A DNA stretch of 64,000 nt from a phage. The stretch lies in the sequence record PZ019086.1. One strand, 5' to 3'. A program made the translations under genes and the position numbers. Shown here piece by piece: positions 1 through 64,000 of this stretch. Within the stretch, counting starts at the first letter, position 1. The number at the start of each line of letters is the position of its first letter. Under the pieces are notes generated by a model that searched no databases, was not told the origin of the DNA, and was given only the letters and a program-made list of their open reading frames with translations.

Positions 1-1008
1 CTTAATAACTTGGTTGATCGTGGTAAAGTTAAGCGTTATGAAGCTGATTCTGAAATAGCTATCAATAGTCAAACTGGTATTCGTATTAGAAGCAATGGCG
101 ATAAAACTGGTTCTGTTGCTACAATGCTACGAAATGATGGCGGTAGTTTTTATATTCTATTTACAGATAAAAATGCCACCGATGGCGCAGCAACCGTTAA
201 TGGTGATTGGAATAGTAAACGTCCTTTTGCAATTAACTTAACAACTGGCGAAGTGCTAATGAATAACGGCATAGCTGTTCGCAGCGCAGCTTTATTCTAT
301 AATAGTATAAATGTCAAAGATAATGGTTCTATTAACTTTGATAAGTCTGGTGCTAACCCAAGAAATATGAGAATATTTCATGCTGGCGATGCTTCTCGTG
401 GTAACCGTATTGAAATTGCAGATGAAACTAACTATATTGCTTACTTTGAAAAAGCTCCAGGTGGAGCTAACCGCTTTGTAGTAAATAATGCTACTGTAGC
501 TGGTGTTAACCAAATGAATTCATTTGGTATTAATATCAATAACGCACTTGGTGGAAATAGTATAGCATTTGGTGATAATGACACTGGAATTAAACAATCC
601 GGCGACGGACTTCTTGATATTATTACTAACGCCGCACGCCGAATGAGATTCCAGACGGGTGACACTTATTCTGACATGAATATAAATGCTCCAAACGTTT
701 ATATTCGTTCTGATATTCGTTTGAAATCTAATTTCAGACCTATTGAAAATGCTCTTGAAAAGGTTGAACAGCTTGATGGTTTAATCTATGATAAAGCTGA
801 CTATATAGGTGGTGAAATTGTTCAGACTGAAGCGGGTATTGTGGCTCAAACACTACAAGACGTTTTACCAGAAGCAGTTCGTGAAGTTGAAGATATTAAG
901 GGTAATAAAATACTCACTGTTTCTTCTCAATCCCAGATTGCTCTTCTAGTTGAAGCTGTGAAAACACTTTCTTCTCGTGTAAAAGAACTTGAATCTAAAC
1001 TTATGTAA
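1..1008 (+). CDS. 37: Long tail fibre distal subunit gp37, C-terminal part (gene starts upstream of window); last ~100 aa look like an intramolecular-chaperone/autoproteolytic domain
   Basis: Open frame runs from window edge to stop at 1008; repetitive beta-rich fibre-like sequence; C-terminal SDIRLKSNFRPIENALEKVEQLDGLIYDK plus coiled-coil tail resembles fibre C-terminal chaperone domains; sits immediately upstream of gene 38 and t as in T-even phages. Confidence 0.7.
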   Translation, partial: LNNLVDRGKVKRYEADSEIAINSQTGIRIRSNGDKTGSVATMLRNDGGSFYILFTDKNATDGAATVNGDWNSKRPFAINLTTGEVLMNNGIAVRSAALFYNSINVKDNGSINFDKSGANPRNMRIFHAGDASRGNRIEIADETNYIAYFEKAPGGANRFVVNNATVAGVNQMNSFGININNALGGNSIAFGDNDTGIKQSGDGLLDIITNAARRMRFQTGDTYSDMNINAPNVYIRSDIRLKSNFRPIENALEKVEQLDGLIYDKADYIGGEIVQTEAGIVAQTLQDVLPEAVREVEDIKGNKILTVSSQSQIALLVEAVKTLSSRVKELESKLM

Positions 1009-1010
1009 AA

Positions 1011-1026
1011 GAGGGCTTCGGCCCTC
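1011..1026 (+). terminator. Stem-loop (GAGGGC-TTCG-GCCCTC) between genes 37 and 38
   Basis: Perfect 6-bp GC-rich stem with TTCG loop followed by T-rich stretch. Confidence 0.45.
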
Positions 1027-1038
1027 TAAGGATTTTTA

Positions 1039-1824
1039 ATGGCAATTGTAGGTGTTCCTGGCTGGATTGGTGAATCTGCCGTGAATGAAACTGGACAACG
1101 TTGGATGGATGCTGCAATGAAAGCAGTTCGTGTTTCAGTTCCTGGTTGGATGAGCTCAATGGCCGGACAATCTAAAGAAGTATATTACAGCATTGGTGCT
1201 AGCAATTCTTATAATAAAGACACACTAATAAATTGGATAAAAGCCCAAGGAAGTACTCCTGTTGTTATTACAATTACAGGCAATATCGTTTCTTCATCGA
1301 CAGGTCAACCATGCTTAGATTTTCCTAGCTCATTAACTAATGCATACGTGACACTTAATATCAATTCAGGTGTGCATGTTTGGGGTCGCGGCGGGAATGG
1401 TGGAAATAACTCTGCCGGTGGAGCAGGAGGAACTGCAATAAATAACGGAATTGGAACTAGATTACGTATTAACAACAACGGTGTTATCGCAGGCGGTGGC
1501 GGCGGCGGAGGAGGCGGATACTACTCTCCTTTTTCACAAATGAGATTGACTTTTGGCGGAGGAGGCGGGCGTCCATTTGGCGCTGCTGGCGGCTCTGCTA
1601 ATATGGAACGAGGTGCTACCGCTGGTACTATTTCTGCACCCGGTAAAGGGTCTGTAAACGGTGTCTACAATGGCGGAAACGGTGGTGATGCTGGTGCCGC
1701 AGGAGGTAGATGTAATATTCGTGGTCAAGGATCAGAATATAACGGCGGTGCGGCTGGTAAAGCTGTTACTGGTAATGCTCCAACTTGGACTAAAGTTGGT
1801 ACAATATATGGTGCAAGAGTATAA
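1039..1824 (+). CDS. 38: Tail fibre adhesin gp38 (T2-type, glycine-rich motifs separated by variable segments)
   Basis: 261 aa; several Gly-rich blocks (GRGGNGGNNSAGGAGG, a 9-10 residue poly-Gly run followed by YY, FGGGGGRPFGAAGGSA, NGGNGGDAGAAGG); position between 37 and t. Confidence 0.8.
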   Translation: MAIVGVPGWIGESAVNETGQRWMDAAMKAVRVSVPGWMSSMAGQSKEVYYSIGASNSYNKDTLINWIKAQGSTPVVITITGNIVSSSTGQPCLDFPSSLTNAYVTLNINSGVHVWGRGGNGGNNSAGGAGGTAINNGIGTRLRINNNGVIAGGGGGGGGGYYSPFSQMRLTFGGGGGRPFGAAGGSANMERGATAGTISAPGKGSVNGVYNGGNGGDAGAAGGRCNIRGQGSEYNGGAAGKAVTGNAPTWTKVGTIYGARV

Positions 1825-1855
1825 TTTTGAATAAATATCCTTAAAAGGAGGGTCT

Positions 1856-2512
1856 ATGGCAGCACCTAGAATATCATTTTCGCCCTCTGATATTCTGTTG
1901 GGTGTTCTAGATCGCTTGTTCAAAGATAACGCTACCGGGAAGGTTCTTGCTTCCCGGGTAGCTGTCGTAATTCTTTTGTTTATAATGGCGATTGTTTGGT
2001 ATAGGGGAGATAGTTTCTTTGAGTACTATAAGCAATCAAAGTATGAAACATACAGTGAAATTATTGAAAAGGAAAGAAATGCACGCTTTGAATCTGTCGC
2101 CCTGGAACAACTCCAGATAGTTCACATATCATCTGAGGCAGACTTTAGTGCGGTGTATTCTTTCCGCCCTAAAAACTTAAACTATTTTGTTGATATTATA
2201 GCATATGAAGGAAAATTACCTTCAACAATAAGTGAAAAATCACTTGGAGGATATCCTGTTGATAAAACTATGGATGAATATACAGTTCATTTAAATGGAC
2301 GTCATTATTATTCCAACTCAAAATTTGCTTTTTTACCGACTAAAAAGCCTACTCCCGAAATAAATTACATGTACAGTTGTCCATATTTCAATTTGGATAA
2401 TATCTATGCTGGAACAATAACCATGTACTGGTATAGAAATGATCATATAAGTAATGACCGCCTTGAATCAATATGTTCTCAGGCGGCCAGAATATTAGGA
2501 AGGGCTAAATAA
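1856..2512 (+). CDS. t: Holin t
   Basis: 218 aa, single N-terminal TM segment then large periplasmic domain; SD AAGGAGG 5 nt upstream of ATG; T4 holin is 218 aa and follows gene 38. Confidence 0.9.
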   Translation: MAAPRISFSPSDILLGVLDRLFKDNATGKVLASRVAVVILLFIMAIVWYRGDSFFEYYKQSKYETYSEIIEKERNARFESVALEQLQIVHISSEADFSAVYSFRPKNLNYFVDIIAYEGKLPSTISEKSLGGYPVDKTMDEYTVHLNGRHYYSNSKFAFLPTKKPTPEINYMYSCPYFNLDNIYAGTITMYWYRNDHISNDRLESICSQAARILGRAK

Positions 2513-2785
2513 TTATTTGTTTGTATACATTTCTAGATATCGATATACACCCTCAAAACCCTCGTTGAATTCGTCGATGAGGGTTTTCTTATCTTCTTGA
2601 GTTAATTCAGAAACAATTTTACGGAATGAATTCTGATTTAACTTTCTACCTTCATGCGTTACTCCAATCTCATTCAGAAATGCAATAAAATTAGCACGAT
2701 TCTCAACAATATCTTCTCTGGAAAATTTAATCAAAATAGACGCAACAGTAATAATTTCACGAACTGTATCAATGTTTTTATTCAT
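2513..2785 (-). CDS. asiA: Anti-sigma-70 factor AsiA
   Basis: 90 aa, sequence MNKNIDTVREIITVASILIKFSRED... matches remembered T4 AsiA; convergent with t. Confidence 0.9.
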   Translation of the reverse strand: MNKNIDTVREIITVASILIKFSREDIVENRANFIAFLNEIGVTHEGRKLNQNSFRKIVSELTQEDKKTLIDEFNEGFEGVYRYLEMYTNK

Positions 2786-2797
2786 TAACTATACCAC

Positions 2798-2950
2798 TCA
2801 ATTAGTTGACTTTATTATAATATCATCAGACACTTGATTTGTAAACTGGTCTGTGTTATTTTCTTCAAAAATTTTTTCTACGAATTCTTTGAACGACTCA
2901 CGTTCCTGAGCTACATTATGCTCGATTACCTTTTCAAGATTATGACTCAT
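2798..2950 (-). CDS. Small acidic ORF (50 aa), not in ORF track; ATGA overlap with arn stop
   Basis: Manual translation MSHNLEKVIEHNVAQERESFKEF...; start overlaps upstream stop (translational coupling pattern). Confidence 0.3.
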   Translation of the reverse strand: MSHNLEKVIEHNVAQERESFKEFVEKIFEENNTDQFTNQVSDDIIIKSTN

Positions 2951-3225
2951 TCGAAATAATCTTCAATTTCGTAATCATGGACATAAAACATTATAGTTTT
3001 TAATACATCATCAATACTTTTTCCTGGAGCTGGAATTACGTAAAAATATCCTGCTTTTGAGAGGTCTTTATAAGTTCCAACCAAGAAATCATTATTCTCG
3101 AGATGCAATTCTTCAACTAATTCATTAACAATTGAATGGTATAAATTTGGTAGAAACTTATATAGCTTTTCTAGAATATCAATTTTGATTGTGTATTGAA
3201 CCACAGACTGAGAATCAATAATCAT
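2947..3225 (-). CDS. arn: Anti-restriction nuclease protein Arn (acidic DNA-mimic type)
   Basis: 92 aa acidic protein at the T4 arn position and length. Confidence 0.6.
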   Translation of the reverse strand: MIIDSQSVVQYTIKIDILEKLYKFLPNLYHSIVNELVEELHLENNDFLVGTYKDLSKAGYFYVIPAPGKSIDDVLKTIMFYVHDYEIEDYFE

Positions 3226-3308
3226 AGACCTTCCCCTTATGTTTCTGTTTGCGATTAGATTCTTTAAACGCTTTCTTTTTATCTTTATGGACAGAAGCTT
3301 TATTAAAA

Positions 3309-3527
3309 TTATGTTTTGCGACTAAATTGTTCATAGTGCTGAATTACCTCTCTTAAACATTTGCATGTGAATGAAAACTTTTTAGCTACACCACATTCAA
3401 ATATATGTTCTCTTAAATCACGTGTATCAGTATATCCCATCTCAACGATAAAATGCCGTATTAGATTTTTATCTTTATCATTGAGAGAATTAAAATAATC
3501 GGATTTTGAATTAATTTCCCTGGCCAA
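3309..3527 (-). CDS. Hypothetical early protein (72 aa)
   Basis: ORF in co-directional early cluster between arn and motA. Confidence 0.4.
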   Translation of the reverse strand: MAREINSKSDYFNSLNDKDKNLIRHFIVEMGYTDTRDLREHIFECGVAKKFSFTCKCLREVIQHYEQFSRKT

Positions 3528-3807
3528 ATTGAATCACCTTCAGTTGACGTTTTAGTTCTTTTATCATTTCTTCGTTCATCGCAATATAAAGATCGCGTAA
3601 AGCAGGCTTTAGCATTCCATTTATTGGGGAACTAAATGGACATACATAATCTTTTCCTACGAGCTTTTTAGTGAATTCCATATCGCAGAACTTAAATCCC
3701 GGTTCATTGGCATAAATTCCCCAATTAGTTGACATCATTTTATTGGCATATTCCAGTGCCTGGATTTGATTCATAATTCCATCAATTTGAAACTTTTTAA
3801 TATTCAT
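3511..3807 (-). CDS. Hypothetical early protein (98 aa)
   Basis: ORF with ATGA-type overlap to neighbour. Confidence 0.4.
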   Translation of the reverse strand: MNIKKFQIDGIMNQIQALEYANKMMSTNWGIYANEPGFKFCDMEFTKKLVGKDYVCPFSSPINGMLKPALRDLYIAMNEEMIKELKRQLKVIQFGQGN

Positions 3808-4268
3808 TAGTAAAGGTCCTCAGAGTAAAGTTCTTTTTCACTACCACCGCGTTCAATACGTACTTGTCCAGCATAAGTTGCAATAATCATTGCTTCTTCA
3901 CGTGTCCAATAATTACTATATTGGTCAATAAACCCTTGATCATCATCACAAACTTGCTGAGTAACTAATTGAGGTTTAACTACATCTAAAACTTCTGCCA
4001 TATCTTTAGAATAATGACGAGCACCTGGAATAACAAGAGTTCGTCCATCTTTTAATTTAAAACGGTTGGCTGCGCAAACAATTCGTCGTTGATACTTTTG
4101 GTTTTCGTCCCAATACGCAGTTTGCCAACAGATTTCAGGAACTTCTTTCAGAATATCTTCTTCTGTGCATTTATAACCATGCGCTTTAAATTTTTCAACA
4201 AGACTTTCTGGAGTTTCACGAGATAAAGGAACATTCAGCATTTTTAAACGATTAATAAATGGGTTCAT
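3807..4268 (-). CDS. Hypothetical early protein (153 aa)
   Basis: ORF in co-directional array, overlapping stop/start with neighbours. Confidence 0.45.
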
Positions 4269-4594
4269 TTAAACCATCCTTTAATACGCTGCCACAAAGT
4301 TTTCTGTTGAGCTTTGTTAACACCAATTGAGCGAATAACTGGTTGAGATTCCTGGAATTCTTTATAATCAGCAAGGTAAATTTCGTAAGCTGAATCCGTA
4401 AAGGAACTTATCGCTGCCATGAAATTATTACGAATACCTACTGGAGCATCTTTACTTTCACGAATAATCATGTATTTGCCAGTCTTAATCTTTACGATGG
4501 TTCCAAGATAAGCTCCATGGTACCAGATATCCCACCCCTCTTGAGTGGGTTCTGCACAACGACGAAGTTCATTGATAATTTCTAACTTGTTCAT
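4265..4594 (-). CDS. Hypothetical early protein (109 aa)
   Basis: ORF in co-directional array. Confidence 0.45.
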
Positions 4595-4604
4595 TATTTA
4601 TTCC

Positions 4605-5240
4605 TCACAGTTCAGATGCTACGGTGATTACTGCTTCAATGTTTTCTGCCGAGCGTTTAATGTCAAGATACACATTACCGTTTTTAGCGATTTTACATGA
4701 CATTCCGATATCAGTAAATTTCTGAATATGGTGTTCCATCATTTTGTATCCAAAAATTCGCATATTTCCGTTGTTGTTAATTTCAAAATTGCGAATTCCG
4801 TGAGTGCGTTTTTCTAAAATAGCAAGATAGTTACTGCGGTAAGTTTCAACCTTTTTAAGAACAAATCCATTTTCATCTAAAAGTTTTAACATGAAGTCTT
4901 TATCTTCTTCCATATCGGAAGTAATCTCACGAGCTTTACGAGTTGCTCGTTTTTTCAGCAGTTCCGGAGCATTTTCCTGTGCGTATAAAGTTGCTGCATT
5001 TGAAATAATATCCTGAGCTTCACCTGTAATGATTAATCCATCACCGGATTTCTCCACTAGGCCTTTTTTAATCAATACCCCAATATTACTATTAACTACT
5101 GCATTACCTAAATCTGGATGCACCTCACGAACTTCTGCAGCTGTAATGAAATCTTTCTTAGCAATGGTAATTAAAATCGCAGCAGTTTTTTCATTCAGAA
5201 CATCGTTAGAAGCTTTGATGATATAAGTTACTTTAGACAT
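4605..5240 (-). CDS. motA: Middle-transcription activator MotA
   Basis: 211 aa, same length as T4 MotA; sequence MSKVTYIIKASNDVLNEKTAAILITIAKKDF... recognised; early promoter and terminator immediately upstream. Confidence 0.85.
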   Translation of the reverse strand: MSKVTYIIKASNDVLNEKTAAILITIAKKDFITAAEVREVHPDLGNAVVNSNIGVLIKKGLVEKSGDGLIITGEAQDIISNAATLYAQENAPELLKKRATRKAREITSDMEEDKDFMLKLLDENGFVLKKVETYRSNYLAILEKRTHGIRNFEINNNGNMRIFGYKMMEHHIQKFTDIGMSCKIAKNGNVYLDIKRSAENIEAVITVASEL

Positions 5241-5281
5241 TTTCTAATCTCCGTAATTCTGTATCAGTAGTTGATAGTTGT

Positions 5282-5311
5282 ATAGTACCACAGTATGCTT
5301 TGGTTGTAAAC
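5282..5311 (-). promoter_or_regulatory. T4-type early promoter for motA
   Basis: Minus strand GTTTAC -35, 18-nt spacer, TGG-TACTAT extended -10; A/T-rich UP-like tract upstream. Confidence 0.55.
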
Positions 5312-5342
5312 CGTTTTGTGAAAAAAATTTTGAAATAAAAAA

Positions 5343-5362
5343 GGGAGAGCCGAGGCTCTCCC
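5343..5362 (-). terminator. Rho-independent terminator hairpin after gene 52 operon
   Basis: GGGAGAGCCGAGGCTCTCCC palindrome followed on the minus strand by a U-rich tract. Confidence 0.6.
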
Positions 5363-5368
5363 TAAAAT

Positions 5369-5518
5369 TTACTGCATGACTGTGATAACTGTCATGATAA
5401 CACGTTGAATGCCGAACGCAAGAAGACCTCCTGCTACGGCTGGAACAACACCTAAACCCGCCAGTAAAATGCTACCAGATACTAATGCTGCGCTTGTAAT
5501 ACCAATGAATGGACTCAT
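5369..5518 (-). CDS. Small glycine-zipper membrane peptide (49 aa), not in ORF track
   Basis: Manual translation MSPFIGITSAALVSGSILLAGLGVVPAVAGG...; ATG overlaps gene 52 stop (TGATG). Confidence 0.4.
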   Translation of the reverse strand: MSPFIGITSAALVSGSILLAGLGVVPAVAGGLLAFGIQRVIMTVITVMQ

Positions 5519-6843
5519 TTGATTTCCTCTAAATCTTTAGTGTATTCTGTAACTACATCAGTAGTTTTCCAATATTCGTTTTCTTCTTTCTTAGCTTTAG
5601 CTTCTTCAGCAAGTTTCTTTGCTTCGTCGGAAGTCATATGAAAAATATTCATTCCGACTAGTTTATCAACATAAGAAGAATACATCTCAATTTTAGAAAG
5701 TTCTTCGGTCAGTTCTTTACGAGTTTTACCCTGCACAACAATTTCACCTGAAATTACTTTCTTAATGAAATGTGCCTTGGCAAAGGCTAAACGAAATGCT
5801 GATTCAGTTTCTTTGATTTTATTATCAATTCGTTTTTGGACATAAGTTTTACGAACTTCAACAAAGTCTTTGATTAAATCAACTACGTTATCGTAAACTT
5901 GTAGCTTTCCTTTCTCATTAATAACGGTGATATTCTGGGAACGACGCTCAATCAATCCAAAGTCTTTCATAATTTTTGCATGGCGTTCTTCTTCGTTATC
6001 GCTCAAAGAATATTCTTTACGGAATTTAACTTTGAAGCCAAAACCATGCTCACCGCAAGCATCATCCCATGTAATGAAGCCTTTATCTTCAAGCGGGTCT
6101 AAGATTTTACTCACGTAAGTTTCACGATCATACTTATATGGAATCTCAGTGATATTCATTTGAGTTCGTGAAGTAAACTTGTACGTTCCACGAATTTCAT
6201 ATTGACTGTCAATTTCAACGACTTCACCACGAAATTCTGGGAATTCTACCTTCGGTTTAGTTACTTTCTTTCCTTGAAGAGCTTGTAGTACAGCTTTCTT
6301 GACAGAAGAAACACTATGAGGAAGAATGTAAGTTGCATAACCAGTTGCAATACCGGAAACACCATTAAGAAGAACAGTAGGAATAATAGGCAAATAAAAA
6401 GCAGGCGGAATGTGTTCTTTATCTTGATGTACCGGAGCATATTCAGTATCTTTATATACACTATAGAAATTTTTACTTACACGGGCAAAAATATAACGAC
6501 TTGCCGCTGCTTTTTGAACGGTACGAGAACCAAAGTTTCCTTGACCATCTAACAAAGGAAAGTTATTATTCCAAGTGTTAGCCATCAAAGCACCTGCGTC
6601 TTGTGCAGAGATTTCACCATGATGATATCCAAGGTCTGCTACACCACCTGCGATAGAAGCGAGTTTGTGAAACTTATCTTTATTTCCTCGTGCCAAATCA
6701 AGAGCTCGAGCAATAACAAATCGTTGAACTGGCTTAAATCCATCAATCATATTTGGGATAGCACGATTTTCAACCGTGTACATAGCATAAGCCAATGCTT
6801 CATTATCAATGATACTTTTTAAATCGCGATTATTCAGTTGCAT
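5515..6843 (-). CDS. 52: DNA topoisomerase II medium subunit gp52 (GyrA-like)
   Basis: 442 aa; GyrA/ParC-like N-terminus (FKPVQRFVIARAL); T4 gp52 is 442 aa. Confidence 0.9.
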   Translation of the reverse strand: MQLNNRDLKSIIDNEALAYAMYTVENRAIPNMIDGFKPVQRFVIARALDLARGNKDKFHKLASIAGGVADLGYHHGEISAQDAGALMANTWNNNFPLLDGQGNFGSRTVQKAAASRYIFARVSKNFYSVYKDTEYAPVHQDKEHIPPAFYLPIIPTVLLNGVSGIATGYATYILPHSVSSVKKAVLQALQGKKVTKPKVEFPEFRGEVVEIDSQYEIRGTYKFTSRTQMNITEIPYKYDRETYVSKILDPLEDKGFITWDDACGEHGFGFKVKFRKEYSLSDNEEERHAKIMKDFGLIERRSQNITVINEKGKLQVYDNVVDLIKDFVEVRKTYVQKRIDNKIKETESAFRLAFAKAHFIKKVISGEIVVQGKTRKELTEELSKIEMYSSYVDKLVGMNIFHMTSDEAKKLAEEAKAKKEENEYWKTTDVVTEYTKDLEEIK

Positions 6844-6847
6844 AAAT

Positions 6848-6988
6848 TTACCATACTAGTGAATGTAGTGCCATAATAACATCAGAAATGAAAAGCACGA
6901 CTTGAATTAATCCGAACATTACTCCATAATATAGTGCTACCAATAAAGTAGCAAGGGCTAATGAATAGCCCAAGATTTTCTTAATCAT
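6848..6988 (-). CDS. Small hydrophobic peptide (46 aa), not in ORF track
   Basis: Manual translation MIKKILGYSLALATLLVALYYGVMFGL... Confidence 0.35.
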   Translation of the reverse strand: MIKKILGYSLALATLLVALYYGVMFGLIQVVLFISDVIMALHSLVW

Positions 6989-7139
6989 TAGTAGATAACA
7001 ACACAAATGTTAAATATGCACACATACCCTGGGCTAAAGCTTGCGAAAACACACTGCTAGCATCGATACAGATAGTTAAAACACATGCTACTATCCAACA
7101 AATAAATGAAATAACTCCTAATAATTTTGCGATATTCAT
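6981..7139 (-). CDS. ac: Small membrane protein, likely Ac (acridine sensitivity)
   Basis: 52 aa hydrophobic ORF MNIAKLLGVISFICWIVACVL... directly upstream of stp, as in T4 (ac is ~51 aa). Confidence 0.5.
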   Translation of the reverse strand: MNIAKLLGVISFICWIVACVLTICIDASSVFSQALAQGMCAYLTFVLLSTND

Positions 7140-7146
7140 ATTTTCC

Positions 7147-7227
7147 TCACTGGCGTCCGAAGACGCCTTTAGTTTTAAGATTGTTACGATAGAACTGCAT
7201 CACATGTTCGTTATGGAAATTACTCAT
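7147..7227 (-). CDS. stp: Stp peptide (host PrrC/EcoprrI modulator)
   Basis: Manual translation [26 protein letters not shown] (26 aa) matches remembered T4 Stp; ATG overlaps ndd stop by 1 nt. Confidence 0.8.
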
Positions 7228-7682
7228 TAATATGCCTGCAAAACAAATTTAAAGTTATCAGCCAACATACGGTTCATTTCTTCAAGTGTTTGATACTCAG
7301 AATGATGATTACGAGTAAACGCCAAAGCTAACTGACCTTTTCCAAATCCTGTCGTCAAAGGTTTCATCTTAGAAGCAGGAAGATAAAATACTGCGTATGG
7401 AACATTGTTATTTGCAATAGTACGCGCAAGCTGAGACCGACGCTGACGAATATGACTTAGAACTGCACTGAATCCTTGCTTAGAACGCTGATTACCTACA
7501 TAAAATCGTGCAGATACACACGGACTATCAAATGGACCACCAAATTTGCTCACTAAAAAGTAAAATCCAGGATTAGACAAAATGTCTTTATGCGGAGTTC
7601 CAAAAACCCATTCACCGCCCTTGATTGTACCAATAACAGTTGCGCCTGCATTATTCAAATCAGTAACAGTCATATATTTCAT
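7227..7682 (-). CDS. ndd: Nucleoid disruption protein Ndd
   Basis: 151 aa, same length and position as T4 Ndd. Confidence 0.85.
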
Positions 7683-7741
7683 GTTAATTTCCTCTAATTA
7701 TTTTCTACTCCAAGGCCGCATGAATACACACGGCCGATAAA

Positions 7742-7957
7742 TTAATCGTCGCAGTCGACGCTCAATTCCCAGAACTCTTCTACAGTATAAGTTTCAGTAT
7801 CATTTTCAATACAGAAACGTTCATTACTGTTGTTTGCTAAAGTAGCATTAACTGTCATTTTCTCACTAGTGCTCTTAAGAGGTGAAATACGAATTAACTG
7901 ATCACCATTATCCAAGCAAAAAATTTCGCCAACTTTTACATCTTTAAAAATTTTCAT
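7742..7957 (-). CDS. Hypothetical early protein (71 aa)
   Basis: ORF in ndd-denB accessory block. Confidence 0.4.
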   Translation of the reverse strand: MKIFKDVKVGEIFCLDNGDQLIRISPLKSTSEKMTVNATLANNSNERFCIENDTETYTVEEFWELSVDCDD

Positions 7958-8072
7958 AATTCACCTCAGGGAGTATAAAATCCAAATGCAGTTGTCGACC
8001 ATCCCATCCAATATGGAAAATTTGCACCAACGTAAAACATGAGAATATAAAACCAACCACTCAGCAAATTTA

Positions 8073-8291
8073 TCATTTTACACCATTCCAAATTGTTTCA
8101 ACCACAGATTTTAAGCCATTTTGGTGAATATCCATTCCGACAACTGCCATCAAATAGATTCCAACTACAACTGAACCTAAGGCGAAAATCAGCATGAAAA
8201 TGAATAAAGCTGGAAAAATATTATCGAAAAACCATTCCATAAATGTAAAAGCACTGCGTTTACGCTTCATATTTTCCTCACATAAATCCAA
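8073..8291 (-). CDS. Small membrane protein (72 aa)
   Basis: Two predicted TM helices. Confidence 0.4.
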   Translation of the reverse strand: MDLCEENMKRKRSAFTFMEWFFDNIFPALFIFMLIFALGSVVVGIYLMAVVGMDIHQNGLKSVVETIWNGVK

Positions 8292-8391
8292 AGTAAGCGT
8301 TTAATACATCAATCATTAAAACGATTGGGAATATACTCAAAACTACTAGTATTATAACTACATTCCATATAGCTTTAACAATCTTTTTCAT
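8278..8391 (-). CDS. Small membrane peptide (37 aa); track ORF 8278..8526 is over-extended across a promoter
   Basis: Internal Met preceded by SD GGAGG; early promoter lies at 8420..8449, inside the longer track ORF. Confidence 0.3.
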   Translation of the reverse strand: MKKIVKAIWNVVIILVVLSIFPIVLMIDVLNAYFGFM

Positions 8392-8419
8392 TTTCTGTTC
8401 CTCCGTAGTTGATAGGGTA

Positions 8420-8449
8420 ATAATACCACAGAGGAACAGTCTTGTAAAC
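8420..8449 (-). promoter_or_regulatory. T4-type early promoter
   Basis: GTTTAC / 17 nt / TGG-TATTAT on minus strand. Confidence 0.5.
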
Positions 8450-8634
8450 AACTTTTTTAAAAATATTCGTAATAAATGTGAATACCAACTACTACTGCTG
8501 AAACTTGCACAACCCACCATGCACAAGCAATAAGTATAGAATTCAAAATTTTCATAATAACCTCATCACAAAAGTAAATGTTAAACAAATTAATGGAATA
8601 CTAATTAACCAAATAAAACACCACCACAATGAAC

Positions 8635-8898
8635 TCATAGTTCAATCTCAATGATTTCAAGATTATTTTCTTTAATAGCTTTCTTTAAATCATCGTAAAT
8701 AAGAACTTCCCAAGAATTGTTTAAATCGCCATTCAACAAACGCTCTTGTTGCAATTTATCAGTAAGATATGGTTGGTCTGATTCATATTTAGACAATCCC
8801 AATGAAATAAATGATGTTGCATCGTCAATTTCAGAATATTGTACATGAACAAATTCACCTGTGATTTTATGTTTAACATAAAAGAATTTAAATTTCAT
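8635..8898 (-). CDS. Hypothetical early protein (87 aa)
   Basis: ORF with SD, downstream of early promoter at 8926..8955. Confidence 0.45.
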   Translation of the reverse strand: MKFKFFYVKHKITGEFVHVQYSEIDDATSFISLGLSKYESDQPYLTDKLQQERLLNGDLNNSWEVLIYDDLKKAIKENNLEIIEIEL

Positions 8899-8925
8899 TT
8901 TTGTTCCTCTGTAGTTGATAGTTGT

Positions 8926-8955
8926 ATAGTACCACAGTCCTTGTGGTATGTAAAC
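8926..8955 (-). promoter_or_regulatory. T4-type early promoter with palindromic spacer
   Basis: GTTTAC ... CCACAAGGACTGTGG ... TACTAT on minus strand. Confidence 0.5.
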
Positions 8956-8971
8956 CGTTTTATGAAAATTT

Positions 8972-9529
8972 TTAAATGGAAAGATACCATCCGTTGTAGT
9001 TGCTTTTTCTTACAACTTTACGAAGGTCTTCTCTATCACCGATGAACTTCGGAGTGTACTGGATGACACCTGGATGAATTTCTTTAGTGTTGAATATAAT
9101 TATACAGTCAGCGACCTGATGATTCAGAATGGGCCCTAGATTTATTCCAGAACCGTATGGATACTCTCCGCTGCATCCGGTTGTTACCGAAATCCAGCGT
9201 GAGTCAGTTTGGTGTGTTTTGACTTCTACACGAAGCCCGCAATATCTTGGATGCGCCAATACATCCCATGCGTATGTATACGGGTCATTAACATCCTCTT
9301 GGCCTTTGTTAACATACCCGCTCAGCCAATCTGCTACAAAAAACTCTGCATACACAGCGATACGGCATCTTTCGATGACTTCTGCTTTATCCTGATTAGG
9401 ATTTTGTTTTAAAGAGTATCTTGCTGTATCAGCAATTTTGACCTTCATTTCACTAGTCAAATCATTGTTCGATAGGGTAAATGTTGGAATCTGAAATAGT
9501 CTCTGTAAACCCGGATTCGTTTTCTGCAT
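8972..9529 (-). CDS. denB: Endonuclease IV DenB
   Basis: 185 aa, same length and position (before rIIB) as T4 DenB. Confidence 0.8.
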   Translation of the reverse strand: MQKTNPGLQRLFQIPTFTLSNNDLTSEMKVKIADTARYSLKQNPNQDKAEVIERCRIAVYAEFFVADWLSGYVNKGQEDVNDPYTYAWDVLAHPRYCGLRVEVKTHQTDSRWISVTTGCSGEYPYGSGINLGPILNHQVADCIIIFNTKEIHPGVIQYTPKFIGDREDLRKVVRKSNYNGWYLSI

Positions 9530-9597
9530 TAAACTTTCCTTTTACGACGGAATCACTGATATTCATACAATAAATCATAGTTTCCCTTAAAACAAAA

Positions 9598-9609
9598 GGG
9601 CCGAAGCCC
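9598..9609 (-). terminator. Tetraloop hairpin terminator (GGGCUUCGGCCC)
   Basis: GGGCCGAAGCCC palindrome plus U tract on minus strand. Confidence 0.55.
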
Positions 9610-9615
9610 TTTATT

Positions 9616-9810
9616 TTATTTGAATTGTGCAATTCTTTTCTCTAAACAATCTGCGTAAGATTTCATTGAAATAAACTGCGAAAGTAACAGTTCTTGCTCA
9701 ACTGCATTAACCGTTGAAAACTTTTCACTTTCTAAAAATTTGCTCAGTGCATTAATTTTGAGCATTAATTGATCGTATTCTTCTTTTACTCGTGCTTGAT
9801 AACCTAACAT
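9616..9810 (-). CDS. Hypothetical protein (64 aa, denB.1 position)
   Basis: Small ORF between denB and rIIB, flanked by tetraloop hairpins. Confidence 0.45.
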   Translation of the reverse strand: MLGYQARVKEEYDQLMLKINALSKFLESEKFSTVNAVEQELLLSQFISMKSYADCLEKRIAQFK

Positions 9811-9826
9811 AATTTTCCTCAGTTAA

Positions 9827-9838
9827 GGGCCGAAGCCC
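9827..9838 (-). terminator. Tetraloop hairpin immediately after rIIB stop
   Basis: GGGCCGAAGCCC; weak U tract, may be a partial terminator or RNA stability element. Confidence 0.4.
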
Positions 9839-10777
9839 TTATTTAAATTGTTCAGTAACGTCTTCAACTACTTCGTATTGGCAGGTACGCATTTTAGCAT
9901 CGTTGTAATCAATCGGAATTGATACTACATCACGCGGATGCACTTTAACTTTTACAACTCGGCTGGTTGAACTGCCAAAGTGACGAATATAAGATTTAGA
10001 ACACACATGCAGACCACGAGAACAAGTTTGTGTATCATCGTCATTCACACGAGTACGTGGCATTTTAACTACTTTACCAGGACTGTTATCAAAGGTATTT
10101 GAATGACAGTCAAAGTAATTACTGCGAACTACTTTCCAAGCATAGAAGTAACCGTCTTCAGTAATTTCAATATCGTTTGCTACCAAGAAATCAAAGAGTC
10201 GAGATACCGCTTTTTGGCTCGGGTTTTCCAACAGATTTTCCAAGAACGGAAAATAAAATTCAAAGTTTTCACCTTTTTCCATCGAATCGAGAATACGATC
10301 AACTAAACCAGACCGCAATTCAATATTTTGATAGAACAAGCTTCCACCTTCAATTCGAACATCACCGGAAATATATTTTTCAACAGCGCGACGAACGTTA
10401 ATTTTTTGTGCCGCTTCTTCCAATTTATCTGCAACAAGCAGGTTAAGAATTTCCTGGAAGTTTGAATGAGTATTAGGAGTTGCGTTATAAGTTACGCCGT
10501 CAACAGTAATTGAAATGAATTTTTTAGATGCATTCCAAATAATGTCAGATTTAGCAACTGGAGCGATAGCTGTATCGCTATTAACTTTAACTGTAATGTC
10601 ACCGCTAATGGTAACTTTGGAGCGCTCAGCTTCTTCAGCATTTTTCAAAACACGACGGATTGTGTCCACCGATACACCTTGCCAATCAGCCAATTCCTGT
10701 TGGGTGTAATTACCACTTGAATACAGTTTGACAATTTCAGCTTGTTCGTTTTTGGTCAGGCATTTAATATTGTACAT
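9839..10777 (-). CDS. rIIB: rIIB protein
   Basis: 312 aa, same length and position as T4 rIIB. Confidence 0.85.
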   Translation of the reverse strand: MYNIKCLTKNEQAEIVKLYSSGNYTQQELADWQGVSVDTIRRVLKNAEEAERSKVTISGDITVKVNSDTAIAPVAKSDIIWNASKKFISITVDGVTYNATPNTHSNFQEILNLLVADKLEEAAQKINVRRAVEKYISGDVRIEGGSLFYQNIELRSGLVDRILDSMEKGENFEFYFPFLENLLENPSQKAVSRLFDFLVANDIEITEDGYFYAWKVVRSNYFDCHSNTFDNSPGKVVKMPRTRVNDDDTQTCSRGLHVCSKSYIRHFGSSTSRVVKVKVHPRDVVSIPIDYNDAKMRTCQYEVVEDVTEQFK

Positions 10778-10788
10778 AATTTTCCTTA

Positions 10789-12966
10789 TTAGGCCGCAAG
10801 GGCCTTCATAGTTTTAGCGATTTGGGAAACTTCATCATCACTTAAAGAATTGCGATAACCGATGAAGTCGGAAACAATACGGAATTTCTTGGTAAACTCA
10901 GCAACCATTTTATCACTGTTTTTTAAAGCATTACGTGATAATTCATCAAAAAGATTAGTTACGGTCCAGATGTCATGACCGATGGTATCTTTTCCACCAT
11001 TGAAATATACACCCCGCAATGAACTAACCATATTACCAAGGCGAGTATATTCTTCGGAAACTTCATCTGTACTGAAATATTTCATCATAAAATTAAGTTC
11101 AGGATACTTAATAATTTTATCAATATATCGCTGAGCTGAACTTGAATAACCTACATACTTATCATAATCTACATCGTCAAAAGCATCTACATATAAATCA
11201 CGCAGAGTTTCAAAAATACATTGGCACTGACCAAGTTCTTTTACCTTTTTCTGTAAAAGTGGACGAATAACATAAAATTCATTAATGCCAATAAGATTAG
11301 CCATACGGGTCAAAATACTCGTAGATGGATTACAAAGCGATGTAGTACCATCCATAGAGAAAATATCAGAACGATGCATGTATGCTACATAACCAGTAAT
11401 TTCATCCGCTTCTGATGTGAGTGTAAGCAGTTCCTCTTTTTCCCAGCGTCCGTCTTTAATTTCAAACTTAAATGCAGTAGCAGCTTTAGGACGAGGAGCT
11501 GCGCTTTTTACCACCTTTGGAATATAACTTTTAACTAAAGCTTCGATTTCTGACAAATAATGAATGTTAACTTCATCACTTTCAAACATTGCCATAATAT
11601 CAGGGAGTAAATCAATCTGCGATTCTACTTCCGGATTAATAAACAGAAGACGCTCATTGTGATGAATATTTAAGGTGTTATTGAATTCACTATCATCTAA
11701 TGCACGTGCTAATCCACGGACAATATTAACACGATTTTTAATATTATCAATAACAATATTAATTTTTGTCGTATTAATACCAAACAGACGATAGCTTGAT
11801 GCAACGGCTGAAGTTTCATGGCTTTGCTTAATGCGTTTCAGTCGAGGGTCAAGATTTACTTCATACACAACCCCTGCATTGCATAGCTTACTATCTGGTT
11901 CAAACATGCTTTGCATCTTCTTATATGACAGATTTTTAGTCGTGAATTTGACTGAATTACTAATCATATAATCTCGAGCAGAATATCCCATCTTCATCAA
12001 TTCACGGTATGTATGACGAGGAGATGTAGATTCTTTAAATCGTTTTACATCTTCATTGAATGCCTTCTCACTAAGCTCTTTAACACGCTCAATAATATTT
12101 TTACGAGTACGATCATCTAGTGAAAGAGCCTCACGCGATGGAGCAATATCAAGTGAACCCATTGGAAACTTAATATAATTCACTTCATTGCGGATGCTTA
12201 ACCAGTTACGATCTCTAATAACACCTTCGATAGGATAAACAATACCGCCATAGATAGCATACAATCCACCACGATCTGGCCAGTATCTTTCTGGATTTAC
12301 GCCGTAATAGTCATCAAAATCCGGAAAATAATCAATTTCGCGGTCAAGACCATTAATGATAGCCAAATCTTTGAATGGTCGCATGATATAAGAAACTTCA
12401 TAAGCAAAGTTTCTAAAGTCTTTTTCTTCAACTGGAACTACAATTTCAATACCAGTTTTATCATCTGGACCCATTTCTTTTACGAATGTAGGTTTAATCT
12501 GCGGACCATCACCATCCATGTAAGCTACATAACCACGAATTTCGCCTTTATGATATGAAGTAATACTAAATGTATCAGTATAACTAAACGGAGATTTAGA
12601 ACCTAAACCAAATCCACCAATGAAATCGTTAGATTCAGCCTTAGATGAACTAAAGTATGAATTATACAACCCAGGAGAATTATCATCACCTTGAATATCA
12701 AAATCGCTCATACCCGGACCAAAATCTCGGCAAACAAATCGCGGATCTAATCGTCCTGGAACTTGAATAATAAATTTTTCAGGATTTCCATTGAGAGCAT
12801 GGGCATCAATCATGTTGGTAATCAATTCACGGACTACTGCGCGAATCTTGTTTGTATACAAATCAGATGACAGAATTTTGAATACTTTAGGAGATGCTGT
12901 GATGCTAAATGCTTTTGATTTAGAACCATTACCAAGAATTGTTTCTTTTTCAGTGGTGATAATCAT
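10789..12966 (-). CDS. rIIA: rIIA protein (GHKL-type ATPase fold N-terminus)
   Basis: 725 aa, same as T4 rIIA; ELITNMIDA...DFGPGMSD motifs. Confidence 0.9.
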
Positions 12967-12976
12967 AATTTCCTCA

Positions 12977-13180
12977 TTAATTCATATTGCGTTTAATAAC
13001 TTCAGCAACTTCTAGTAGTTCATCTTTAGTTGCAGTGTCGGATTGAATTTTATCTCTAATATCCTTAAAGCGGTTTTTAAACTCTTCGGCTTCTCCCATA
13101 TCGAAAAAGCGTTGAATGATTCTATATTCTCGATGAACTGCTTTATCAAAAAGTTCTAAATTTACTTTATATGATTTCAT
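12977..13180 (-). CDS. Hypothetical protein (67 aa, rIIA.1 position)
   Basis: Small ORF downstream of consensus early promoter at 13206..13235. Confidence 0.5.
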
Positions 13181-13205
13181 TTCAATATCCTCATTTGCCC
13201 AATTA

Positions 13206-13235
13206 ATTATACCACATCCTTGTGGTAAAGTAAAC
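13206..13235 (-). promoter_or_regulatory. T4-type early promoter (consensus -10) with palindromic spacer, upstream of rIIA.1
   Basis: GTTTAC / spacer containing CCACAAGGATGTGG / TATAAT on minus strand. Confidence 0.6.
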
Positions 13236-15055
13236 TATTGGCTCATCCATTCTTTACGAAGGTCAGCATTATCTCCCATGAGCATTTCAAAAAGCTCTTT
13301 CCAGTTCTCAGGAAGTTTAACAACATCATATACTGGGTTTTGAATCATCTCACGATATTCAGATTTTTCCAAAGAGCCAAGTCCCTTAATATAACGGATG
13401 CTATGTTTAGGTAGAGCATCTTTGGCACTCTCATATTCAGCGACTGTATAAAACCATTCTTGTTTTTTACCGACCTGAGCGATGATTACAGGAGTTTTGA
13501 CAAAGCGAATTCTTCCTTGTTCAAACAGTTCTGGCCAATTACTAAAAAATCCGAGCAGAGAAGGATAAATGCTTCCTAGACCATCATGGTCAGCATCGGT
13601 CATAATAGCAATATTATGATAATTCAAGTTTTCAGCCTTTTCACCAAGAACTAATCCAGTGATTGCGCAAATATCAAACAGTTCTTTGTTTTTAAGCATA
13701 TCAGCATATGACATACCCCAACTGTTGAGAACTTTACCACGTAATGGATAACCGCCATGAAGTTCTTTATCACGAACATCAATAAGATATCCGATAGCAG
13801 AATCACCCTCAGTCAAGAAAAGAGTAGTGTCAGCGTCTTTACCGCAAAGATTCGCTTTAATATGTTTATGAACCTTAGCTTTAGAAGCCTTTTTAGCTGC
13901 TTTAGTTTCTGCTGCCTTTTCTGCCGCCAATTTACGAGCCAAAGCAGCTTCAATAATTGGCATTAAAATTGCTTCATTATTTAAAATAGCACGTGAAATC
14001 TTTTTAGCATCAAGCTGAATATGACTACGAATTTCACCAAATGGAGAAGTCAAACGCTCTTTAGTCTGAGAATCAAATCGCATGTTTTTCATATCACGAA
14101 CAAACATAACGATAGTCAAACATTCTTTAACCCGTGCTTTAGTTACATCAATTTTGAACTTACGTTTGATTTGTGGAATAAGGTCTTCACAAATATCATC
14201 CATAACGCAGTCAATGTGATGGCCGCCATTCTTAGTATGAATGTTATTAACGTATGTTAATTGACGAAAACCATCCGGTGAACGACCAATCGCAATAGAA
14301 CAATTTTCTTGTTCTTGAACGATAGCATGCTCATCATATTGGCGTGCGTATTTCTTAAAATTGCCCTGAACCTTTTTACCATTAAAGGTAAATTGAATAT
14401 CAGGATAAACTACTGCAAGTGTCTGGAGACGATCTAGCGTAATGTCAAGATAAACTTGAGATAGCTCATTAGTTTCAAATGACATAAAATCAGGAATGAA
14501 AGTAACACGTGTTCCTTTCCATTTTCCAGGAATAGTTTCCCATGATTTATTTTCCATGCCATTTGAACAACGAACTACAATATTATTTTGACCGTCGCCA
14601 GTTTCACCGACAAACGTCACAGAAAAAATGTTAGTTAAACTAGAACCAACACCGTTCATACCACCAGTGACGCGTTCTTTGTCATCACCGAAGTTACCAC
14701 CTGCCTTTGGAATAGTCCAGGCAGCAACAGGACCAGGAATTTCTTCACCAGTAGGTGTTTTAACCATCGCTTGCGGAATACCACGACCGTTATCTTCAAC
14801 TGTTACTTGATTGTTTTTAATGGTAACATTAATTTTATTTGCGAATTTAAACTTAGTACGAATACCTTCATCTACTGAGTTATCGATAATTTCATCAATA
14901 AGCTTAACAAGACCAGGTACATACTGAACACTTTCCCATTTACCAAACAGAAAGCGCTCATGCATTTCATTAGCAGAAGAGCCAATATACATGCCGCTAC
15001 GCTTTTTGATATGTTCAATATCGCTCAGAATTTTAATTTCATTCTTAATCATCAC
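13235..15055 (-). CDS. 39: DNA topoisomerase II large subunit gp39, uninterrupted (GyrB-like ATPase plus Toprim in one ORF)
   Basis: 606 aa; GHKL motif (IDNSVDEG...DNGRGIP) and Toprim (LFLTEGDSA); T4 splits this into 39 plus 60. Confidence 0.9.
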   Translation of the reverse strand: MMIKNEIKILSDIEHIKKRSGMYIGSSANEMHERFLFGKWESVQYVPGLVKLIDEIIDNSVDEGIRTKFKFANKINVTIKNNQVTVEDNGRGIPQAMVKTPTGEEIPGPVAAWTIPKAGGNFGDDKERVTGGMNGVGSSLTNIFSVTFVGETGDGQNNIVVRCSNGMENKSWETIPGKWKGTRVTFIPDFMSFETNELSQVYLDITLDRLQTLAVVYPDIQFTFNGKKVQGNFKKYARQYDEHAIVQEQENCSIAIGRSPDGFRQLTYVNNIHTKNGGHHIDCVMDDICEDLIPQIKRKFKIDVTKARVKECLTIVMFVRDMKNMRFDSQTKERLTSPFGEIRSHIQLDAKKISRAILNNEAILMPIIEAALARKLAAEKAAETKAAKKASKAKVHKHIKANLCGKDADTTLFLTEGDSAIGYLIDVRDKELHGGYPLRGKVLNSWGMSYADMLKNKELFDICAITGLVLGEKAENLNYHNIAIMTDADHDGLGSIYPSLLGFFSNWPELFEQGRIRFVKTPVIIAQVGKKQEWFYTVAEYESAKDALPKHSIRYIKGLGSLEKSEYREMIQNPVYDVVKLPENWKELFEMLMGDNADLRKEWMSQ

Positions 15056-15106
15056 TTATCCTCGTTTGGTTTCGGGAATATTATACTCCGGTAATCATAA
15101 AGCTAA

Positions 15107-15120
15107 AGGCCCGAAGGCCT
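15107..15120 (-). terminator. Tetraloop hairpin terminator
   Basis: AGGCCCGAAGGCCT with flanking T/A-rich runs. Confidence 0.5.
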
Positions 15121-15121
15121 T

Positions 15122-15391
15122 TTATTTAAAACGGATAGTCGAATCCTTGAAGAATAGACCAGAACATACAGTTCCTTCTACTTTCTGCCCAGTAGGTCCA
15201 ATAGCACGAAATCCAGTATGTTGGAAATCATTTTCAGAGCAACCGAACCAATTGTATCCAGTGATTTCAATATTAGTAAACCCACTTGAAGACAAAACTT
15301 TGGTTGCATTATCAGCATCAGTACATCCTGCTAAAGACACTGCTAATACTAATGCCGCGATAGAACGATTAATATATTTCATAATTTTCAC
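15122..15391 (-). CDS. Putative lipoprotein (89 aa)
   Basis: Signal peptide with lipobox (LAGC). Confidence 0.5.
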   Translation of the reverse strand: MKIMKYINRSIAALVLAVSLAGCTDADNATKVLSSSGFTNIEITGYNWFGCSENDFQHTGFRAIGPTGQKVEGTVCSGLFFKDSTIRFK

Positions 15392-15759
15392 TCAAATTTA
15401 ATGGCTTGAAGAAGACTAATAATTCTCAAGCGACTTCTTTCATCTTTAACCGTAAATGAAAGAGGGTCACCAGATTTCATAGTAATAGTACATTCAAAAT
15501 CAAAATCTTCGGAAACTTCTTTGAAGAAGTCAAATTCTTCATCATAAATTAAAACATTACTCTGACAACTATGAAGAATTTTTCCATCATTTCCAGATGC
15601 TGTACTAATCATCGTAACATTATTACCTTTCATATCTTCAACGATAAATTCGCTTGTAGATATTACGGCATTAATAGAACCATTCCTATAAATAGAAGAA
15701 AGTAGATATTTCTTTTCTTCACCTTCGCGAATGCGATATTTCTTACCAATTTTAAACAT
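15388..15759 (-). CDS. Hypothetical protein (123 aa)
   Basis: ORF with ATGA overlap to neighbour. Confidence 0.45.
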   Translation of the reverse strand: MFKIGKKYRIREGEEKKYLLSSIYRNGSINAVISTSEFIVEDMKGNNVTMISTASGNDGKILHSCQSNVLIYDEEFDFFKEVSEDFDFECTITMKSGDPLSFTVKDERSRLRIISLLQAIKFE

Positions 15760-15761
15760 AA

Positions 15762-15938
15762 TTACCCTTTAAGTAAGTCGTAAAAACCACCATTCACATG
15801 CTTAGGAGCGGAAACTAACCGAATAGCAATCCGATGACAATCAGGACATACATCAGTATCCCTTTCAGAAATTTTCTTGATTTTTTCGTATTCTTTTGCA
15901 CAGTCTTTAGATTGACATTTATAATCATAAAGCGGCAT
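15762..15938 (-). CDS. FmdB-like zinc-ribbon protein (58 aa), not in ORF track
   Basis: Manual translation MPLYDYKCQSKDCAKEYEKIKKISERDTDVCPDCHRIAIRL...; two CxxC pairs and the MP-YDY-C N-terminus typical of FmdB-type zinc ribbons. Confidence 0.45.
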   Translation of the reverse strand: MPLYDYKCQSKDCAKEYEKIKKISERDTDVCPDCHRIAIRLVSAPKHVNGGFYDLLKG

Positions 15939-15940
15939 AA

Positions 15941-16360
15941 TTATTCCTTAAAGTGAGCTTTCAACATCTGATACAAAGACCACGCCTGTTCATTATTTTC
16001 AATAGTAACTTTCATGACAGGAAATTCTGTGAAATCTTCTATTTGTTCTTGCTCTTCCTGCTCTTGCTCTTCAGATGCCTGATATGGATTTTCAACTTCA
16101 TCAAAGAACTCAGCTTCGTTAGTAGAAAGCCAGATAAAGTTTTCATCAAGGATATCACCATGTTTTGCATATCCAATTGTGCCAGTAAATGACATAATTT
16201 TAGTAGGACGACCAAGATGGTCAGCATCTAAAATTTTAAAAGGATGCATACCTAAACGGCGTGCATAGATTCCGTTATCAGTATGGTCTTTAATAAAATT
16301 TTCTTGAGCTTGTTTATTTTTAAATTGATACCATTTATTAACTTCAAATTTAATAGCCAT
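15941..16360 (-). CDS. Hypothetical protein (139 aa), possibly goF-equivalent by position
   Basis: Lies immediately upstream-adjacent to cef; acidic EQEQEEQEQ stretch. Confidence 0.4.
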
Positions 16361-16575
16361 TAATAAATTTCCTTCCAGTAAGTTGTACCGTCTTCAGTGA
16401 TTTCACGGAATACACCGTAAATTGGTTGTTTATCACCAACCTTTTCATACACATAAACCGAAGTCAAGTGAGTAAACTTAACGGTATGTTCCTTTTGAAC
16501 TACTACCAAATCTGGATCGAATAACACATCTTCAAATTCGTCATTAGTGCAGTTCTGAACAATTTTACGTTTCAT
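16360..16575 (-). CDS. cef: Cef (tRNA processing modifier)
   Basis: 71 aa, same length as T4 Cef and expected position. Confidence 0.55.
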
Positions 16576-16749
16576 TACAATTTCCTCATTAATTGAACAT
16601 TGGAGCGATGCGTTTCAGAAGAGTGGCAGCACCTTTGGCAAATTTTCCATTTTATTCTCCAAGTTATTTTCTGTATCAGTAGTTGATATTGATATAGTAC
16701 CATAATCAACTACTGATGTATATAGTTTTATGAAAAAAAAAATTAAACT

Positions 16750-17247
16750 TTATGCACAGCGAGCTTTGCTATAGTGTTTAATCCAACTTTCAGGAATGAC
16801 TTTGTATGTTCCTAAAAATACTGCGTTGTACAACTTAACGCCATCTTCTACCCACTGATCGGTAATGTATGCACACATAGCGCGAGTACGATGTTTTTGA
16901 ACAACCCCTTCTTCGTCTTCGGTAAATTCAAATTCATAAGGAGCGACGAACTTAATAGCTTGACCGAGTTTCCACTTAAAGTCTACACCTACATGCGAAG
17001 TATCAATCGTTTCAATTCCTTTAGCAGGAACAGCTTTCAAAAACGCAGACTCAAGAAATTTCGCACGAACATAGCCAAACTGGGGTTTAGACTTTCCATC
17101 TTTAGGAATGATACGCACTTTTACTTCAGAATCTTCATCTTTAACACCGTGTTTAAGCTGAATGCTTACAATTTCAACCAATTTTCCTGCTGCTTTAGAA
17201 CGGGATTTATCAGATACACGAGCAATTTCACCAATATTAATAATCAT
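16750..17247 (-). CDS. Hypothetical protein (165 aa), paralog of next ORF
   Basis: Shares C-terminal motif ITDQWVEDGVKLYNAVF with 17324..17866. Confidence 0.5.
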   Translation of the reverse strand: MIINIGEIARVSDKSRSKAAGKLVEIVSIQLKHGVKDEDSEVKVRIIPKDGKSKPQFGYVRAKFLESAFLKAVPAKGIETIDTSHVGVDFKWKLGQAIKFVAPYEFEFTEDEEGVVQKHRTRAMCAYITDQWVEDGVKLYNAVFLGTYKVIPESWIKHYSKARCA

Positions 17248-17323
17248 AGTTATCTCTCACTTGTTAAAAAGATTTTATACTCCGCGGGACCATTATACTC
17301 TGGTCCCAAGAGTTTGTAAACTA

Positions 17324-17866
17324 TTAATTCAAAATAGCTACCACCGCACTACGAGGTACTACACTAAAATCACCTGCATGAACAACGTTCAGAAGTTCAA
17401 CACCATCTTCAATCCACTGGTCTGTTACCCAACCACAGACCGAAATAAATGGGGTCTTAATAGCTACTGCACGAGTTAGAAGGTCGGTAGGGTCTTGTTC
17501 TTCAACTTCTTGGAACAGGATGAACTCTGCTTCATAAACCAGGATTTTCTCTATTTTGTTATTGTCTAAACGACGACCGTGGACAATATAAGATTTAGTA
17601 AACCATTTACTTTTTTCAAAGTCTTCAACAGTAAATTCGCCTTCGCCAAAAACATCAGTCAAAATTTTATGGCCGGAAATCAAGGCATTAGTTTTAATTT
17701 CAGGTTCAACCAGTTTGTAGGTTTTGCCGATTTCAATAGCAGTAGTCATAGTAGGTTCCTTAATTTCCAGTGGTTTAACAGGGCATACATAAGTGCTTAC
17801 AACATCAAAATCAATCAGTTTAGCTACCGGATTTGGTGTGTATTCAGGATTATAATTAAATTTCAT
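17324..17866 (-). CDS. Hypothetical protein (180 aa), paralog of previous ORF
   Basis: C-terminal VTDQWIEDGVELLNVVH motif shared with 16750..17247. Confidence 0.5.
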   Translation of the reverse strand: MKFNYNPEYTPNPVAKLIDFDVVSTYVCPVKPLEIKEPTMTTAIEIGKTYKLVEPEIKTNALISGHKILTDVFGEGEFTVEDFEKSKWFTKSYIVHGRRLDNNKIEKILVYEAEFILFQEVEEQDPTDLLTRAVAIKTPFISVCGWVTDQWIEDGVELLNVVHAGDFSVVPRSAVVAILN

Positions 17867-17868
17867 AA

Positions 17869-18369
17869 TTATCTCATTTCAATAAAATCTACAAGTTCAG
17901 CATGGGATTTACGGAACATTACTTGGTGCCCGCCAATGATAACTTCATCTTCAGGAACTTCGTATACAGCGAGATAAAATCCTTTAGAAGATAATTCTTC
18001 CCGCTCTTCTCGTGTGAACCATCTCATCATATCATATTCACTAGCGAAAGCAAAATGATAAAGAGCTATAAACCATCCTGGAATATGATATTCTACTCCA
18101 ACATAATCTTTCTTGAACTTAGTATTAATTACTATATTAGCGTTTTTAACTAATAGTTTATCTTCATGTGGTACAGGAATTCTTTTATTATCATCGCTAT
18201 GATGCATAAAATTAGGTCTACTATAACCTACACGTAATAGCCACTCTTCGCTCCATGAATCTATTATACTCCTGTACGGCGTTATTTGAACACAAAGATT
18301 TCGACGTATTGTTATAGCATCTTCATAATTAAGAATACTAAAAGATGATTCAACACGATAAATTTTCAT
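17869..18369 (-). CDS. Hypothetical protein (~166 aa), possibly MotB-equivalent by position; track ORF start at 18408 is over-extended
   Basis: Early promoter -10 at 18397..18402 lies downstream of the track ATG; internal Met at 18369 has SD GAGGA. Confidence 0.35.
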   Translation of the reverse strand: MKIYRVESSFSILNYEDAITIRRNLCVQITPYRSIIDSWSEEWLLRVGYSRPNFMHHSDDNKRIPVPHEDKLLVKNANIVINTKFKKDYVGVEYHIPGWFIALYHFAFASEYDMMRWFTREEREELSSKGFYLAVYEVPEDEVIIGGHQVMFRKSHAELVDFIEMR

Positions 18370-18396
18370 TTTATTATCCTCAGTAGCTATGGTGTT

Positions 18397-18426
18397 ATAA
18401 TACCACAACTAACCGAGGAAGTAAAC
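18397..18426 (-). promoter_or_regulatory. T4-type early promoter
   Basis: GTTTAC / 18 nt / TGG-TATTAT on minus strand. Confidence 0.5.
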
Positions 18427-18432
18427 AACTTT

Positions 18433-19116
18433 TTATCGTTTTGTTGGAAGAGACAGAGGATCGCACTCTTCCTCTGACGGAGCATCTTCAAGACCCATAG
18501 CATATCGCAAAGCATACTTCATCATCAGAATGTCTTTCGCACAGTCATGAATAGAATCATGTGCAACGAATCCATCTAAAGTTCCCTTTGGAAGAGGACA
18601 CGTGGTCATATCACGAACAAGAAGAAGTGCTTCAATTCTGGTACGAATATCACGCTGATTCCAGAATTTACATGGTTCTAACTTAAATGTATCAAGCTCA
18701 TTCTCAGAAACGCCGTTAAGACGTTGAATATCACGAATGAGATCGACTAAAATTGGAAAATCAAACGACATTCCACGGCACCAGCCTTGAGATTTCCAAG
18801 GATCGATGTTATGTGCATTGATGTAATCATTAAATTTTACAATACCATCGATAGTGCTTACATCTTCATCTGATGGTGCAATATTTTTTCGAGCTTCAGG
18901 AGACTGATTTTTCCACCATTCGATAGTGCTTTTAGTAAAAAGACGATGTCCTTTTTGGCTTTTTAAATCAAACTTGATTTTAATGCCGCGCGAAACTAAT
19001 TCATCAAATGTTTCAACTACTTCTGGATTAGGGTCAAAGGCAATAACAGCCAAATCAATAACAGCTGCCTTTTCACCGCTTCCCATTGTTTCAAAATCTA
19101 TAATAAAATCAAACAT
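18433..19116 (-). CDS. dexA: Exonuclease A DexA
   Basis: 227 aa, same as T4 DexA; DEDD-type N-terminus (IIDFETMG). Confidence 0.8.
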   Translation of the reverse strand: MFDFIIDFETMGSGEKAAVIDLAVIAFDPNPEVVETFDELVSRGIKIKFDLKSQKGHRLFTKSTIEWWKNQSPEARKNIAPSDEDVSTIDGIVKFNDYINAHNIDPWKSQGWCRGMSFDFPILVDLIRDIQRLNGVSENELDTFKLEPCKFWNQRDIRTRIEALLLVRDMTTCPLPKGTLDGFVAHDSIHDCAKDILMMKYALRYAMGLEDAPSEEECDPLSLPTKR

Positions 19117-19391
19117 TAAATTTTCCTCGCTAAATCGCGAATTTGACCTACAGTATAATCTTGGATATAAACTTTATTAATGGGCTCATCAATAAATTTT
19201 GCCATAGATTCAATATCTTTTTGTATCTCTTCAAGACTGTATACTATCTTTGAAGCTTTTTCGCGAATAGTAACATTATCAGGTCCTGGATTTTCCTCAA
19301 TGACAGCTTTAACATTTGCCATAAGAGATTTAAACTGGTGCAAACTTAATTCAATCATTAATAACCGCCTTATAAAGATGGCTAATTTCAC
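19116..19391 (-). CDS. Hypothetical protein (91 aa)
   Basis: ORF, ATGA overlap with dexA. Confidence 0.4.
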   Translation of the reverse strand: MKLAIFIRRLLMIELSLHQFKSLMANVKAVIEENPGPDNVTIREKASKIVYSLEEIQKDIESMAKFIDEPINKVYIQDYTVGQIRDLARKI

Positions 19392-19605
19392 CTAAAACAT
19401 AATCACCGATTGTAACAGTTTTCACTTCACCGCAAAAGAATTCTAACGCAATCAAATCTCGTTCAATTTCTTCCAATTGAAGCATTAACTTTCCTGATTC
19501 AATTTTCACGTTTTTGCGATTTTTACGATTTTTACTATAAGCTATTTCATAAATTTCGCTCACTTTATCTTGAAGTAGATAAAACTGGTCTTTAGTTATT
19601 TCCAC
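19351..19605 (-). CDS. Hypothetical protein (84 aa)
   Basis: ORF upstream of previous; similar repeated charged/hydrophobic pattern. Confidence 0.4.
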   Translation of the reverse strand: MEITKDQFYLLQDKVSEIYEIAYSKNRKNRKNVKIESGKLMLQLEEIERDLIALEFFCGEVKTVTIGDYVLGEISHLYKAVIND

Positions 19606-19626
19606 GAATAGCTTCCTCGAATTTAA

Positions 19627-20946
19627 TCATACGTAAAACACATCATAACGACCACGAGTGACACCAACATAAAGAAGCTGTTGAGCTAGTTCAGCGTCTG
19701 CATAATGAATACAAGGCGTATAGATAAAAGCACGATCTACAGACATGCCCTGAGCTTTATGGAATGTTGACGCAGGAAGTGCTTTTACTTTACTAAATTG
19801 TGATTTAGCATCCCAAAAATCACTCCATGGAGCCTTTCCGCCTTTATTCCAATTTTTGTAAGTTTCTGCAGTTTTACCTAAAAATAAGTTAAACTTATAC
19901 AGCTCTTCATCAGATGAAATTATTTTAATCTTTTCACGATAATATTCATCATCGCCGTAAGTTTCTACTGTTAAATCCCAATGACGAATTAGATATTCTC
20001 CAGGAACGCCACGAGCTTTAACAAATGTTGATGTATATTCTGCTTCTATAATACGAACTAATTGTCCGTTATTAAAAATAATTTCTGACACAGGCTTTCC
20101 ATCAATTTTATATGTTTTAATTAACGGTTCCTGCATTACAATAATTTCACCGACAATAAAATCTTTATCAGTTTCAAAAATCTTTTTACGAATAATGCTA
20201 TTTAACTTATCAACAGATTTATTCGTAAATGCCATTACGCGATTTTCAAACAAATCATCTAGTGATTTTACGATTGAAAAATAATTTACCATAAAATCGC
20301 GTAAAGCGGTATCACCAGTAAATCCACGTACTCCATGCCCGTCAACAACTTTATCATAAATCCACTTACCGTTGCGAACATCAGTAGCTACATCAATAAT
20401 AGGAGCATTACTGCGTTTAACTTCGGTGAGTTCACACTGATAAAAATCTTTGTGTGTAAAGAATGGACTGATATAAGCAGTGTTTTCTCCTGGGTCAACA
20501 GGTCTAATTTGCTTATTATCGCCGATTCCAATTATAGTACACCACGGCGGGATAGTTGAAAGCAGAATTTTAAATAGCTTTCTATCATACATTGACACTT
20601 CGTCACAGATTAATACCCTGCATTTAGCTAAATCTGGTACTTCTTTTTGTTCAAAAAGAACGTTTTCTTCATACGTTACTGGGTTAATTTTAAGAATACT
20701 GTGAATAGTACTCGCTTCTTTCCCTGACAGTTTTGAAAGAATCTTTTTAGCTGCATGAGTAGGAGCTGCTAAAATAATTCCAGTTTCGCCCGTAGATATT
20801 AAAGCTTCAATGATGAACTTAGTAAGAGTAGTCTTACCAGTACCAGCAGGTCCATTAATAGTTACATGATGTTTCTTTTCTTTGATAGCCCTCATAACGA
20901 TGTTAAAGGCATTTTTCTGGCCTTCTGTCAAATCATCAAATGTCAT
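19627..20946 (-). CDS. dda: Dda DNA helicase (SF1)
   Basis: 439 aa, same as T4 Dda; Walker A GPAGTGKTT. Confidence 0.9.
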   Translation of the reverse strand: MTFDDLTEGQKNAFNIVMRAIKEKKHHVTINGPAGTGKTTLTKFIIEALISTGETGIILAAPTHAAKKILSKLSGKEASTIHSILKINPVTYEENVLFEQKEVPDLAKCRVLICDEVSMYDRKLFKILLSTIPPWCTIIGIGDNKQIRPVDPGENTAYISPFFTHKDFYQCELTEVKRSNAPIIDVATDVRNGKWIYDKVVDGHGVRGFTGDTALRDFMVNYFSIVKSLDDLFENRVMAFTNKSVDKLNSIIRKKIFETDKDFIVGEIIVMQEPLIKTYKIDGKPVSEIIFNNGQLVRIIEAEYTSTFVKARGVPGEYLIRHWDLTVETYGDDEYYREKIKIISSDEELYKFNLFLGKTAETYKNWNKGGKAPWSDFWDAKSQFSKVKALPASTFHKAQGMSVDRAFIYTPCIHYADAELAQQLLYVGVTRGRYDVFYV

Positions 20947-21254
20947 CGTAAATTCCCTGCAATTGGTATACTAACAATACGCCCAGTATCTAAAATTCGC
21001 CGATATAATCTTTGTGTGTCTACATCAGGCTTAACGTGTTTAACTTCTATTTTATTAAACCAAAACTTGCGTGGAGTCTCAACTAATCTAGGAATTCCCA
21101 TACCTAAAGCTAGTCGATACTGATCTTTAAGAGTTGTAAATACTTTATCAGCAATCTCCCTTTCAAAAAATACAGCAGGGCGATGTTCATCGAGCGGAAC
21201 AGGCACTGCAAATCCATCTTTGTCTCTATACACTATCGCATATACATAAAACAT
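20943..21254 (-). CDS. Hypothetical protein (103 aa, dda.1 position)
   Basis: ORF with ATGA overlap to dda. Confidence 0.45.
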   Translation of the reverse strand: MFYVYAIVYRDKDGFAVPVPLDEHRPAVFFEREIADKVFTTLKDQYRLALGMGIPRLVETPRKFWFNKIEVKHVKPDVDTQRLYRRILDTGRIVSIPIAGNLR

Positions 21255-21255
21255 A

Positions 21256-22002
21256 TTATCCTCGGATAAGTTTAAAAATTGAACAATTTAGCGGGTATCC
21301 TCTTTTCAGTTTAAGTTTATCAATAAAAGACAAGTTTTGATACCGCTCTACACCTTGAATAATTTTATCACACATATCATATTGCATTTCTGCTTCTGAC
21401 AACTTTTTCACGGTTTTCCAATCCGAGCCTTTAAGAAGAACGTTCAATTTAACAACTTCAGCGCCTTCTGCTATACGAGAACCATCAATACGAGCTTTGA
21501 GTGCTATAATCGTTAGCTTAACGTCAGAGGTCTGTTTTGATTTAGAAAGCTGAGAAATGTGTTCAATTCGGTTTTCACGTTTTTTCTGTATAGCTTTAAT
21601 TTGATTATAAGTCTTTTTGATTTTAGCCCATTTCTTTTCATCTAAATTTAGTTTATGAACTTTTTTCGCAGATGAACGACCAATTCGTAAAGCAAATAAA
21701 TCACGCTTTTCAATCAACTCTTCTAAAGTATAATCAGAACGAAATGTATTATACTTTTTCTTTACTGCAATAACATTCCCTTTAATGTATCCAACGTTAT
21801 TATCAAAACGTTCTAATGATAATTTCTCTCCTTCAATACGATTATCAAAAGGTTCTCCCGAGTAAGCGCAAACTTTCTGATCTAAAATGTTCTTAATGTA
21901 ATTGAAGTCTAAGTTAAAATCTTTAGAACGTCTTTTAGCAGATGCCCGAGTGTTCTCTAGACGACGTGTAATTTTACGAATTTGATTTTTAGACAGTTTC
22001 AT
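21256..22002 (-). CDS. Basic 248 aa protein, possibly Srd-equivalent by position
   Basis: Between dda.1 and modA; Lys/Arg-rich; identity not verified. Confidence 0.35.
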   Translation of the reverse strand: MKLSKNQIRKITRRLENTRASAKRRSKDFNLDFNYIKNILDQKVCAYSGEPFDNRIEGEKLSLERFDNNVGYIKGNVIAVKKKYNTFRSDYTLEELIEKRDLFALRIGRSSAKKVHKLNLDEKKWAKIKKTYNQIKAIQKKRENRIEHISQLSKSKQTSDVKLTIIALKARIDGSRIAEGAEVVKLNVLLKGSDWKTVKKLSEAEMQYDMCDKIIQGVERYQNLSFIDKLKLKRGYPLNCSIFKLIRG

Positions 22003-22032
22003 ATTTTTCTCACGGACGGGTTAACTACTTAT

Positions 22033-22062
22033 ACTATAACATTTTTACTTCAGCTTGTAAAC
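22033..22062 (-). promoter_or_regulatory. T4-type early promoter
   Basis: GTTTAC / 18 nt / TATAGT on minus strand. Confidence 0.45.
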
Positions 22063-22118
22063 AACTTTATGAAAAATGCTTTAAAACTTTCATGGTATAA
22101 TGAATCTAAGTCCTTCCA

Positions 22119-22721
22119 TTATAGATTAAATCCTTCAAAATCAAGAGTATAGATAGTGTATGTTGAATACTTTTTATACTCGTATCTATCCGCAATTCTA
22201 AATACACTTCCAGCTGGTATCATTACTTCTTGTTCATCTGAAACTAATTCCATATTACGATAACGATGGCTATCTGGAAACTTAAAACTTGGACTATATT
22301 CTTTACAACGTAGAGCTTTTATAGCATACTCCTGGAAATTAAATACCATAGGAGCTTTGAATTCAAAAATAACTTGTGTGTTGTATTCTAATCCAGAAGC
22401 AAAATGTATAGCTATATTTTTATCATATGAAGCTGATACTACTTTATCAAATGTAATAATATCAATTCCTTGATTTAACACCTGCTTAGTCTCAACTGGA
22501 ACACCTCTCCAAAGAGGTTTATCGTTTGGTTCCAAACGAGATTTGATTATTTCATTTAACCAAGAATGATCGTCTGGCTTATTAGTAATACAATGAATTA
22601 AAAGTTCAATTTCGGATAAATTAAATCCTTCAGAAAGTAATTCTTCACGAATAGAAGCACGCACAGATGCATCCATTGATTTGATTTTAAAATCTTTTAA
22701 TTGCATTGCTGAATATTTCAT
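22119..22721 (-). CDS. modA: ADP-ribosyltransferase ModA
   Basis: 200 aa; R...S-x-S...E-x-E pattern (LWRG, SASY, EQEVMIP); T4 ModA is 200 aa. Confidence 0.75.
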   Translation of the reverse strand: MKYSAMQLKDFKIKSMDASVRASIREELLSEGFNLSEIELLIHCITNKPDDHSWLNEIIKSRLEPNDKPLWRGVPVETKQVLNQGIDIITFDKVVSASYDKNIAIHFASGLEYNTQVIFEFKAPMVFNFQEYAIKALRCKEYSPSFKFPDSHRYRNMELVSDEQEVMIPAGSVFRIADRYEYKKYSTYTIYTLDFEGFNL

Positions 22722-23341
22722 TCAACTACCTCAATATCATACACTTTAAATGTTCCAAATGAATCGTGTAATTTTTCTTTTGAAATAGAAGTTATTTTAT
22801 ACTTTCCAATTGGAATCATCCATTCTTGTTCACGTACAATCATCATTAAGTTATCAGTACGTTCTGAATCTAATCCATCAGTATCTTCATATGTATACTT
22901 AAACTCAGTATTAGGAGAAGAAAGTATAATATCGCTGATATGGTCAGAATAATTAAAAGCTTTATCAGTTTTTAAGCGAAATATTATTTCAGTGGAATAT
23001 TCAACATAAGAAAAACCACATGCTGTGTGCAAACTAGTAGTAAATGAATCTACTCTGTTCGTTGAAAACACTTCTCCAACTTGTAAATCTTTAATGAGTT
23101 CTTTTGTCGATTTTGATATACCACGATATAGCTGATAAGGCGATTTAGTTAAATGCTTTTTAACGATTTTATTCAACTGCTGATGAAGAGCTTCATTCTT
23201 TTTGGCTTCCATACATTGCCAAAGAATTGACTGTTCAAAGTCCGTAAATTTTTCACAGACCTTTTTATACATATCATATTGAAAATCAACACTTTCAGCT
23301 TTTATAGATAGCTGTTCAACATCTGCAAGATTAATAATCAT
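22718..23341 (-). CDS. modB: ADP-ribosyltransferase ModB
   Basis: 207 aa paralog of ModA (LYRG, FSTN, EQEWMIP); T4 ModB is 207 aa. Confidence 0.75.
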   Translation of the reverse strand: MIINLADVEQLSIKAESVDFQYDMYKKVCEKFTDFEQSILWQCMEAKKNEALHQQLNKIVKKHLTKSPYQLYRGISKSTKELIKDLQVGEVFSTNRVDSFTTSLHTACGFSYVEYSTEIIFRLKTDKAFNYSDHISDIILSSPNTEFKYTYEDTDGLDSERTDNLMMIVREQEWMIPIGKYKITSISKEKLHDSFGTFKVYDIEVVE

Positions 23342-23408
23342 GATAGCCTCCGTATACTTCAGAAGCTATCATATCATTGTTAGGAAGGAAAGTAAACAAC
23401 TTTTTGAA

Positions 23409-23591
23409 TTATTTTGCCCAGGGAGCCCAGGGCGGAGGGTCAAGATGGTATGAAGCTAGTTCTTCTAGAAGAGCATCTGGGGCTTCAATTCCATAATTCT
23501 GTAATACTATACGGTACTCTTTCTTATAATCACTAGAATCATTCTGGATATTCGTAAAATGATTATCTTCTAACATCTCAAATAAATCCAT
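23409..23591 (-). CDS. Hypothetical protein (60 aa)
   Basis: ORF in modB-soc accessory block. Confidence 0.35.
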   Translation of the reverse strand: MDLFEMLEDNHFTNIQNDSSDYKKEYRIVLQNYGIEAPDALLEELASYHLDPPPWAPWAK

Positions 23592-23599
23592 ATTAATTC

Positions 23600-24070
23600 C
23601 TAGCGATAAAAACCAAAATAACGATTAGCTTCAATAATCTTTCTTTCTTCTTCAGACATTCTCCAGCGTAGTCCAACATCAAAATGAGCCCAGACCATCT
23701 TAACAAATGCATTTATATCTTTAATATCTTCAATAATGAATGTTTTACTTTTAGAAGGTTGACTAGCTAATTTAACTTTATCATCTTCAAACAGGTCAAA
23801 AAGACCGTATTCATGAGCTCTTTTATAGCCTTTAATAGTTAAAGCTTCAGAAGAAGAAAACGGCGAATCAGTATTCTGCAAAATATCTTCAGTATGCTTT
23901 ATAATTAGAATAACATTTTCTGGATATTTTCTTTCTTTTATATCTTTAATTAAAATATCCGGATTTTCTGCTAAAGGAATAATTAATGAGCACTTTTTAT
24001 CAAGTGCATTTACTGATTTACCTTCTTTGGACATAAATTCTATTGAATAATGTTTTGCTACTTCAATCAT
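23600..24070 (-). CDS. Hypothetical protein (156 aa)
   Basis: ORF. Confidence 0.45.
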
Positions 24071-24223
24071 GTGATTTCCTCTTGCCTACTAATGGGCCGT
24101 CAGGAATTTTGTTTTCCTGGATATATTTCTCATTTTCTTCCATCATTTTACTACCGACTTTAAGAAGCAAATCCAGTGCTTCATTTGCTTTAGCTTTAGC
24201 CTCTTCTAACGTCATATCTCTGT

Positions 24224-24427
24224 TCATGATTTATCCCCATAGATGTCTCTCATCAATTTAAGCGCTGAGCGTTCTAATTTCTTTTCTTTCTCAGCACTAA
24301 TCATTGATTTCATCCATTCTTCCGATTCGTTCTGCATTTCTTTATTTGCTTGTTCAACCCAACCATCGTCAATATACATTGAGTTTGGTCTATTGAACCA
24401 TTCAAGCATCTTCTTCAGAACTTTCAT
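24224..24427 (-). CDS. Hypothetical protein (67 aa)
   Basis: ORF. Confidence 0.35.
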
Positions 24428-24899
24428 TTGTTTTACCTAAAACAATAGTAGGAGCATCGTCAAATTCATGAATTTTTAGCAATTTTGGATTTAAATTATT
24501 CCATACATAATAAATGAAGTATGATAAAGCATCTTCACTCGCAATTATAAATTTATTTCCTTTATCTATTTTCCAGTCATATACTGAATCGTACGAATAA
24601 AAAGATAAAGGGTTATCATTATATTGTTCTGCGCTAACATTGATGTATTCGGATTTAGTAAATGCTTCAATTGCTCTAAACGGACTATTTGGCACAGTTT
24701 CAATAATTCCGATCTTTTTAAGTTTTATTTCAGCATCTTCTGGAACTGGCATTGAAACGAAATTTTCTACGAGATACATAGGATTACGATAACCCTTATC
24801 AATAATTACAGCTACAGTAATTGGAACATCTTTAGCAAATGACATGCTATTACTGCTAATATACATTTCAAACAAAATCGCTTCCATAATTTTCCTCAA
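24402..24899 (-). CDS. Hypothetical protein (165 aa), possibly Mrh-equivalent by position and size
   Basis: ORF; position-based guess only. Confidence 0.4.
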
Positions 24900-25234
24900 T
24901 CACAAGATGTAGATGAACAACTAGAATCACAAGAACTTCCACACGAATCGCCTGCCCATACATGAACAGGAACATTAGTGTCATATGAATCAGAACTAGA
25001 CTGTGTATTCTGCGTATTAGATGATGTAGGTGTTGACCAGCGCCAAGGATTTTTATAATATTCCTGGGCTTCTTCATAAGTCATAGTAACTGCTTCTACT
25101 GTTCCATCTCCCATATAAACATATTCAACTACAGTTAAAGGAAGGTAGTCATTTGAAATAGGAACTACACCTTCTCCGGGAGTTGTAGAGAAAAAATCTG
25201 TAAAGAAACTTTTAAACCAATTAAAGATAAACAT
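24896..25234 (-). CDS. Hypothetical protein (112 aa) with Cys/Ser-rich C-terminal tail
   Basis: C-terminus [19 protein letters not shown]. Confidence 0.4.
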
Positions 25235-25446
25235 TACAAAAAGCCTCTTTGAAATTCGACTCTTTGAAATCCACCCCAGTCAGTGTATCGCATTTCAGCA
25301 TTGAACTCGACTGAACCATCTGCATGCATCATGAATGAATGCGTGACGACATCACAATCCCAGCTTTTCATACCCCATTTATCAGCGATAGCTTTATCAA
25401 GAACCTTCTGGAGGTCTTCATTTGGTTTAATCCAACGATTTAACAT
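25234..25446 (-). CDS. Hypothetical protein (70 aa)
   Basis: ORF downstream of consensus early promoter 25473..25502. Confidence 0.4.
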   Translation of the reverse strand: MLNRWIKPNEDLQKVLDKAIADKWGMKSWDCDVVTHSFMMHADGSVEFNAEMRYTDWGGFQRVEFQRGFL

Positions 25447-25472
25447 AGTGTTCTCCTCTATAAGATATTTTT

Positions 25473-25502
25473 ATTATACCACACTCATTTTGACATGTAA
25501 AC
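25473..25502 (-). promoter_or_regulatory. T4-type early promoter
   Basis: GTTTAC / 18 nt / TGG-TATAAT on minus strand. Confidence 0.55.
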
Positions 25503-25517
25503 CATAAAATGAAAAAA

Positions 25518-25535
25518 GGAATCCCGGAGGATTCC
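25518..25535 (-). terminator. Terminator hairpin after soc
   Basis: GGAATCCCGGAGGATTCC palindrome followed by UUUUUUCAUUUU on the minus strand. Confidence 0.6.
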
Positions 25536-25543
25536 TTAAATTA

Positions 25544-25789
25544 TTAACCACCAGTTACTTTCCACAAATCTTCATTTGCAGTAATCCATTCAGTACGTTG
25601 ATTTTCTTCATATACAGTAGTATATGCTGCTTTTTCTGAAGGGAATATCTGATAATGAGCGCCAGAAATTTTGTGAACGTCAGAATAAAGAGGGAAAGCT
25701 ACAGAAATTTCTTTTCCTTCAATTTTCTTATTTCCATCTAATTTCTGCTCAAATGTTTTAATATTAACATAACCGCGAGTACTAGCCAT
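25544..25789 (-). CDS. soc: Small outer capsid protein Soc
   Basis: 81 aa, MASTRGYVNIKTFEQKLDGNKKIEGKEISVAFPLYSDVHK... matches remembered T4 Soc; late promoter TATAAATA upstream. Confidence 0.9.
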   Translation of the reverse strand: MASTRGYVNIKTFEQKLDGNKKIEGKEISVAFPLYSDVHKISGAHYQIFPSEKAAYTTVYEENQRTEWITANEDLWKVTGG

Positions 25790-25819
25790 GTAATTCTCCT
25801 TTTATTTAAATTACATGAC

Positions 25820-25827
25820 TATTTATA
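25820..25827 (-). promoter_or_regulatory. Late promoter box TATAAATA for soc
   Basis: Exact TATAAATA on minus strand ~30 nt upstream of soc ATG, followed by SD AAGGAG. Confidence 0.6.
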
Positions 25828-25861
25828 ATAAATTCTCACAGCTTTTAAGCTGTCGTTTATA

Positions 25862-26380
25862 TTAATAACCTCGGTCTTGACGTTCAAAATTATGCTTGTT
25901 CTTCAGATAATAAAGTTTAAAGATTTCTTCAGCAGTAAGACCGAGACCTTGGAACATGTTCAGAACGAAATGAAGAATATCAATCATTTCGAATTTAATT
26001 TCCAATTGGTCTTGTGGTGACAAATCAGTAATTAGAGTTTCACGACGTTCACCATGCTGTGACTTCCAAGGTTTCCATACAGCAGATGCATCTTTTTCAC
26101 CATTGCTCATACCGCCAAGAGAAGTCAGAAGTTCACGGAATTCATCATCAATGTAATCTTTCTGATTACGCAGCCAATCAACAACTTCACCTGCAGTAGC
26201 CAAATCATCAGGATGACGGTTATATTCAGGTTTATCTTTAGCTAAACGAACCTGCAGAGATTTCTGCATATCAAGCATAACCTGCAGCGGGTCTTTTTCA
26301 TCACCGAGAATATCCCAGTATTCATTTTGAGCTTTATCAGCGCCTTCGATCAGTTGTGAACATTCATTAAAGTAAGCCAT
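25862..26380 (-). CDS. 56: dCTPase / dCTP pyrophosphatase gp56 (MazG-like); true start at internal Met, track ORF over-extended to 26488
   Basis: 172 aa from MAYFNECSQ... with SD AAGGAAA; T4 gp56 is 171 aa; upstream 36 codons are low-complexity read-through of an AT-rich region. Confidence 0.75.
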   Translation of the reverse strand: MAYFNECSQLIEGADKAQNEYWDILGDEKDPLQVMLDMQKSLQVRLAKDKPEYNRHPDDLATAGEVVDWLRNQKDYIDDEFRELLTSLGGMSNGEKDASAVWKPWKSQHGERRETLITDLSPQDQLEIKFEMIDILHFVLNMFQGLGLTAEEIFKLYYLKNKHNFERQDRGY

Positions 26381-26453
26381 TATTTTTCCTTTCAATTCAT
26401 GGGTTAGTAGATTAATTATACAATAAATATATAAAGCAATAAGGAGGATATAT

Positions 26454-26654
26454 ATGGTACAAAAATTAATGGCACTTGTAGATGCCATAAAAGGTAATAA
26501 AAGACGTATAGCTTTTACTATTTCTGCTATGGTAGGAATTTTACTTTGGAATTTTGTTTTATCGCCAGTTGCTATTGCTCATGGTGTTAGTATTCCAGTA
26601 ATTACTCTCGATACATTCGTAGATTTAGCATTTGCTTTAGTTGGGTTAATTTAA
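26454..26654 (+). CDS. Plus-strand small membrane ORF (66 aa) in the 56-61 gap
   Basis: Canonical SD AAGGAGG 6 nt upstream of ATG; predicted TM segment(s); 3' end overlaps gene 61 stop by 4 nt on the opposite strand. Confidence 0.35.
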   Translation: MVQKLMALVDAIKGNKRRIAFTISAMVGILLWNFVLSPVAIAHGVSIPVITLDTFVDLAFALVGLI

Positions 26655-27679
26655 ATCTTAGCATATTTAGATAGCCGCATTTTGGCCATCAACCCTTGGG
26701 CAATATTATTTTTCATATATTCCATAATTTGTTCAGGGGTTGCACCTTCCTTTCTAATCATATCATTAACATCTTTTGATTTCCAGGGAGATTTGTCCCA
26801 AAACATAACCCTTTCTCCTGCATCAACCAATTTAGTCATTCGTTTAATAGTATCAGGGTGACGAGGTTCATTATCTAAAACCCATACACGTCTATCTTTA
26901 AATGGAACAATTTCTAGGTCTAATTGACCACCCGTAATAGCTATACCATTTTCAATAAAAAGTGAATCTATAGGTCCTTCTAGAACATATACATCACCAT
27001 CTTTGACTCGTTCAACTCCATAAATTTTTGTTGCCTCAGGATAAGCTTTGATTGTGATATATTTTTGAGGAGCATCTTTCTTTAATGCACGCCCTTGAAA
27101 AGACTCAGCTTTTCCATTAGCATTATAAATTGGAATAACAAGACGAGGCTCAGGTATTTCCTTTTTATATGTTCCTGGTGCTATACTATTAACTAATTTA
27201 GGCCATTCAGTTGTAAACCAAAGATATTTCCATTTATCCTTTGGAATACAACGGGCTTTTACATATTTTATAATTGGATGGTCTTCCGCCAGTTTATCTA
27301 ATCTAATGCATGACGGAAGAGATTTAATTATTTTCTTCTCAGGTTGTTTAGGAAGTTCTTTAGGTTTTTCTACTGGACGACTTTTACCTTTTTCTTTTCT
27401 TATTTCAAAGATATACTCACGATATAAATCAGGTTCAAACTCCTTTAAATATATTCCGATTGGTGCATGATAGTTGCAGTTATAACAATGAATATTTCCT
27501 TCATTATTATCACCATAATACCATCCACGGGCTTTATTTTGGTCGGTTTTTGAATCTCCACAAACAGGGCATCTAAACCGTAATTTAAAAGTTGAACTAT
27601 TATTTACTTGTGTGAATTTAGGTAAATGAGCCAATGCACGGTATGCAAACTCATTATCAATCCAAGGTATTGATGACAT
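26651..27679 (-). CDS. 61: DNA primase gp61
   Basis: 342 aa as T4 gp61; N-terminal zinc ribbon (CPVCGD...CYNC) and Toprim (EGPIDSLF). Confidence 0.9.
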   Translation of the reverse strand: MSSIPWIDNEFAYRALAHLPKFTQVNNSSTFKLRFRCPVCGDSKTDQNKARGWYYGDNNEGNIHCYNCNYHAPIGIYLKEFEPDLYREYIFEIRKEKGKSRPVEKPKELPKQPEKKIIKSLPSCIRLDKLAEDHPIIKYVKARCIPKDKWKYLWFTTEWPKLVNSIAPGTYKKEIPEPRLVIPIYNANGKAESFQGRALKKDAPQKYITIKAYPEATKIYGVERVKDGDVYVLEGPIDSLFIENGIAITGGQLDLEIVPFKDRRVWVLDNEPRHPDTIKRMTKLVDAGERVMFWDKSPWKSKDVNDMIRKEGATPEQIMEYMKNNIAQGLMAKMRLSKYAKI

Positions 27680-27681
27680 TT

Positions 27682-27846
27682 TTACTCTTCTTTTTCTTTA
27701 GATTCCTCTTTTTTCTTTTTAGGAATCTGTTCAGGACCTTTATTTACTACAGCACCTGACGTTGTTCCAGTAGAGATATTTTCAGGATTACCGCCTGAAT
27801 CTCCAGCTACCATATCTTCTTTAATAAATTCTTTATATGTTTTCAT
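27682..27846 (-). CDS. Small Lys/Glu-rich ORF (54 aa), not in ORF track
   Basis: Manual translation MKTYKEFIKEDMVAGDSGGNPENISTG...KKKKEESKEKEE. Confidence 0.3.
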   Translation of the reverse strand: MKTYKEFIKEDMVAGDSGGNPENISTGTTSGAVVNKGPEQIPKKKKEESKEKEE

Positions 27847-27847
27847 A

Positions 27848-28474
27848 TTAACCTCTATTCATAAAAGCATTAAAAATTTGGTCATCAATAGAAACATCTA
27901 CTTTAGACTGTTTTTCTGATGGTAATTCATATCCACATATTACAATTTTGTGATCAATATCAAAATACACAGAAGCAATATGATTAATGGTGTTTTCAGT
28001 AAAGTCTAAATCAACATCAATATCTTTTTGACCACAGCCCAAAGGATAAATAATGCGAGTAATTCGATTATCTTTAACAAAGATTCCACCGACATACTCT
28101 GTGCTGCGTTTAAAGTCTACGCGCCGACGAAATGAAAAATATTCAGGCTCTTTATGAGCTCTGCTCATAGGACATAACGAGTAACTAGAATAAGAGATGT
28201 CAAATCCTACGCCTTCAATATGAGCCAAATTATCATGATTAAACCAATTATAATCGTACGCCAAGTCCATTAGATTATAATATGTAAAAGGCACCGGATT
28301 AACGTCATTAGTCACAAGCATGTAATTAGCAACTGCTATAATTTCATTGTTTTTAACGAATACAAACCGTGATTGATGCGAATGACCTGGACCCGCGTTT
28401 TCACGATTAATGATATAACACTGGGCACCTTTATATTTGTATGTATCTTTGCACTTGTGCATTTGATAGAGCAT
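27848..28474 (-). CDS. Hypothetical protein (208 aa, 61.x position)
   Basis: ORF between primase and helicase genes. Confidence 0.45.
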   Translation of the reverse strand: MLYQMHKCKDTYKYKGAQCYIINRENAGPGHSHQSRFVFVKNNEIIAVANYMLVTNDVNPVPFTYYNLMDLAYDYNWFNHDNLAHIEGVGFDISYSSYSLCPMSRAHKEPEYFSFRRRVDFKRSTEYVGGIFVKDNRITRIIYPLGCGQKDIDVDLDFTENTINHIASVYFDIDHKIVICGYELPSEKQSKVDVSIDDQIFNAFMNRG

Positions 28475-28767
28475 TATTCACCTACCACTTCAGCGATGAT
28501 ATTTTTATTATTAAAGTTTTTATCGCAATACAGAACATAATTATACTGCATTACACCACCAGACTTAAGCTGTTTTTGCACTTCAGCTTTCATTTCAGGA
28601 CGATCACGCTCAACGATATTCATAATATCTGCTTCAATTTGAGTTTCAACTTCAGTCTGATCTGCAGTCATAGACCACTCACACAAATCTTTGTCATAAC
28701 CCGCCATAGCAGGCTGAGCAGCGCAAGAAGATAAAGCAAAAATTGCAGCAAAGATAAATTTTTTCAT
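28474..28767 (-). CDS. Secreted/periplasmic small protein (97 aa)
   Basis: N-terminal signal peptide MKKFIFAAIFALSSCAAQPAMA. Confidence 0.5.
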   Translation of the reverse strand: MKKFIFAAIFALSSCAAQPAMAGYDKDLCEWSMTADQTEVETQIEADIMNIVERDRPEMKAEVQKQLKSGGVMQYNYVLYCDKNFNNKNIIAEVVGE

Positions 28768-28795
28768 GATAATCTCCTCAGTAGTTTATGTTTAT

Positions 28796-28825
28796 ATAGT
28801 ATCTCAATTTCCAACAAAAGTAAAC
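28796..28825 (-). promoter_or_regulatory. T4-type early promoter
   Basis: GTTTAC / 18 nt / TACTAT on minus strand. Confidence 0.45.
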
Positions 28826-29079
28826 TATTTTATTTCCTCAAGTTCGTTAATCAATAAAAGTTCTCTGACGCTAAAAACAAAGAAAAATGTGTTCCCATCA
28901 ACCAGAGCATGACCGCTAATAGAACACCCTCTGCGGAATTTAGAAACTTCACAATCTAGAACTGTAAAGGGTTTTAATCCTATGACTTTAGCTGTGCGTC
29001 TATTCAGTTCACAACCACTTGCGAATTTTTCCAAATCTTCTTCTGATTTAAACTGATATTCTCTATTAACTAGCATCAT
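28825..29079 (-). CDS. Hypothetical protein (84 aa)
   Basis: ORF downstream of early promoter 29111..29140. Confidence 0.4.
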   Translation of the reverse strand: MMLVNREYQFKSEEDLEKFASGCELNRRTAKVIGLKPFTVLDCEVSKFRRGCSISGHALVDGNTFFFVFSVRELLLINELEEIK

Positions 29080-29110
29080 TTTCTTTTCTCCGCGATTAGC
29101 TGATAGAATT

Positions 29111-29140
29111 ACTATAACACAACTCTATCAGCTTGTAAAC
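29111..29140 (-). promoter_or_regulatory. T4-type early promoter
   Basis: GTTTAC / 18 nt / TATAGT on minus strand. Confidence 0.45.
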
Positions 29141-29142
29141 TA

Positions 29143-29427
29143 CTATTTTACTAGCATCAATAACTGTTTCTCTAACTTAATAATTTTACGAAAGTATCTT
29201 TTGCATTGACGAATCTGCCGCTTCGTAGGGCGCACAGCAAACTTAATAAATTCCACTCGACCAAATGGAGGACTTTCTTCTGGTGGAATATCTAACACCA
29301 ATTCCCACGTATCTGCAACAAGTGCTTTGAATTGAGTATTTTTCCTGACATTATACGGAGTAGGTTTAAATAAAGCAATATGCATATTATCCTCGGCAAT
29401 CCACTTCACATACTTTCTTGTCATCAA
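29143..29427 (-). CDS. Hypothetical protein (94 aa)
   Basis: ORF. Confidence 0.4.
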   Translation of the reverse strand: MMTRKYVKWIAEDNMHIALFKPTPYNVRKNTQFKALVADTWELVLDIPPEESPPFGRVEFIKFAVRPTKRQIRQCKRYFRKIIKLEKQLLMLVK

Positions 29428-29569
29428 TGAAAGCTTTAACTAGCGCTTTATTAACTTCAGCATATTGAGTAGTAGCCCATTGAACGTCATCTTTCATCAT
29501 TGTGATTTCTTTAGTAAACATGCTTTCGTTCTTAAACCACCCCATAAAAACTACCTTTACCAATTCCAT
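29387..29569 (-). CDS. dmd: Dmd antitoxin (inhibitor of host RnlA/LsoA RNase toxins), by size and position
   Basis: 60 aa ORF immediately downstream-adjacent to gene 41 (61.5 position in T4); T4 Dmd is 60 aa. Confidence 0.55.
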   Translation of the reverse strand: MELVKVVFMGWFKNESMFTKEITMMKDDVQWATTQYAEVNKALVKAFIDDKKVCEVDCRG

Positions 29570-29598
29570 AACAATCTCCTAATTTAACCAACAAGACT

Positions 29599-29628
29599 AC
29601 TATACCATAGTCTTGTCAGCTTGTAAAC
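29599..29628 (-). promoter_or_regulatory. T4-type early promoter upstream of dmd
   Basis: GTTTAC / 18 nt / TATAGT on minus strand. Confidence 0.45.
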
Positions 29629-31055
29629 TAAAATTTTAATTCGTTTGCTAAAGCATCTAACTGGGCTCGAGTAGATTCATTTCTTTGATAGCGATTCTGT
29701 TCAGCTTGTATCTGTTGTGAACCTGCTACTTCGTTCACTTCGGTTGGAGTAGAATCTTGCTCAATTTCTACCCATTTTTGATTTCCTTTTTGAACACCCA
29801 TCAAAAACTTATTCCATTTATTCTTATCACCATATCGTGATTTGATTTGCTTAATGAGTTGTTGTTCAGCAGCTGCTAACTCCTCGGTTTCAATGACCGC
29901 AAGCATAAAATCGGCTGTTGCTGGAAGCCCGGCAGATTCCGCAATATCGCTCATGTTAACATCAGAAGAATCCCAAGCTTGTTTACCAACCTGTGCTGCA
30001 GTCCAAAGAACAGTTTCAGTTTCAACAGCCAGAGCACGCAATTCTTCTGCGATGGCTTTAACAGTTGTGTAACTATTTTCTGAATAAACTCTGATGCGGC
30101 AAGATTTACAAATACCCAGATAGTCAACAATAATGATTGTTGGAACAAAATTCTTCTTGAGCTTTAATTCATTTAAAAGCGACCGAAATGTATTAGCGTC
30201 TGCTCCACCAGTGGGATACTGTTTAACGATTAAACGGCCGAGAGTAGATTTCTCACGCCATTTTTCCATTTTTCCTTTATACTCAGCGTAAGAAATATGC
30301 CCATCATCAATGTCATCAAGAGAAACATCGAGCATATTAGCGTCAATACGCTTAGCACAGACTTCTTCTGCCATTTCCATTGAAATGTAAAGAACATTAT
30401 GACCGAGCTGCAAATAATCTGCTGCCAATGAACACAGACCTAATGACTTGCCAACGTTAACACCAGCCATTAAAACGTTCAGTGTTCCAGTTTCAGCTCC
30501 GCCTTTAGTAATTTTATTTAGAATTTTGAGTTTAAATGGAACCTTACGAGCTTTATTCATATAAGATAGCCAACGTGCTTCGTAGTCATCCATCCAATCA
30601 TGACCAACGTAACTATCAAATGAAATTGATAATGCTTGGCGCATGATGTCAGGAATAGCACCTACATCTGGCATTTTCTTATTGCGTTTTTCCGGAGGAA
30701 GCTCAGCATTGGTTTGAATTTCAATTATTTTAGATGTGGCGTTAAACATCGCCCTTTGCTGAACATATTTTTCTGTTTCTTTTACTAACCAGCTGTGGTC
30801 TTCTGGAGAATCGGTTAGTTTCGAAATAAGTGTTTTTACACCAGAATATTCTGTTTCAGTAAATGAACTATTTTCTAACGCAACATTTAACGCATTAATA
30901 GATGGAACGCTATGGTACTCATTAACATGAGATTTAATTAATTTGAATGTATTTTTAGCTGGACCACTTTCAAAATATTCTGAATCCATATATGGCCAAA
31001 CTTTTGAAAAATAAGCTTGATCAAATATGAGATGAGAAAGAATAATTTCTACCAC
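29628..31055 (-). CDS. 41: Replicative DNA helicase gp41 (DnaB-like)
   Basis: 475 aa as T4 gp41; Walker A GVNVGKS. Confidence 0.9.
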   Translation of the reverse strand: MVEIILSHLIFDQAYFSKVWPYMDSEYFESGPAKNTFKLIKSHVNEYHSVPSINALNVALENSSFTETEYSGVKTLISKLTDSPEDHSWLVKETEKYVQQRAMFNATSKIIEIQTNAELPPEKRNKKMPDVGAIPDIMRQALSISFDSYVGHDWMDDYEARWLSYMNKARKVPFKLKILNKITKGGAETGTLNVLMAGVNVGKSLGLCSLAADYLQLGHNVLYISMEMAEEVCAKRIDANMLDVSLDDIDDGHISYAEYKGKMEKWREKSTLGRLIVKQYPTGGADANTFRSLLNELKLKKNFVPTIIIVDYLGICKSCRIRVYSENSYTTVKAIAEELRALAVETETVLWTAAQVGKQAWDSSDVNMSDIAESAGLPATADFMLAVIETEELAAAEQQLIKQIKSRYGDKNKWNKFLMGVQKGNQKWVEIEQDSTPTEVNEVAGSQQIQAEQNRYQRNESTRAQLDALANELKF

Positions 31056-31064
31056 ACTTACTCC

Positions 31065-31427
31065 TTAAAAGAATTTAAATTTTTTCTTTGACCTTTTATT
31101 AAATGCATCTTGTAGTTGCATTGTAATACATTTTTCTACATGAGGAGCTAACTCAGCTTTTCTTTCTTGGTCAAGAACAGCAAAGTCCATTACGACTTTT
31201 CCATCAACCCAATCTAATTTTGTCACATACACAATGTGTGTAGAACCATCTTCTAGTTTAATGACAATCTCCTGGATAACATTTTCCATGGCAGATTTAA
31301 TTATCTTAAGAGATTCATTAAAAAGATGCTCTTTTCTTTCTTCTTCCCCCTCCGAAGAGGGGGATTCATCGATAATTTCTAGATCTAAATCCAAATCATC
31401 TTTATTCATTAAATTCTTCCATATCAC
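31065..31427 (-). CDS. 40: gp40 head assembly accessory protein (by position)
   Basis: 120 aa ORF between 41 and uvsX. Confidence 0.5.
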   Translation of the reverse strand: MIWKNLMNKDDLDLDLEIIDESPSSEGEEERKEHLFNESLKIIKSAMENVIQEIVIKLEDGSTHIVYVTKLDWVDGKVVMDFAVLDQERKAELAPHVEKCITMQLQDAFNKRSKKKFKFF

Positions 31428-32583
31428 TTAACTGATCTAGGTCAGTTTCTAAATCAGCTGCTGATTTACTTTTACTTTCTGGGGATTTAAATTTTTCAAC
31501 CTTTGAGTTAATCAATTCATCAACTTCAGCTTCAACAATTTCATTACTATCAATAGCACCTAACTGATAAGCGCGTTTAATAGCATCTCGGAATGGTTGA
31601 TGCTTAAATAAAGGACCCCAGAATGTAGTGCAATTGGTATCTTTTGCACGCCAAGATTTTTCTTCGCGAATCATCTCGCCGGTTTCTTCGTCAAGAAATT
31701 CACGAGCATACCAGCCATTTTTAGGTTTTACCACAAATCCTAATTCAAGAGCCATATCTAACAATCCAGAATAAGGATCGATGCCACCGTCAAATTTAAC
31801 ATCAATAAAGAATTTACTTTTTTCTTTAACTGTACGAGATTTTTCTACATTTAGAACAAATTGATACCCCTGAAGATCAGAACCATCTTTAATCTGGCGC
31901 TTACCGATAATGAATACGGTATCAGCCGAATACATTACGCCTGTACCACCTGTCATCACGGTTTTACTAAACATTTCAATTGTTTCAATTGTGTGGTTAA
32001 CCGCAACACATGGAATGTTTTTAATACTAAAATAAGGAGTAACAATACGGAATAATGACTTCAGTGATTTAGCACGAGTCATATCTGCCACAGATTTTTC
32101 ATTCAAGGCATCTTCCGTTTCTTTCTTAGAAGCCATATTACCGATTGAGTCGATGAATACAATAACTTTTTCACCGCGCTCAATAGCTTCAAGCTGATTC
32201 ACCATATCAATTTTCAGCTGTTCAACTGACTGGATTGGTGTATGAATTACTCGTTCCGGATCAACTCCCATGGATCGCAAATAAGCTGGAGTAATACCAA
32301 ATTCGCTATCATAAAATAGACATACCGCGTCAGGATATTTGTTCAAATACGCCGCAACCATAGTCAAAGACATATTTGATTTAAAGTGTTTAGAAGGACC
32401 TGCAAAAATGGTTAAACCAGACTGCATACCACCATCAATCGCACCAGAAATAGCGATATTAAGCATTGGAATTTTTGTACGGATTACATCCTTTTCATTA
32501 AAGAATTTAGATGTAGTCAGTTCAGCAGTCATTTTAGAAGTGGAAGCTTTAATCAAACGGGATTTTAAATCTGCAATAGACAT
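31402..32583 (-). CDS. uvsX: UvsX recombinase (RecA-like)
   Basis: 393 aa (T4 391); RecA-like core. Confidence 0.9.
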   Translation of the reverse strand: MSIADLKSRLIKASTSKMTAELTTSKFFNEKDVIRTKIPMLNIAISGAIDGGMQSGLTIFAGPSKHFKSNMSLTMVAAYLNKYPDAVCLFYDSEFGITPAYLRSMGVDPERVIHTPIQSVEQLKIDMVNQLEAIERGEKVIVFIDSIGNMASKKETEDALNEKSVADMTRAKSLKSLFRIVTPYFSIKNIPCVAVNHTIETIEMFSKTVMTGGTGVMYSADTVFIIGKRQIKDGSDLQGYQFVLNVEKSRTVKEKSKFFIDVKFDGGIDPYSGLLDMALELGFVVKPKNGWYAREFLDEETGEMIREEKSWRAKDTNCTTFWGPLFKHQPFRDAIKRAYQLGAIDSNEIVEAEVDELINSKVEKFKSPESKSKSAADLETDLDQLSDMEEFNE

Positions 32584-32660
32584 TCATTTTTTCCATAGGC
32601 ATCATTATATTTTCCTCACTGGTTAAAGATAGAGTAATTATAACACAATAAATTTAGGCA

Positions 32661-33509
32661 TTAATCGACTGCTATTGGATGAATAGCATTAAACTTATGA
32701 AACGCTTCTGATTTTTCTTTGCGTGAAACACACATGCGAAGAACCTTTAATGGCTCGTCTTCTTCACCCAACGATTTTCTCTTTTCGATATTCGATGTTT
32801 TCCAACGAGCTTGCTCTGGAAACTCTCTATTGATTTGCTCAAGAGCTCTATTATGTTTTGAATTACTACGAATTGAACTACATCCGCCAGGAGCTTGTGC
32901 TTTTCCAGATACAACCAGATATTTGAACAAGGCCAAATGCGGATAACCTTGATTAATTAAATTGAGAAATGCATACATATCTTCGCATAAATCAATTTTT
33001 CCATACCCAATTTGTTCTGTCGTGAGTTTTCCAAGGTCATACCATGTATTCGTGAATCCATATGAATTTTCACGATAATTACCCCAAGATGAAGTAATTT
33101 TAAAAATTGGTAGACGAGCATGGCCATGATAATACCCACAATCCATGGCATCTTCAACGTATTGAATCAATTCATAGAACTGTTCACGAGTTAATTGATT
33201 AATTTTATCTACGCAGCGACGATCATCTTTCTTTCGCATTGAACTCATACGAATAGTAGTATCATCATCAATCATCCAAATTCGTTGACCTGCATACATA
33301 TCAGTAATTGCTTTACGAGTACCAGCAATTCCATTAACATCATCAGGAATAGTTATAATTTTAGCTCTAGATCCGTAAGCGTCATAATAAGCTTTTTCTT
33401 CATGTTCACGTACTACAATATGAGGTTCATAATCAGTCGGAAACATATCAAGGGCAGAAACTGCCGCTACGCGTTGATAGCTTGGAATTACGAATTGAAT
33501 CATTTCCAT
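32661..33509 (-). CDS. Glycosyltransferase with DxD motif at the beta-gt locus; candidate HMC-DNA beta-glucosyl-alpha-glucose (gentiobiosyl) transferase
   Basis: 282 aa; QRIWMIDDDTTI (DxD); sits between uvsX and gene 42 where T4 has 351 aa beta-gt. Confidence 0.5.
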   Translation of the reverse strand: MEMIQFVIPSYQRVAAVSALDMFPTDYEPHIVVREHEEKAYYDAYGSRAKIITIPDDVNGIAGTRKAITDMYAGQRIWMIDDDTTIRMSSMRKKDDRRCVDKINQLTREQFYELIQYVEDAMDCGYYHGHARLPIFKITSSWGNYRENSYGFTNTWYDLGKLTTEQIGYGKIDLCEDMYAFLNLINQGYPHLALFKYLVVSGKAQAPGGCSSIRSNSKHNRALEQINREFPEQARWKTSNIEKRKSLGEEDEPLKVLRMCVSRKEKSEAFHKFNAIHPIAVD

Positions 33510-34240
33510 TCACCATTATAATCTTTTTTCACAATATGAGTTTCGCCAGTATTCCACCAATGATCAACCAAGTAAAAATGACGAGAATATACATGAAGAC
33601 TTCCAACATTCCATATAATAGAACCTGCTTTATACTGACGAGTTGAATCACCTGCATTCAAATCAGATACTAATTTATCTAGTACGTATTTTTGCCATGC
33701 ATAATCATTACGGAATCCGAAGACTACGTCATTTGAACGCATGCTTACTACTGCATTGACTTTCTTATCACGAATCAGGTACTGTACTGTATTCGTACAC
33801 ATGAAATCTGACATACCATCTTTATTGTAGTCAAACTGCATGGATGGACGAGTATAAATCATGATACCGCGTCGAGAATCAGGATTTTGACCAAGTTCAG
33901 CTAAACACATATCATATTGGGCATAGTTATCTTCTGACCAGATGGCCCAACCATAATTCGAATTAATTTCGCCTTTAGAAGATGCTACCTGTTGCCAAAT
34001 CTTCGGTGTTTCACCTGGAATATCTTTAACAAACAAACTTTTAGATTTATACCATTCAAGTTCACGCTGAATGTATTCATCATTAAGAGCGCCAAAAATA
34101 AAAGGTTCATCTGCTACAAATGATGCACCAATAATTTCAATAGTTTTAACACCAGTTTTATCAATTACGAAATCTTTTTCCTTTAATGCAAGACCCAAAT
34201 CAAGACGGATTTCTTCAACTGTCATATAATCGTTAATCAT
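33500..34240 (-). CDS. 42: dCMP hydroxymethylase gp42
   Basis: 246 aa as T4 gp42; thymidylate-synthase-like fold. Confidence 0.9.
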   Translation of the reverse strand: MINDYMTVEEIRLDLGLALKEKDFVIDKTGVKTIEIIGASFVADEPFIFGALNDEYIQRELEWYKSKSLFVKDIPGETPKIWQQVASSKGEINSNYGWAIWSEDNYAQYDMCLAELGQNPDSRRGIMIYTRPSMQFDYNKDGMSDFMCTNTVQYLIRDKKVNAVVSMRSNDVVFGFRNDYAWQKYVLDKLVSDLNAGDSTRQYKAGSIIWNVGSLHVYSRHFYLVDHWWNTGETHIVKKDYNGEWK

Positions 34241-34247
34241 TTAAACC

Positions 34248-34397
34248 TCAATTGATACATTCATATTTAACTTGTAACAGTAATAAACCCCAACCTATAA
34301 TAAGTGTCGGAATCATAAGAGGAACCGTTACGCTATAGTATATACTTATTATAATCATCAAGATTAAAAGCAATACTGCTAAAATTTTGCTTTTCAT
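34248..34397 (-). CDS. Small membrane peptide (49 aa), not in ORF track
   Basis: Manual translation MKSKILAVLLLILMIIISIYYSV...; ATGA overlap with imm stop. Confidence 0.35.
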   Translation of the reverse strand: MKSKILAVLLLILMIIISIYYSVTVPLMIPTLIIGWGLLLLQVKYECIN

Positions 34398-34645
34398 TCC
34401 TTCTCTCTGATGATAATTACTTGATTCGGTTGTGCAGATTTTTTAGTTTCACCTGCAATTGACCAAATAAATGTAATAAACCAACCAATAATTGACCAGT
34501 TAAACAGTAAAGATGTGAAAAAGATTCCTACTGTCGATTTTGACCCACGCATCAAGGCGATGAACCATGGAAGCATGTATATAATAATAGCCAACACGCC
34601 TGAAACTAAAACCATAAAAATTGAACCTGCTACTAAAGTTTCCAT
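34394..34645 (-). CDS. imm: Immunity protein Imm (superinfection exclusion, membrane)
   Basis: 83 aa two-TM protein between 42 and 43, as T4 Imm. Confidence 0.8.
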   Translation of the reverse strand: METLVAGSIFMVLVSGVLAIIIYMLPWFIALMRGSKSTVGIFFTSLLFNWSIIGWFITFIWSIAGETKKSAQPNQVIIIREKE

Positions 34646-34652
34646 GTTTTCC

Positions 34653-35033
34653 TCACTTAGTCAAATTTTTTACACATGAATTATAAGAATTCACTACATA
34701 CTCCATCGGAGCATTTTTACCAGTACGCCATTGATAATTATTAGCCCAATTAGCCCAAAGTCCAGCGCAATAGTTTTCAATTTTTTCTTCGCGTGTAATT
34801 ACATCCGAATTACGATATGCTTGAGCAGATTCGTCTGGACGAATAGCTTCGTCAAAATTCGCCTGCATTTGTTCTACTGTCTGCTTTGGAGCTTCTTTAT
34901 AACATTTAACATTAGGATTATAAAATTTACTTGAACAGTTTACAATTTTTCCTACATCAGACTGATTTACTACTGATCCTTGAGCTACACAACCAGTAAG
35001 ACCTAATGCAATAACCAAAATAGCAATTTTCAT
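34653..35033 (-). CDS. Lipoprotein (126 aa); track ORF over-extended to 35222
   Basis: Internal Met with SD GGAG and lipobox signal MKIAILVIALGLTGC; early promoter at 35058..35087 lies inside the longer track ORF. Confidence 0.5.
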   Translation of the reverse strand: MKIAILVIALGLTGCVAQGSVVNQSDVGKIVNCSSKFYNPNVKCYKEAPKQTVEQMQANFDEAIRPDESAQAYRNSDVITREEKIENYCAGLWANWANNYQWRTGKNAPMEYVVNSYNSCVKNLTK

Positions 35034-35057
35034 TTCATTCTCCAAATTTGTATTGGT

Positions 35058-35087
35058 TGATAGTTGTATAGTACCATGGAAGAACGG
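35058..35087 (-). promoter_or_regulatory. T4-type early promoter
   Basis: GTTTAC / 18 nt / TGG-TACTAT on minus strand. Confidence 0.5.
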
Positions 35088-35185
35088 GGATGTAAACAGT
35101 TTTGTGAAAAAATTTTTAATGAATTTACAGGACCTAGAATCATCTATTTTTCCTAAGTATAGATTTATATTACTTGTATGAAAAA

Positions 35186-35201
35186 GGGACCCGGAGGTCC
35201 C
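35186..35201 (-). terminator. Terminator hairpin after gene 43
   Basis: GGGACCCGGAGGTCCC palindrome followed by U tract on the minus strand. Confidence 0.6.
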
Positions 35202-35214
35202 TAGATTTATTCTA

Positions 35215-37911
35215 TCAGCCAAACAGGAAGTCTAACGAAGCTTTTTCCTCATAGTCCATACCTGCCGATTCACACATGCCCGCAAGCGGTTTAACAAACG
35301 ATTTTTGGAACAAAGTTGAGTAGTCAATCCAAGACAGTACGTCAGAACGAATTTCTTTTGGAAGTTCTGTGCCCGACGGCCAAGCAATACACTTGTCACC
35401 AAATGGATTTCCCTCACGTAATGGAAGAACCATTACCTTATTTCCATCCAAAATTGGAGCTACACCTAAACCGCTAACAGCTCGACGATAAGTTAGCACC
35501 CCACGAATGTGGAACGGGCATTTAAATCCTGGCCAACCTTTATCATCATATTTCGCTATATCGTTCGCAGTTTTTACTTCAGCAATAACTTTATAGTCAA
35601 GCTGACGATATTCTTTCTCAAAGTTCTTGTAGTATTCTTGGACAGACTCTTCGCCTTCCTGAAGAATACGACGAATACTTTCTTCGAGAGCTTCTTGTAC
35701 TGCTTTTGGTGTTGAGCTCTGCTGAGTTTCCATACCCATGATTTTTAGATGCGGTTCAGCAAATCGTTTATCTTCCATATCATAAACGTTCAGAGCATAA
35801 CGCTTTTTCGCTTTCCAAAATCCACCAACACCCTTTGAACCAAGTGGAGGGCAAGAAATAGCTTCACGGTCCATATGCATCAGATGCTCGCGGTTATTCA
35901 TATAATCGCATAACTCGCGATATGCAACATCAATCATAGGTTCCATCTTTTTCTTACCAAACTGATTCATGAATTCAACTAAATCATTTTGTTCTTTAAA
36001 GCGGTCAAGACCTACTTTTTCAATTACTTTATCTACGCAAACATATACCGAATCAGTATCACCTGCTGCGATGAAATCTTCACCATTAGTTCCACATACT
36101 TTATTCAGATATTCATTAATTTTGCGAGCAATCCACTGAATACCGACTTGACCGAAAATTGTAATAGCAGTAGCATTTCGCAAATCATAGTAGCGGAAAT
36201 GAATATTACCAAGAGCACCATAAAGACTGTTAATAAGAATTTTACGGTTCAGCTGATTTGTGTTAGCAAGTGTAGCAGCTTTTTCACATTCTTCAATCAG
36301 ACTATTAAGAACAGATTCGGTGTAATTCGATAATTCGTTTAAGAAATCATCACTGAACTTAACATATCGTTCAACTTCTGGTTTAGTTGAGCAAGACCCT
36401 GCACCTTTCATAATAATCTTTTTAATAGCTTCGGCATTCATTTCTTCCGCGAACATTTTCTTTTTCCAATCTTTACGCTGGAAAAATACTTTAGCGATTT
36501 CCTTTGGAATGATACCTTCTTGGTGCTTATCATACATCCATCCATTCGGAGAACAAGAATATTCATCACTTGGCTTAGGAGCTGTTCCTGCGATATATTC
36601 ATGAATTGGATGAACTTTAAACTGTCCACGAATAGTCTCAGGACTAATGTTAACCTGACGAATAATGCTAGGATACAGAGACGTCAAGTCAAAACTCATA
36701 ATGTATCGACGAGCAATCGGTTTAGGTTCAAACACAAATGCACCTGGAAAACTCTGTTTAACGTGCGAACCTTGTTGAGGAATAACCTTATGTTCACCTT
36801 TTAGTGAGTTAAAAATAATAGCATCCCAAGTTTTAATAGGACTCATTACACCAGAAAAAGGCATTTTAGCGTAATAAGACATACTTAAAACTAGATCGAT
36901 AAACCCGCGAATTTTATCAATTGCTTGAACTGATTCTACGTCAATGATGTTATAACTAATGTATCGTTGATGATTAGTCTCACGAAGTTTATTAATAGGA
37001 CCATCGTACGGCAATTTACCTTTTTTGGTTTCATGTTGAGCAACTGATTCCAAAGAGAACGATGGCAAATTAGTAAATGCGAATTTCTTGTACAAATCTA
37101 AATAATCAAGAATAGATACGCCATCAATAGAATAAATTTCTTTGCTACCGTACATATTTTGAATTAGTTTAGATTTTACTCGACCGATTGGAGAGAAGCG
37201 TTTCATACTACGTTCACCGAGAACCATTTTAACACGATTCATGATATACGGAACGTCAAATCCCTCAATATTCCAACCGGTAAAAATAGCAGGTCGTTTC
37301 TGTTCCCAGAGATTAATATATTCCATGAGCATATCACGCTCATTATCAAATGGCATATAAATTACTCGGTCAAGAATTTCTTGAGGAACTTCATCACCAC
37401 CTTCACAGTCAAGCTTAGCAGCTAACTTTGCGTCCCATTTTGATACTGAACCGTACATTGAATTCAACAAATCAAAGACGTAAAAACGATCATCAATTGA
37501 ATCATAATGAGTGATAGCATCAATTTCATATTCTGCTTTCATTGGGTCAGGAAATTTATCACCAGTAACCTCAATGTCACAGTTAGCTACACGAACAAAT
37601 TTTCGGTCATAAACAATTTCTGAACCATATGTATCACTGATATAAGCGAGTTTAAAATCGTTCATACCGAGAGCTTCGAGACCGATGTCTTCCATTCGCT
37701 TCATCCAGTCTCGTGCATCTTTCATTGATGGAAATTTTTGAGGAGCACAGTTTTTACCATAAATGTCTTTGTATTTTGACTCTTCCTTACAATGTCTAAA
37801 CATAGTCGGAAGATATTCTACTTCACGAGTACGTTCCTTTCCATTTTCATCAATATAACGCTCAACAATGTTATTTCCGACTGTTTCGATAGAGATATAA
37901 AATTCTTTCAT
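35215..37911 (-). CDS. 43: DNA polymerase gp43 (family B)
   Basis: 898 aa as T4 gp43; exonuclease and polymerase motifs including DTDS. Confidence 0.95.
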   Translation of the reverse strand: MKEFYISIETVGNNIVERYIDENGKERTREVEYLPTMFRHCKEESKYKDIYGKNCAPQKFPSMKDARDWMKRMEDIGLEALGMNDFKLAYISDTYGSEIVYDRKFVRVANCDIEVTGDKFPDPMKAEYEIDAITHYDSIDDRFYVFDLLNSMYGSVSKWDAKLAAKLDCEGGDEVPQEILDRVIYMPFDNERDMLMEYINLWEQKRPAIFTGWNIEGFDVPYIMNRVKMVLGERSMKRFSPIGRVKSKLIQNMYGSKEIYSIDGVSILDYLDLYKKFAFTNLPSFSLESVAQHETKKGKLPYDGPINKLRETNHQRYISYNIIDVESVQAIDKIRGFIDLVLSMSYYAKMPFSGVMSPIKTWDAIIFNSLKGEHKVIPQQGSHVKQSFPGAFVFEPKPIARRYIMSFDLTSLYPSIIRQVNISPETIRGQFKVHPIHEYIAGTAPKPSDEYSCSPNGWMYDKHQEGIIPKEIAKVFFQRKDWKKKMFAEEMNAEAIKKIIMKGAGSCSTKPEVERYVKFSDDFLNELSNYTESVLNSLIEECEKAATLANTNQLNRKILINSLYGALGNIHFRYYDLRNATAITIFGQVGIQWIARKINEYLNKVCGTNGEDFIAAGDTDSVYVCVDKVIEKVGLDRFKEQNDLVEFMNQFGKKKMEPMIDVAYRELCDYMNNREHLMHMDREAISCPPLGSKGVGGFWKAKKRYALNVYDMEDKRFAEPHLKIMGMETQQSSTPKAVQEALEESIRRILQEGEESVQEYYKNFEKEYRQLDYKVIAEVKTANDIAKYDDKGWPGFKCPFHIRGVLTYRRAVSGLGVAPILDGNKVMVLPLREGNPFGDKCIAWPSGTELPKEIRSDVLSWIDYSTLFQKSFVKPLAGMCESAGMDYEEKASLDFLFG

Positions 37912-37930
37912 AGATATTCCTTAGTTTATA

Positions 37931-37950
37931 GCCCGAGTTATTAGGCTCTT
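37931..37950 (-). promoter_or_regulatory. Hairpin in gene 43 leader, candidate translational operator
   Basis: Short stem-loop (AGCC...GGCU) just upstream of the gene 43 SD AGGA; T4 gp43 is known to autoregulate translation via a leader hairpin. Confidence 0.3.
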
Positions 37951-37970
37951 GATATATTATACTCCAAATA

Positions 37971-37987
37971 AGGGGCCGAAGCCCCTT
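37971..37987 (-). terminator. Tetraloop hairpin between regA and gene 43
   Basis: GGGGCCGAAGCCCC palindrome. Confidence 0.5.
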
Positions 37988-37989
37988 GC

Positions 37990-38358
37990 TTAATTACCAA
38001 TCGTATATTTAGGAACGAGTTTCCATTCGTGTTTTTGTTTAAAAGAAATAACTCGAAAGTTATTGGTTAAATCTTTCATAAAAGTTCTTTGACCAGGAAC
38101 GATTTCAATCAGTCCCCAATCTTCTAACAGCCATGCAATTGAATCACGACGAACTTCATCTTCTTCTGTCATTTCAACCTGACGGCCATCCATACGAAGC
38201 ATTTCTTTAAAATGAACGATATAGTATAGTCCTTTTTTCTGAAGAATGTGGCAGGACTGATACAGAACTTTATCTTTATTATTAGCAATTCCCATACGAG
38301 TCAAAGTTTCTTTTACTTTCAGAAAATCTTCAGGTTTTTTAAGAGTAATTTCAATCAT
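37990..38358 (-). CDS. regA: Translational repressor RegA
   Basis: 122 aa, same as T4 RegA and expected position. Confidence 0.85.
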   Translation of the reverse strand: MIEITLKKPEDFLKVKETLTRMGIANNKDKVLYQSCHILQKKGLYYIVHFKEMLRMDGRQVEMTEEDEVRRDSIAWLLEDWGLIEIVPGQRTFMKDLTNNFRVISFKQKHEWKLVPKYTIGN

Positions 38359-38359
38359 T

Positions 38360-38923
38360 TTACCATTCCAATGCTAGTTTTTTGAGTTGTTTCTGTTCTT
38401 TTACGTTCTTAGTCACTTCTTTTAAAAAATCATCCGTGACTAAACCTTTTAGTTCTTTTAATACTAAAGGAAGTTTTCCATTTTTAGTAAGAATTGATTT
38501 ATAGTTAATTGCATCATTTGTATTAACTTGATACCGCTTAGCAAGTAACTTAATAATCAATACTTCGGTAGAATCTTCAACCAGTTTTGCCCATTTACCA
38601 TATCTTTTACCCCGAGGAACAGCAGCCATCAGATAATTAAAATGGGCTTCATCGCTTAAACCTGATCCAATTAAATTCATAGCATATACAGCTGGCATGC
38701 ATTCAGGAAATTGTGATAATGCATTCTCAACCATGTATTTTGAATAATCTTTTTGAGCAATAGAGCATTTAGTTTTATTATTAATAGCTCCAATTATTTC
38801 AAAAAACTCATTTTCAGCTTTTTCTTTAAAAGAATCGGCAGCAGATTGGACAGCTGTCCAATCTTTTGAATACCAAGCAACTTGATGCTCGTTTAATTGA
38901 ATATCATCTTCAAATAAGCTCAT
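38360..38923 (-). CDS. 62: Clamp loader small subunit gp62
   Basis: 187 aa as T4 gp62. Confidence 0.85.
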
Positions 38924-38924
38924 A

Positions 38925-39899
38925 TCACTTCCACTGCATTTCGCATGCCAATTGAATGAAAAGATATGCTAAATGTAATTCCGTATTAGCTGCAATTCCA
39001 TGATACTGGTTATTTTCACCAACAATTTCATACATACGAATAATACTCTGCGGAGTTACGCGTGTATAGATTTCTTCGGCAAGTTTACCTACGAACCACG
39101 AATAATCAGCCGCATATTTTGGTGCTAAAGCTCTGAGCTGTTTAACATCTTTATTTTTGAGAGATTCAAGAACATCATCAATAGCACCACGATCGTTAGT
39201 AACCAGTGATAAAATACCAGCATCCAAAACACCTTTAGATGAATAACTATCGAGCTCACCAATAGTTTTACGAAAATCAGGAAAATTCTTTTTAACCAAA
39301 GCTGCTACAACTTTCATATCAGCTATAGCAATTCCTTCATGCTTGCAGATTTCAGTCAATCGACGAATCATCTGCTTCATCATTTCAATTTTATCTTCAT
39401 CGGTCGGTTGACCGAATGTAATAACTCGGCAGCGTGACTGAAGCGGTTTAATAATACCATCAATATTGTTAGCAGTAATAATAATACTACAGTTTGAACT
39501 ATAAGCTTCCATGAAGGAACGAAGATGTCGCTGAGACTCTGCTAACCCTGAACGGTCAAATTCATCAATAACGATTACTTTTTGACGACCATCAAATGAA
39601 GCTGCACTAGCAAAATTAGTCAAAGGACCGCGAACGAAATCAATTTTACAATCTGACCCATTCACAAACATCATATCAGCATTTACATCATGACACAATG
39701 CTTTTGCTACGGTTGTTTTACCTGTTCCTGGAGAAGGAGAATGAAGAATAATATGTGGAATCTTACCTTTACTTGTAATAGATTTAAAGGTTTCTTTATC
39801 AAAGGCGGGAAGAATACATTCATCGATAGTAGATGGACGATATTTCTGTTCAAGAATGTGTTCTTTTTCATTTACAGTAATCATAATTTCCTCATTCAA
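38925..39899 (-). CDS. 44: Clamp loader large subunit gp44 (AAA+)
   Basis: 324 aa; Walker [11 protein letters not shown], Walker B VIDEFD. Confidence 0.9.
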
Positions 39900-39917
39900 G
39901 TTTTAGTGTAAATTTAA

Positions 39918-39929
39918 GGGCCGAAGCCC
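39918..39929 (-). terminator. Tetraloop hairpin between genes 45 and 44
   Basis: GGGCCGAAGCCC palindrome. Confidence 0.45.
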
Positions 39930-39933
39930 TTTA

Positions 39934-40620
39934 TTAAAAATCGTGGGTAGAATCAGCTTCAAGAGCTACTACATAATTCGCATGTTCACCTTCAAATTTA
40001 GCAGCGCCTTGTTTACCTTTTGCCCAGAGAAGAAGTTTATAATTTCCTGGTTGCATTTTCATATTTGCCATATTGATAATGAAATTAAATGTATTTTCAC
40101 CATCATAATCACCAAGAGTCAAAGAATATTTAACACGGGTCAAAGCAGAATCTTCCACTTTATTAAAACCGTTAATTACGATTTTACCTTCTTTTACTGT
40201 GATAGCAATTGTATCAATCTGCAGACCACGAGATACACGCAACAGCTGTTGAAGGTCTTCAGCTTTAATTTCAGTAACAACAGATGCTACTGGGAATGGA
40301 ATTGGTTTATTAGGAGCAACTACTGTACTCGGATCGGCTGCTGGCCAAAAAATTGTTGAACGGGCATCAGCAATTTTAATATTACCATCTTCTGACTGGG
40401 AAATTTCTGCATCATCATTAACTAGGGACAGAATACCGAGAAAACCGTTCAAATCGTAAATTGCTACATCAAAATCAATAGTGTCAGAAATATTTGCTTC
40501 CGCATAAGTTGTACCATTAACTGCGCGAGTCATAATAAATTGACCAGATTTAAGCATAATACCAGAGTTAATAGTAGCGAAATTTTTAAGCAGAGCAGTA
40601 GTATCTTTAGACAGTTTCAT
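39934..40620 (-). CDS. 45: Sliding clamp gp45
   Basis: 228 aa as T4 gp45. Confidence 0.85.
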   Translation of the reverse strand: MKLSKDTTALLKNFATINSGIMLKSGQFIMTRAVNGTTYAEANISDTIDFDVAIYDLNGFLGILSLVNDDAEISQSEDGNIKIADARSTIFWPAADPSTVVAPNKPIPFPVASVVTEIKAEDLQQLLRVSRGLQIDTIAITVKEGKIVINGFNKVEDSALTRVKYSLTLGDYDGENTFNFIINMANMKMQPGNYKLLLWAKGKQGAAKFEGEHANYVVALEADSTHDF

Positions 40621-40675
40621 GTAATTTCCTTCAATTCAAATGAGATTTAATTTTATAACTAATTTAATAAAGCAA

Positions 40676-41065
40676 TTAACGATTAAAATCAGCAGCAATT
40701 GTTTCAGCAACAATTTGAGCAGCAACAATTAGACGTTCATCTGCATTACCGCAATAATCATCTTCAAGGCGCTCACCACATGAAGTCATAATAAATTTGG
40801 CACCAGCATTTAGAGATTCTGCTGTATGTTTGCGCATCAGTTCAATCCATTTATTACTTACTTCACGATCGATAGCTTCATAATACGCATGACGAGCAGG
40901 TGCAGATTTAATTTTGCTCTGAATAACTTCCATCGCATTATCAGAAAGAGACAAAACCCATGCTCGACGAATTTTATTTTGGTTTTGTGGATTTGATTCA
41001 GAACGCACGTGTTTTGGCTGAATATCTTTTACATCAACAGTATAATTCACCGTAATTTTAGTCAT
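40676..41065 (-). CDS. rpbA: RNA polymerase binding protein RpbA
   Basis: 129 aa as T4 RpbA, adjacent to gene 45. Confidence 0.6.
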
Positions 41066-41074
41066 AATACACCT

Positions 41075-41266
41075 TTAGTCATAATAATCAGTAACAGTCC
41101 AAGCTTCATTTCTGTTGGACATTATTTTCGTATATTCTGATTTAAATGCATTCTTAAGCATAGATTCAGTAACTATATGCTCTTCATTAGAAAAATTATT
41201 TCTCAGAATATATCGTTTTATTTCAGGAATAGTTAATAGATGCTGTCCAGTTGAATATTCTGCCAC
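41075..41266 (-). CDS. Hypothetical protein (63 aa, 45.2 position)
   Basis: ORF. Confidence 0.45.
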   Translation of the reverse strand: MAEYSTGQHLLTIPEIKRYILRNNFSNEEHIVTESMLKNAFKSEYTKIMSNRNEAWTVTDYYD

Positions 41267-41276
41267 AGTTCCTCCG

Positions 41277-41284
41277 TATAAATA
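41277..41284 (+). promoter_or_regulatory. Late promoter box TATAAATA (plus strand) upstream of the HNH endonuclease gene
   Basis: Exact TATAAATA 33 nt upstream of ATG at 41318. Confidence 0.55.
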
Positions 41285-41317
41285 TGTTTATCACTCGCTG
41301 TATCAAAAGGATATGTT

Positions 41318-42034
41318 ATGAATTATAAACTAATTTATGAAAAGTTAATCTCTAATGCTAAATCTCGAAAACTTGATTGCTATACTGAATCTCATCACAT
41401 TATACCACGCTGTTTAAATGGTAGCGATGATGCTTCAAACTTAGTAGATTTAACACCAGAAGAGCACTATGTAGCTCATCAACTTTTAGTAAAAATTTAT
41501 CCTTCTGAACCAAAATTAGTCTATGCTGCTAACATGATGACAGTTTCTACGAAATACGCTAAACGTAATAATAAAACTTTCGGCTGGATTCGTCGTAAAC
41601 TCTGGGAAATAGAAAAGAATAAAGAGTTCTCCCAAGAGACACGAAAGAAAATGTCCGATGCAGTAGCTAATAAAGCAAGACTAACTTGTCCACATTGCGG
41701 TAAGTCTGGATTAAGCGGGAATATGAATCGATGGCATTTTGATAACTGCCCAAATCACCCCAATCCTAAAGTTAGACCGCCAATGTCTAAAGAACACAGA
41801 AATAATATCTCAAACGGGCTTAAAGCAATCGTTCTTGAAGAAACAACCTGCGAATTCTGCGGAATGATAGGCAAGAAATGCGTTATCGCAGCGCATAGAA
41901 ATTTCTGCAAGAAAAATCCAAATGGACGCAAGAAAACTGAAAAGACTGGTACTTGCGTCCATTGTGGTAAAGTTACCACTTTCGGAAATTTATCAAGATG
42001 GCATAATGATAATTGTAAATATAAACCTAGCTAA
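41318..42034 (+). mobile_element. Free-standing HNH homing endonuclease gene with three C-terminal Cys/His zinc-finger-like repeats
   Basis: 238 aa; HNH motif ESHHIIPRCLNGSDDASNLVDLTPEEHYVAH; repeats CPHCGK...RWHFDNC, CEFCG...HRNFC, CVHCGK...RWHNDNC; opposite strand to all neighbours; 3' end overlaps gene 46 stop by 8 bp. Confidence 0.75.
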
Positions 42035-43715
42035 TCTTAGCTAAACTAAATCTACCAACTTTTTCCATTTGAATGTGCTGACCATATTCCTGTGGGTCAT
42101 GGTCTTTATGCGAAATTATGAAGAAGTTGGTATCCTTCAAACCATCTAAAATTTTAGCCACATTTTTAATACCTTCAGCATCAAATGCACCGTCATATAC
42201 TTCATCAAGAAATAAACAACTTATTTTAACACCTGAAACTTTTTCAGCAATATCACGCCAAGTAAATAAAAGAGCAATATCAATTCGCGCTTTTTCACCT
42301 TGACTAAATGAAGCATAACTAAAATCTTCACGACCACGGGATTTAATTGTCTCATTAAATTCTTCATCTAATGTAAACACATAATCCGCTTCCATTATTT
42401 TAAGATAATGGTTAATCTGCTTATTAAATAATGGAATGTACTTTTTAATAATAGCACCTTTAATACCAGAATCTTTGAGCATATCAGTCAAAATTCCTCT
42501 ATGGTATTTTTCCATTACTAAATTAGTTTTTGTCTTAACAATTTTATCAAGTTCTTCTTGAAGCAGTGCTATTTCATCAGCATGATCAATAAACTCAGAT
42601 GATGCTTTTTCTATAGCCGCTTTAACCTTTTTAGCTTTATCTACCGTCGTGATTAGAGATTGCTTTTTATTGCGAATATCATTCGCCAACGTCTGCTGGG
42701 TTTTAATATTATCTCGGTATTCATCAACAAGAACTTTTAAATTATCACGATGTGTTGAAAGCTGTTCAAATGAATGCGTGCATTCAGAAACTTTATCTTT
42801 AATTTTAGAAACAACTTTATCACCGGAACTTAATTGTGACAAACAGGTTGGACATAATCCACCTTCGTGATACATATTAATGACTTTATTATACGAGTCA
42901 ATTTTTGATTTAATTAAAAATGCTTCTTGACCGATTTTATCAAATGCATCAGTCGGGTCTTCATCCAAAACAATATTAACTAATCTTTCATTAGCTTCTT
43001 CTATTTCCGATTTTAACGTTCTAGCTTCTTTTGCCAAATCATCATACATATTCTGCAGACGAGTAAGGTTATCACCAGTTAATTTTTTCTGGCGTTCAAC
43101 GTTATCATTATATATTTTAATTTGTTGGATAATACTATCTTTTTTAACATCAAGCACTTGGTTTTGTGAATTTAATTCACGTATTAGTGCTTTATTAAGC
43201 TTATCCATTTCAGCTAATGTTCCTACCTCAAGCAGGTCTTCCACAAGCTTTCTTCGCGCAGGGGTCGACAAACCCATGAAAGGGGTATACCCTGCTGTAC
43301 CAAGGACAACAATCTGCTTGAAACTGGCATATGACATTCCGATAAGCTGTTCAAATTCTGCTTGGAAATCTTTACTGCTGGCAGATTCATTAAGACGTGT
43401 ACCGTTAACGGTGATTTCGAAAACGTTTGGTTTTTGTCCTCTTTTGATATAGTACTTTTTCTCATCATATTCCATCCACAGTTCAACTAAAAGTTCTTTC
43501 TTATTTGTGCTGTTTATTAATTGGCCTTTCTTTACATCACGGAATGGCTTGCCAAAAAGCCCAAATGTGATGGCTTCTAACATAGTAGACTTACCACCAC
43601 CATTTCGCCCAGTAATAAGAGTTTTTTGAACCTTATCTAATTGAATGTCAACTCCATTTTGACCAACTGACATTATATTTTTATATTTTACTCTATTAAG
43701 TTTAAATGATTTCAT
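42027..43715 (-). CDS. 46: Recombination exonuclease subunit gp46 (SbcC/Rad50-like)
   Basis: 562 aa (T4 560); Walker A GRNGGGKST, long coiled coil, C-terminal ABC signature region. Confidence 0.9.
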   Translation of the reverse strand: MKSFKLNRVKYKNIMSVGQNGVDIQLDKVQKTLITGRNGGGKSTMLEAITFGLFGKPFRDVKKGQLINSTNKKELLVELWMEYDEKKYYIKRGQKPNVFEITVNGTRLNESASSKDFQAEFEQLIGMSYASFKQIVVLGTAGYTPFMGLSTPARRKLVEDLLEVGTLAEMDKLNKALIRELNSQNQVLDVKKDSIIQQIKIYNDNVERQKKLTGDNLTRLQNMYDDLAKEARTLKSEIEEANERLVNIVLDEDPTDAFDKIGQEAFLIKSKIDSYNKVINMYHEGGLCPTCLSQLSSGDKVVSKIKDKVSECTHSFEQLSTHRDNLKVLVDEYRDNIKTQQTLANDIRNKKQSLITTVDKAKKVKAAIEKASSEFIDHADEIALLQEELDKIVKTKTNLVMEKYHRGILTDMLKDSGIKGAIIKKYIPLFNKQINHYLKIMEADYVFTLDEEFNETIKSRGREDFSYASFSQGEKARIDIALLFTWRDIAEKVSGVKISCLFLDEVYDGAFDAEGIKNVAKILDGLKDTNFFIISHKDHDPQEYGQHIQMEKVGRFSLAKIS

Positions 43716-43730
43716 TTTGTATCCAATTGT

Positions 43731-44585
43731 TCACAATGAAGAAAATTCTTTAACTAAAGCCTGTAATGAAGCCTCTATTGGATATCCATTCTTAACTAAC
43801 ATTTTCCTAAACATCACATGTTTAGGACGATTATATGATATCCACAATTCATACAATTTATCTTTATTATCCCAATGATAGCCTTTTCGTCGAGATGCTA
43901 TATGAGCTTTTCTAATCTCCGGATTTTTCCAACTAGCGGCTACTGAATTTGATATAGCTATTTTATATTCAGGTTTTGATAAAGCAACACGAACAGCCTT
44001 TTGGTGTTTAATTTTATTTTCTTCGTTATTAAACCATTCCCTTGAAGCCATTGAAATTTTTTGTTTTGTTTTAAAATTATTTAATCTTTCTTTGTTATCT
44101 TTCCTATTTTTTGCTACTGAAAAGTATTTTAATGCTCTTTCTCTAGCAGCATTTCTATTTTGTGGATTTGAATAATATTGTTGAAGCCTTTTTGATATTG
44201 TGTCACTTACATCTTGTTTTATAAAACTATATTCAGCAGCTATTAAATCAACTTCGGCTAAAGATAAATTTTTATATGTTTTTCCTGACATCATTCTATT
44301 TAAAGCATTTAGCATTTTTCCATTTTTACCTTTTGCTAATAAGAAATGTGCTTTAAAATGATTAAAATGACTTAAATTAACTAAATTCCATGTAGATTTT
44401 AAATATTCAGGAAATATTGATTTAGGAAGCACATGGTGTGCTTCCGTTTTACCTGGAGTTTTAACAGTTGAATTCATAGAAATAAAATTAATGTAAGACT
44501 TGGCGTCTTCTTCACTCAACGCTAATTTTTCAACTAATTCCTTTATTAAAAATTCATCATTAATGTCAAGTTTAAAATTCTTCAC
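43731..44585 (-). mobile_element. Second HNH-like nuclease ORF with NUMOD-like C-terminal repeats
   Basis: 284 aa; EAHHVLPKS...NLVNLSHFNHFKAH; repeated basic helix motifs (IRKAHIASRRK, HQKAVRVALSK); inserted between 46 and 47. Confidence 0.5.
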
Positions 44586-44845
44586 AAAAGATTCCTTTTA
44601 ATGTATCTTTTAGACCATTCTATCATATCATCATAATCTAAAAAGTATTCATCAAATTCAGCCATGCAAACAACACCTTGTGCTGCTTTTGATGTGATAT
44701 AAATTATTCCAACATATCTAGAATCTTCTTCGGTGTAATCAATATTTGCTACGAATTCATCGTTAATGTCAAATGTCGAAAACTTCACAGTATGCATCCT
44801 TAATACAAGATACAGCCATATCTTGTAATGATTTAGGTGTGTCAT
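44582..44845 (-). CDS. Hypothetical protein (87 aa; start may be internal)
   Basis: ORF overlapping next ORF in another frame. Confidence 0.35.
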   Translation of the reverse strand: MTHLNHYKIWLYLVLRMHTVKFSTFDINDEFVANIDYTEEDSRYVGIIYITSKAAQGVVCMAEFDEYFLDYDDMIEWSKRYIKRNLL

Positions 44846-45032
44846 TATCTAAAATGTTGAAGTTAAAAGATACAGCCCAGTCAGTGCAGACCGTGACCTT
44901 TTTAATACAATTATCTTCAACCTCTAGCGGTTCAAACCAATATTCAATAATTTCTTTATGCCCAATATCATCTTTTACTTCGCATTCAAAATGCTGACTC
45001 ATCATAACATTTTTAAATTCATCAAAAGTCAT
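44769..45032 (-). CDS. Hypothetical protein (87 aa)
   Basis: ORF with ATGA overlap to gene 47. Confidence 0.4.
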   Translation of the reverse strand: MTFDEFKNVMMSQHFECEVKDDIGHKEIIEYWFEPLEVEDNCIKKVTVCTDWAVSFNFNILDNDTPKSLQDMAVSCIKDAYCEVFDI

Positions 45033-46048
45033 TGTGTTGCCTCTACATATAACTGATTTGCATATTGAATAAGTGCTTCGCGGTCAGAATCAGTGATGTC
45101 TGGAATTGCATTAATGTATTCTTCCATCAACGTCTGAAGAGATTGAACTTCAACTTCTTCACTATCATCTGACTCGACAGAGTTATCAATCTTTGACACA
45201 ACTCGTAATGAATGCACAACTTTTTCTAGTTCAGATTCGAACTTCGTTAGATTTTTGTCTACTTCAGTTACTATAACACGCACTGATAGATTTGTAAAAT
45301 CTTTATAGTCAATTTTTCCCTTAAATGGATATTGAATTCGACGATGCCAGGTAGTGTTGTTTGGAATAAATTCCATTCGTTCTGTTTCTGTATCAAACAT
45401 CCAGAACCCGCGAGGGTCATTCTCGTCACCTGCAGTTAATGTCCATGGTGTCCCAATATATTTGACGTTAGCAGCCTCAGAGATAGTATGGAAGTGACCA
45501 GACCACACCTCTTTATAAGTCTTAAGGAAATCAGGTTCAAGACCGTGAGATTTCATTCCTTTATAAAAATAAAATCCATTCAGTTCCCAGTGACCAACAC
45601 AAAAAGAAGCAGATGAAGTTTTGATGTGTTCAAGAATTTCACCAGTATTTTCTTCACACATCCAAGGAATTAAATCAATCAAACATCCGTCAAAATCTAC
45701 TGTAGTAGGCTTATCATATACTTTAACATTAGGATATTTAGCCAGAAGCTCAGTAGAAGCATTTGGATGCATTACATTTTTGTAGTGGAGATCGTGATTT
45801 CCTACAATAGTATGTAATGTGATTCCAGCACCATCAAGCATTTGAACTATTTCACGGGCAAACTCCATAGTTTTATGCGTGATCGCTTTTCGTACATCAA
45901 AAATATCACCGTATTGAATCCATACCGTAATTCCATTTTTCTTAGAATATTCTATCGCTTGCTTAATTCCATCAATTTGAATACCGCGAATCCACTCATC
46001 ATCAGCTTTAACACCTAAATGCCAATCACCTAAATTTAAAATTTTCAT
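45029..46048 (-). CDS. 47: Recombination nuclease subunit gp47 (Mre11/SbcD-like)
   Basis: 339 aa as T4 gp47; calcineurin-like phosphoesterase motifs (GDWHLG, GNHD). Confidence 0.9.
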   Translation of the reverse strand: MKILNLGDWHLGVKADDEWIRGIQIDGIKQAIEYSKKNGITVWIQYGDIFDVRKAITHKTMEFAREIVQMLDGAGITLHTIVGNHDLHYKNVMHPNASTELLAKYPNVKVYDKPTTVDFDGCLIDLIPWMCEENTGEILEHIKTSSASFCVGHWELNGFYFYKGMKSHGLEPDFLKTYKEVWSGHFHTISEAANVKYIGTPWTLTAGDENDPRGFWMFDTETERMEFIPNNTTWHRRIQYPFKGKIDYKDFTNLSVRVIVTEVDKNLTKFESELEKVVHSLRVVSKIDNSVESDDSEEVEVQSLQTLMEEYINAIPDITDSDREALIQYANQLYVEATQ

Positions 46049-46185
46049 ATATCAAGAACCGTCATTGAAATGCAAAATAAAATTATTGAAATAAATCCAT
46101 CTGGAGTGCTAAAAAACCCAATCCAACATGCTCTAGTGAATAGATAAAATGCGAGAAAAAGTATCACATATCCAAGAAATATCAT
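46045..46185 (-). CDS. Small membrane peptide (46 aa), not in ORF track
   Basis: Manual translation MIFLGYVILFLAFYLFTRACWIGFF...; stop overlaps gene 47 ATG. Confidence 0.3.
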   Translation of the reverse strand: MIFLGYVILFLAFYLFTRACWIGFFSTPDGFISIILFCISMTVLDI

Positions 46186-46211
46186 TATATCAAACTCCGT
46201 ATAAAGCTAAA

Positions 46212-46223
46212 GGGCCGAAGCCC
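46212..46223 (-). terminator. Tetraloop hairpin after alpha-gt
   Basis: GGGCCGAAGCCC palindrome with flanking T-rich runs. Confidence 0.5.
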
Positions 46224-46224
46224 T

Positions 46225-47427
46225 TTATTTTGTAATAATGTCAAACTGTTCTTTAAAGCAGAAGCTTGAATCTTGATGCTGATACAAAAATTCATAAGCT
46301 TTTTCGCGTTCACGGTCATAAAGAGCTCGGTCAGATGACAGTTCTTTAATACGCTCAAATGTTGATTCCATGTCATTTTCATCAAACCAAACGATACCGC
46401 TATCGTGTGAAATTAACGGAGTATTATCAACACGGAATTTTAAATTTTCGCCAGTAGATTTCCAAAATACCGGAATTGTTCCACATGCACCAAGCTCGAG
46501 ATGAGTGTATTCTAAAGAACGCTGTAGATATTTTTTGTCCAACTTACTCAGCTGATAACCAAATCCGGATTTACTCATGCGTTCAAGCATTTCGCTATTT
46601 ACATAACGGTCGAGAATTTGCGTTGGCAAATTAGGAGCAATTTTAATTTGGTCTACTTGATGAAGACGATAATACTCGTATGGAATTCCTTTTTCTTTAA
46701 TAGGAATGAACGCTGGAGAACGTTCCAGACCTTCCATAATAGTACTTAGTCCTGCAGGTTTAAGATGTTTTTCGTGAAAATCAAACATCTGATAAAAACC
46801 TTTCCATGTAGTCGTACGACCAATCCAACGGTTGATATTCATGTTAATTTCAGAAACATCTTTCCAGTAGGTTGATCGAACCTTCGCAATATCCATAGGA
46901 GGCTGAAAGTTATATACGGTCGGTGCTTCTTCAATATCATCAAACAGAGAAACAGTTTCCGGATACCATTCTTTCATCAAAACTTTATTAAAGTCACCAT
47001 TATCAGAATGGCTAAAAATAACATCAGCTCGACGAACAGTTTCTTCTAATCCCAAATTTCGACGCAAAGAAAGAGAAGAATGGTCATGCTGATAAACTAC
47101 AACACGAACCGAAGGTTTAATGTTATCAATAATTTTTTTATAGTTATTAATTGTGTCTTCTTCGACTGAAGTAGCAGGAACTGAATTGATAACTAGAATA
47201 TCACAATCATTTACCAGCTTAAGCGTTTTATCGTATTCTTTTGCCAATAAAACCGGAATTGAAAATGATTTATAATCATGCGCGCAATTACGAGTAAATG
47301 ATTTATCTTTAGCATAAACCAAAGTTACTTCATGACCATTTTTAATAAACCAATCACGCTGCTCAAGAGAAAATTTAGTTACACCGCAACCTTCAAGACC
47401 TCGAGCCATAAAAATACATACTTTCAT
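46225..47427 (-). CDS. agt: DNA alpha-glucosyltransferase
   Basis: 400 aa as T4 alpha-gt, located after gene 47. Confidence 0.8.
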   Translation of the reverse strand: MKVCIFMARGLEGCGVTKFSLEQRDWFIKNGHEVTLVYAKDKSFTRNCAHDYKSFSIPVLLAKEYDKTLKLVNDCDILVINSVPATSVEEDTINNYKKIIDNIKPSVRVVVYQHDHSSLSLRRNLGLEETVRRADVIFSHSDNGDFNKVLMKEWYPETVSLFDDIEEAPTVYNFQPPMDIAKVRSTYWKDVSEINMNINRWIGRTTTWKGFYQMFDFHEKHLKPAGLSTIMEGLERSPAFIPIKEKGIPYEYYRLHQVDQIKIAPNLPTQILDRYVNSEMLERMSKSGFGYQLSKLDKKYLQRSLEYTHLELGACGTIPVFWKSTGENLKFRVDNTPLISHDSGIVWFDENDMESTFERIKELSSDRALYDREREKAYEFLYQHQDSSFCFKEQFDIITK

Positions 47428-47480
47428 TTAATATCCTCATTGTTTTGGTTTATTTTACCAAAAATTTATAAAGCAATATA

Positions 47481-47494
47481 GGAGCCGAAGCTCC
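47481..47494 (-). terminator. Tetraloop hairpin
   Basis: GGAGCCGAAGCTCC palindrome. Confidence 0.45.
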
Positions 47495-47685
47495 TATCCG
47501 CATAATACGCCATACAAAGGCTCGTTAGAGCTTCTAAATTTTATGCGCTTATATGTTATAGTTCCTTCTGCTTTAGCTTTATCGTGAGCCTCTTTAAAGC
47601 GTCTCATCATTTCTACTTTAGAGGAACGAATTTTGTTATAATCTATTTCACAAGTCTGGCGTTCATCTTTCACAGTTGCCACCAT
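47494..47685 (-). CDS. Hypothetical protein (63 aa)
   Basis: ORF. Confidence 0.4.
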   Translation of the reverse strand: MVATVKDERQTCEIDYNKIRSSKVEMMRRFKEAHDKAKAEGTITYKRIKFRSSNEPLYGVLCG

Positions 47686-47876
47686 TTTTTGACTTGATAA
47701 GAATCAACCCACACTTTCATGTTAGGGTCTGCTCTTACAATAGGAGGATTAACTTCTTTAATTGAACTATCATGGTATTCTTTTTCAGAAATTTTCACAC
47801 AAAGATGACCATTCAAAGATTCAGTAAATCCTGCATTAATTTTAAGACGCTTGAATTTTACGTGTGTAAGCATCAA
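47670..47876 (-). CDS. Hypothetical protein (68 aa)
   Basis: ORF. Confidence 0.4.
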   Translation of the reverse strand: MMLTHVKFKRLKINAGFTESLNGHLCVKISEKEYHDSSIKEVNPPIVRADPNMKVWVDSYQVKKWWQL

Positions 47877-48159
47877 TCATATCCTCAATCTGCGATCTAG
47901 TAGTCTTCCAAAGAATACTAATGAGTTCATCGTTATATGGCTGTTTTAGAATATCCCGACTTTTCTTGATAGCATATTCGTATTGAGCAAAATTATTGTT
48001 TTCAGCTGCAATCTGAGCGTGCTTATAAAGACGGTTCAGTTCGCGTTTATTTTTAGACAATAACTTATTTGCTTTTCTTTCTGCTTCAAGACGGTTCTTT
48101 TCTTCAATAGAAGAAATAAGCTTTTCCACTTCATCATTAATTTCGGGTTTATCAGTCAT
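47842..48159 (-). CDS. Hypothetical protein (105 aa)
   Basis: ORF. Confidence 0.45.
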   Translation of the reverse strand: MTDKPEINDEVEKLISSIEEKNRLEAERKANKLLSKNKRELNRLYKHAQIAAENNNFAQYEYAIKKSRDILKQPYNDELISILWKTTRSQIEDMIDAYTRKIQAS

Positions 48160-48160
48160 A

Positions 48161-48379
48161 TTATTTCTCTAATATAAAATAAAAATCATCATCTGTTAAA
48201 TGATACCGATAGTTTAATTCTACACCATTAGATTTAAAAGCGGTATCATACGGATTTTCTGGATCAATATCAATGTCAAGAGCTAAAACTTCCCTGAGAT
48301 ACATTTTAAGTAAATAGGGAATAGCTTCAACTTCAGGTATTTCTTCCAAGAATCCGGAGAGGTTAATCGTTAGCCTCAT
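48161..48379 (-). CDS. Hypothetical protein (72 aa)
   Basis: ORF. Confidence 0.4.
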
Positions 48380-48926
48380 ATAAAAAATCCAAACTAGGAG
48401 AATCGTCTACAACACTTTTCTTTTCAGCCCCTGGTGTTCTATAGGTTGATTCTTCGTAATGCGTCATTTTATCATAGATGTCTTGAATAAAAGTTTCATC
48501 TACTAACGCAACCATATCGTCGTCACGACTGTCATAGACATTGTGAACGAAGTAACTATATTTCTTTGCAACTTCCTTACGTTCTTTTTTAATACGTTGG
48601 ACGAATGCATTAAAACAAGCTTGAGTTATATATGCATGTGGGTTTTTATATTTCGTTTCATCAAAATTATGAAGCCCCTTAATAGAAGCTTCTATACCAT
48701 CTGCAATCATTTCTTGTTTCCAGGATTGGGTGTATCCTGAAAAGTTGAAACGTTTAGATAAGCCTTCTGCAATAAGCATAATGGCCAATCCGATAGTATC
48801 ATTCTGACGAACTACTTTATTTGGGTCTTTATTATTTGCTAATTCTGTTTTCCAATCAATAATAGCTTGTAAAAGCTCTTTATTGTTTACGTAATTATAT
48901 TTAGGCTTAGTTTCTGACATTTTCAC
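48363..48926 (-). CDS. 55: Late sigma factor gp55
   Basis: 187 aa (T4 185); sigma region-2-like segment. Confidence 0.85.
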
Positions 48927-49002
48927 CTCTTAGCTCAATTCATAGATCTATTATATCATAATATTTGAAGATCTATCTTAAAGCATAGAGGATGAATCAA
49001 TT

Positions 49003-49218
49003 TCACGCATTCATTAAGTTAGCCGCTTCAAGAGCTGCATCTAACGAATCAAACTGGTCAACGTATTCAATCAATTCGCCATAATTAGCATATAACCACC
49101 ATTGGCTAAATTCATACTCAAGGATGAATCCATTTCCTTCAATTTGAGTTAAACCAATGCCGTTTGTATTTACTTCATATCCAGCAAGACGTAAATCGTT
49201 AATAAGAGCTTCGTTCAT
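49003..49218 (-). CDS. Hypothetical protein (71 aa)
   Basis: ORF. Confidence 0.4.
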   Translation of the reverse strand: MNEALINDLRLAGYEVNTNGIGLTQIEGNGFILEYEFSQWWLYANYGELIEYVDQFDSLDAALEAANLMNA

Positions 49219-49220
49219 AA

Positions 49221-49547
49221 TTATGCCTTAGTAATTTTCAGGTCAGCAAATTTTTTCTTGCGTTGATTTTTCATACGACGAATAGTTTTATCGGAAATTT
49301 CATGCTTTTGATAAGCTTTAGATTCTACACCAAAAGCTTTAACATCAAATTCTGACAAGATATATTGAACCAACAATTCACGGACAGTATTGCGTCCAAT
49401 CTTCTGATCATTCTGTTTCATCGTCTGATGAAGCTCTTTTTCCCATTTATCCAAAATTTGAGGAGTTACAATATCGCCTTTTTCTAGCAAAGAAACTACT
49501 TTATCATATGCGTAAGAATTGATGGCGTTTTTAATTTGAATAGTCAT
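49221..49547 (-). CDS. Hypothetical protein (108 aa)
   Basis: ORF. Confidence 0.45.
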   Translation of the reverse strand: MTIQIKNAINSYAYDKVVSLLEKGDIVTPQILDKWEKELHQTMKQNDQKIGRNTVRELLVQYILSEFDVKAFGVESKAYQKHEISDKTIRRMKNQRKKKFADLKITKA

Positions 49548-49586
49548 ACATTATCCTCAATTACATTAAAATTTTATTATCCAAAA

Positions 49587-49598
49587 GGGCCGAAGCCC
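49587..49598 (-). terminator. Tetraloop hairpin terminator
   Basis: GGGCCGAAGCCC followed by U-rich tract on minus strand. Confidence 0.5.
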
Positions 49599-49799
49599 TT
49601 AGCTAAATTTTTTGGCACCCTTCCAGCCTTCGTACATCATTGCAGCTGATATTAATATTGCTCCTGCGCATTTTGAATATTTGTGATTCCAAAACCAGTT
49701 TAGAAAAACTTCGTCATCAATACCTTGGGCTATCATATTTTCAAAGAACTGACGACGAGCTTCAGCAATTCGTTGCGATAATTTAGATTCAGGATTCAT
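49599..49799 (-). CDS. Hypothetical protein (66 aa)
   Basis: ORF followed by terminator hairpin. Confidence 0.4.
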   Translation of the reverse strand: MNPESKLSQRIAEARRQFFENMIAQGIDDEVFLNWFWNHKYSKCAGAILISAAMMYEGWKGAKKFS

Positions 49800-50015
49800 T
49801 TAAATTTTCCAGTTACCATTTTCATCAATAAATTTAATCCAGTCATTTACTGACCACTTGGTCGTATCGCCTTTTGGAGCAACATTTAAAGTGTATAATC
49901 CTTGTTTAAAAAGCATGCGTTTGATATTCATATTTTCCTCAGCTGTAACGATAGCACTCGTTTGATTTACGCTTAGCAACTCGTTGAGAAGTATTGTAAT
50001 CAAAATCATCGTCAA
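49800..50015 (-). CDS. Hypothetical protein (71 aa or shorter from internal Met)
   Basis: Overlaps next ORF by 77 nt in another frame; start uncertain. Confidence 0.3.
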   Translation of the reverse strand: MTMILITILLNELLSVNQTSAIVTAEENMNIKRMLFKQGLYTLNVAPKGDTTKWSVNDWIKFIDENGNWKI

Positions 50016-50271
50016 TGTAAACTGATTTTTTCAACTTTCTTACTTCACCACGCAATTGACGATTTAGCTCATCTTTAACTTCTGAATCAATGCCTTTCAT
50101 TCTACGCCATTTATCTGAACGAAAAATGTTTTCAACCATATCTTTATGACTTACACCATCAGGAGCTTTACGCTTTCCGAAATAGTCATAATCACGAACT
50201 TTCAAGTCTTTACGACGATACGTTTTACCCATGGAGTTTAATTTCCTTAGCAACTGAACTAAATACAGCAC
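49939..50271 (-). CDS. Hypothetical basic protein (110 aa or shorter)
   Basis: Arg/Lys-rich; start uncertain. Confidence 0.35.
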   Translation of the reverse strand: MLYLVQLLRKLNSMGKTYRRKDLKVRDYDYFGKRKAPDGVSHKDMVENIFRSDKWRRMKGIDSEVKDELNRQLRGEVRKLKKSVYIDDDFDYNTSQRVAKRKSNECYRYS

Positions 50272-50407
50272 GATCGCAAATCATCTGTTTATGTAACTTG
50301 AGTATAAGATAATAAACTTCAAAACCGTTTACATAAGTAACACGAACAACATTACCATTAATAAAATAATATTGTCCCTTTTTAATTTCTTTATCAACCA
50401 CAACCAT
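50225..50407 (-). CDS. Hypothetical protein (60 aa)
   Basis: SD GAGGA; downstream of early promoter 50438..50467. Confidence 0.35.
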   Translation of the reverse strand: MVVVDKEIKKGQYYFINGNVVRVTYVNGFEVYYLILKLHKQMICDRAVFSSVAKEIKLHG

Positions 50408-50437
50408 ATCAAATCCTCAAAGGCAATTCATGTGTTA

Positions 50438-50467
50438 ATAATACCACAGTTTGAACTTCTTGTAAAC
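50438..50467 (-). promoter_or_regulatory. T4-type early promoter
   Basis: GTTTAC / 18 nt / TGG-TATTAT on minus strand. Confidence 0.5.
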
Positions 50468-50548
50468 AACTTTGTGAAAATTATTTTAGGGAACGATAAG
50501 AAGGGAACGATAGCTTAGAATGGTAATATACAGAATGCGAGAAAGAAA

Positions 50549-50561
50549 GGCCCAGAGGGCC
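50549..50561 (-). terminator. Terminator hairpin after nrdH
   Basis: GGCCC-AGA-GGGCC followed by UUUCUUUCUC on minus strand. Confidence 0.5.
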
Positions 50562-50565
50562 CGTC

Positions 50566-50889
50566 TTAGTCTTCTATGATATCTCTATCATATCCAAGTG
50601 AAATGAGAGTTTCTTTGAAGTGTTTAATGTTCTTTTGTCTAGAATCATTAATGAAAATGACTGGATAACGAATGTTAAGAGATGTGAATCCAGCGCGTTT
50701 AGCAAGAGATACAATCAGTGGGCGATCATACTCAATCTTACCATTATTTGTAAGAACTTTATAGAAAGTAAAAGGAGCATTGAGCTCCTTTAGAAGTTTT
50801 GTAACTGATTGACATCCAGGACAACGACCTACTTCATCTGGAATTCCATAGACTTCAATCTTATTCTTTAAGTTCGAGTTTTGTTCCAC
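50566..50889 (-). CDS. nrdH: Glutaredoxin-like NrdH; start uncertain (GTG at 50889 or upstream ATG)
   Basis: CPGC redox motif after KIEVYG beta-strand; track ORF 50566..51018 overlaps upstream ORF. Confidence 0.55.
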   Translation of the reverse strand: MEQNSNLKNKIEVYGIPDEVGRCPGCQSVTKLLKELNAPFTFYKVLTNNGKIEYDRPLIVSLAKRAGFTSLNIRYPVIFINDSRQKNIKHFKETLISLGYDRDIIED

Positions 50890-51172
50890 GAGAAATAATT
50901 CCTTGATAAGCCCAGTATGGCGGGTTAACAGAATCATCGCCAGAATTTTCTTCAGGAAAATAAACCTGGATAACAAATCCAGATGCATCAAAGGTAAAAT
51001 AAACCGTAGGTAATTCACCTAACAATTCAGCGCGGTTATTAATTTCTTCAAGTTCTCGTTCTCGTCCAGCCCAAAAACTAGGATTTAGACTACATTCATA
51101 GAAATAATAGTCATTACCGAACATATCAAAACCCTTCCAACTCTCTACCACATACCGCTCAAAACTAATCAT
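50861..51172 (-). CDS. Hypothetical protein (103 aa)
   Basis: ORF. Confidence 0.45.
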   Translation of the reverse strand: MISFERYVVESWKGFDMFGNDYYFYECSLNPSFWAGRERELEEINNRAELLGELPTVYFTFDASGFVIQVYFPEENSGDDSVNPPYWAYQGIISRGTKLELKE

Positions 51173-51174
51173 AA

Positions 51175-51390
51175 TTAAGCCTTTTTATCAAGAACAGCAT
51201 TCAGTTTGTTAGTAATTTTATCCAGACGCTCATTGAACTCGCTAGAAGATAGTCCTTTTTCTGGAGAAATTAAGCTAATCACGAAAAATATAGCAATAAA
51301 AGGAATAAGAAAAATAGCTCCAACTGCCATAAACAGAAAGAATGTTACAGTTGTAAGAAAATCAGCTAAACCTTTACGAAATTTATACAT
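51175..51390 (-). CDS. Small membrane protein (71 aa)
   Basis: Predicted TM helices. Confidence 0.4.
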   Translation of the reverse strand: MYKFRKGLADFLTTVTFFLFMAVGAIFLIPFIAIFFVISLISPEKGLSSSEFNERLDKITNKLNAVLDKKA

Positions 51391-51505
51391 ATTTTACCCT
51401 TAATTGATTAACCAAGCATTGATAAGCACTAAACTATATTGCGAATAAAATTCTGGACCAAAATGAAAAATCATATCATTTATAGTGTCCATAATATAAT
51501 TCAAT

Positions 51506-51976
51506 TTAATCATGTTTCCACACCCCATCGGTATTTGACCAAAGTCGCTGATTATCTGATCCTCGCCACAGCTTTTTGGTCGGAAGATTTTTCTCATACT
51601 TCCCATCAATAATAACATCAACATATTTAAGCATTTCTAGTTGTTTAATATCTTCAAACTTATATCCTGTCCACAACCAAATGCTTTTATTTGGATAAAG
51701 ATTTTTTACTGTTTGAACAATGCAATGAATAACATCTCGGTTATCAGGATAAAGAGGGTCACCTCCAGTTATAGTTAATCCTTCTATATAATCATTATTC
51801 AAACATTCAATTAATTGTTCTAGTGTTTCACCAGTAAATGGAACGCCATTTCTAGCATTCCATGTTGATTTATTATAACACCCTTCACATTTATGCAAAC
51901 AACCTGTAACGAAAAGAACGACCCTGCAACCAGGGCCATTCACAAAATCGCAAGGATAAAATCTATCATAATTCAT
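51506..51976 (-). CDS. nrdG: Anaerobic ribonucleotide reductase activating protein NrdG (radical SAM)
   Basis: 156 aa as T4 NrdG; CxxxCxxC cluster (CLHKCEGC). Confidence 0.85.
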   Translation of the reverse strand: MNYDRFYPCDFVNGPGCRVVLFVTGCLHKCEGCYNKSTWNARNGVPFTGETLEQLIECLNNDYIEGLTITGGDPLYPDNRDVIHCIVQTVKNLYPNKSIWLWTGYKFEDIKQLEMLKYVDVIIDGKYEKNLPTKKLWRGSDNQRLWSNTDGVWKHD

Positions 51977-53790
51977 TGGTGTTTAACCCTATGCATGATT
52001 TCTTTATTTTTGCCGAGATTAAATCCACGTTCGTTCGGATTTCCCAAATAACCGCAAGTTCTTCTTATTGTGTTCATCTTTTTAGGATCAGTTTCTCCAC
52101 AAATAGAACAAACAAATCCGTTTTCAGTAGGAGTCATTTCATGGGTACTTCCACACGTAAAACATTTATCTACTGGCATATTAACACCAAAATAATCTAA
52201 ATGTTGTGCAGCATAATCCCATACAGCCTCAAGACCTTTTAGGTTATTTTTCATATCAGGAAGTTCAACATAAGAAATGTGACCACCTGTCGCAATGAAA
52301 TGATATGGTGCTTCACGAGAAATCTTTTCAAACGGAGTAATATTTTCTTCTACTGAAACATGGAAACTATTAGTGTACCAGCCTTTATCAGTAACATCTT
52401 TTACACTTCCATATTTTTCGGTATCAAGTTTACAGAAGCGATAACAAAGGTTTTCAGCAGGTGTAGAATACAAGCTAAAAGCAAAACCAGTTCTTTCAGT
52501 CCACTGCTTAAGACGAGCATTCATTTTAGTTAAAATTTCTTGCCCAATATCACGTCCGACAAGAATATTCAATTCGTGAATACCAATGTATCCTAAGGAC
52601 ACTGAACTTCTACCGTTTTTAAATAACTCAATTATGTCGTCATCAGGTTTAAGACGAACCCCGAATGCACCTTCTTGGTAAAGAATAGGAGCAACAGTCG
52701 CTTTAACTCCTTTTAAGGAACTAATTCTACACATCAAAGCTTCAAAACACAAATCCATTCGTTCATTGAACAATTCGGCAAATTTCTGTTCATTGAATTG
52801 TGTTCCAATATAAGAATCTAACGCAATGCGAGGAAGATTCAGCGTTACAACGCCAAGATTATTACGTCCATCAAGAATTTCATTACCAGTCGAATCTTTC
52901 CATACGCTTAAGAAACTACGGCAACCCATTGGAGAAACAGGAATAGATGAACCGGTGATAGCTTTATTGTTCTTAGCTGAAATAATATCAGGATACATTC
53001 TTTTGCTTGCACACTCTAGAGCAAGCTGCTTAATATCATAGTTCGGATCGTCTTTATAAAGATTAACACCTTCTTCAACAAACATAACAAGTTTAGGGAA
53101 AATAGGAGTTATCCCATCACGACCAAGACCTTTAATACGATTTTTCAGAATTGCTTTCTGAATCATTCGTTCAGTCCAGTCAGTTCCCGTACCAAATGTA
53201 ATTGTTACAAAAGGCGTTTGTCCGTTTGAACTAAAGAGAGTATTTACTTCATATTCATAAGCTTGGAATGCATCGTATACATCTTTTTCTGTTTTAGATT
53301 GGGCATAATTCAACGCATCAGCGATTTGCCATTTTTCTGCATCCTCAATATGTTTTGCGTATGTGCGTTTAACATAAGGAGAAAGTACTTTATCTACATT
53401 AGCAAAAGTCGTTCCGCCGTACTGATGTGAAGCAACCTGTGCGGTAATTTGTGCCATAATTGCAGTAGCAACGCCGATTGATTTAGGAGTTTCAATCTGT
53501 GCATTACCGAGCTTAAATCCGTTTTCAAGCATTCCTTTTAAATCTACTAAACAGCAATTAGTAAATGGAAGAGCAGGGGAATAATCAATATCGTGGAAAT
53601 GGATAATTCCGCTTTCATGCGCTTTCATAATAAAAGACGGGACCATATTTTTGGCAATGTGTTTAGACACAATACCAGCCATAAGGTCCCGTTGAGTTGG
53701 AAAAACACGAGAATCTTTATTAGCATTCTCGTTCAAAAGGTCTTTATTAGTTTTATGAATCAATCCTTCAATTTCTTTTTCAATTGTCAT
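51973..53790 (-). CDS. nrdD: Anaerobic ribonucleotide reductase NrdD, uninterrupted
   Basis: 605 aa single ORF; C-terminal glycyl-radical motif RRTCGYLG and Zn site CxxC. Confidence 0.9.
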   Translation of the reverse strand: MTIEKEIEGLIHKTNKDLLNENANKDSRVFPTQRDLMAGIVSKHIAKNMVPSFIMKAHESGIIHFHDIDYSPALPFTNCCLVDLKGMLENGFKLGNAQIETPKSIGVATAIMAQITAQVASHQYGGTTFANVDKVLSPYVKRTYAKHIEDAEKWQIADALNYAQSKTEKDVYDAFQAYEYEVNTLFSSNGQTPFVTITFGTGTDWTERMIQKAILKNRIKGLGRDGITPIFPKLVMFVEEGVNLYKDDPNYDIKQLALECASKRMYPDIISAKNNKAITGSSIPVSPMGCRSFLSVWKDSTGNEILDGRNNLGVVTLNLPRIALDSYIGTQFNEQKFAELFNERMDLCFEALMCRISSLKGVKATVAPILYQEGAFGVRLKPDDDIIELFKNGRSSVSLGYIGIHELNILVGRDIGQEILTKMNARLKQWTERTGFAFSLYSTPAENLCYRFCKLDTEKYGSVKDVTDKGWYTNSFHVSVEENITPFEKISREAPYHFIATGGHISYVELPDMKNNLKGLEAVWDYAAQHLDYFGVNMPVDKCFTCGSTHEMTPTENGFVCSICGETDPKKMNTIRRTCGYLGNPNERGFNLGKNKEIMHRVKHQ

Positions 53791-54260
53791 TTTAAACTCT
53801 TTCTAAGCTGCTTCTTAAATGAAGCTATTAATTGTGTTTTAGTGTCAGATTCATTATATTCAAATCCTCTTTGAAGCATCTCAGCCATCATTTCCTCTTT
53901 TCCTAAACGAGAAAATTCCTTTGATTTATCTCCAACGAAGTTAGGGTGAATATTATTTTGGGTGTAATCGGATTTTAAATAAGTAAGTAAATTTTCTAAC
54001 CATTCAAGATAATCAACACCTTGTCCCTTTAAGCCAGAACGATTAAATTTATGCTTCATTTGACCTTCTGCAGCATTACAGAGATTACATAGCAACCCAC
54101 GTACCTTTCCTGCTTTTGGTCCATTTAATTCATGGTCATGGTCAAGGTGATTAGCTTGAACATCAGGATTTAGTTCTCGTTGGCAAATTAAGCATTTACC
54201 GTTTTGTGCATCATAAAATTTCTGTTTTTCTTCTTTGTATAATTTGCCAGTCAATAACAT
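53787..54260 (-). CDS. 49: Endonuclease VII gp49 (Holliday junction resolvase)
   Basis: 157 aa as T4 gp49; zinc-binding CLIC...C...C pattern. Confidence 0.85.
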   Translation of the reverse strand: MLLTGKLYKEEKQKFYDAQNGKCLICQRELNPDVQANHLDHDHELNGPKAGKVRGLLCNLCNAAEGQMKHKFNRSGLKGQGVDYLEWLENLLTYLKSDYTQNNIHPNFVGDKSKEFSRLGKEEMMAEMLQRGFEYNESDTKTQLIASFKKQLRKSLK

Positions 54261-54309
54261 AATAAAACCCTTACCTTGAATAGATAAGGGTATTTATTAT
54301 TTTCAAGTA

Positions 54310-54774
54310 TTAAAACGCTCGGTCAGAAAAAGAAATTTGAGTTTCAAGCCATTCAATATATTCTGCCGCAGCTTGCATCAAATTTCCTTCATAACCATCG
54401 TTATTTTCTTGTGCAGCTAATTTAGCTAATGCATATGAAATACGTTCACCTTGAAAAGCGGCTTTAGGTTTATGAATAGCTTGATCAATTCGTTCTACGA
54501 CTTCTTCAATTTCGCCATTTTCTGCGGATTCAGTATTCCACAAGCACCAATACGTAATTGGCTTATCATAGATGTTAATAATCTTTCCATCAGAAAGTTC
54601 AATTTCAATAATTCCAGTATCAGGTTCTATATCATCTTCGCATTCTTTTGCAAGTTCACGAACTTTAAAGACAGTACCTGCACTAAGTTCCGGCCAGTAA
54701 TTACACAGCCCTTTATCAGCACGATTAATTCTAAACCACTTATCTACTGCAATCATATCCCATCTCCATATCAA
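54310..54774 (-). CDS. Hypothetical protein (154 aa), possibly Pin-equivalent by position
   Basis: Position next to gene 49 only. Confidence 0.3.
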   Translation of the reverse strand: MIWRWDMIAVDKWFRINRADKGLCNYWPELSAGTVFKVRELAKECEDDIEPDTGIIEIELSDGKIINIYDKPITYWCLWNTESAENGEIEEVVERIDQAIHKPKAAFQGERISYALAKLAAQENNDGYEGNLMQAAAEYIEWLETQISFSDRAF

Positions 54775-54879
54775 TTAAGTCATTTATCGTTGGTTCATTA
54801 TATACTGTTTCTTCATCAGTGTAAACCGGTTCTTCCGGCTCTGGCTCTACTGTTTCCCATCTAGCCGCCCACCAAGGTT

Positions 54880-55200
54880 TTATAGCGTAATCCATTCTCG
54901 TACTGTCTGAGTTACTACACGTTCACGGGGCTCGACTAGTTCAACAGTCGGAACTGCATAATACCAGTCAGAATGGTAAGAACCTGAGCGAGATTCATTT
55001 ACAGACACATGAACGTTATGTTTTGGACTAAAATAAACGCACTGCCGATATTGGCATTTGCCATCTTGTACCCAATCTTCTATTTCGACAGGTTTAAGAT
55101 AGTCTGAAAAATCAAAATCATAATTTTCTGAAAATGCATCATGGTCTTCGATGATTTCGCTCAGAACTGCATCAACATCTAATTTATTTTCAATAGTCAT
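54880..55200 (-). CDS. Hypothetical protein (106 aa)
   Basis: ORF. Confidence 0.4.
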   Translation of the reverse strand: MTIENKLDVDAVLSEIIEDHDAFSENYDFDFSDYLKPVEIEDWVQDGKCQYRQCVYFSPKHNVHVSVNESRSGSYHSDWYYAVPTVELVEPRERVVTQTVREWITL

Positions 55201-55211
55201 TTTTCACCACT

Positions 55212-55421
55212 TTAATTTCGCAATTTATTAAGTTCTTCATAATCAATCCAGGATTCTAATCCTGATGGCAAATCAGATTCAATTTCCCAAAAAAGTTCTT
55301 CAATTTTCTGAAGACGATCTAATTCTTCAGCAGGAATAGTAACCATTGACGGAGTTCTTGATACACTAATATCGTAAATCATATTTACCCCAGTTTGACC
55401 ATACAATCGCCATATTTCCAT
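55212..55421 (-). CDS. Hypothetical protein (69 aa)
   Basis: ORF. Confidence 0.35.
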   Translation of the reverse strand: MEIWRLYGQTGVNMIYDISVSRTPSMVTIPAEELDRLQKIEELFWEIESDLPSGLESWIDYEELNKLRN

Positions 55422-55600
55422 TTAGAAATAGACTTTTCGCCATTAGAATAATAAACTTCGAGTTTAGCACGATTATTTTTAATTTGAATAACCTTAGCTG
55501 TCATCAAAGTTCCATACCCATAGTAAACTGCAACTTCATCACCTACATATACCGCGCTTCCGCGGTAGTCATGGATATAATCAGTTCCTTTGAGCATCAT
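55385..55600 (-). CDS. Hypothetical protein (71 aa)
   Basis: ORF. Confidence 0.35.
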   Translation of the reverse strand: MMLKGTDYIHDYRGSAVYVGDEVAVYYGYGTLMTAKVIQIKNNRAKLEVYYSNGEKSISKWKYGDCMVKLG

Positions 55601-55860
55601 TTAAAGTATTCCCGCAATTGGTCAAATCCGCCAATATGACTTCCATCAGGAGCAAATACTTGTGGCATTGTCAAACCAATTTGAGTATCACGACCCAGTT
55701 TAGTTAGAAGCTCAGCGATTTTCTCATCATCAAAAACACCTTTTTCCGGCATAATGTTGATAAATTCAAACGGCTGTTTCTTCACAGTCAAAAGACGTTT
55801 TGCATTATCGCAATACACACATTTATGGATGCTGCTATCATAACCATATACTTTAAACAT
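55597..55860 (-). CDS. nrdC: Thioredoxin/glutaredoxin NrdC
   Basis: 87 aa, CVYC active site; MFKVYGYDS... matches remembered T4 NrdC. Confidence 0.85.
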   Translation of the reverse strand: MFKVYGYDSSIHKCVYCDNAKRLLTVKKQPFEFINIMPEKGVFDDEKIAELLTKLGRDTQIGLTMPQVFAPDGSHIGGFDQLREYFK

Positions 55861-55861
55861 A

Positions 55862-56119
55862 TTATTCCTTAATTCCTAGTACTTGTTTAAAAGTCTCGTC
55901 GTAATCAAGACTTTGACCTGTTTGTTCTTTATGTTTGTATATAATATCACTTACTTCTGATAGCATATTTTTATATGAACGAGTTAAAGCAGATTTAAGC
56001 ACGCTATATCTATCAGGAAATTTACCATGTTCATTATAATACGCTATTGCTAATTCACGGACTGCTTTTTCAGCAGTCTCCATATATTCTTTACGCTTTG
56101 TCATTTTCTTCTCGGTCAA
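55862..56119 (-). CDS. Hypothetical protein (85 aa)
   Basis: ORF. Confidence 0.4.
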
Positions 56120-56408
56120 ATCGGTGTTTGCAATGACGACATTTATAGCGAAGATTACTAGTCTGCCAATGGACTAATTGAACCTGTTCAGTACCGCATT
56201 CAGGACAATTAGGAACGTTTTTAGAAGCCCTTTCGCGACGTTCAACCATAGCCATAATGGCATCCCAAGCTGGAGGTATAAAGTCTAAATCATCGCAACC
56301 ATGAATCTTTCCACGCATTTCCAGATCGTCTTCTTCACCAGCCATAATAATTTTAATTAGACTGGAATTACTTGAAGCTGCAATATCTTCTAATAAACGC
56401 TTTTTCAT
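56091..56408 (-). CDS. Zinc-ribbon protein (105 aa)
   Basis: CPECG...CRHC motif. Confidence 0.45.
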
Positions 56409-57334
56409 TTCAATACCTCAATAGCATTACGTAAACCATTTGCTTTTGCATTAAGAGCTTTTAACAATTTGGTGTGTTCGGCAATCTGGGCTTCAACTTC
56501 AACTAGTCGAGATTTGAGGTATTCACGTTCTTCACTCATGTTATCAATCTTTTCTACTTTAGGCTCTTTTACAACTGTCTTATATGTATTAGGATTCTTC
56601 AGTTTAATTAGAATACGTGAACTGTATAACATTGAACCATTATCTTCGATTTCGTCATACATTTCTACTACGTCCATGATTTTTAACATCATGCGGAGTT
56701 TATAAGACAACGAACGAATAGTTTTGTTGTGCTTATTAATTTCTCTAGATGTCATGGTGCCGAGATTACGTGAGTAATAATAAGGAACTTGGATATTAAT
56801 TAACACTGATGAACCACCTGGCTTGTGTGTTACTTCATCAGCAATAACCCAATCCTTAACATGAACTGTATTTGTACGGTCATCGCCTGCGGTAAATAGT
56901 TTACGAGCATGCTTAAAAAGCATATTCACTTGGTCATTAAATTGACAGGCAAATTTATCAGCAAATTTAGTTTCAGGAATGGTAGATAGCCAATCAGCCA
57001 AATGGGTCTTTTTAACATCGTTAACAATAGTAAATTCAACCAAATCGGTTATAGATGTTGCAGATTTAATGAAGCTTGGCTTCATAAAGTTTTTAATGTT
57101 ATCACGAGCTACAGTAGAAGATAACATACGAGAACGTTTAAACCATTCAAGCAAATTGCCTAATGAATGAGAATAGGCGTTCTGAGTATCTTTACAGATA
57201 TGATTTTCCTGGCCAATATATTGAAGGAAATCACGAAGAATATTATTGATTACTGCTCTGTGTCCGATCTGATAATTACGGTGTTTAGCAATAAGACTGT
57301 CAAAATAATCAATATAATGTTTACGAGTTTTCAT
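56405..57334 (-). CDS. Hypothetical protein (309 aa) with C-terminal coiled-coil tail
   Basis: C-terminus [42 protein letters not shown]. Confidence 0.5.
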   Translation of the reverse strand: MKTRKHYIDYFDSLIAKHRNYQIGHRAVINNILRDFLQYIGQENHICKDTQNAYSHSLGNLLEWFKRSRMLSSTVARDNIKNFMKPSFIKSATSITDLVEFTIVNDVKKTHLADWLSTIPETKFADKFACQFNDQVNMLFKHARKLFTAGDDRTNTVHVKDWVIADEVTHKPGGSSVLINIQVPYYYSRNLGTMTSREINKHNKTIRSLSYKLRMMLKIMDVVEMYDEIEDNGSMLYSSRILIKLKNPNTYKTVVKEPKVEKIDNMSEEREYLKSRLVEVEAQIAEHTKLLKALNAKANGLRNAIEVLK

Positions 57335-57386
57335 GTTCTTCTCACTTGGTTAATGATTTATACTCCGAGCCATCCTTGGCTTTAAA

Positions 57387-58409
57387 TTACTTAATTAACT
57401 GTAAAGCTTGTTCAAGACGATCCAGGCGATTAACAGATTCTTCCCAAATCCTTTTAGCTTGCTCATATTCTTTCTGCGCTTTATTAGAAATTTCTAGAGC
57501 TTCTTTATAAGCTTTTTCTAATGCAATAACTTCTGGACGAATTTCTACCGGTTCAGGTGAATCGTCAAGACATTCCATTAGTTCCTCAAGGGTAGTTTCT
57601 TCTTTAGGAGTATTCACAATTTCTTCACATTTTTGTTGGTAAATTTCTTTATCAGTCGGTGAGTACGCACACTTTACTTCACGAAGACTAACTACAATTT
57701 TATATCCTTCCCAACCGCATATATTCTTAAAAGGATACGTATGAATATTTTCTACTGTTTCCATACAAAGTAGTGCAGTCTCTAATTGACGAGTTATAGT
57801 GCTAGCAATTGAGAAAAATTTATTAATATTCCTTTGGTTAGTTTCTGGTGTAAAAAATCCATAATTCACAAAAATAGATACTTTATTTTTATCAAGTTCA
57901 TATTCTTTTATGATAATCATATCAGAAGCCAAAGGATGAATTTGACGATAATCGCCATAACATAATTTAGAAGCTGATTTTAGAATCTGTCCTTTGAAAA
58001 GCCTGAAATTACTAATCCAACGACGAGTAAAAATATTCTCAGGGTCTTCTTTATTATTAAGATGATAAGAATTAACATCACCGAACCAATTATATCCTAC
58101 TACATCTTTGGTTCGTTTAATTTCTTTCCCAAAATTACCAAGAATATCTCGATTAACCAAATATGAAAGAAGACGAGACTCTTTAAAGGTTTTCTTGATA
58201 ACATCTTTATCTACACGGCTAGAAATTTTACGAATTTCATGAATAAATTTAACAGAAGAAACAATACTTGCATCAACACTATTGAGCCATTGATTGATAA
58301 TAGAAATAACGCTATTTTGGCCAAACATCGGTATAGCTTTATCATCAATAACGCTATTGAATGATTTGATATATTCGTTACGAGTCATATTAATCTCCTC
58401 AGATACCAC
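57387..58409 (-). CDS. Hypothetical protein (340 aa) with C-terminal coiled-coil tail
   Basis: C-terminus ...EKAYKEALEISNKAQKEYEQAKRIWEESVNRLDRLEQALQLIK. Confidence 0.5.
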   Translation of the reverse strand: MVSEEINMTRNEYIKSFNSVIDDKAIPMFGQNSVISIINQWLNSVDASIVSSVKFIHEIRKISSRVDKDVIKKTFKESRLLSYLVNRDILGNFGKEIKRTKDVVGYNWFGDVNSYHLNNKEDPENIFTRRWISNFRLFKGQILKSASKLCYGDYRQIHPLASDMIIIKEYELDKNKVSIFVNYGFFTPETNQRNINKFFSIASTITRQLETALLCMETVENIHTYPFKNICGWEGYKIVVSLREVKCAYSPTDKEIYQQKCEEIVNTPKEETTLEELMECLDDSPEPVEIRPEVIALEKAYKEALEISNKAQKEYEQAKRIWEESVNRLDRLEQALQLIK

Positions 58410-58428
58410 ATCCTTGTGGCAAAGTAAA

Positions 58429-59451
58429 CTAGTTCAGTGCATTTAGTGCATTGTTCAGTTTAGAACGTTGCTTTGTCAGATTTTGAACCCTTGACTGAGC
58501 TTGTTCTAACACCTTTTCAGCTTCTAGCACTTCATTGGTCGCTTTAACTAATTCAGCATCTACTGCTTTAAGAGACTTCTCAATCGCGTCAGCGTGCCAT
58601 TTTTCTACAGGTTTAAAATTTGAATTTTCAGTAGGAAGAAAACTCACTTTATTAAGTTTACATGCATCTATATTGCTTGAGCTATACATCCAAAATTTAG
58701 GATCGTTTGATAAGTAATTGGATAAATTTAAGTTATCTTGCACTTCCTGCTTTTTCTCTTGCGGGACTTCGTCCTTTCTCAAAAAATCGTATTTAAATGA
58801 AACGATCATATCAAGTTCATACGTTGTTGTGTCTAATTTAAATCGTTCAAAACGAGGTAAAATCTTAGATTGAACAGCAGCAACAACATCCATATACTTA
58901 AATGCTTCTGTCAACTGTGATTTAAGGCATTCACAAATTGAAAGAGAATTTTTTGTATTAGGTTTAAAGCTAATTCGTGCAGTTCTGTTATTTTCTTTTA
59001 ATGGTCTTACTTCCATCTGAAGAGTATAACCATCAAATTTCAGGTTCTTTAAGTTAATATCAGAACCTTTCAATCGACTCGCAGTTGATAAAATTTGCTT
59101 TAATTGTCTACGGAACAGAGCAATAAATCTCCATTCAATACGATAATGATTTGGATTGAAAAATCCAGATGATAAATCGACCTTACTTTGACCAACGCCT
59201 TGAACAAATAGAGGATTTTTATAATCAATAGTTTTACAGAAATCTGTGAGCTGCTCACGAGCCGTCATTTGTGTAATATACCCCGCTTTACTAAAATTAC
59301 TCACCCATTCACTGCTATTTAGATATTTAAAGTGATGAATAGCACGATTAACTTTATCAGGGTCTAAATTATTTTCACACAAAAATGTCATAACATCACG
59401 AGTATCGCTGGCATTACGAACCATATCTTCAATTTGAGAACGAGTTTTCAT
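58429..59451 (-). CDS. Hypothetical protein (340 aa) with C-terminal coiled-coil tail
   Basis: C-terminus ...AELVKATNEVLEAEKVLEQAQSRVQNLTKQRSKLNNALNALN. Confidence 0.5.
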   Translation of the reverse strand: MKTRSQIEDMVRNASDTRDVMTFLCENNLDPDKVNRAIHHFKYLNSSEWVSNFSKAGYITQMTAREQLTDFCKTIDYKNPLFVQGVGQSKVDLSSGFFNPNHYRIEWRFIALFRRQLKQILSTASRLKGSDINLKNLKFDGYTLQMEVRPLKENNRTARISFKPNTKNSLSICECLKSQLTEAFKYMDVVAAVQSKILPRFERFKLDTTTYELDMIVSFKYDFLRKDEVPQEKKQEVQDNLNLSNYLSNDPKFWMYSSSNIDACKLNKVSFLPTENSNFKPVEKWHADAIEKSLKAVDAELVKATNEVLEAEKVLEQAQSRVQNLTKQRSKLNNALNALN

Positions 59452-59459
59452 GGTGTTCC

Positions 59460-60365
59460 TTAAGATTTAAGTAAATCAACAATTTTAATTAACTTTTCAC
59501 GCTCAGATTTAGCTTTACTACTCAATCCAGATAGTCTGAAAATTTCATCGTCATACTGTTGAATAGAAATATTCAGCTCTTCAATCTGCTTATTAAAATA
59601 ATCAATTTGTTCAGAATGTTTTTCGTTACTGCGAACTGGTACAGGTTTTGTAGGCAATGTAGTTGAACTGGATTCATTCGGGCGATAAATCAAAATGCAA
59701 TTTGAACCAATCGGGCATTTAGCACCAGACGTATATTCTAATGTTCCAGCTTCTTTTAAAACTTCAAAAGCTAAACAGAGATGATGCCCCATATTAACAT
59801 AATCTGTAGAGTGAGCTCTGATGTAATAATCATCTCCACGAATACTAAATTTAAAGCATTTAAGGTCTTCTGTATTATTGGTCTTAAAAATCATTTGTTT
59901 ATCTAGACCTTTAGCTAATCGAGCGCCTAATGCTAATAATCGTCGTTGATTTTTCCACAAATCCGCAATCATTTGATCGAATGATAATTTTGGCATTAGT
60001 CGACCATAAAGGTCATATCCTTTATTATAATTACGAAGGATTTCACTCGCGTTAATACGAGACAATGCTCCAATTTTATTAAGGGCTTTCATAATGCGAT
60101 TAGATAAACTCATTCCAGATCCGTTTGTTCGCTGTAAATGTTTTTCTAATCCAAATCCAATATCAACTTTAAACTTATCTAAAATTTCAGCATGAACATC
60201 TCTGTCGATAACATTCAAATCCAAAGTTGGGTTAAATCTATGAAAAAATTTATCTGGCTCTCCACGACGAAATACAGTCCATTCATTCATCATTTTTTTA
60301 TTAACTAATGATTTAATTACTGCATTGACATTATTAATTACTACTGACATATTTTCCTCACTCAA
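59460..60365 (-). CDS. Hypothetical protein (301 aa) with C-terminal coiled-coil tail
   Basis: C-terminus ...EQIDYFNKQIEELNISIQQYDDEIFRLSGLSSKAKSEREKLIKIVDLLKS. Confidence 0.5.
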   Translation of the reverse strand: MSEENMSVVINNVNAVIKSLVNKKMMNEWTVFRRGEPDKFFHRFNPTLDLNVIDRDVHAEILDKFKVDIGFGLEKHLQRTNGSGMSLSNRIMKALNKIGALSRINASEILRNYNKGYDLYGRLMPKLSFDQMIADLWKNQRRLLALGARLAKGLDKQMIFKTNNTEDLKCFKFSIRGDDYYIRAHSTDYVNMGHHLCLAFEVLKEAGTLEYTSGAKCPIGSNCILIYRPNESSSTTLPTKPVPVRSNEKHSEQIDYFNKQIEELNISIQQYDDEIFRLSGLSSKAKSEREKLIKIVDLLKS

Positions 60366-60759
60366 TTTTACTAATTACACGAAATAAGATTGAACAGACT
60401 ATATAAGTACCACATATAGACTGAACTAATGCCATTCCAAAGAACCAAACAATATTATCAAACCATGTCTGTTTTACGTCGAAAGGACGTAAACTTACAG
60501 TAATATTATCACCTTTTTCTATTGAAGAATACATCTCTGGGGAAATATATTCACTAAATCTATAACCATCTTTGAGTTCATATACGGCAATAAACGATAA
60601 ACTAGACCCTTTTCCTTGTGTTCCTGTAATGGTATTAACTACAGTAACATCATAATCTTTATAGTGCATATAATCATTAATTGCGTAATAACCATATGCA
60701 ACTACTACACATAAACAACATATCAATAAATTCAATCTTTTAATTATCGACTGTTTCAT
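60358..60759 (-). CDS. Membrane protein (133 aa; N- and C-terminal TM segments)
   Basis: Hydrophobic termini flanking a soluble domain. Confidence 0.45.
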   Translation of the reverse strand: MKQSIIKRLNLLICCLCVVVAYGYYAINDYMHYKDYDVTVVNTITGTQGKGSSLSFIAVYELKDGYRFSEYISPEMYSSIEKGDNITVSLRPFDVKQTWFDNIVWFFGMALVQSICGTYIVCSILFRVISKIE

Positions 60760-60814
60760 AATAATCTCAATTAAAAGGGCTTAGAACCATTATACCATCC
60801 TTGGTATAAAGCGG

Positions 60815-61342
60815 TTATGCGAGTACCGTCTTTAACCGTTCTTCAAACTTCCGAAGAGTATTTTGGCGTTCAGCTCTTTGCTTTTTGTAAGTTTCAATAC
60901 GCTCTGAAATGAGAGTGTATCGTTCATTTACTGATTCTTTCATAAAATCAGGAATTTCACGAGAAGCTTTAATCTCGTCAAATTTATCAATAACAGCTTG
61001 CTCTTCAGCAATTAAGTTATCATACATTAAAATATCTTTCTTGATGAACTCAATATCTTCTTGAGTTACACTAGATAATTTAGATGCTTTATCCTTTTTG
61101 TACTGTTCGTTAGTATCACGAGACCAATGTAATGTACGATTTTTATTCGTATTTTTGTAAATTTCTACAATACCGATCTCATCAATAATAACGATCCAAT
61201 TCCAACGGGATTTGTAAATTTGTCCTCCATCAACAGTGATTTCACCTCCGATTGAGATGTCGTTAAAGAACTTGCTTTGCGCTTCAGATTTAAATTTACC
61301 ATCGTTGTAATTTACCAAGTTGAAAATATCTTTAGCGTTCAT
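60815..61342 (-). CDS. Hypothetical protein (175 aa) with C-terminal coiled coil
   Basis: SD GGAGG; downstream of early promoter 61371..61400. Confidence 0.5.
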   Translation of the reverse strand: MNAKDIFNLVNYNDGKFKSEAQSKFFNDISIGGEITVDGGQIYKSRWNWIVIIDEIGIVEIYKNTNKNRTLHWSRDTNEQYKKDKASKLSSVTQEDIEFIKKDILMYDNLIAEEQAVIDKFDEIKASREIPDFMKESVNERYTLISERIETYKKQRAERQNTLRKFEERLKTVLA

Positions 61343-61370
61343 TTTCTGTTCCTCCGTAGTTGATAGTTGT

Positions 61371-61400
61371 ATAGTACCACAGAGGAACAGTCTTGTAAAC
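61371..61400 (-). promoter_or_regulatory. T4-type early promoter
   Basis: GTTTAC / 18 nt / TGG-TACTAT on minus strand; near-copy of the 8420..8449 module. Confidence 0.5.
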
Positions 61401-61402
61401 CA

Positions 61403-61717
61403 CTAAAAGAAACTTCTTTCACAATTTTTTCCACTGAACCAGGCGCTCACTGCTTTCTTAGTCTCAGGAGCAGTGTTATCCATAAACCATTCAAAGGCAG
61501 CCTTTTTATGATTCTGGAGGGCTTCTCGGGCTTTAATCTGCTCACGGTCTATTAACACTAACATATGAGCCTTTCTTGTCACCATGGGCTTCTTATGATT
61601 TTTTGAATACTCCCAGTCATTTGTCCATCGCATTGTCGTTGCGAACTGAAATACTGCTTCTTTAATTTTAGTTTCGTAAATTTCACGAGCCTTTGAGTAT
61701 AACATCATTACCTCCAT
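61403..61717 (-). CDS. Hypothetical protein (104 aa)
   Basis: ORF. Confidence 0.45.
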   Translation of the reverse strand: MEVMMLYSKAREIYETKIKEAVFQFATTMRWTNDWEYSKNHKKPMVTRKAHMLVLIDREQIKAREALQNHKKAAFEWFMDNTAPETKKAVSAWFSGKNCERSFF

Positions 61718-61806
61718 TCACCAGTTTAATTCTAGTCATCTTTTTAATGGCAGTCCATATAATCTATTTCTGAACTGCCTTTTTGTTATAGAAGTCCTCT
61801 TATGAA

Positions 61807-62793
61807 TTATTTCAGAAGAGTAACCTCAGCAATTTCTTCCCAACCGTTTTTGTCGGTCATAATAAAGTCAGCAAGATAAAGAGCAGTACGCAGTGAAACA
61901 TTGCGTAAACGGTTAACATTAACTTTCATCCATGATAATGCTTTATAAGTTTCTTCATCAGAAAGACCGCGCTTTTGCATCATATCAGTTGAAAGAATAA
62001 CATCTTCAACCCTGACCATAATTTCTTCATTAGTGTGAACACCCAAATCTAAATAAACTGAGCGGGACACTAATGCTTGTAAATGTGGAGCAAGTTTAGT
62101 ACCACGGTCTAATTCGCGGTCAATGTCAACGTTTGTGATAAAAACAATCGTTCCTTTAAATTCAAACTCACGGTCAATGCCTTTTTCTTCTAAGTAAGAA
62201 GATGCAGTGCTCCAGCAGACTTTACGGGTCTCTCCAGTGTCCAGAGCAGCTTTTAGAAGATTAAGAATGTCCATATCAGAGAAAACATCCACATCATCAA
62301 TCAAAAGGACAGAATTCTCTTCACGATTATTCCAAAGCTGTTCATAAAGACCAATACCAGAGATTTTACCGTTAATGCTTTTATATTCAATGTATCCATT
62401 ATCATTTGCTTTATTTAAAGCTTTATCTAAAGAATACGTTTTACCAATACCTGCTGCGCCAGAGATAATCAATGAACGAATATTTCCATTAATAATACCA
62501 TTCGTCATCATTCCCATAACATTAAATCTTTTATTAATGCGGGTTTTCATATCTTCATATGATTCTTTAACTTCTTCAACTTTTACACCATCATATGAAA
62601 TATCTGATTTGTAAACCCAAACACCGCGACGTTTACCGTCAATTTCAACAAAAACTTTACCATCTCCTTGTGCATCTACCGGAGCATTATCTGGGAACCA
62701 TTCGCCTAAGAGCTCAAAAGTTCCAGAGATTTCTTTACCGAAGTAGATACCCTTATTGATAGTTACAGTTTTCATTTTATTCTCCAATTTCAC
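61807..62793 (-). CDS. P-loop NTPase of unknown function (328 aa)
   Basis: Walker A GAAGIGKT and Walker B LLIDDVD. Confidence 0.55.
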   Translation of the reverse strand: MKLENKMKTVTINKGIYFGKEISGTFELLGEWFPDNAPVDAQGDGKVFVEIDGKRRGVWVYKSDISYDGVKVEEVKESYEDMKTRINKRFNVMGMMTNGIINGNIRSLIISGAAGIGKTYSLDKALNKANDNGYIEYKSINGKISGIGLYEQLWNNREENSVLLIDDVDVFSDMDILNLLKAALDTGETRKVCWSTASSYLEEKGIDREFEFKGTIVFITNVDIDRELDRGTKLAPHLQALVSRSVYLDLGVHTNEEIMVRVEDVILSTDMMQKRGLSDEETYKALSWMKVNVNRLRNVSLRTALYLADFIMTDKNGWEEIAEVTLLK

Positions 62794-62844
62794 ATTTGTT
62801 TTGATAGGGTAATAGTATCACACTACTACCCTACTGTAAACAAT

Positions 62845-63108
62845 TTATTTTAATGTTCGCCAAATTTTTACTGCTTCGCGACGAGATACTTCTACAGCTC
62901 CAAGTTCTACGGCTTTTTGGCGGCGGCGCGCGTGTAAGTCATAATGTTTAATGCGTTTATCTTGAAACCAAGAGCGTTTCATTCCTATTGCTTCTGCCAT
63001 TTCATGAAGCTCTTCAATATCTCCATCAGTGAACATATGACAATTTTTAGTTGGATGACCGCGAAGTTTCCATCCATGATTCATTAAAACATCTACGTAA
63101 ACTGTCAT
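62845..63108 (-). CDS. Hypothetical basic protein (87 aa)
   Basis: ORF. Confidence 0.45.
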   Translation of the reverse strand: MTVYVDVLMNHGWKLRGHPTKNCHMFTDGDIEELHEMAEAIGMKRSWFQDKRIKHYDLHARRRQKAVELGAVEVSRREAVKIWRTLK

Positions 63109-63254
63109 TGATTCTGCTCCAAATATGTTTCTATAATTTTCTGAGCGAGATAAACTGCGTTATCTTCAGTTGCATCTTCTAAGAAATTTTCAAAACAAGC
63201 TGAAATCTCTTCTGTGTCAATCAACTTTTTTACTTCAATTAACGTAGTTTTCAT
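63105..63254 (-). CDS. Small acidic ORF (49 aa), not in ORF track
   Basis: Manual translation MKTTLIEVKKLIDTEEISACFENFLEDATEDNAVYLAQKII...; downstream of early promoter 63289..63318; ATGA overlap with next gene. Confidence 0.3.
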   Translation of the reverse strand: MKTTLIEVKKLIDTEEISACFENFLEDATEDNAVYLAQKIIETYLEQNQ

Positions 63255-63288
63255 TTTATTCCCCAAATCCACATCAGTTGATAGTTGT

Positions 63289-63318
63289 ATAGTACCATAA
63301 AGCTTTATGCTTGTAAAC
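63289..63318 (-). promoter_or_regulatory. T4-type early promoter
   Basis: GTTTAC / 18 nt / TGG-TACTAT; near-copy of the 5282..5311 module. Confidence 0.5.
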
Positions 63319-63348
63319 CGTTTTGTGAAAAAATTTTGAAATAAAAAA

Positions 63349-63366
63349 GGGAGCCCGAAGGCTCCC
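63349..63366 (-). terminator. Terminator hairpin
   Basis: GGGAGCCCGAAGGCTCCC followed by U-rich tract; near-copy of the 5343..5362 module. Confidence 0.6.
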
Positions 63367-63368
63367 TA

Positions 63369-63968
63369 TCATTTATAATAACTTCGATGGTTTTCAAGAT
63401 AGACCTTCTCAAGGAAGTCATCCCAGAAACTCATGTCTACTTTTTGCTGCATACCGTTCTTAGAAGCTTCAGTAGATGCTGCTTCTACTTGATCGACCAC
63501 ATCTTCCAAAAACTCTTGAACAATTTTAAATGGATGTTTACCCAACTTCACGTCGAGAATAAATGGAGCGTCTTGAAGTGGATAGACTAAGTCACCAGTT
63601 TTGTAAATTTCCAATAGTTGAAGTCCACCACGACAAGCATGGCTCAGAGCTTTCCAGTCAATACCTTCGTTGGCTTCGGCCTTACGGGCACGTTCACCAT
63701 ATTCAGCATCTAATTTGTTCAGTGACTGCTTAAGCTCAATAAGAGAAAGCGTTGTCTGATATTTACGACCCAACACAGTGTAAAACGTTTGTGGACCTGT
63801 TTTCTCATGATTATGGAACACCCATTCACAGAATTCGTTTTCTGGAAGACGATGCTTAATATCTTCAACTTTAGTACGACGCTGCTTAATGGAACCGTCT
63901 TCTTGGTAATCAACCCATTGCTCAGGGATTTGATTAACTACTTTCAATACATCGCGTAATGCAGCCAA
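63369..63968 (-). CDS. Hypothetical protein (199 aa)
   Basis: ORF followed by terminator hairpin. Confidence 0.45.
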   Translation of the reverse strand: MAALRDVLKVVNQIPEQWVDYQEDGSIKQRRTKVEDIKHRLPENEFCEWVFHNHEKTGPQTFYTVLGRKYQTTLSLIELKQSLNKLDAEYGERARKAEANEGIDWKALSHACRGGLQLLEIYKTGDLVYPLQDAPFILDVKLGKHPFKIVQEFLEDVVDQVEAASTEASKNGMQQKVDMSFWDDFLEKVYLENHRSYYK

Positions 63969-64000
63969 ACGAGAACCCTTGACACCGTATTTAGAAGCTT

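Follow-up and report, generated by a model that had tools for sequence, protein, structure and literature searches.

The closest described relatives of the gene treated here are small reading frames of other T4-like phages. RB69ORF029w (RB69) and VR7ORF033w (VR7) are annotated orthologues which belong to the protein family PHROG 2024, and RB32ORF030w, present in RB32 and RB51, agrees with our reading frame in family, length, synteny and strand; the RB51 copy is annotated as "hypothetical protein, similar to RB69ORF029w". A literature search on the ORF names found no paper naming the gene.

For the timing of expression the comparison is with T4 itself. Early and middle transcripts of T4 have a single polarity, while either strand is used by late transcripts only (Geiduschek and Kassavetis, PMC2988020). 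The late promoter box occupies positions -13 to -6 (PMC1524935), and position -13 is poorly conserved among T4-like phages (Nolan et al., PMC1524935). The exact sequence TATAAATA is found in 32 of 50 listed T4 late promoter sites, and 9 have an A at -13 (PMC2988020); AATAAATA is the commonest accepted variant of a late promoter, of a class documented there (PMC2988020). A dRNA-seq data set of T4 infection exists (GEO GSE255091), and our literature search found no T4 ribosome-profiling study.

The reading frame between genes 56 and 61

We analysed a stretch of 64 kb of the phage sequence record PZ019086.1, which is called the window here. It is T4-like, belongs to Tequatrovirus and has its top DNA matches in EC121, ECp13 and P922 (96%). 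The features at the locus were the following:

25862 to 26380, minus strand: gene 56 (dCTPase), the left neighbour
26422 to 26429, plus strand: AATAAATA, a variant T4-type late promoter box (A for T at -13), 24 nt before the ATG
26435, plus strand: predicted late transcription start (A) giving a 19-nt leader, placed by taking the box as -13 to -6
26441 to 26447, plus strand: Shine-Dalgarno sequence AAGGAGG, with a 6-nt spacer (atatat) to the ATG
26454 to 26654, plus strand: coding sequence of the 66-aa protein, stop included (ORF listing; match to PHROG 2024)
26651 to 26654, 4 nt: TTAA palindrome, the overlapping convergent stops of the 66-aa ORF and gene 61
26651 to 27679, minus strand: gene 61 (DNA primase), the convergent right neighbour

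The original prediction, made from the letters of the window, had singled out a plus-strand ORF of 66 codons among minus-strand neighbours, preceded by AAGGAGG at a distance of 6 nt and overlapping the stop of the primase gene 61. This sequence-level observation on 26454..26654 was confirmed in full, as coordinates, strands, ribosome binding site and the overlap of 4 nt were all verified in the window. The 66 codons run from the ATG at 26454 to 26651, and TAA follows at 26652-26654. The other credible genes near the ORF are on the minus strand, too. Several spurious plus-strand ORFs of 60 to 97 aa are found nearby in the ORF listing, and thus the length of the 66-aa ORF is by itself weak evidence for a gene. 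The heptamer AAGGAGG has just two copies on both strands of the 64-kb window, each located directly 5' of an ATG, i.e. that of the holin gene t and that of the 66-aa ORF. On the minus strand, a long ORF starting at 26488 merely extends gene 56 at its upstream end, and the ORF listing of the window held no minus-strand gene under the 66-aa ORF.

The 66-aa protein matched PHROG 2024 (unknown function) with E = 8.8e-30, residues 2-66 aligning with positions 1-65 of the 65 positions of the profile. The same family was matched by 12 of 12 diverse members tested, which came from six genera. With tblastn the protein was detected in 693 phage records, nearly at full length in 686 of them, and 719 records matched the region; hence essentially all relatives that share the flanks also carry the protein. 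Tequatrovirus copies were 85-97% identical and those of Mosigvirus and Gaprivervirus 44-52%. Queries with divergent members added Dhakavirus (Bp7, JS10), Kanagawavirus (PEi20), Jiaodavirus (Klebsiella phages), Gelderlandvirus (STP4-a) and Moonvirus (Merlin). Loci of all these genera, Tequatrovirus, Mosigvirus and Gaprivervirus included, were inspected for synteny, and in every one the ORF was flanked by genes 56 and 61 and opposed them in strand. Overall the family comprises about 700 records from at least nine genera of the Tevenvirinae. A fold match hints at a member in Enterobacter phage CIP9, which we take to be a Karamvirus. IMG/VR contributed just 7 further loci. Among 1.84 billion representative proteins a profile search found 7 matches, six of them family members or fragments and one a weak match to a protein of 1255 aa. 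Because of this result we consider the family to be limited to the T4-like phage group.

The exact protein of the window is already present in public collections, where its names are "hypothetical" with the exception of one "Holin" in UniRef. It differs from the commonest Tequatrovirus sequences at a few residues (D10, R17, S46 and others). The 66-aa ORF belongs to an already annotated, function-unknown family and is not peculiar to the present phage. As a sequence feature the gene is ordinary, since hundreds of T4-like genomes already list it as a hypothetical protein and it has a PHROG family of its own.

According to the original prediction T4 has different content in this interval, so that the present phage would carry a different, compact cassette. 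Neither statement held. T4 possesses the same ORF at 17738..17938 on the plus strand of NC_000866.4, within the 309 nt that separate dam from gene 61. The two proteins are identical in 60 of 66 residues (91%), and the T4 copy has the same ribosome binding site, the same spacer and, where it abuts gene 61, the same overlap of 4 nt. T4 differs by an insertion of dam that parts gene 56 from the ORF, and by the upstream box, which is GATAAATA. Because the dam-61 gap of T4 holds the same ORF, the window represents the common arrangement without dam and not a different cassette. The RefSeq feature table of T4 (NC_000866) does not contain the 66-aa ORF, while the newer T4 record OZ209057 annotates a hypothetical protein. 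Since the reference record omits the ORF, studies based on RefSeq gene lists would miss this gene. The PEi20 copy is likewise unannotated (approximately 1974-2159 of the PEi20 locus extract).

Pairwise pN/pS (dN/dS) was mostly 0.1-0.3 within Tequatrovirus, Mosigvirus and Gaprivervirus. The variable columns at codon positions 1/2/3 numbered 8/3/16, 6/1/13 and 7/2/13 in the three genera, respectively. Pooled pN/pS of the window copy against eight relatives was 0.21 and there were no in-frame stops. Yet control ORFs antisense to real genes covered a range from 0.04 to 2.4, and pN/pS was rejected as the sole test of coding. As such values can be misleading, we base the case for coding on two points, namely that no gene overlaps the ORF and that the protein is conserved across genera. 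Since the minus strand has no overlapping gene here, the purifying constraint belongs to the 66-aa ORF itself. W32, N33, P38, G44 and P48 were invariant across six genera at 18-50% identity, and residue 53 was Asp or Glu in all inspected sequences. The protein motif is thus kept between genera whose flanking DNA is barely alignable. In addition, the ribosome binding site of the relatives examined always contained the core GGAG, extended to GGAGG except in Mosigvirus (AAGGAGA). On these comparative grounds we conclude that the 66-aa ORF is a genuine, conserved protein-coding gene. The original view of a plausible expressed small membrane-protein gene, with a strong ribosome binding site, a strand opposed to that of its neighbours and an overlap with the primase stop, is supported. 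The prediction would have fallen had close relatives with the same surroundings lacked the ORF, yet they keep it.

OE5505 has a deletion of three codons in the ORF which keeps the frame and speaks for a real gene. Two records deviate from the general pattern. In ECCR664 a frameshift is located in an A-run of the ORF. The T6 record (AP018814) shows ATT at 2501-2503 of the T6 locus extract, where all other copies have ATG. The exceptions in T6 and ECCR664 may mean that the gene is dispensable, or they may be record errors. The T6 label "putative head morphogenesis protein" was given no weight, because names in this record are visibly wrong (gp56 appears as ferredoxin and soc as terminase small subunit). 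A dual-start motif (M1 and M6) was also considered and rejected as it occurs in Tequatrovirus only.

A candidate late promoter

The strand of the 66-aa ORF opposes that of genes 56, 61 and 41, i.e. it is opposite to the early and middle transcripts. No sigma-70-type promoter was found on the plus strand before the ORF. The original prediction had noted the lack of an exact late promoter box and had called expression uncertain. It is correct that no exact TATAAATA precedes the ORF. Yet the variant box at 26422-26429 does, and this part of the prediction stands only for the consensus.

The core ATAAATA is rare in the AT-rich 64-kb window. It was seen 9 times while 38 copies were expected (about fourfold fewer), and 100 of 100 shuffled sequences had more. 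Similarly, TATAAATA was seen 3 times with 9.9 expected. The depletion of both fits a selection against stray late promoters. Five of the nine ATAAATA sites sit 18-33 nt 5' of a start codon. Those before genes identified by Pfam belong to holin t (AATAAATA, 18 nt), soc (TATAAATA) and gene 49 (AATAAATA, 30 nt), all of them late genes of T4 that are embedded in early regions or have late promoters. Thus in t, soc, gene 49 and the 66-aa ORF alike the ATG follows a [T/A]ATAAATA box at a distance of 18-30 nt; the late expression of the three former is experimentally known, as are their functions, whereas that of the 66-aa ORF is predicted. Of the five sites, one is the box of the 66-aa ORF, and the fifth is an exact TATAAATA at 41277-41284 (plus strand), 33 nt upstream of an ORF of 238 aa at 41318-42034 (plus strand), for which a Pfam search gave no match.

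Holin t shares both the box and the ribosome binding site with the 66-aa ORF, its upstream elements being:

1830 to 1837: AATAAATA
1845 to 1851: AAGGAGG
1856: ATG of holin t

The common pair of elements suggests that the two genes are of the same expression class.

In seven genera NATAAATA was found 12-33 nt 5' of the ATG, with the motif at differing aligned positions. The boxes upstream of the ORF were:

T4: GATAAATA
Mosigvirus: AATAAATA
Gaprivervirus: CATAAATA
Kanagawavirus (PEi20): CATAAATA
Jiaodavirus: GATAAATA and CATAAATA
Dhakavirus Bp7: TATAAATA, the exact consensus
Gelderlandvirus: ATTAAATA only
Moonvirus: ATTAAATA only

Several points count against a late promoter. The box of the window is not the exact consensus, T4 has GATAAATA, Gelderlandvirus and Moonvirus have ATTAAATA alone, and in some genera the box is merely 12-16 nt away from the ATG, which would result in a very short leader. 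Judged from the promoter elements and the strand, the 66-aa ORF is most likely expressed late. RNA polymerase bearing gp55 would start late in infection from AATAAATA (26422-26429), near 26435, and the leader of 19 nt with its strong ribosome binding site would allow efficient translation of the ORF.

Predicted topology and candidate roles

The AlphaFold2 model of the 66-aa protein had a pLDDT of 75 and contained helices at residues 2-13, 16-42 and 52-63. The protein may be divided as follows:

26454 to 26507, plus strand: residues 1-18, N-terminal helix and basic cluster (AIKGNKRR), predicted to be cytoplasmic
26508 to 26579, plus strand: residues 19-42, a single transmembrane helix or an export signal, with W32, N33, P38 and the small-x-small site A40-I41-A42
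26580 to 26651, plus strand: residues 43-66, predicted periplasmic tail, HG..P....D/E... followed by a hydrophobic helix, with G44 and P48

Residues 19-42, approximately, are the only membrane-competent segment, and a marginal one with a Hessa sum of about 0 to +3.7 kcal/mol. The C-terminal segment scored +5 to +11 kcal/mol and has charged residues in several genera, e.g. E plus R or K in the tails of the PEi20 and Jiaodavirus homologues. A second transmembrane segment in the tail was rejected for both reasons. Lys and Arg are distributed asymmetrically, with 4-6 in the N-terminal flank of the helix in all genera and 0-1 in the C-terminal flank, which argues for an N-terminus in the cytoplasm and a tail of ~24 residues in the periplasm. 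Thus sequence and model predict an N-in topology with one marginal helix and an acidic tail of ~24 residues in the periplasm.

Searches for relatives of assigned function gave no guide to the role of the protein. Pfam yielded sub-threshold noise only (DUF6124 with E = 0.09 and YwcE with E = 0.02, one member each), and NCBIfam had no match. A profile search of the PDB returned chance matches only (E ≥ 0.5). The AlphaFold2 model matched nothing among the folds of the PDB, and in BFVD it matched members of its own family only. By analogy, the protein may be compared with MgrB and AcrZ, small bitopic membrane regulators of bacteria, which are similar in size, have a short tail outside the cytoplasm as well and cross the membrane with a single helix that contains polar or helix-breaking residues; a relation in sequence or fold was not found. 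These regulators suggest an action by binding to a larger membrane protein.

We consider it probable that the ORF is a conserved, late-expressed gene for a 66-residue inner-membrane protein with a single helix. The basic N-terminus would stay in the cytoplasm and the marginal helix with its W-N-x4-P motif would cross the inner membrane, so that ~24 residues with the invariant G-x3-P and an acidic residue would face the periplasm. Contacts between helices or in the periplasm might then be made with another envelope protein of the late phase, e.g. one concerned with the timing of lysis or the integrity of the envelope. A role in the late envelope or in lysis timing via binding of another membrane protein is a guess, made with low confidence. 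It is suggested by the late timing, the membrane location, the motif of a helix-packing type and the promoter and ribosome binding site in common with holin t. With conservation in at least nine genera and five invariant residues the gene is a well-defined target for knockout and topology studies in a model phage. By-products of the analysis are the annotation gap in the T4 RefSeq record, the evidence for late expression from the variant promoter and the definition of the invariant residues.

Residues 1-42 might instead be a long cleavable signal peptide, in which case leader peptidase would cut after A-I-A and free an active peptide of ~24 residues, acidic and hydrophobic, into the periplasm. 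Small or permitted residues were present at the aligned positions -3 and -1 in all nine genera (AIA, LVA, ALA, AAS, AST, ALA), and around the small-x-small site (A-I-A / H-G here) Pro was invariant at -5 and Gly at +2. Furthermore, a pairwise comparison of residues 19-38 with the export signal of RI, the antiholin of T4, gave an E of 0.009, and 8 of 20 residues, FVLSP among them, were identical. The conserved site and the likeness to RI make cleavage by leader peptidase a real alternative, which we hold to be possible but on the unlikely side. The similarity to RI is short, weak and compositionally biased, and it is limited to the hydrophobic signal, i.e. the first 20 residues of RI with FVLSP and then small-x-small. 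Both proteins appear to be small envelope proteins of the same phage group, as far as the predicted location of the 66-aa protein goes. Yet RI has a folded periplasmic domain of 73 residues, whereas the tail of the 66-aa protein has just ~24. In addition, the hydrophobic stretch of ~20-24 residues and the charged N-region of 18 residues are both long for a cleaved signal. The invariant W32 and N33 lie within the hydrophobic stretch, which is unusual for a targeting signal and favours a functional membrane helix.

Rather unlikely is the proposal that this near-universal protein of enterobacterial T4-like phages is a hitherto unrecognised component of the late envelope programme, which might act either as a partner of the T holin / RI machinery of lysis inhibition or as a peptide of 24 residues released by leader peptidase.

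The single-helix membrane protein might also be an accessory of conflict outside the core life cycle, serving for example late superinfection exclusion or countering a membrane-acting defence of the host. Many genes of this kind are located in the region (sp, dmd, 61.2, dam, homing endonucleases), a T4-type and a Bp7-type of the gene exist, in tandem in VR7 and with the second copy decaying in relatives of VR7, and the gene is apparently dispensable going by the T6 and ECCR664 records. We regard this as quite unlikely, because synteny is fixed and selection purifying over at least nine genera, while accessory genes of an arms race are usually patchy. PADLOC profiles of defence and counter-defence gave no family at E up to 10. 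Moreover, the known exclusion proteins of T4, Imm and Sp, are made early and not late.

A small holin, a pinholin-like pore former or a regulator of the holin in T4-type lysis would be in line with a small membrane protein that has a gene of late type and at least one predicted transmembrane segment, and with the promoter variant and the 7-nt ribosome binding site being identical to those of holin t. The OE5505 copy is called 'Holin' in UniRef and a KP1079 record has 'putative holin'. Yet both labels are isolated and look automatic among hundreds of 'hypothetical protein' entries, and the annotations of Metamorpho and Citrobacter phage Merlin (CPT_ locus tags) say hypothetical. The holin families of Pfam had no match to the 66-aa protein family, and homology to described holin families was likewise absent in NCBIfam and the PDB. 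Holins typically have a charged, hydrophilic cytoplasmic domain at the C-terminus, whereas here the C-terminus is hydrophobic with 0-1 Lys or Arg and the cluster of charges is N-terminal. T4-type phages already have a full set of holin, antiholins, endolysin and spanins. Taken together a holin function appears very unlikely.

That the stretch is an untranslated element, i.e. a late antisense RNA to primase 61, a terminator of gene 61 or part of the gene 56 promoter or origin, is exceedingly improbable. In its favour, the convergent gene 61 overlaps the ORF, so that any late transcript would be complementary to the mRNA of the primase, the ORF contains a hairpin of the minus strand which resembles a terminator (26488..26469), and certain frames opposite a real gene can show low pN/pS. 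But this artefact is inapplicable with no gene on the minus strand under the ORF, substitutions at third codon positions dominate in three genera, the protein motif is kept at 18-50% identity where the DNA can no longer be aligned, ribosome binding site and start codon are retained in relatives, an Rfam scan of the locus gave no relevant match and the ORF persists in several genera which have lost the overlap with gene 61.

Variation at the borders of the gene

T4, RB51, Mosigvirus, Gelderlandvirus and Moonvirus share the 4-nt stop overlap with gene 61. Where an insert, be it a homing endonuclease or something else, parts the ORF from gene 61, the stops do not overlap. In VR7, P8, Bp7, RZ and Jiaodavirus the overlap is lost yet the ORF is kept, and an antisense effect on the primase mRNA is thus not its main role.

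VR7 has a second, unannotated paralogue of the Bp7-type directly 3' of VR7ORF033w (approximately 2701-2970 of the VR7 locus extract, plus strand), in which neither the usual stop nor the conserved acidic residue is left. At the position of this second paralogue RZ has ATG TGA. In Yersinia phage P8 there is only a remnant of the paralogue, mis-annotated as 'DNA packaging ATPase'. The paralogues of VR7, RZ and P8 therefore point to two divergent types of the gene, T4-type and Bp7-type, with the redundant copy decaying.

The hairpin of the minus strand mentioned above (ATGGCA...TGCCAT followed by a T-run, 26488..26469) lies downstream of gene 61 and within the first codons of the 66-aa ORF. It was kept in all examined Tequatrovirus copies and was absent from the other genera.

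Finally, the junction between the ORF and the primase gene is a recurrent point of insertion for homing endonucleases and other small genes. The inserts seen were:

Yersinia P8 locus extract, 2780 to 3547: insert annotated as homing endonuclease
Locus L018, 2172 to 2927: insert annotated as homing endonuclease
RZ locus extract, 2872 to 3621: insert annotated as hypothetical protein
Locus L021, 2121 to 2471: insert

In place of an insert, Jiaodavirus has a strong bidirectional terminator hairpin (ggggcttcggcccc) at this junction.

Follow-up and report, generated by a model that had tools for sequence, protein, structure and literature searches.

A probable β-glucosyl-HMC-α-glucosyltransferase gene in the β-glucosyltransferase slot of a T-even-like coliphage

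The gene between gene 42 and uvsX in phage record PZ019086.1 is, with a probability of about 0.92, the Tequatrovirus β-glucosyl-HMC-α-glucosyltransferase gene (βα-gt, also called g-gt or TAGT). It lies on the minus strand at 32661..33503 of the window, by which we mean the whole 64,000-nucleotide (64 kb) stretch of DNA that was analysed, and encodes 280 amino acids from a conserved ATG, with the stop codon included in these coordinates. The first-pass annotation had suspected the T2/T6-type enzyme and proposed a homology search against it. That search has now been run and returns an orthologue, 98-99% identical, so that the suspicion was well founded. The protein matches PHROG 842, "beta-glucosyl-HMC-alpha-glucosyltransferase", with an E value of 8e-89, and residue by residue it is identical to the T2 enzyme at 275 of 280 positions and to the alleles in the T6 genome records at 273 of 280. 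The T2 sequence occurs in several T2 genome records, and the T6 genome-record sequence, once its single lesion is repaired, is exactly UniProt Q06718 / CAA48667. The Pfam family PF20691 (TET-associated glycosyltransferase, TAGT) matches residues 5-209 over profile positions 2-205 of 205, scoring 40.4 bits against a gathering cut-off of 27.5; in NCBIfam no family matched this protein or the α-glucosyltransferase discussed below. Among 50,697 phage records searched with tblastn, 689 contain a match; in 472 the identity is at least 95%, and most of these are annotated as the βα-gt enzyme. The exact protein sequence is absent from a collection of 15 billion proteins. Over the flanking 9 kb, identity reaches 97.5% with phage ime09 and about 97% with a large number of other Tequatroviruses, and the DNA thus comes from an ordinary T-even-like coliphage.

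The locus and the reading frame

The neighbours of the gene are well defined. On one side lies gene 42 for dCMP hydroxymethylase (33500..34240, minus strand; PDB 1b49/1b5e, E 9e-163 over 245 aa), with imm, imm.1 and the gene for DNA polymerase gp43 upstream of it. On the other side, forming the downstream flank, lies the recombinase gene uvsX (31402..32583, minus strand; phrog_97, E 1e-109), the DNA of which is 91.7% identical to T4 by blastn against NC_000866. In the same comparison, homology to T4 stops at 32571 and restarts at 33518, within the final codons of gene 42. The breakpoints are sharp, with no DNA homology from one to the other: a cassette of 946 bp (32572..33517) replaces 1941 bp of T4 that hold segA and b-gt. 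The T4 order is gene 42, b-gt, segA, uvsX. The first-pass annotation had thus placed the gene correctly at the β-glucosyltransferase locus, and it was also right that T4 has a b-gt of 351 aa in the syntenic position, where segA, which it did not mention, is found as well. The order 42 / βα-gt / uvsX is common to T2, T6, BGP, Solly and QOTSP; for Geo the comparison covers the 42 / βα-gt junction, which is present. A tblastn search of the 64-kb window for a homologue of T4 b-gt gave nothing below an E value of 1. For segA elsewhere in the window there is a weak GIY-YIG-like match alone (E 0.006), inside a homing-endonuclease ORF at 43731-44585.

It is worth noting that βα-gt in the slot of T4 b-gt is the usual state in Tequatroviruses, and that T4 is the exception. 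The T4 type, with α-GT and β-GT together, is found in only 6 of 753 phage genomes that encode such glycosyltransferases, while the combination of α-GT and TAGT is common (PMC13216743). Likewise, 12 of 14 other sequenced RB phages have a-gt and ba-gt, and RB69 is without a homologue (PMC6024577). T4 b-gt (NP_049658) is like the enzyme described here in its slot downstream of gene 42, in its use of UDP-glucose and in making a β-linkage on hmC DNA, but the two are unrelated in sequence (the best blastp match has an E value of 3.4 over 8 residues). They also differ in fold, GT-B for T4 b-gt (PMC13216743) and GT-A for βα-gt, in the presence of segA beside the T4 gene, and in the acceptor, which is bare hmC for T4 b-gt and α-glucosyl-hmC for βα-gt.

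The open reading frame on the minus strand formally runs from 33509 to 32661 and has 282 codons for amino acids, among them those for the sequence W-M-I-D-D-D-T-T. The 282 aa given by the first-pass annotation therefore correspond to a frame that exists, but the conserved start at 33503 gives 280 aa, and this is probably the true start. The additional in-frame ATG at 33509 is created by a synonymous change of a gene 42 Glu codon from GAG to GAA; the corresponding triplet in T2 and T6 is GTG. We rejected this upstream start because it is not conserved, and its position one base past GGTG, the possible ribosome-binding site, also counts against it. A length of 280 aa is annotated for βα-gt in T2, BGP, Solly, QOTSP and Geo, and is also the length cited for ba-gt of T2 (PMC6024577). 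At 33500..33503 (minus strand) the start codon overlaps the TGA stop codon of gene 42 in the sequence ATGA, and this junction is identical in T2 and T6. It is the arrangement expected for translational coupling, so βα-gt may well be translated by coupling to gene 42. A scan of 32400-34500 gave 12 promoter-like sites where 10.5 ± 3.2 are expected, none of them above chance, and 0 terminators, so that there is no evidence of a separate βα-gt transcription unit in this region. The coding sequence is free of homopolymers of six or more nucleotides.

Two further regions of the window deserve a comment on their annotation. In the imm.1 region, upstream of imm, a mechanically called ORF at 34653-35222 (minus strand) has 189 aa and a TTG start, but it matches imm.1 (phrog_1754) over residues 64-189 only, and the real gene is probably an imm.1 of 126 aa. 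The N-terminal extension, which weakly matches another small family, phrog_28140 (E 4e-6), could represent a small gene of its own. Gene 46 is flanked by two homing-endonuclease ORFs, at 41318-42034 (plus strand) and at 43731-44585 (minus strand), both of which belong to phrog_655 (E 1e-68 and 8e-45). The former lies on the other strand from all of the genes around it, and it shares 8 nt with the 5' end (start) of gene 46. T2 and T6 differ here, having a different or a single insert around gene 46.

Fold and conserved residues

A bare DxD motif is weak evidence for a glycosyltransferase, and this protein has several D-rich spots. The GT-A-type DxD motif that the first-pass annotation had read in WMIDDDTT is nevertheless supported by the modelled fold and by conservation in the family. 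A HMMER search of 1.84 billion representative proteins found 327 relatives at E <= 1e-3, and 80 of these, down to about 20% identity, were aligned. In this alignment Arg11, Asp80, Asp175 and Gly207 are invariant, and Pro7, Arg63, Asp79, Asp81, Gly206 and Arg212 are nearly so. Within the DDD motif the middle aspartate is found in 80 of 80 sequences, Asp79 in 78 and Asp81 in 79. On the DNA level the motif is a (GAT)3 run at 33261..33269; the codon for Arg11, in the N-terminal motif I-P-S-Y-Q-R, lies at 33471..33473, and that for Asp175, in the motif C-E-D-M-Y, at 32979..32981, all on the minus strand, and the last two residues are again the same in 80 of 80 sequences.

The AlphaFold2 model, which was built with the alignment of relatives, has a pLDDT of 94.3 and a pTM of 0.92. 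Its fold is of the GT-A type, a single Rossmann-like α/β/α arrangement in which DDD79-81 directly follows the strand 74-78. This agrees with a published AlphaFold3 model of the T6 TAGT, which was described as a GT-A fold that is sister to GT2 (PMC13216743). From the model, DDD79-81 is the predicted site for binding of a divalent metal and the UDP diphosphate. Among GT-A enzymes, those of the GT2-like type act with inversion at the anomeric centre, which fits a βα-gt that takes UDP-α-glucose as donor and gives a β-linked product. Asp175 is accordingly a candidate for the catalytic base of an inverting enzyme, because of the GT2-like fold and the inversion from an α-donor to a β-product. Sequence searches of the PDB with the protein gave no match, and it appears that no structure of the PF20691/TAGT family has been solved. 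Most PF20691 members are only 20-35% identical to βα-gt, and the family, like the cellular GT-A enzymes of the GT2 family, is a looser comparison than T2 or T6: many TAGTs occur without an α- or β-GT and probably have another acceptor, while here it is a sugar that is already on the DNA (PMC13216743).

Arg11, DDD79-81, Asp175 and Gly206-207 are all intact in this copy. As it is full length and has all of the invariant residues, the enzyme is presumably active. Three substitutions are specific to it, G13A, R92K and V101I. G13A is absent from the seven close relatives with which a residue-level comparison was made (T2, the two T6 records, BGP, Geo, Solly and QOTSP) and from the 15 proteins sampled in the 90% cluster. 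It sits two residues from the invariant Arg11, but position 13 is variable in the wider family, and an effect on the enzyme is therefore unlikely.

Pathway partners and DNA modification

The chemistry discussed in this section and the phenotype of the T6 Δba-gt mutant come from the literature, while orthology, locus, fold, motifs and pathway genes were computed here. Two further genes of the pathway were found in the window. The DNA α-glucosyltransferase gene a-gt lies at 46225..47427 (minus strand; phrog_2888, E 9e-222; PDB 1xv5, E 7e-257), and its product is identical to that of Solly at 397 of 400 positions, to that of T2 at 395 and to that of T6 at 364. Gene 56, for the dCTPase/dUTPase that excludes unmodified dCTP, lies at 25862..26488 (minus strand) with an uncertain start codon, and matches phrog_173, nucleoside triphosphate pyrophosphohydrolase (E 5e-46). 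With α-gt, gp56 and gp42 all encoded in the 64 kb, α-glucosyl-hmC, the acceptor of βα-gt, can be made. In the proposed pathway, gp42 and gp56 would cause the phage DNA to be made with 5-hydroxymethylcytosine (hmC) instead of cytosine, and α-gt, a GT-B enzyme, would then put an α-linked glucose onto about three in four hmC residues. Binding UDP-glucose through a divalent metal and its DDD motif, the GT-A enzyme βα-gt would attach another glucose to the α-glucose by a β-1,6-linkage, with inversion, resulting in gentiobiosyl-hmC.

Experiments on related phages agree with such a pathway. A T6 Δba-gt mutant has α-glucosyl-hmC only; its sensitivity to Brig1 is changed and its DNA is a Brig1 substrate in vitro (PMC11078745), and in a similar way the DNA of T6 Δg-gt turns into a substrate of BapA (bioRxiv 10.64898/2026.02.25.707755). 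For ten Tequatroviruses from the Durham Collection that have α-GT and a TAGT syntenic with T4 β-GT, LC-MS identified α-gentiobiosyl-hmC (PMC13390438).

The first-pass annotation expected the gene to predict the modification state of the DNA. This is true in part only: phages with α-gt and βα-gt do show gentiobiosyl-hmC, but the level varies, from about 5% to 72%, and the gene alone does not predict the modification state. T2 DNA has about 70% α-glucosyl-hmC, 5% gentiobiosyl-hmC and 25% bare hmC, while T6 DNA has about 3%, 72% and 25%, respectively (PMC6024577, PMC13390438, bioRxiv 10.64898/2026.02.25.707755). EL, BGP and Geo from the Durham Collection are intermediate, with about 40% gentiobiosyl-hmC and a ratio of hmC to α-glucosyl-hmC to gentiobiosyl-hmC of about 1:2:2, and Solly, QOTSP and five others have about two-thirds α-gentiobiosyl-hmC, with about one-third hmC in Solly and QOTSP (PMC13390438). 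T2, T6, Solly, QOTSP, BGP, Geo and EL thus cover the range of about 5-72% despite βα-gt enzymes that are more than 97% identical.

Among phages of known DNA composition, the nearest alleles that we found are those of Solly and QOTSP (OY720021 and OY720014), which have three or four amino-acid differences from the enzyme described here (277 and 276 of 280 identical); BGP and Geo are at 272 of 280 and share a distinct haplotype with V50, I89, K95, R97, S202 and H203. Since both transferases are nearest to alleles of phages with this composition, gentiobiosyl-hmC would account for about two-thirds of the hmC residues in the virion DNA of the phage and bare hmC for about one-third, with mono-α-glucosyl-hmC scarce. 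We consider this composition reasonably likely, though much less certain than the identity of the gene, the two-thirds figure being an extrapolation from the nearest alleles in a group where the ratio varies widely among enzymes that are more than 97% identical. The inventory of transferases covers the 64 kb of the window, and a further transferase is possible elsewhere in the genome.

The type of α-gt allele was considered as a determinant of the ratio of mono- to diglucosylation and rejected, because T2 (5%) and Solly (about 67%) have the same type of α-gt; T6 (72%) and BGP (about 40%), which have the other type, also speak against it. The α-gt gene has an A7 run at 47133-47139 (CDS nt 289-295), as in T2 and Solly, where T6 and BGP have A6, and a second homopolymer, an A6 run, at CDS nt 892-897. 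The site of the A7 run has been reported as a frameshift-prone "contingency locus" in agt of T2 (bioRxiv 10.1101/2025.10.21.683753). The prediction for the DNA also draws on the dam methyltransferase gene, which is missing from its T2/T4 position between genes 56 and 61; T6 and Solly likewise lack it there. Gene 61 is at 26651-27679, and instead of dam there is a small dam.1-like ORF on the plus strand (26454-26654), again as in T6 and Solly. In this small set, T2, BGP and Geo, which have dam, have less gentiobiosyl-hmC than T6 and Solly, which lack it, but this may be a phylogenetic correlation only.

Alleles of T2 and T6 and the level of the second glucose

The T2 enzyme (UniProt Q06717, annotated as "b-gt", T2_042, in NC_054931) resembles the one described here in its length of 280 aa, its slot and its ATGA overlap. 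Of the differences between the two, Ala13, Lys92 and Ile101 belong to the PZ019086.1 enzyme, and His11 and Ser251 to that of T2, where the enzyme described here has Arg and Pro like the rest of the compared set. Between T2 and Solly there are only two differences in βα-gt, R11H and P251S, and two in α-gt, D327E and T368A, and the DNA that flanks βα-gt is identical over 60 nt before the gene and 90 nt after it. His11 is found in the T2 records NC_054931 (7295-8137, minus strand) and PV648364 (4007-4849, plus strand) and in a cluster member, P0161, while Arg is found in 80 of 80 relatives; when 15 proteins of the 90% cluster were sampled, T2 was the sole case of His11. Because Arg11 is invariant in the family and T2 and Solly have few other differences, R11H is a strong candidate for the cause of the low diglucosylation (about 5%) of T2. 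No statement to this effect was found in the literature, of which coverage was limited.

The T6 enzyme (UniProt Q06718; ba-gt, g-gt or ggt) is also like the one described here, in the same locus and with no dam between genes 56 and 61, and it is the one for which deletion genetics exist (PMC11078745; bioRxiv 10.64898/2026.02.25.707755). It differs in having N40, G55 and H106, and the α-gt of T6 is a different allele. Both complete T6 genome records have one lesion each in ba-gt relative to Q06718. In MH550421 (7138-7980, minus strand) codon 10 is changed from CAG to the amber codon TAG, and the CDS is annotated from Met20, with 261 aa. In AP018814 (7135-7974, minus strand) one GAT is lost in-frame from the (GAT)3 run, which turns DDD into DD and leaves 279 aa. 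These look like independent mutations of the respective stocks, or sequencing errors, because other T6 stocks do make gentiobiosyl-hmC (PMC11078745, PMC13390438). The shortened protein of MH550421 may have been propagated into RefSeq; this record is the one that we expect to underlie the T6 RefSeq entry. The observations on His11 and on the T6 lesions bear on the reference phages and not on PZ019086.1.

Given these examples, it could be asked if the gene described here is present but weak or inactive, so that the DNA has mainly mono-α-glucosyl-hmC. T2 carries the gene and yet has only about 5% gentiobiosyl-hmC (PMC13390438), two independent T6 records have a nonsense codon or a deletion inside DDD, and G13A is close to the invariant Arg11 and unseen in the close relatives examined. 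In the present case, however, the reading frame and the residues that are damaged or replaced in those alleles are intact, as are Asp175 and Gly206-207; neither R11H nor P251S is present, position 13 varies in the family, and the nearest alleles come from phages with about two-thirds gentiobiosyl-hmC (PMC13390438). We therefore regard a weak or inactive enzyme as very improbable.

Least probable of all, and hardly to be expected, is that the enzyme is a primary DNA glycosyltransferase that acts on bare 5-hmC directly. In its favour, what defines PF20691 is an association with the TET/JBP oxygenases, by which 5hmC in DNA is formed; in 288 of 753 phage genomes a TAGT stands alone, with neither α- nor β-GT, so that some members must use another acceptor (PMC13216743); and about 25-33% of hmC is unglucosylated in phages of the present kind and so available as substrate. 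Against it, identity to the enzymes of T2 and T6 is 98-99%, deletion of ba-gt in T6 leaves α-glucosylation in place and removes the second glucose only (PMC11078745; bioRxiv 10.64898/2026.02.25.707755), T2 that is agt-null but has βα-gt behaves as unglucosylated, being McrBC-sensitive and TgvAB-resistant (bioRxiv 10.1101/2025.10.21.683753), and β-glucosyl-hmC was undetected by LC-MS in the Durham Tequatroviruses with this gene set, α-GT and TAGT (PMC13390438). The T2 allele may be weak, which limits the argument from the agt-null phage.

With the gene taken as βα-gt, the alleles also invite a more general reading, in which the ratio of mono- to diglucosylated hmC in T-even phages is set mainly by the βα-gt alleles and can be read from the sequence. 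We hold this reading to be possible but rather doubtful. If it is true, the difference between T2 (about 5%) and Solly and T6 (about 67-72%) would be due to His11, possibly together with P251S; Arg11 in the phage described here would predict DNA with a majority of gentiobiosyl-hmC; and the damage to the gene in the two T6 stocks that were sequenced would mean that phages passaged in the laboratory easily lose the second glucose.

The interpretation given by the first-pass annotation is correct but has already been published in its parts, that is the genetics of T6 Δba-gt, the LC-MS of related phages and the GT-A model. What is added here is the quantitative prediction of gentiobiosyl-hmC content from the nearest alleles. 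The presence of the gene has value for annotation and brings no new biology: this is a typical Tequatrovirus with α-gt and βα-gt, for which gentiobiosyl-hmC is expected. Such a modification matters for the question of which DNA-targeting defences are escaped or triggered (Brig1, BapA and enzymes of the GmrSD/BrxU type), as gentiobiosyl DNA resists the Brig1 glycosylase and deglucosylation by BapA in vitro but is still a target of the GmrSD family. It also matters for whether the phage DNA can be cut or sequenced, and for the prediction of host range in phage therapy. The Arg11His substitution of T2 and the damaged ba-gt genes in the T6 records could help work on DNA modification in T-even phages, and are cheap to test.

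Follow-up and report, generated by a model that had tools for sequence, protein, structure and literature searches.

That T-even phages carry free-standing HNH endonucleases of the mob type is textbook knowledge. Members of the mob family share an N-terminal HNH domain, to which each protein adds a specific C-terminal domain, and for MobE at nrdB a conserved binding block has been described together with polymorphic flanks that protect the carrier (PMC2790892). In I-TevIII, fingers of the form CX2CX12-13HX3C bind zinc and are required for both DNA binding and cleavage (PMC1865063). Phage RB32 was listed with two mob-like HNH genes by Petrov et al. 2010 (PMC2993671). The gene described here corresponds to RB32ORF054w, which the RB32 annotation calls a 'putative site-specific intron-like DNA endonuclease, similar to mobB'; RefSeq annotates the gene as 'homing endonuclease', and the record of phage SYGD1, the closest to the DNA that we analysed, leaves the ORF unannotated. 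The gene itself is already known: it has been catalogued in GenBank since RB32 was sequenced, it falls into a well-known class, and its activity is putative. In searching the literature we came across neither a paper on an endonuclease at this site, between genes 45.2 and 46, nor experimental work on this gene.

We analysed a stretch of 64,000 nucleotides (record PZ019086.1; hereafter the window), a T4-like (Tequatrovirus) segment whose nearest record is phage SYGD1, with 98.9% identity over 2.4 kb. A first-pass annotation had reported a plus-strand ORF of 238 aa amid minus-strand genes, and such an ORF was found at 41318-42034, surrounded by genes 45, rpbA, 45.2 and 46 on the minus strand. 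The span given for it ended correctly at 42034, whereas its start at 41277 turned out to be that of the promoter box and not of the ORF. The same annotation had placed an exact TATAAATA 33 nt upstream of the ORF and an 8-bp overlap of its 3' end with the gene 46 stop, and both were recovered. The features of the locus are as follows.

39934-40620, minus strand: gene 45.
40676-41065, minus strand: rpbA, by Pfam match.
41075-41266, minus strand: gene 45.2 (Pfam Gp45_2, E 5e-35), with a GTG start in carriers of the endonuclease gene.
41261-42046: segment without a counterpart in T4, where 72 bp take the place of the 786 bp found here; delimited by blastn breakpoints.
41277-41284, plus strand: T4-type late promoter box TATAAATA, an exact match 33 nt before the ATG of the endonuclease gene; putative promoter.
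41307-41311, plus strand: Shine-Dalgarno AAGGA, 6 nt before the same ATG, as read from the sequence.
41318-42034, plus strand: the 45.2/46 free-standing HNH homing endonuclease gene (HEG; RB32ORF054w), with an ATG start and 238 aa plus stop.
41318-41617, plus strand: predicted MobE-type HNH catalytic domain, aa 1-100, from MobE identity, invariant residues and the AF2 model.
41687-41749, plus strand: zinc finger 1 (C124/C127/H140/C144), CX2CX12HX3C, a beta-hairpin plus helix in the model.
41849-41908, plus strand: zinc finger 2 (C178/C181/H193/C197), CX2CX11HX3C, aligning with I-TevIII finger 1.
41954-42016, plus strand: zinc finger 3 (C213/C216/H229/C233), the family-wide C-terminal finger, aligning with I-TevIII finger 2.
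42027-42034: tail-to-tail overlap of the HEG and gene 46, 8 bp, with the HEG stop at 42032-42034 and the gene 46 stop at 42027-42029 (minus strand).
42027-43715, minus strand: gene 46, encoding a Rad50/SbcC-like subunit of a recombination nuclease (562 aa) whose C-terminal tail is altered.
42047-42250, minus strand: HEG-linked allele of the gene 46 3' end (gp46 residues ~489-557), likely to contain the target and the immunity polymorphisms.

The breakpoints at 41260 and 42047 were identical against seven HEG-less phages (T4, RB14, PYps55T, SHFML-26, AndreasVesalius, pSs-1 and slur14), which have 72 bp in place of the 786 bp here; the boundaries were set by blastn, as a global MAFFT alignment of the window with T4 misplaces the right junction. 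The replaced DNA covers the start of gene 45.2, which begins GTG-Ala here and has ATG in its place in non-carriers; at the other edge it covers the final codons of gene 46, such that gp46 ends in FSLAKIS here versus FTVMV in T4 and the non-carriers. That T4 has no gene in this gap, as the first-pass annotation had stated, is correct: a geneless spacer of 55 bp separates the end of gene 45.2 at 33246 from the start of gene 46 at 33302. Among the phage records matching a 2.4-kb query, 60 of 656 span the insert, and a query with the T4 empty site returned 599 records, most of them with an uninterrupted spacer. Carriers thus amount to about 60 of about 600-660 Tequatrovirus records, or about one in ten. 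The proposal that the gene was inserted agrees with this distribution, in which ~60 of ~650 relatives carry it with clean boundaries against a T4-like empty site.

Judged by its sequence, the ORF belongs to the 'mob' class of free-standing homing endonuclease genes known from T4. The strings ESHHIIPRC and NLVDLTPEEHYVAH, on which the first-pass annotation had based its HNH motif, are both present, and the family assignment was upheld by a match to PHROG 655 'homing endonuclease' (E 1.2e-68) and by 43% identity of the N-terminal ~115-120 aa to T4 MobE residues 1-119 (E 2e-29). Pfam HNH (PF01844) by itself stayed below its cut-off of 21.4 bits (16.9 bits, E 0.007); T4 MobE passes barely, with 21.5 bits, so within this profile the entire mob clade forms a divergent branch. 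A metagenome protein set yielded 2304 homologues at E <= 1e-3, and in an alignment of 38 sequences drawn from these, E24, H26, H27, P30, G35, N41, H50 and H54 were invariant. The AF2 model built from the same alignment reached an overall pLDDT of 91. Its HNH core (strands 24-27 and 42-45, helix 47-60; pLDDT ~95) has a beta-beta-alpha fold, in which the conserved residues that characterize the HNH superfamily, the general-base His (H26/H27), the Asn (N41) and the metal-binding His (H50/H54), sit on the beta-hairpin plus helix. Foldseek with the full model against the PDB gave weak matches to CTCF/TRAF zinc-finger arrays (E at least 0.02) and to HNH domains (E ~1), and a sequence search of the PDB returned nothing useful, with best E-values of 0.17-0.29. 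Kinship with IscB was considered and rejected, the NCBIfam match being partial, confined to the HNH region and far under the cut-off.

The C-terminal ~140 residues are predicted, from sequence comparison and the model, to form an extended DNA-binding arm of two short helices and three I-TevIII-type CCHC fingers. The first-pass annotation had described three tandem Cys/His units with an RWH-x-DNC motif. The three units were confirmed, and their likeness to zinc-finger DNA-binding modules held, as they are of the same type as the I-TevIII fingers (PMC1865063); RWHxDNC, however, occurs in fingers 1 and 3 only, finger 2 having AAHRNFC instead, and the units are separated by linkers of 33 and 15 residues rather than being strictly tandem. 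We compared the fingers with I-TevIII in two versions, one defective (T4) and one full-length (RB7). Finger 1 showed 50% identity to I-TevIII finger 2 over 28 aa, and fingers 2-3 matched the pair of I-TevIII fingers without a change of order, with 38-40% identity over 63-65 aa. The arm also matched PHROG 12324 (1.7e-8) and PHROG 27406 (7e-11), and all four ligands of finger 3 were invariant in the 38 relatives. In the AF2 model, three beta-hairpin-plus-helix fingers follow the HNH core, with one helix ahead of each. NUMOD3 (PF07460) had no match in the HEG protein at E <= 0.1; it is present in many relatives (for example P0029, 7.7e-18), and HEG helices 106-117 and 158-170 align with the columns that hold NUMOD3 repeats in those proteins. 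Together, the MobE-type N-terminus and the I-TevIII-like fingers suggest that a MobE-type catalytic head has been joined to an I-TevIII-type finger arm. Such domain shuffling has already been described for these enzymes.

Copies were also found in other genera.

FL31 (Mosigvirus): 57% aa identity, same site, convergent with gene 46.
EC-F1 (Pseudotevenvirus): 43% aa identity, same site, convergent with gene 46.
Roth67 (Klebsiella phage): 64% aa identity, with an in-frame stop at W90, same site, convergent with gene 46.
MHG19 (Yersinia phage): 63% aa identity; the protein match overlaps an annotated recombination endonuclease (gene 46).

The relatives at the gene 46 site share the three-finger architecture, MHG19 being known from its protein match and the overlap alone, and the convergent overlap with gene 46 measures 4-23 bp in FL31, EC-F1 and Roth67. 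The internal stop of the Roth67 copy is as expected from the decay cycle of homing endonucleases.

Regarding transcription, TATAAATA occurs three times in the 64-kb window, against 9.9 +/- 3.0 copies expected from shuffles, and the octamer is therefore depleted; a second copy, at 25820 on the minus strand, likewise lies 31 nt before an ORF. In T4 late promoters, TATAAATA occupies -10 and drives transcription dependent on gp55, gp33 and gp45. Given that TATAAATA is avoided in the window, a copy so well placed ahead of the HEG is unlikely to be idle. Exact TATAAATA boxes also precede the Roth67 copy (-42) and the FL31 copy (-53), in both of which the leader GTTTATCA...GTATCA is conserved; EC-F1, one of the three more distant copies checked, has neither this leader nor an exact TATAAATA upstream. 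An RNA structure that could hide the ribosome-binding site was sought in the 5' leader of the HEG, and none was significant (z = -1.15). An operator in the style of I-TevI was sought by comparing the promoter and leader with the target region of T4 or RB14, and no similarity was detected: the top scores of 9 and 13 compare with shuffled sequences that averaged ~10 and reached 17-18 at most. We counted the failed operator match and the EC-F1 copy without an exact TATAAATA against a homing function.

The adjoining end of gene 46 gave the most informative result. At 42047-42250, carriers diverge from non-carriers by 16-30% per 100 bp, against 1-4% elsewhere. All 26 fixed differences in homologous DNA fall at 42041-42218, and none was found left of 41260 or right of 42218 among the carriers and non-carriers compared. 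Database-wide, 59-60 records hold the HEG together with this allele, the best HEG-less record reaches 79.9% identity in the patch, and nothing lies between 80% and 90%. The carrier allele is thus at least 20% diverged from all HEG-less alleles, within DNA that is otherwise 95-99% identical; within Tequatrovirus the patch diverges as much (~22%) as it does from genus to genus, in contrast to 98-99% identity over the adjoining 300 nt. The first-pass annotation had put forward localized gene conversion around the 45-46 junction, to which this fully linked haplotype at the 3' end of gene 46 is a plausible counterpart.

The patch encodes the Walker B (D504/E505) and the H-loop (H536) of gp46, which we placed by alignment to Rad50 (3qf7). 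Within it, a 45-bp block, which encodes IISHKDHDPQEYGQH, hardly varies in any of the phages; fixed differences cluster on either side of it, at 42041-42074 and 42120-42135. This pattern resembles that of MobE at nrdB, from which we infer that the HEG targets the 3' end of gene 46 and that carriers would owe self-immunity to the linked allele. The absence of a linked tract on the 45.2 side further supports selection on the target over simple hitch-hiking. The HEG-less phages themselves fall into two patch haplotypes ~22% apart, a T4/slur14 type and an RB14 type, indicating that the patch is hypervariable for reasons that need not all involve the HEG; its variation may reflect repeated cycles of invasion and escape, or pressures of another kind. 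Import of the carrier tail from the sampled genera was considered and rejected, since none is closer to it (68-72% DNA identity for FL31 and Roth67, 50% for EC-F1) than T4 is (78%). In the protein, carriers and Roth67 have the Walker B stretch CLFLDEVYDGAFDAEGIKNV in common.

Collectively, we consider it probable that the HEG is a mob-class gene that homes into the 3' end of gene 46. Late in infection, the HEG would be transcribed from a TATAAATA promoter of its own, antisense to the early/middle 46-45.2-rpbA-45 unit. When a HEG-less T4-like phage infects the same cell, the protein would bind the gene 46 3' end of that partner, at the Walker B/H-loop codons, and nick or cut it there; repair by recombination off the carrier genome would then give the recipient both the HEG and the ~200 bp of gene 46 next to it. 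Carriers would be protected because their own ~200 bp of gene 46 end are heavily diverged. The complete linkage between the HEG and the diverged ~200-bp tract is a population footprint consistent with nuclease-dependent inheritance and co-conversion of the flank. Late transcription, catalysis, a nick as opposed to a double-strand break, the exact target and super-Mendelian inheritance are the parts of this proposal that we infer.

Alternatively, the HEG could be an old polymorphism passed on vertically and since deleted from most lineages, with a nuclease that is inactive or rarely used and a gene 46 tail that is an old linked haplotype. The diversity of the HEG among carriers (1.8-3.3%) is about that of the flanks, which gives no sign of a recent sweep and fits an old linked polymorphism equally well; moreover, same-site copies occur in several genera with identities (43-64%) that roughly track genus divergence, and the Roth67 copy is decaying. 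Nevertheless, we regard this history as unlikely on four counts. In all five carriers compared (the window, RB32, SYGD1, Paracelsus and Pu-Krd-SF4), the ORF is intact and free of stops; SYGD1 is nearly identical to the window and the other carriers differ from one another and from the window by 7-24 nt, with 13-24 nt among the four more distant carriers. The changes are synonymous in ~90% of the codons affected (for example, 21 against 3 non-synonymous). Such a bias indicates purifying selection on the protein, which, together with the invariant catalytic residues, argues for a working enzyme. The T4 spacer carries on the minus strand a MotA-box-like TGCTTTA followed, after 12 nt, by TATAAT, and this candidate promoter marks it as a well-formed spacer and not a deletion scar. 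Outside the insert, divergence between carriers and non-carriers is 1-4% per 100 bp, approximately that among carriers, so that the flanking DNA does not group the carriers as a clade. Finally, the HEG and the patch are completely linked, even though beyond ~200 bp recombination has homogenized everything.

A second alternative holds that the HEG is a domesticated competition or exclusion nuclease, whose cutting of gene 46 in relatives benefits the host phage and not the gene alone. Purifying selection on the HEG would fit this idea equally, as would a second, independent HNH gene at the opposite end of gene 46, an arrangement like the 'HEG islands' (PMC10448857). Each of the two HNH genes has a small linked haplotype patch at the adjoining end of gene 46, and their occurrence in the databases is independent of one another. 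The sequence data, however, fit ordinary homing just as well, and the two readings are not exclusive; the fact that ~10% of relatives are carriers argues against a large fitness benefit, and PADLOC returned a generic homing-endonuclease match only. An exclusion function in place of homing therefore seems improbable to us.

We also entertained a broader proposal built on homing. In the family of the HEG, CCHC fingers and NUMOD3 helices may swap for one another, giving one to three fingers, and the three-finger form may be specialized to read the Walker B/H-loop coding DNA of gene 46. The gene 46 product processes the breaks on which homing depends, and the HEG and the second HNH gene could mobilize whole gene 46 alleles between genera as a cassette. 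Taken jointly, a modular finger array on a nickase, specialization to gene 46 and cassette mobilization with the second HNH gene form a doubtful combination.

Much less credible is a zinc-finger DNA-binding regulator with a vestigial nuclease, such as a late repressor or an antisense regulator of the 46/45.2 region. The three fingers are of a DNA-binding type, the gene is antisense to the early/middle operon with no plus-strand terminator before 44425, and I-TevI doubles as a repressor (PMC2988022). Against this, the HNH core residues are all invariant in the 38-sequence alignment, few nonsynonymous changes separate the carriers, the comparison of the promoter and leader with the T4 or RB14 target region detected no operator-like similarity, and 90% of close relatives do without the HEG. 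A chance ORF, for which nothing speaks beyond the AT-rich sequence context, can practically be dismissed in view of the 2304 homologues, the synonymous bias, the confident structure model and the presence of a ribosome-binding site and promoter box.

With homing into gene 46 as the preferred explanation, the conceptual gain is small, and the main value of the analysis is a target prediction: the last ~200 bp of gene 46 in HEG-less phages, which contain the Walker B/H-loop codons. Carriers can be recognized by the 26 fixed differences in the end of gene 46. The HEG would also provide a second example, beside I-TevIII, of CCHC fingers used for recognition of glucosyl-hydroxymethylcytosine DNA, and the locus shows why the gp46 C-terminus is mosaic among otherwise near-identical T4-like phages.

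Among described systems, MobE is similar to the HEG in being free-standing, in lying in a spacer beside a conserved gene of essential function, and in the clustering of carrier/non-carrier polymorphisms in the neighbouring gene (Wilson & Edgell 2009, PMC2790892). Furthermore, T4 nrdB.1, directly downstream of mobE, encodes the C-terminal finger of the family, CPHC...RWHxDxCK. The two differ in site (45.2/46 for the HEG, nrdA/nrdB for MobE) and in transcription: MobE has no promoter of its own and is co-transcribed with nrdA, with an internal terminator (PMC2790892), whereas the HEG lies on the strand opposite to its neighbours behind its own TATAAATA box. In the HEG, three fingers replace most NUMOD3 repeats. 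Nicking by MobE has been mapped in vivo, while the HEG is known from sequence alone.

I-TevIII of phage RB3 (Robbins et al. 2007, PMC1865063) has the same finger order and ligand spacing, CX2CX12-13HX3C, and its mutated catalytic residues H26, H27, N39 and H48 occupy almost the same positions as H26, H27, N41 and H50 of the HEG, even though BLASTP detected no similarity between the two HNH domains. Unlike the free-standing, three-fingered HEG, I-TevIII resides inside the nrdB group I intron, has two fingers, acts as a dimer and leaves 2-nt 3' overhangs. RB32ORF054w and the ~60 Tequatrovirus copies in GenBank are the same gene at the same site, 97-99% identical, and nothing material sets the HEG apart from them. 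Another antisense gene is T4 segD, which has no promoter. The T4 mob genes are mostly promoter-less cassettes co-oriented with their neighbours (PMC2988022), whereas the HEG is antisense and preceded by a late-promoter box. As in the HEG islands of Barth et al. 2023, which surround essential genes, a concept developed on the T5orf172 and IPA-HNH genes of ICP1-like phages (PMC10448857), HNH genes here bracket gene 46 on both sides.

A second HNH homing endonuclease gene (HEG) was located in the gap between gene 46 and 46.1. The first, mob-type HEG lies on the other side, between 45.2 and 46, so that gene 46 has an HEG at either end. The coordinates of the second gene, together with those of a small divergent segment within gene 46, were as follows.

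Window 43731-44585, minus strand: the second HEG, with a product of 284 aa that matches PHROG 655 at E 8e-45.
Window 43652-43700 (gene 46, 5′ end): small haplotype patch with ~13 differences across 50 bp.

The products of the two HEGs appeared unrelated, with only 36% identity over 55 aa, and the occurrence of the second was independent of that of the first; the second was found in SYGD1 and SHFML-26 and was absent from T4, RB32 and RB14. The 5′ patch distinguished carriers of the second HEG from most phages without it, although T4, despite having no second HEG, possesses nearly all of the carrier haplotype at this position. At the 3′ end of gene 46, we compared the equivalents of window 42047-42250 in T4 and other phages lacking the first HEG (loci L001 and L006-L011), revealing two tail haplotypes among HEG-less Tequatroviruses, a T4/slur14 type and an RB14 type, that were ~22% apart and lay beside DNA with 98-99% identity. 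Earlier cycles of invasion and loss may have generated these two haplotypes.

Outside Tequatrovirus, a copy of the first HEG was identified at the same site in Klebsiella phage Roth67.

Roth67 locus (L013) 2501-3235: same-site copy of the first HEG.

In this copy, the conserved W90 is replaced by an in-frame stop and the annotation is split into two ORFs, indicating that the gene is decaying. Roth67 gp46 and the Tequatrovirus carriers also have the Walker B stretch CLFLDEVYDGAFDAEGIKNV in common.

The T4 46/45.2 spacer was compared with window 41261-41317, and the late promoter box TATAAATA was mapped; besides the copy at 41277-41284 (plus strand), only two boxes were present in the window.

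T4 locus (L001) 4248-4316: 46/45.2 spacer.
Window 25820-25827, minus strand: TATAAATA, preceding an 81-aa ORF on the same strand (25789-25544) by 31 nt.
Window 15687-15694, plus strand: TATAAATA, within a minus-strand ORF; no plus-strand ORF of at least 50 aa was found after it.

The minus strand of the T4 spacer contains a MotA-box-like TGCTTTA-12 nt-TATAAT, and an inverted repeat is also present. Carriers of the first HEG have lost this arrangement, and their 45.2 begins with GTG, with one Ala added. An antisense MotA-box-like site, ATTGCTTTA-N13-TATTAT, occurs within the first HEG at ~41829.

The first HEG product was also matched to a T4 locus.

T4 139716-140416 (L016 417-1117): mobE and nrdB.1.

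The tblastn match of the window protein to T4 spans mobE and then nrdB.1, with 35% identity along its full length, and the C-terminal finger of its family, CPHCGKKVNKGNALRWHYDKCK, is encoded in nrdB.1 (83 aa). The 141-aa MobE of the annotation and nrdB.1 appear to be two parts of a single mob gene.

Follow-up and report, generated by a model that had tools for sequence, protein, structure and literature searches.

The 64-kb window considered here, meaning the whole stretch of DNA that was analysed, belongs to a T4-like phage (Tequatrovirus) and raises two questions. What is the 284-aa open reading frame that lies between genes 46.1 and 46, and how has gene 46 acquired a nuclease gene at each of its ends? 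The frame, called HEG1 below, appears to be an ordinary member of a familiar class of mobile genes.

The locus and its annotation

The initial annotation had reported a 284-aa frame with an HNH-like core, and this is what the sequence contains. Given the stop-codon frequency of the window (0.062), the chance of a 284-codon open frame is about 1e-8. Gene 46.1 lies on one side of it and gene 46 on the other:

43731..44585, minus strand: HEG1, 284 aa, GTG start, stop codon included; putative free-standing HNH homing endonuclease gene, MobD-like
42027..43715, minus strand: gene 46, 562 aa, Rad50/SbcC-like recombination nuclease subunit (Pfam SMC_N and AAA_23; T4 comparison)
44582..44788, minus strand: gene 46.1, upstream of HEG1 and translationally coupled with it (Pfam DUF5487, 4.6e-48; T4 annotation; GTG start)

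T4 has no HEG1 between genes 46 and 47, where only 46.1 and 46.2 are found, as the initial annotation had stated. Its statement that gene 46 is flanked by two nuclease genes was likewise borne out, the other one being a plus-strand HNH gene at 41318-42034. Both ends of gene 46 are remodelled by these two insertions.

HEG1 is an ordinary, already-annotated kind of element, the flanks of which carry unusually clean footprints of spread. The RefSeq entries of T6, PP01, CM8 and KIT03 already label it 'homing endonuclease'. The literature search returned no biochemical or genetic test of the HEG1 protein and no specific description of the gene in T2, T6 and RB51. Table 5 of a 2010 review has a category 'other HNH' that covers genes in T2, T6 and RB51 (PMC2993671), and HEG1 was probably counted among them.

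Protein architecture and family

The HEG1 protein can be divided into three modules:

44334..44447, minus strand: HNH nuclease core, residues 47-84, with H50, H51, N67, H76 and H80 (invariant columns and AlphaFold models)
43881..44213, minus strand: residues 125-235, a putative NUMOD3-like array for DNA binding made of about six basic helical repeats, each of 17 residues, in tandem
43734..43880, minus strand: small C-terminal helical domain, residues 236-284 (W..KDKLYELW..NRPK..F......GYP....L..LV.EF)

The core segment quoted in the initial annotation occupies residues 48-80 (EAHHVLPKS...NLVNLSHFNHFKAH). Residues H50, H51, P54, N67, H76 and H80 are invariant in a 45-member family alignment, and the five that make up the HH..N..H..H motif (H50, H51, N67, H76, H80) are invariant in a 32-member alignment as well. 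Two AlphaFold models (pLDDT 94.5 and 92.1) predict that the core forms a beta-hairpin (residues 47-51 and 68-72) followed by a helix (73-84). The repeated basic helix motifs noticed earlier also turned out to be genuine features of the protein. Residues 125-235 show a periodicity with z = 5.9 at offset 17 and z = 3.4 at offset 34 (1000 shuffles), they contain 27 K+R vs. 10 D+E (net charge of about +17), and the model with pLDDT 94.5 predicts a helix about every 17 residues. The C-terminal domain is common to T4 MobD and to the Melville and L016 homologues.

Searches against PHROGs assign the protein to phrog_655 'homing endonuclease' (8e-45) and phrog_12434 'HNH endonuclease' (4e-15). Its closest relative in T4 is MobD (NP_049710), with 29.6% identity over 243 aa that covers all three modules (E 4e-17); MobC (7e-8) and MobB (8e-8) are the other T4 Mob proteins matched. 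The PHROG 655 and MobD matches agree with the original proposal of an HNH-type homing-endonuclease gene. A word-indexed homologue search recovered only 7 proteins, and an exhaustive HMMER search, which yielded 970 relatives, was required to reach the family.

The NUMOD label given at first is supported indirectly, through homologues that match Pfam NUMOD3, as the HEG1 protein itself does not. The protein matches no HNH or NUMOD model in Pfam at E ≤ 1 and no NCBIfam nuclease at E ≤ 0.1, and the 45 homologues include 15 with a match to NUMOD3 (best 1.9e-20), 6 with a match to HNH (PF01844) and 6 with a match to the I-HmuI_NUMOD-like model. The profile search that had been proposed as a check was therefore negative for HEG1 in Pfam and positive for the two PHROGs, T4 MobD and the homologues. 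Comparison of the protein and of the family profile with the sequences of solved structures (phmmer and profile searches) gave nothing relevant, and fold searches gave no significant match, with none at E ≤ 0.001 when the full model was run against the PDB with Foldseek. Judging from its sequence, the product of HEG1 is probably a free-standing HNH homing endonuclease that belongs to the T4 Mob family, a MobD-like putative enzyme with a predicted beta-beta-alpha-metal core, helical repeats and a C-terminal domain.

Insertion structure and expression

Relative to T4, HEG1 is an 870-nt insertion located exactly at the 46.1/46 junction. BLAST against T4 extends the left homology up to 44568 and starts the right homology from 43706, and the flanks differ from T4 at 0/72 positions upstream and 2/58 downstream. 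The junctions have the following features:

44568..44585, minus strand: captured gene 46 start, GTG AAG AAT TTT AAA CTT, which forms HEG1 codons 1-6 and is identical to T4 gene 46 codons 1-6
44550..44569, minus strand: 19-nt stretch in HEG1 codons 6-12 (..TT GAC ATT AAT GAT GAA TT..), the same as gene 46.1 codons 6-12 in T4, T6 and RB10
43716..43730, minus strand: 15-nt spacer from the element, ACAATTGGATACAAA, which precedes the new gene 46 ATG
43698..43706 (downstream copy) and 44568-44576 (upstream copy), minus strand: 9-nt direct repeat TTTAAACTT, the copies of which bound the 870-nt insertion

None of 300 shuffles reaches an identity of 19 nt, the maximum being 15, and the stretch shared with gene 46.1 is probably a recombination scar. 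The GTG of HEG1 overlaps the TGA of gene 46.1 (GTGA), which points to translational coupling. The replacement ATG of gene 46 is supplied by the HEG1 element, 15 nt past the HEG1 stop. HEG1 illustrates how an element can take the translational start of a host gene yet provide a replacement for it.

No promoter-like signal of HEG1's own was found. A scan of 41000-46200 for sigma-70 promoters and terminators gave counts that were not above those of shuffles. A MotA-box pattern matches once within HEG1, on the minus strand at 43960-43986, and nowhere between HEG1 and gene 47; the signal is weak. RNA folding gave z = -1.2 at the HEG1 start and z = -0.4 at the new gene 46 start; neither structure goes beyond shuffles, so these folds offer no evidence for a mobE-like hairpin that sequesters the ribosome-binding site.

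Distribution and decay

HEG1 is present in about 72 of the 518 related Tequatrovirus records, and the 46.1/46 junction is uninterrupted in T4 and in 443 of the 518. Intact copies are found in T6, KIT03, PP01 and CM8. Frameshifts have arisen independently, at different sites, in RB51 (1 nt deleted) and T2 (2 nt deleted). Outside the genus, a homologue occurs in 5 of 16 Gelderlandvirus records. Homologues of 43-44% identity in a Moonvirus-like contig and in the Gelderlandvirus Melville occupy the same slot just upstream of gene 46 and use the coupled start of that gene; CF1, STML-198 and S16, the closest relatives of these carriers, are without the gene. Such sporadic spread, together with decayed copies, is as expected of a selfish element.

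A linked allele of gene 46 and the probable target

The carriers share one version of the beginning of gene 46:

43650..43715, minus strand: HEG1-linked allele, which covers gene 46 codons 1 to ~22 (the new ATG, AAA TCA, ..AAT AGA GTA AAA TAT AAA...GTT GGT CAA)

This allele has 14/58 mismatches to the HEG-less phages RB10, Sf22, HY03, ime09 and fFiEco06 and 0 to all carriers. It is held by 71 of the ~72 HEG1 carrier records (71/71 examined), and not one of the ~370 junction-matching records without a match to it carries HEG1; these counts ignore phylogeny and are inflated by GenBank/RefSeq duplicates. T4 and about 74 other records hold the allele without HEG1, and it is therefore not strictly diagnostic of the gene; altogether, 71 of the 145 records with the T4-type allele carry HEG1.

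The same pattern is seen in other genera. Pairs of a carrier and a non-carrier in Moonvirus and in Gelderlandvirus have 0 mismatches per 60 nt over genes 47 and 46 outside the patch and its nearest flanks. The first 60 nt of gene 46 have 23/60 and 22/60 mismatches in these pairs, with a few more in the nearest flanks. In all three genera, near-identity in genes 47 and 46 is interrupted at the beginning of gene 46, where 14-23 substitutions fall within the first ~60 nt. We infer that the HEG1 target lies within this stretch and that the carriers hold a resistant allele.

The second nuclease gene

The gene on the other side of gene 46, called HEG2 below, has a footprint of its own:

41318..42034, plus strand: HEG2, 238 aa, Mob-like HNH homing endonuclease gene of a different subtype (PHROG 655, 1.2e-68)
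41277..41284, plus strand: T4 late-promoter consensus TATAAATA, 33 nt upstream of the HEG2 ATG
42047..42250, minus strand: HEG2-linked divergent last ~200 nt of gene 46, with the Walker B region LILDEVFDG changed to LFLDEVYDG and the last 5 codons replaced

HEG2 and gene 46 share 8 nt at their 3' ends. Its N-terminus resembles those of MobB (44% over 126 aa) and MobD (53% over 75 aa), and its C-terminus has three CxxC...H..C zinc-finger repeats. HEG2 is found in 60 phage records at ≥95% identity, and the RB51 annotation carries the note 'similar to mobB'. The late-promoter consensus has 3 matches in the 64-kb window vs. 9.9 expected by chance. The 3' patch of gene 46 differs by 19-29 mismatches per 100 nt from all HEG2-less genomes and by 2-6 from HEG2 carriers, and its Walker B region is the predicted HEG2 target.

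The initial annotation had asked whether the two HNH proteins are paralogous. They share 36% identity over a 55-aa nuclease core only (E 1e-5), with helical repeats in one and zinc fingers in the other, and close paralogy was rejected. The idea of a non-random co-occurrence was rejected as well (Fisher p = 0.16). Both genes are present in 12 records, HEG1 only in ~60, HEG2 only in 48 and neither in ~398, so that 12 joint records are observed vs. 8.3 expected (odds ratio of 1.66; phylogeny is ignored in this test). Eight phages carry both genes. HEG2, broadly of the same family as HEG1, is an element in its own right, with a separate late promoter and a 3' patch linked to it, and the bracket is thus the product of two independent invasions of one conserved essential gene.

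Substitution patches of 24-29% directly adjoin each nuclease gene against a background of 0-5%. This accounts for the mosaic seen at both ends of the essential gene 46 among otherwise near-identical phages, and it agrees with the recombination hotspot envisaged at the outset. The other possibility mentioned there, collaborative homing, fared differently. Collaborative homing involves a free-standing endonuclease and an endonuclease-less intron that splits its site. Gene 46 has no intron and is one uninterrupted 562-aa open reading frame collinear with T4 gp46, so the concept in its established sense does not apply.

Proposed spread and alternative explanations

The following route of spread is the most likely source of these footprints. 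A carrier phage would co-infect a cell with a phage that has no HEG1, and the HEG1 enzyme would nick or cut the competitor within about the first 60 nt of gene 46, where the sensitive allele would read ..AAC CGA GTy ArG TAy CAr AAy ATw ATG TCA GTr GGy GGw. The break would be repaired by the phage recombination machinery with the carrier genome as a template, and HEG1 would be copied over along with a short flanking tract. The carrier would be protected by its variant tract (..AAT AGA GTA AAA TAT ... GTT GGx CAA), which would always travel with HEG1.

It is conceivable, and we propose it only tentatively, that gene 46 has long been fought over in its first ~20 codons and that one endonuclease lineage has followed this site through three or more genera of T4-like phages, always with the same resistant allele. 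T4 and the other gene-less holders of the allele would then be 'vaccinated' survivors that originated from conversion tracts ending before the gene was reached or from a deletion that ran from one copy of the 9-nt repeat to the other. T4 would be immune to the T6 enzyme and most wild T-even phages would be sensitive. Where both elements are present, in eight phages, drive from the two ends would carry gene 46 along as a single unit.

The same element could have another target. The site might span the uninterrupted T4-type 46.1/46 junction and be destroyed by the insertion, as with intron-encoded enzymes; T4-type empty sites would then be the natural substrate and the RB10-type allele would be either resistant or irrelevant. 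Both flanks are essentially T4-identical (0/72 and 2/58), an insertion into or deletion from a T4-type site at the 9-nt repeat fits the sequence exactly, and about half of the records with the T4-type allele (71/145) carry HEG1. However, the nearest empty sites in the two other genera (CF1 and STML-198) show the other allele, and the patch, with its 22-23 substitutions, begins directly after the insertion, which is the pattern expected if the cut falls within the patch and the variant is imported with the gene. Moreover, characterised free-standing endonucleases of T-even phages act on a neighbouring gene, MobE being an example (PMC2790892). A junction target therefore seems rather unlikely to us. 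We regard it as less probable still that the HEG1 of the window is an inactive passenger, once mobile, now fixed in its lineage and drifting to decay with no current function. Its loss is evidently tolerated, given the independent frameshifts in T2 and in RB51/RB68 and the split matches in G2133 and MLP2, and the HEG1 copies are 98.6-99.3% identical within the genus, so that purifying selection there is not measurable. Yet the copy in the window has its full length and lacks none of the invariant motif residues, the frame is intact in most of the ~72 records, the three-module architecture is kept down to 43% identity across genera, and tracts resembling co-conversion in otherwise identical genome pairs indicate recent transfer.

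HEG1 and HEG2 might also cooperate, cutting gene 46 of a competitor at both ends and so causing it to be exchanged whole, as a cassette. HEG1 and HEG2 are each linked to a divergent patch at the end of gene 46 that they adjoin, and both occur together in eight phages, but this reading would come as a surprise for several reasons: co-occurrence is not above chance, most carriers have one gene only, HEG1 is coupled to the early/middle 47-46 operon whereas HEG2 has a late promoter on the opposite strand, and the interior of gene 46 has no pair-linked allele. It is hardly credible that the gene is not mobile at all and encodes a domesticated HNH protein with a phage function such as packaging DNA, degrading host DNA or regulating gene 46. 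HEG1 does sit on the translational start of gene 46, co-oriented with the 47-46 operon, and is for this reason expected to be expressed with the recombination genes. Against such a role, 443 of 518 close relatives, T4 included, do without it, and T2 and RB51 are viable with a frameshifted copy; the proteins most closely related to it are Mob-type homing endonucleases, and in other phages the mobC slot, between nrdD and nrdG, is occupied by a paralogue of the same architecture.

T-even phages are well known for free-standing homing endonuclease genes, and the wider significance of HEG1 is limited accordingly. Its value is that of a clean, uncharacterised example in which comparative footprints narrow the likely target to ~60 nt.

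Comparison with known systems

MobD, a putative free-standing HNH homing endonuclease, is the T4 protein most similar to HEG1. Both have the same order of modules, i.e., the HNH core, 17-residue helical repeats of the PE.K.K.S type and a C-terminal W..YD.LY.LW..NRPK..F...GYP domain, and the annotators of KIT03 and Melville used 'mobD' or 'MobD-like' for HEG1 or its homologue. In contrast to HEG1, mobD lies between nrdC.11 and mobD.1, and the identity is only ~30%. HEG1 differs further in having an extra N-terminal two-helix extension of ~45 residues and in owing its first 12 codons to genes 46 and 46.1. We know of no characterised target of MobD.

I-HmuI is an intron-encoded HNH nicking endonuclease of the Bacillus phage SPO1 with a solved structure (1U3E). 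It is like HEG1 in its general plan, an HNH core followed by NUMOD-type helical DNA-binding modules, but it is intron-encoded whereas HEG1 is free-standing, and HEG1 has no sequence or significant fold match to solved structures. HEG2, which is of the RB32ORF054w type, shares with HEG1 the PHROG 655 assignment, a free-standing insertion adjoining gene 46 and a linked divergent patch in that gene. It is unlike HEG1 in its zinc fingers, late promoter, opposite orientation and independent distribution.

Characterised free-standing T-even endonucleases such as SegF and SegG act on a neighbouring gene rather than on their own insertion point. T4 mobE is promoterless and co-transcribed with the upstream gene; when a phage is without mobE, MobE nicks its adjacent essential gene near the 5' end, with conversion of flanking markers (PMC2790892). 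MobE differs from HEG1 in that its target is nrdB and not gene 46, and in having an internal terminator and a hairpin that sequesters the ribosome-binding site, whereas the fold at the HEG1 start has z = -1.2. It resembles HEG1 in belonging to PHROG 655 and the Mob family, in having no promoter of its own and in depending on read-through from an upstream gene, and by analogy its mechanism is the one that HEG1 may use at the 5' end of gene 46.

A Second Endonuclease Gene Next to Gene 46

The window comes from a T4-like phage, a Tequatrovirus; over 41000–46100 its identity is 98.8% to Escherichia phage N2 and, in aligned stretches, 95–96% to T4. HEG1, the gene under study, lies between 46.1 and 46, where T4 has no gene and the 46.1 stop and the gene 46 GTG start overlap. 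An open frame of this length would arise by chance with a probability of ~1e-8, given the stop-codon frequency of the window. The features of the locus are the following:

41318–42034, plus strand: HEG2, another endonuclease gene (238 aa), in place of the 55-nt 45.2/46 spacer of T4
33 nt upstream of HEG2: late-promoter consensus TATAAATA, one of only three in the window
Minus strand, downstream neighbour of HEG1: gene 46, SMC/Rad50-like
43731–44585, minus strand: HEG1, 284 aa, GTG start
Minus strand, upstream neighbour of HEG1: gene 46.1, DUF5487
Upstream of HEG1: gene 47 (metallophosphatase) and 46.2

HEG2 stands at the other end of gene 46, and the bracket of two nuclease genes seen in the initial annotation is therefore present. 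The two proteins have only a 55-aa core in common (36% identity, E 1e-5), and the genes occur together in 12 records (eight phages) vs. 8.3 expected if independent (Fisher p = 0.16). It is therefore concluded that two independent elements each invaded this conserved gene, one at either end. Collaborative homing, suggested along with the bracket, is inapplicable in its defined sense because there is no intron at gene 46.

HEG2 matches PHROG 655 (1.2e-68). Its N-terminal 75–126 residues resemble MobB and MobD (44–53% identity), and its C-terminus carries three zinc-finger-like CxxC...H..C repeats. The gene is convergent with gene 46, the ends overlapping by 8 nt. It is found at ≥95% identity in 60 records, RB32 among them, and the 45.2/46 slot of a Gaprivervirus (PSD2001, L011 739–1455) likewise holds a homologue (61%). 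The last ~200 nt of gene 46 in HEG2 carriers are 19–29% divergent, with residues around the Walker B motif changed and the last five codons replaced. The gene 46 3′ end of PSD2001 has a 'TLILDEV' form, unlike the window variant, and ime09 and Sf22 carry a third allele of this region.

Variation of other kinds was also observed nearby. Among close relatives, the 5′ third of gene 47 (45750–46048) exists as two markedly distinct alleles, with 11–22 mismatches per 100 nt in RB51, T6, Sf22, ime09, KIT03, and PP01 and 0–6 in T4, T2, RB10, HY03, and fFiEco06; CM8 is mixed (2/100 at 46048, 20/100 at 45848). This split has no relation to the presence of HEG1 or HEG2, and annotated 47.1 is missing in several genomes with the divergent allele. 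Inside gene 46, an isolated patch at 43250–43350 with 18 mismatches per 100 nt is peculiar to ime09; outside it, the gene is 97–100% identical. In the mechanical ORF list, 46.1 starts at an upstream ATG and has 87 aa (44582–44845, minus strand), and the Pfam DUF5487 match covers residues 20–85 of this form; the conserved 46.1, as annotated in T4 and Sf22, has 68 aa and starts at GTG 44788.

The HEG1 Protein

Pfam and NCBIfam scans of the HEG1 protein gave no match. It matches PHROG 655 'homing endonuclease' over its full length (8e-45) and PHROG 12434 'HNH endonuclease' (4e-15), and an exhaustive HMMER search retrieved 970 relatives. In an alignment of 45 of these, H50, H51, P54, N67, H76, and H80 are invariant, giving the HH..N..H..H pattern that is characteristic of HNH nucleases. 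The AlphaFold model (pLDDT 94.5) begins with two helices and places the motif residues on a predicted beta-hairpin (47–51, 68–72) and helix (73–84), followed by a long helical run and a small C-terminal helical domain. Solved-structure searches returned nothing informative, and the predicted HNH assignment is based on motif, homology, and modelled secondary structure rather than on a fold match.

A significant periodicity of 17 residues (z = 5.9) marks the helical run, which is also strongly basic (K+R 27 vs. D+E 10). Among the 45 aligned homologues, Pfam NUMOD3 is matched by 15, I-HmuI_NUMOD-like by 6, and HNH by 6. The earlier wording of NUMOD-like repeats is fair as a description, although HEG1 itself matches no NUMOD model in Pfam. 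Taken as a whole, HEG1 is a genuine, intact, free-standing HNH homing endonuclease gene of the Mob family.

Insertion and Expression

Homology to T4 ends at 44568 on one side of HEG1 and starts again at 43706 on the far side; a 9-nt direct repeat, TTTAAACTT, is where these boundaries overlap. HEG1 has taken over the start of gene 46: its codons 1–6 (GTG AAG AAT TTT AAA CTT) equal the first six codons of T4 gene 46, the GTG included, and the GTGA overlap with 46.1 is kept. Gene 46 restarts 15 nt past the HEG1 stop with a new ATG AAA TCA, followed by TTT AAA CTT AAT AGA. The first 12 codons of HEG1 (44550–44585) are a mosaic, in which the gene 46 codons pass into a 19-nt stretch (codons 6–12) identical to codons 6–12 of 46.1 in T4, T6, and RB10. 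This length was reached in 0 of 300 shuffles, and the 46.1-like leader is absent from homologues of other genera. The stretch is probably a recombination scar.

Between HEG1 and gene 47 there is no late-promoter consensus, no sigma-70 site above chance, and no MotA-box pattern. Given this and the GTGA overlap, HEG1 would most simply be expressed by read-through and translational coupling; for T4 mobE, such expression is described in PMC2790892 as demonstrated by experiment. Within the HEG1 ORF, a MotA-box-like middle-promoter pattern (TGCTT, 14–18 nt, TAnnnT; 43960–43986, minus strand) lies ~245 nt upstream of the new ATG and could be an internal promoter for gene 46; the pattern is common, with 36 matches in the window vs. 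24 expected.

Distribution and Footprint

A 300-nt T4 probe for the 46.1/46 junction matched 518 phage records, and the junction is uninterrupted in 443. The HEG1 protein is present at ≥95% identity in 71 records and at 80–90% in one more. In RB51 and T2, deletions of 1 and 2 nt, respectively, at different places each truncate it near residue 205.

In an alignment of 13 Tequatrovirus loci, the flanks of HEG1 carriers are identical among themselves. In most non-carriers (RB10, Sf22, HY03, ime09, fFiEco06), gene 46 has 14 substitutions within its initial 58 nt, which adjoin the insertion on its downstream side, against a background of 0–5 per 100 nt. T4 is the exception, having the carrier-type allele and no HEG1. 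A 150-nt probe spanning the HEG1 3′ end and this patch matched 71 records at ≥99% and ~74 more with the patch alone; HEG1 occurs in 0 of the remaining ~370 junction-matching records, none of which matched the carrier-type allele.

Homologues stand between genes 47 and 46 in a Moonvirus-like metagenomic contig (43% identity) and in Salmonella phage Melville, a Gelderlandvirus (44%), each starting on the upstream gene's stop and supplying gene 46 with a new ATG. Compared with the closest gene-less relatives (CF1; STML-198, S16), genes 47 and 46 have 0 mismatches per 60 nt, apart from the opening 60 nt of gene 46 (23/60 and 22/60) and a few mismatches in the adjoining ~200 nt. Carrier alleles of all three genera have in common AAT ArA GTA AAA TAT ... 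GTT GGx CAA (..VKY.NIMSVGQ), and gene-less alleles AAy CGx (G/A)Ty ArG TAy CAr ... GTr GGy GGw (..YQNIMSVGG). PSD2001, which represents a fourth gene-less genus in the alignment (Gaprivervirus), deviates from the latter. S16 has a 40-aa '46.1-like' ORF (L023 805–927) in a ~200-nt insert between genes 47 and 46, which is found in some Gelderlandviruses without the endonuclease gene; STML-198 has none, so this junction is variable even without an endonuclease.

The three-genus pattern is the footprint that would be expected of homing with co-conversion. Since the substitutions are concentrated in the first ~60 nt of gene 46 in three genera, the cut site likely lies in this stretch of gene-less phages, and the variant allele would make carriers immune. 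Alternatively, the recognition site may be the T4-type junction in its intact form, as the flanks of the insertion are T4-like. A target inside the start of gene 46 predicts that the T4 allele would be resistant.

Comparison with Known mob Genes

HEG1 is an ordinary kind of element and is already annotated as 'homing endonuclease' in public records, where it is intact in T6, PP01, CM8, and KIT03 (in KIT03 with the note mobD). No experimental characterisation was found in the literature searched. In a 2010 review, T2, T6, and RB51 are each credited with one 'other HNH' homing endonuclease gene (PMC2993671 Table 5), most likely HEG1. Of additional use are the takeover of the gene 46 start codon, the three-genus footprint, which narrows the likely target, and the prediction for T4.

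Among T4 proteins, MobD is the nearest to HEG1: the two are 29.6% identical over 243 aa (E 4e-17), and the match spans core, repeats, and C-terminal domain. A 279-aa homologue of the same architecture (35% identity) lies between nrdD and nrdG in phage GADU22 (OQ944321; L018 4001–4840), as well as in L017 and L019. In T4 this slot holds mobC; the classic endonuclease-gene sites occupied by the subfamily thus differ from member to member.
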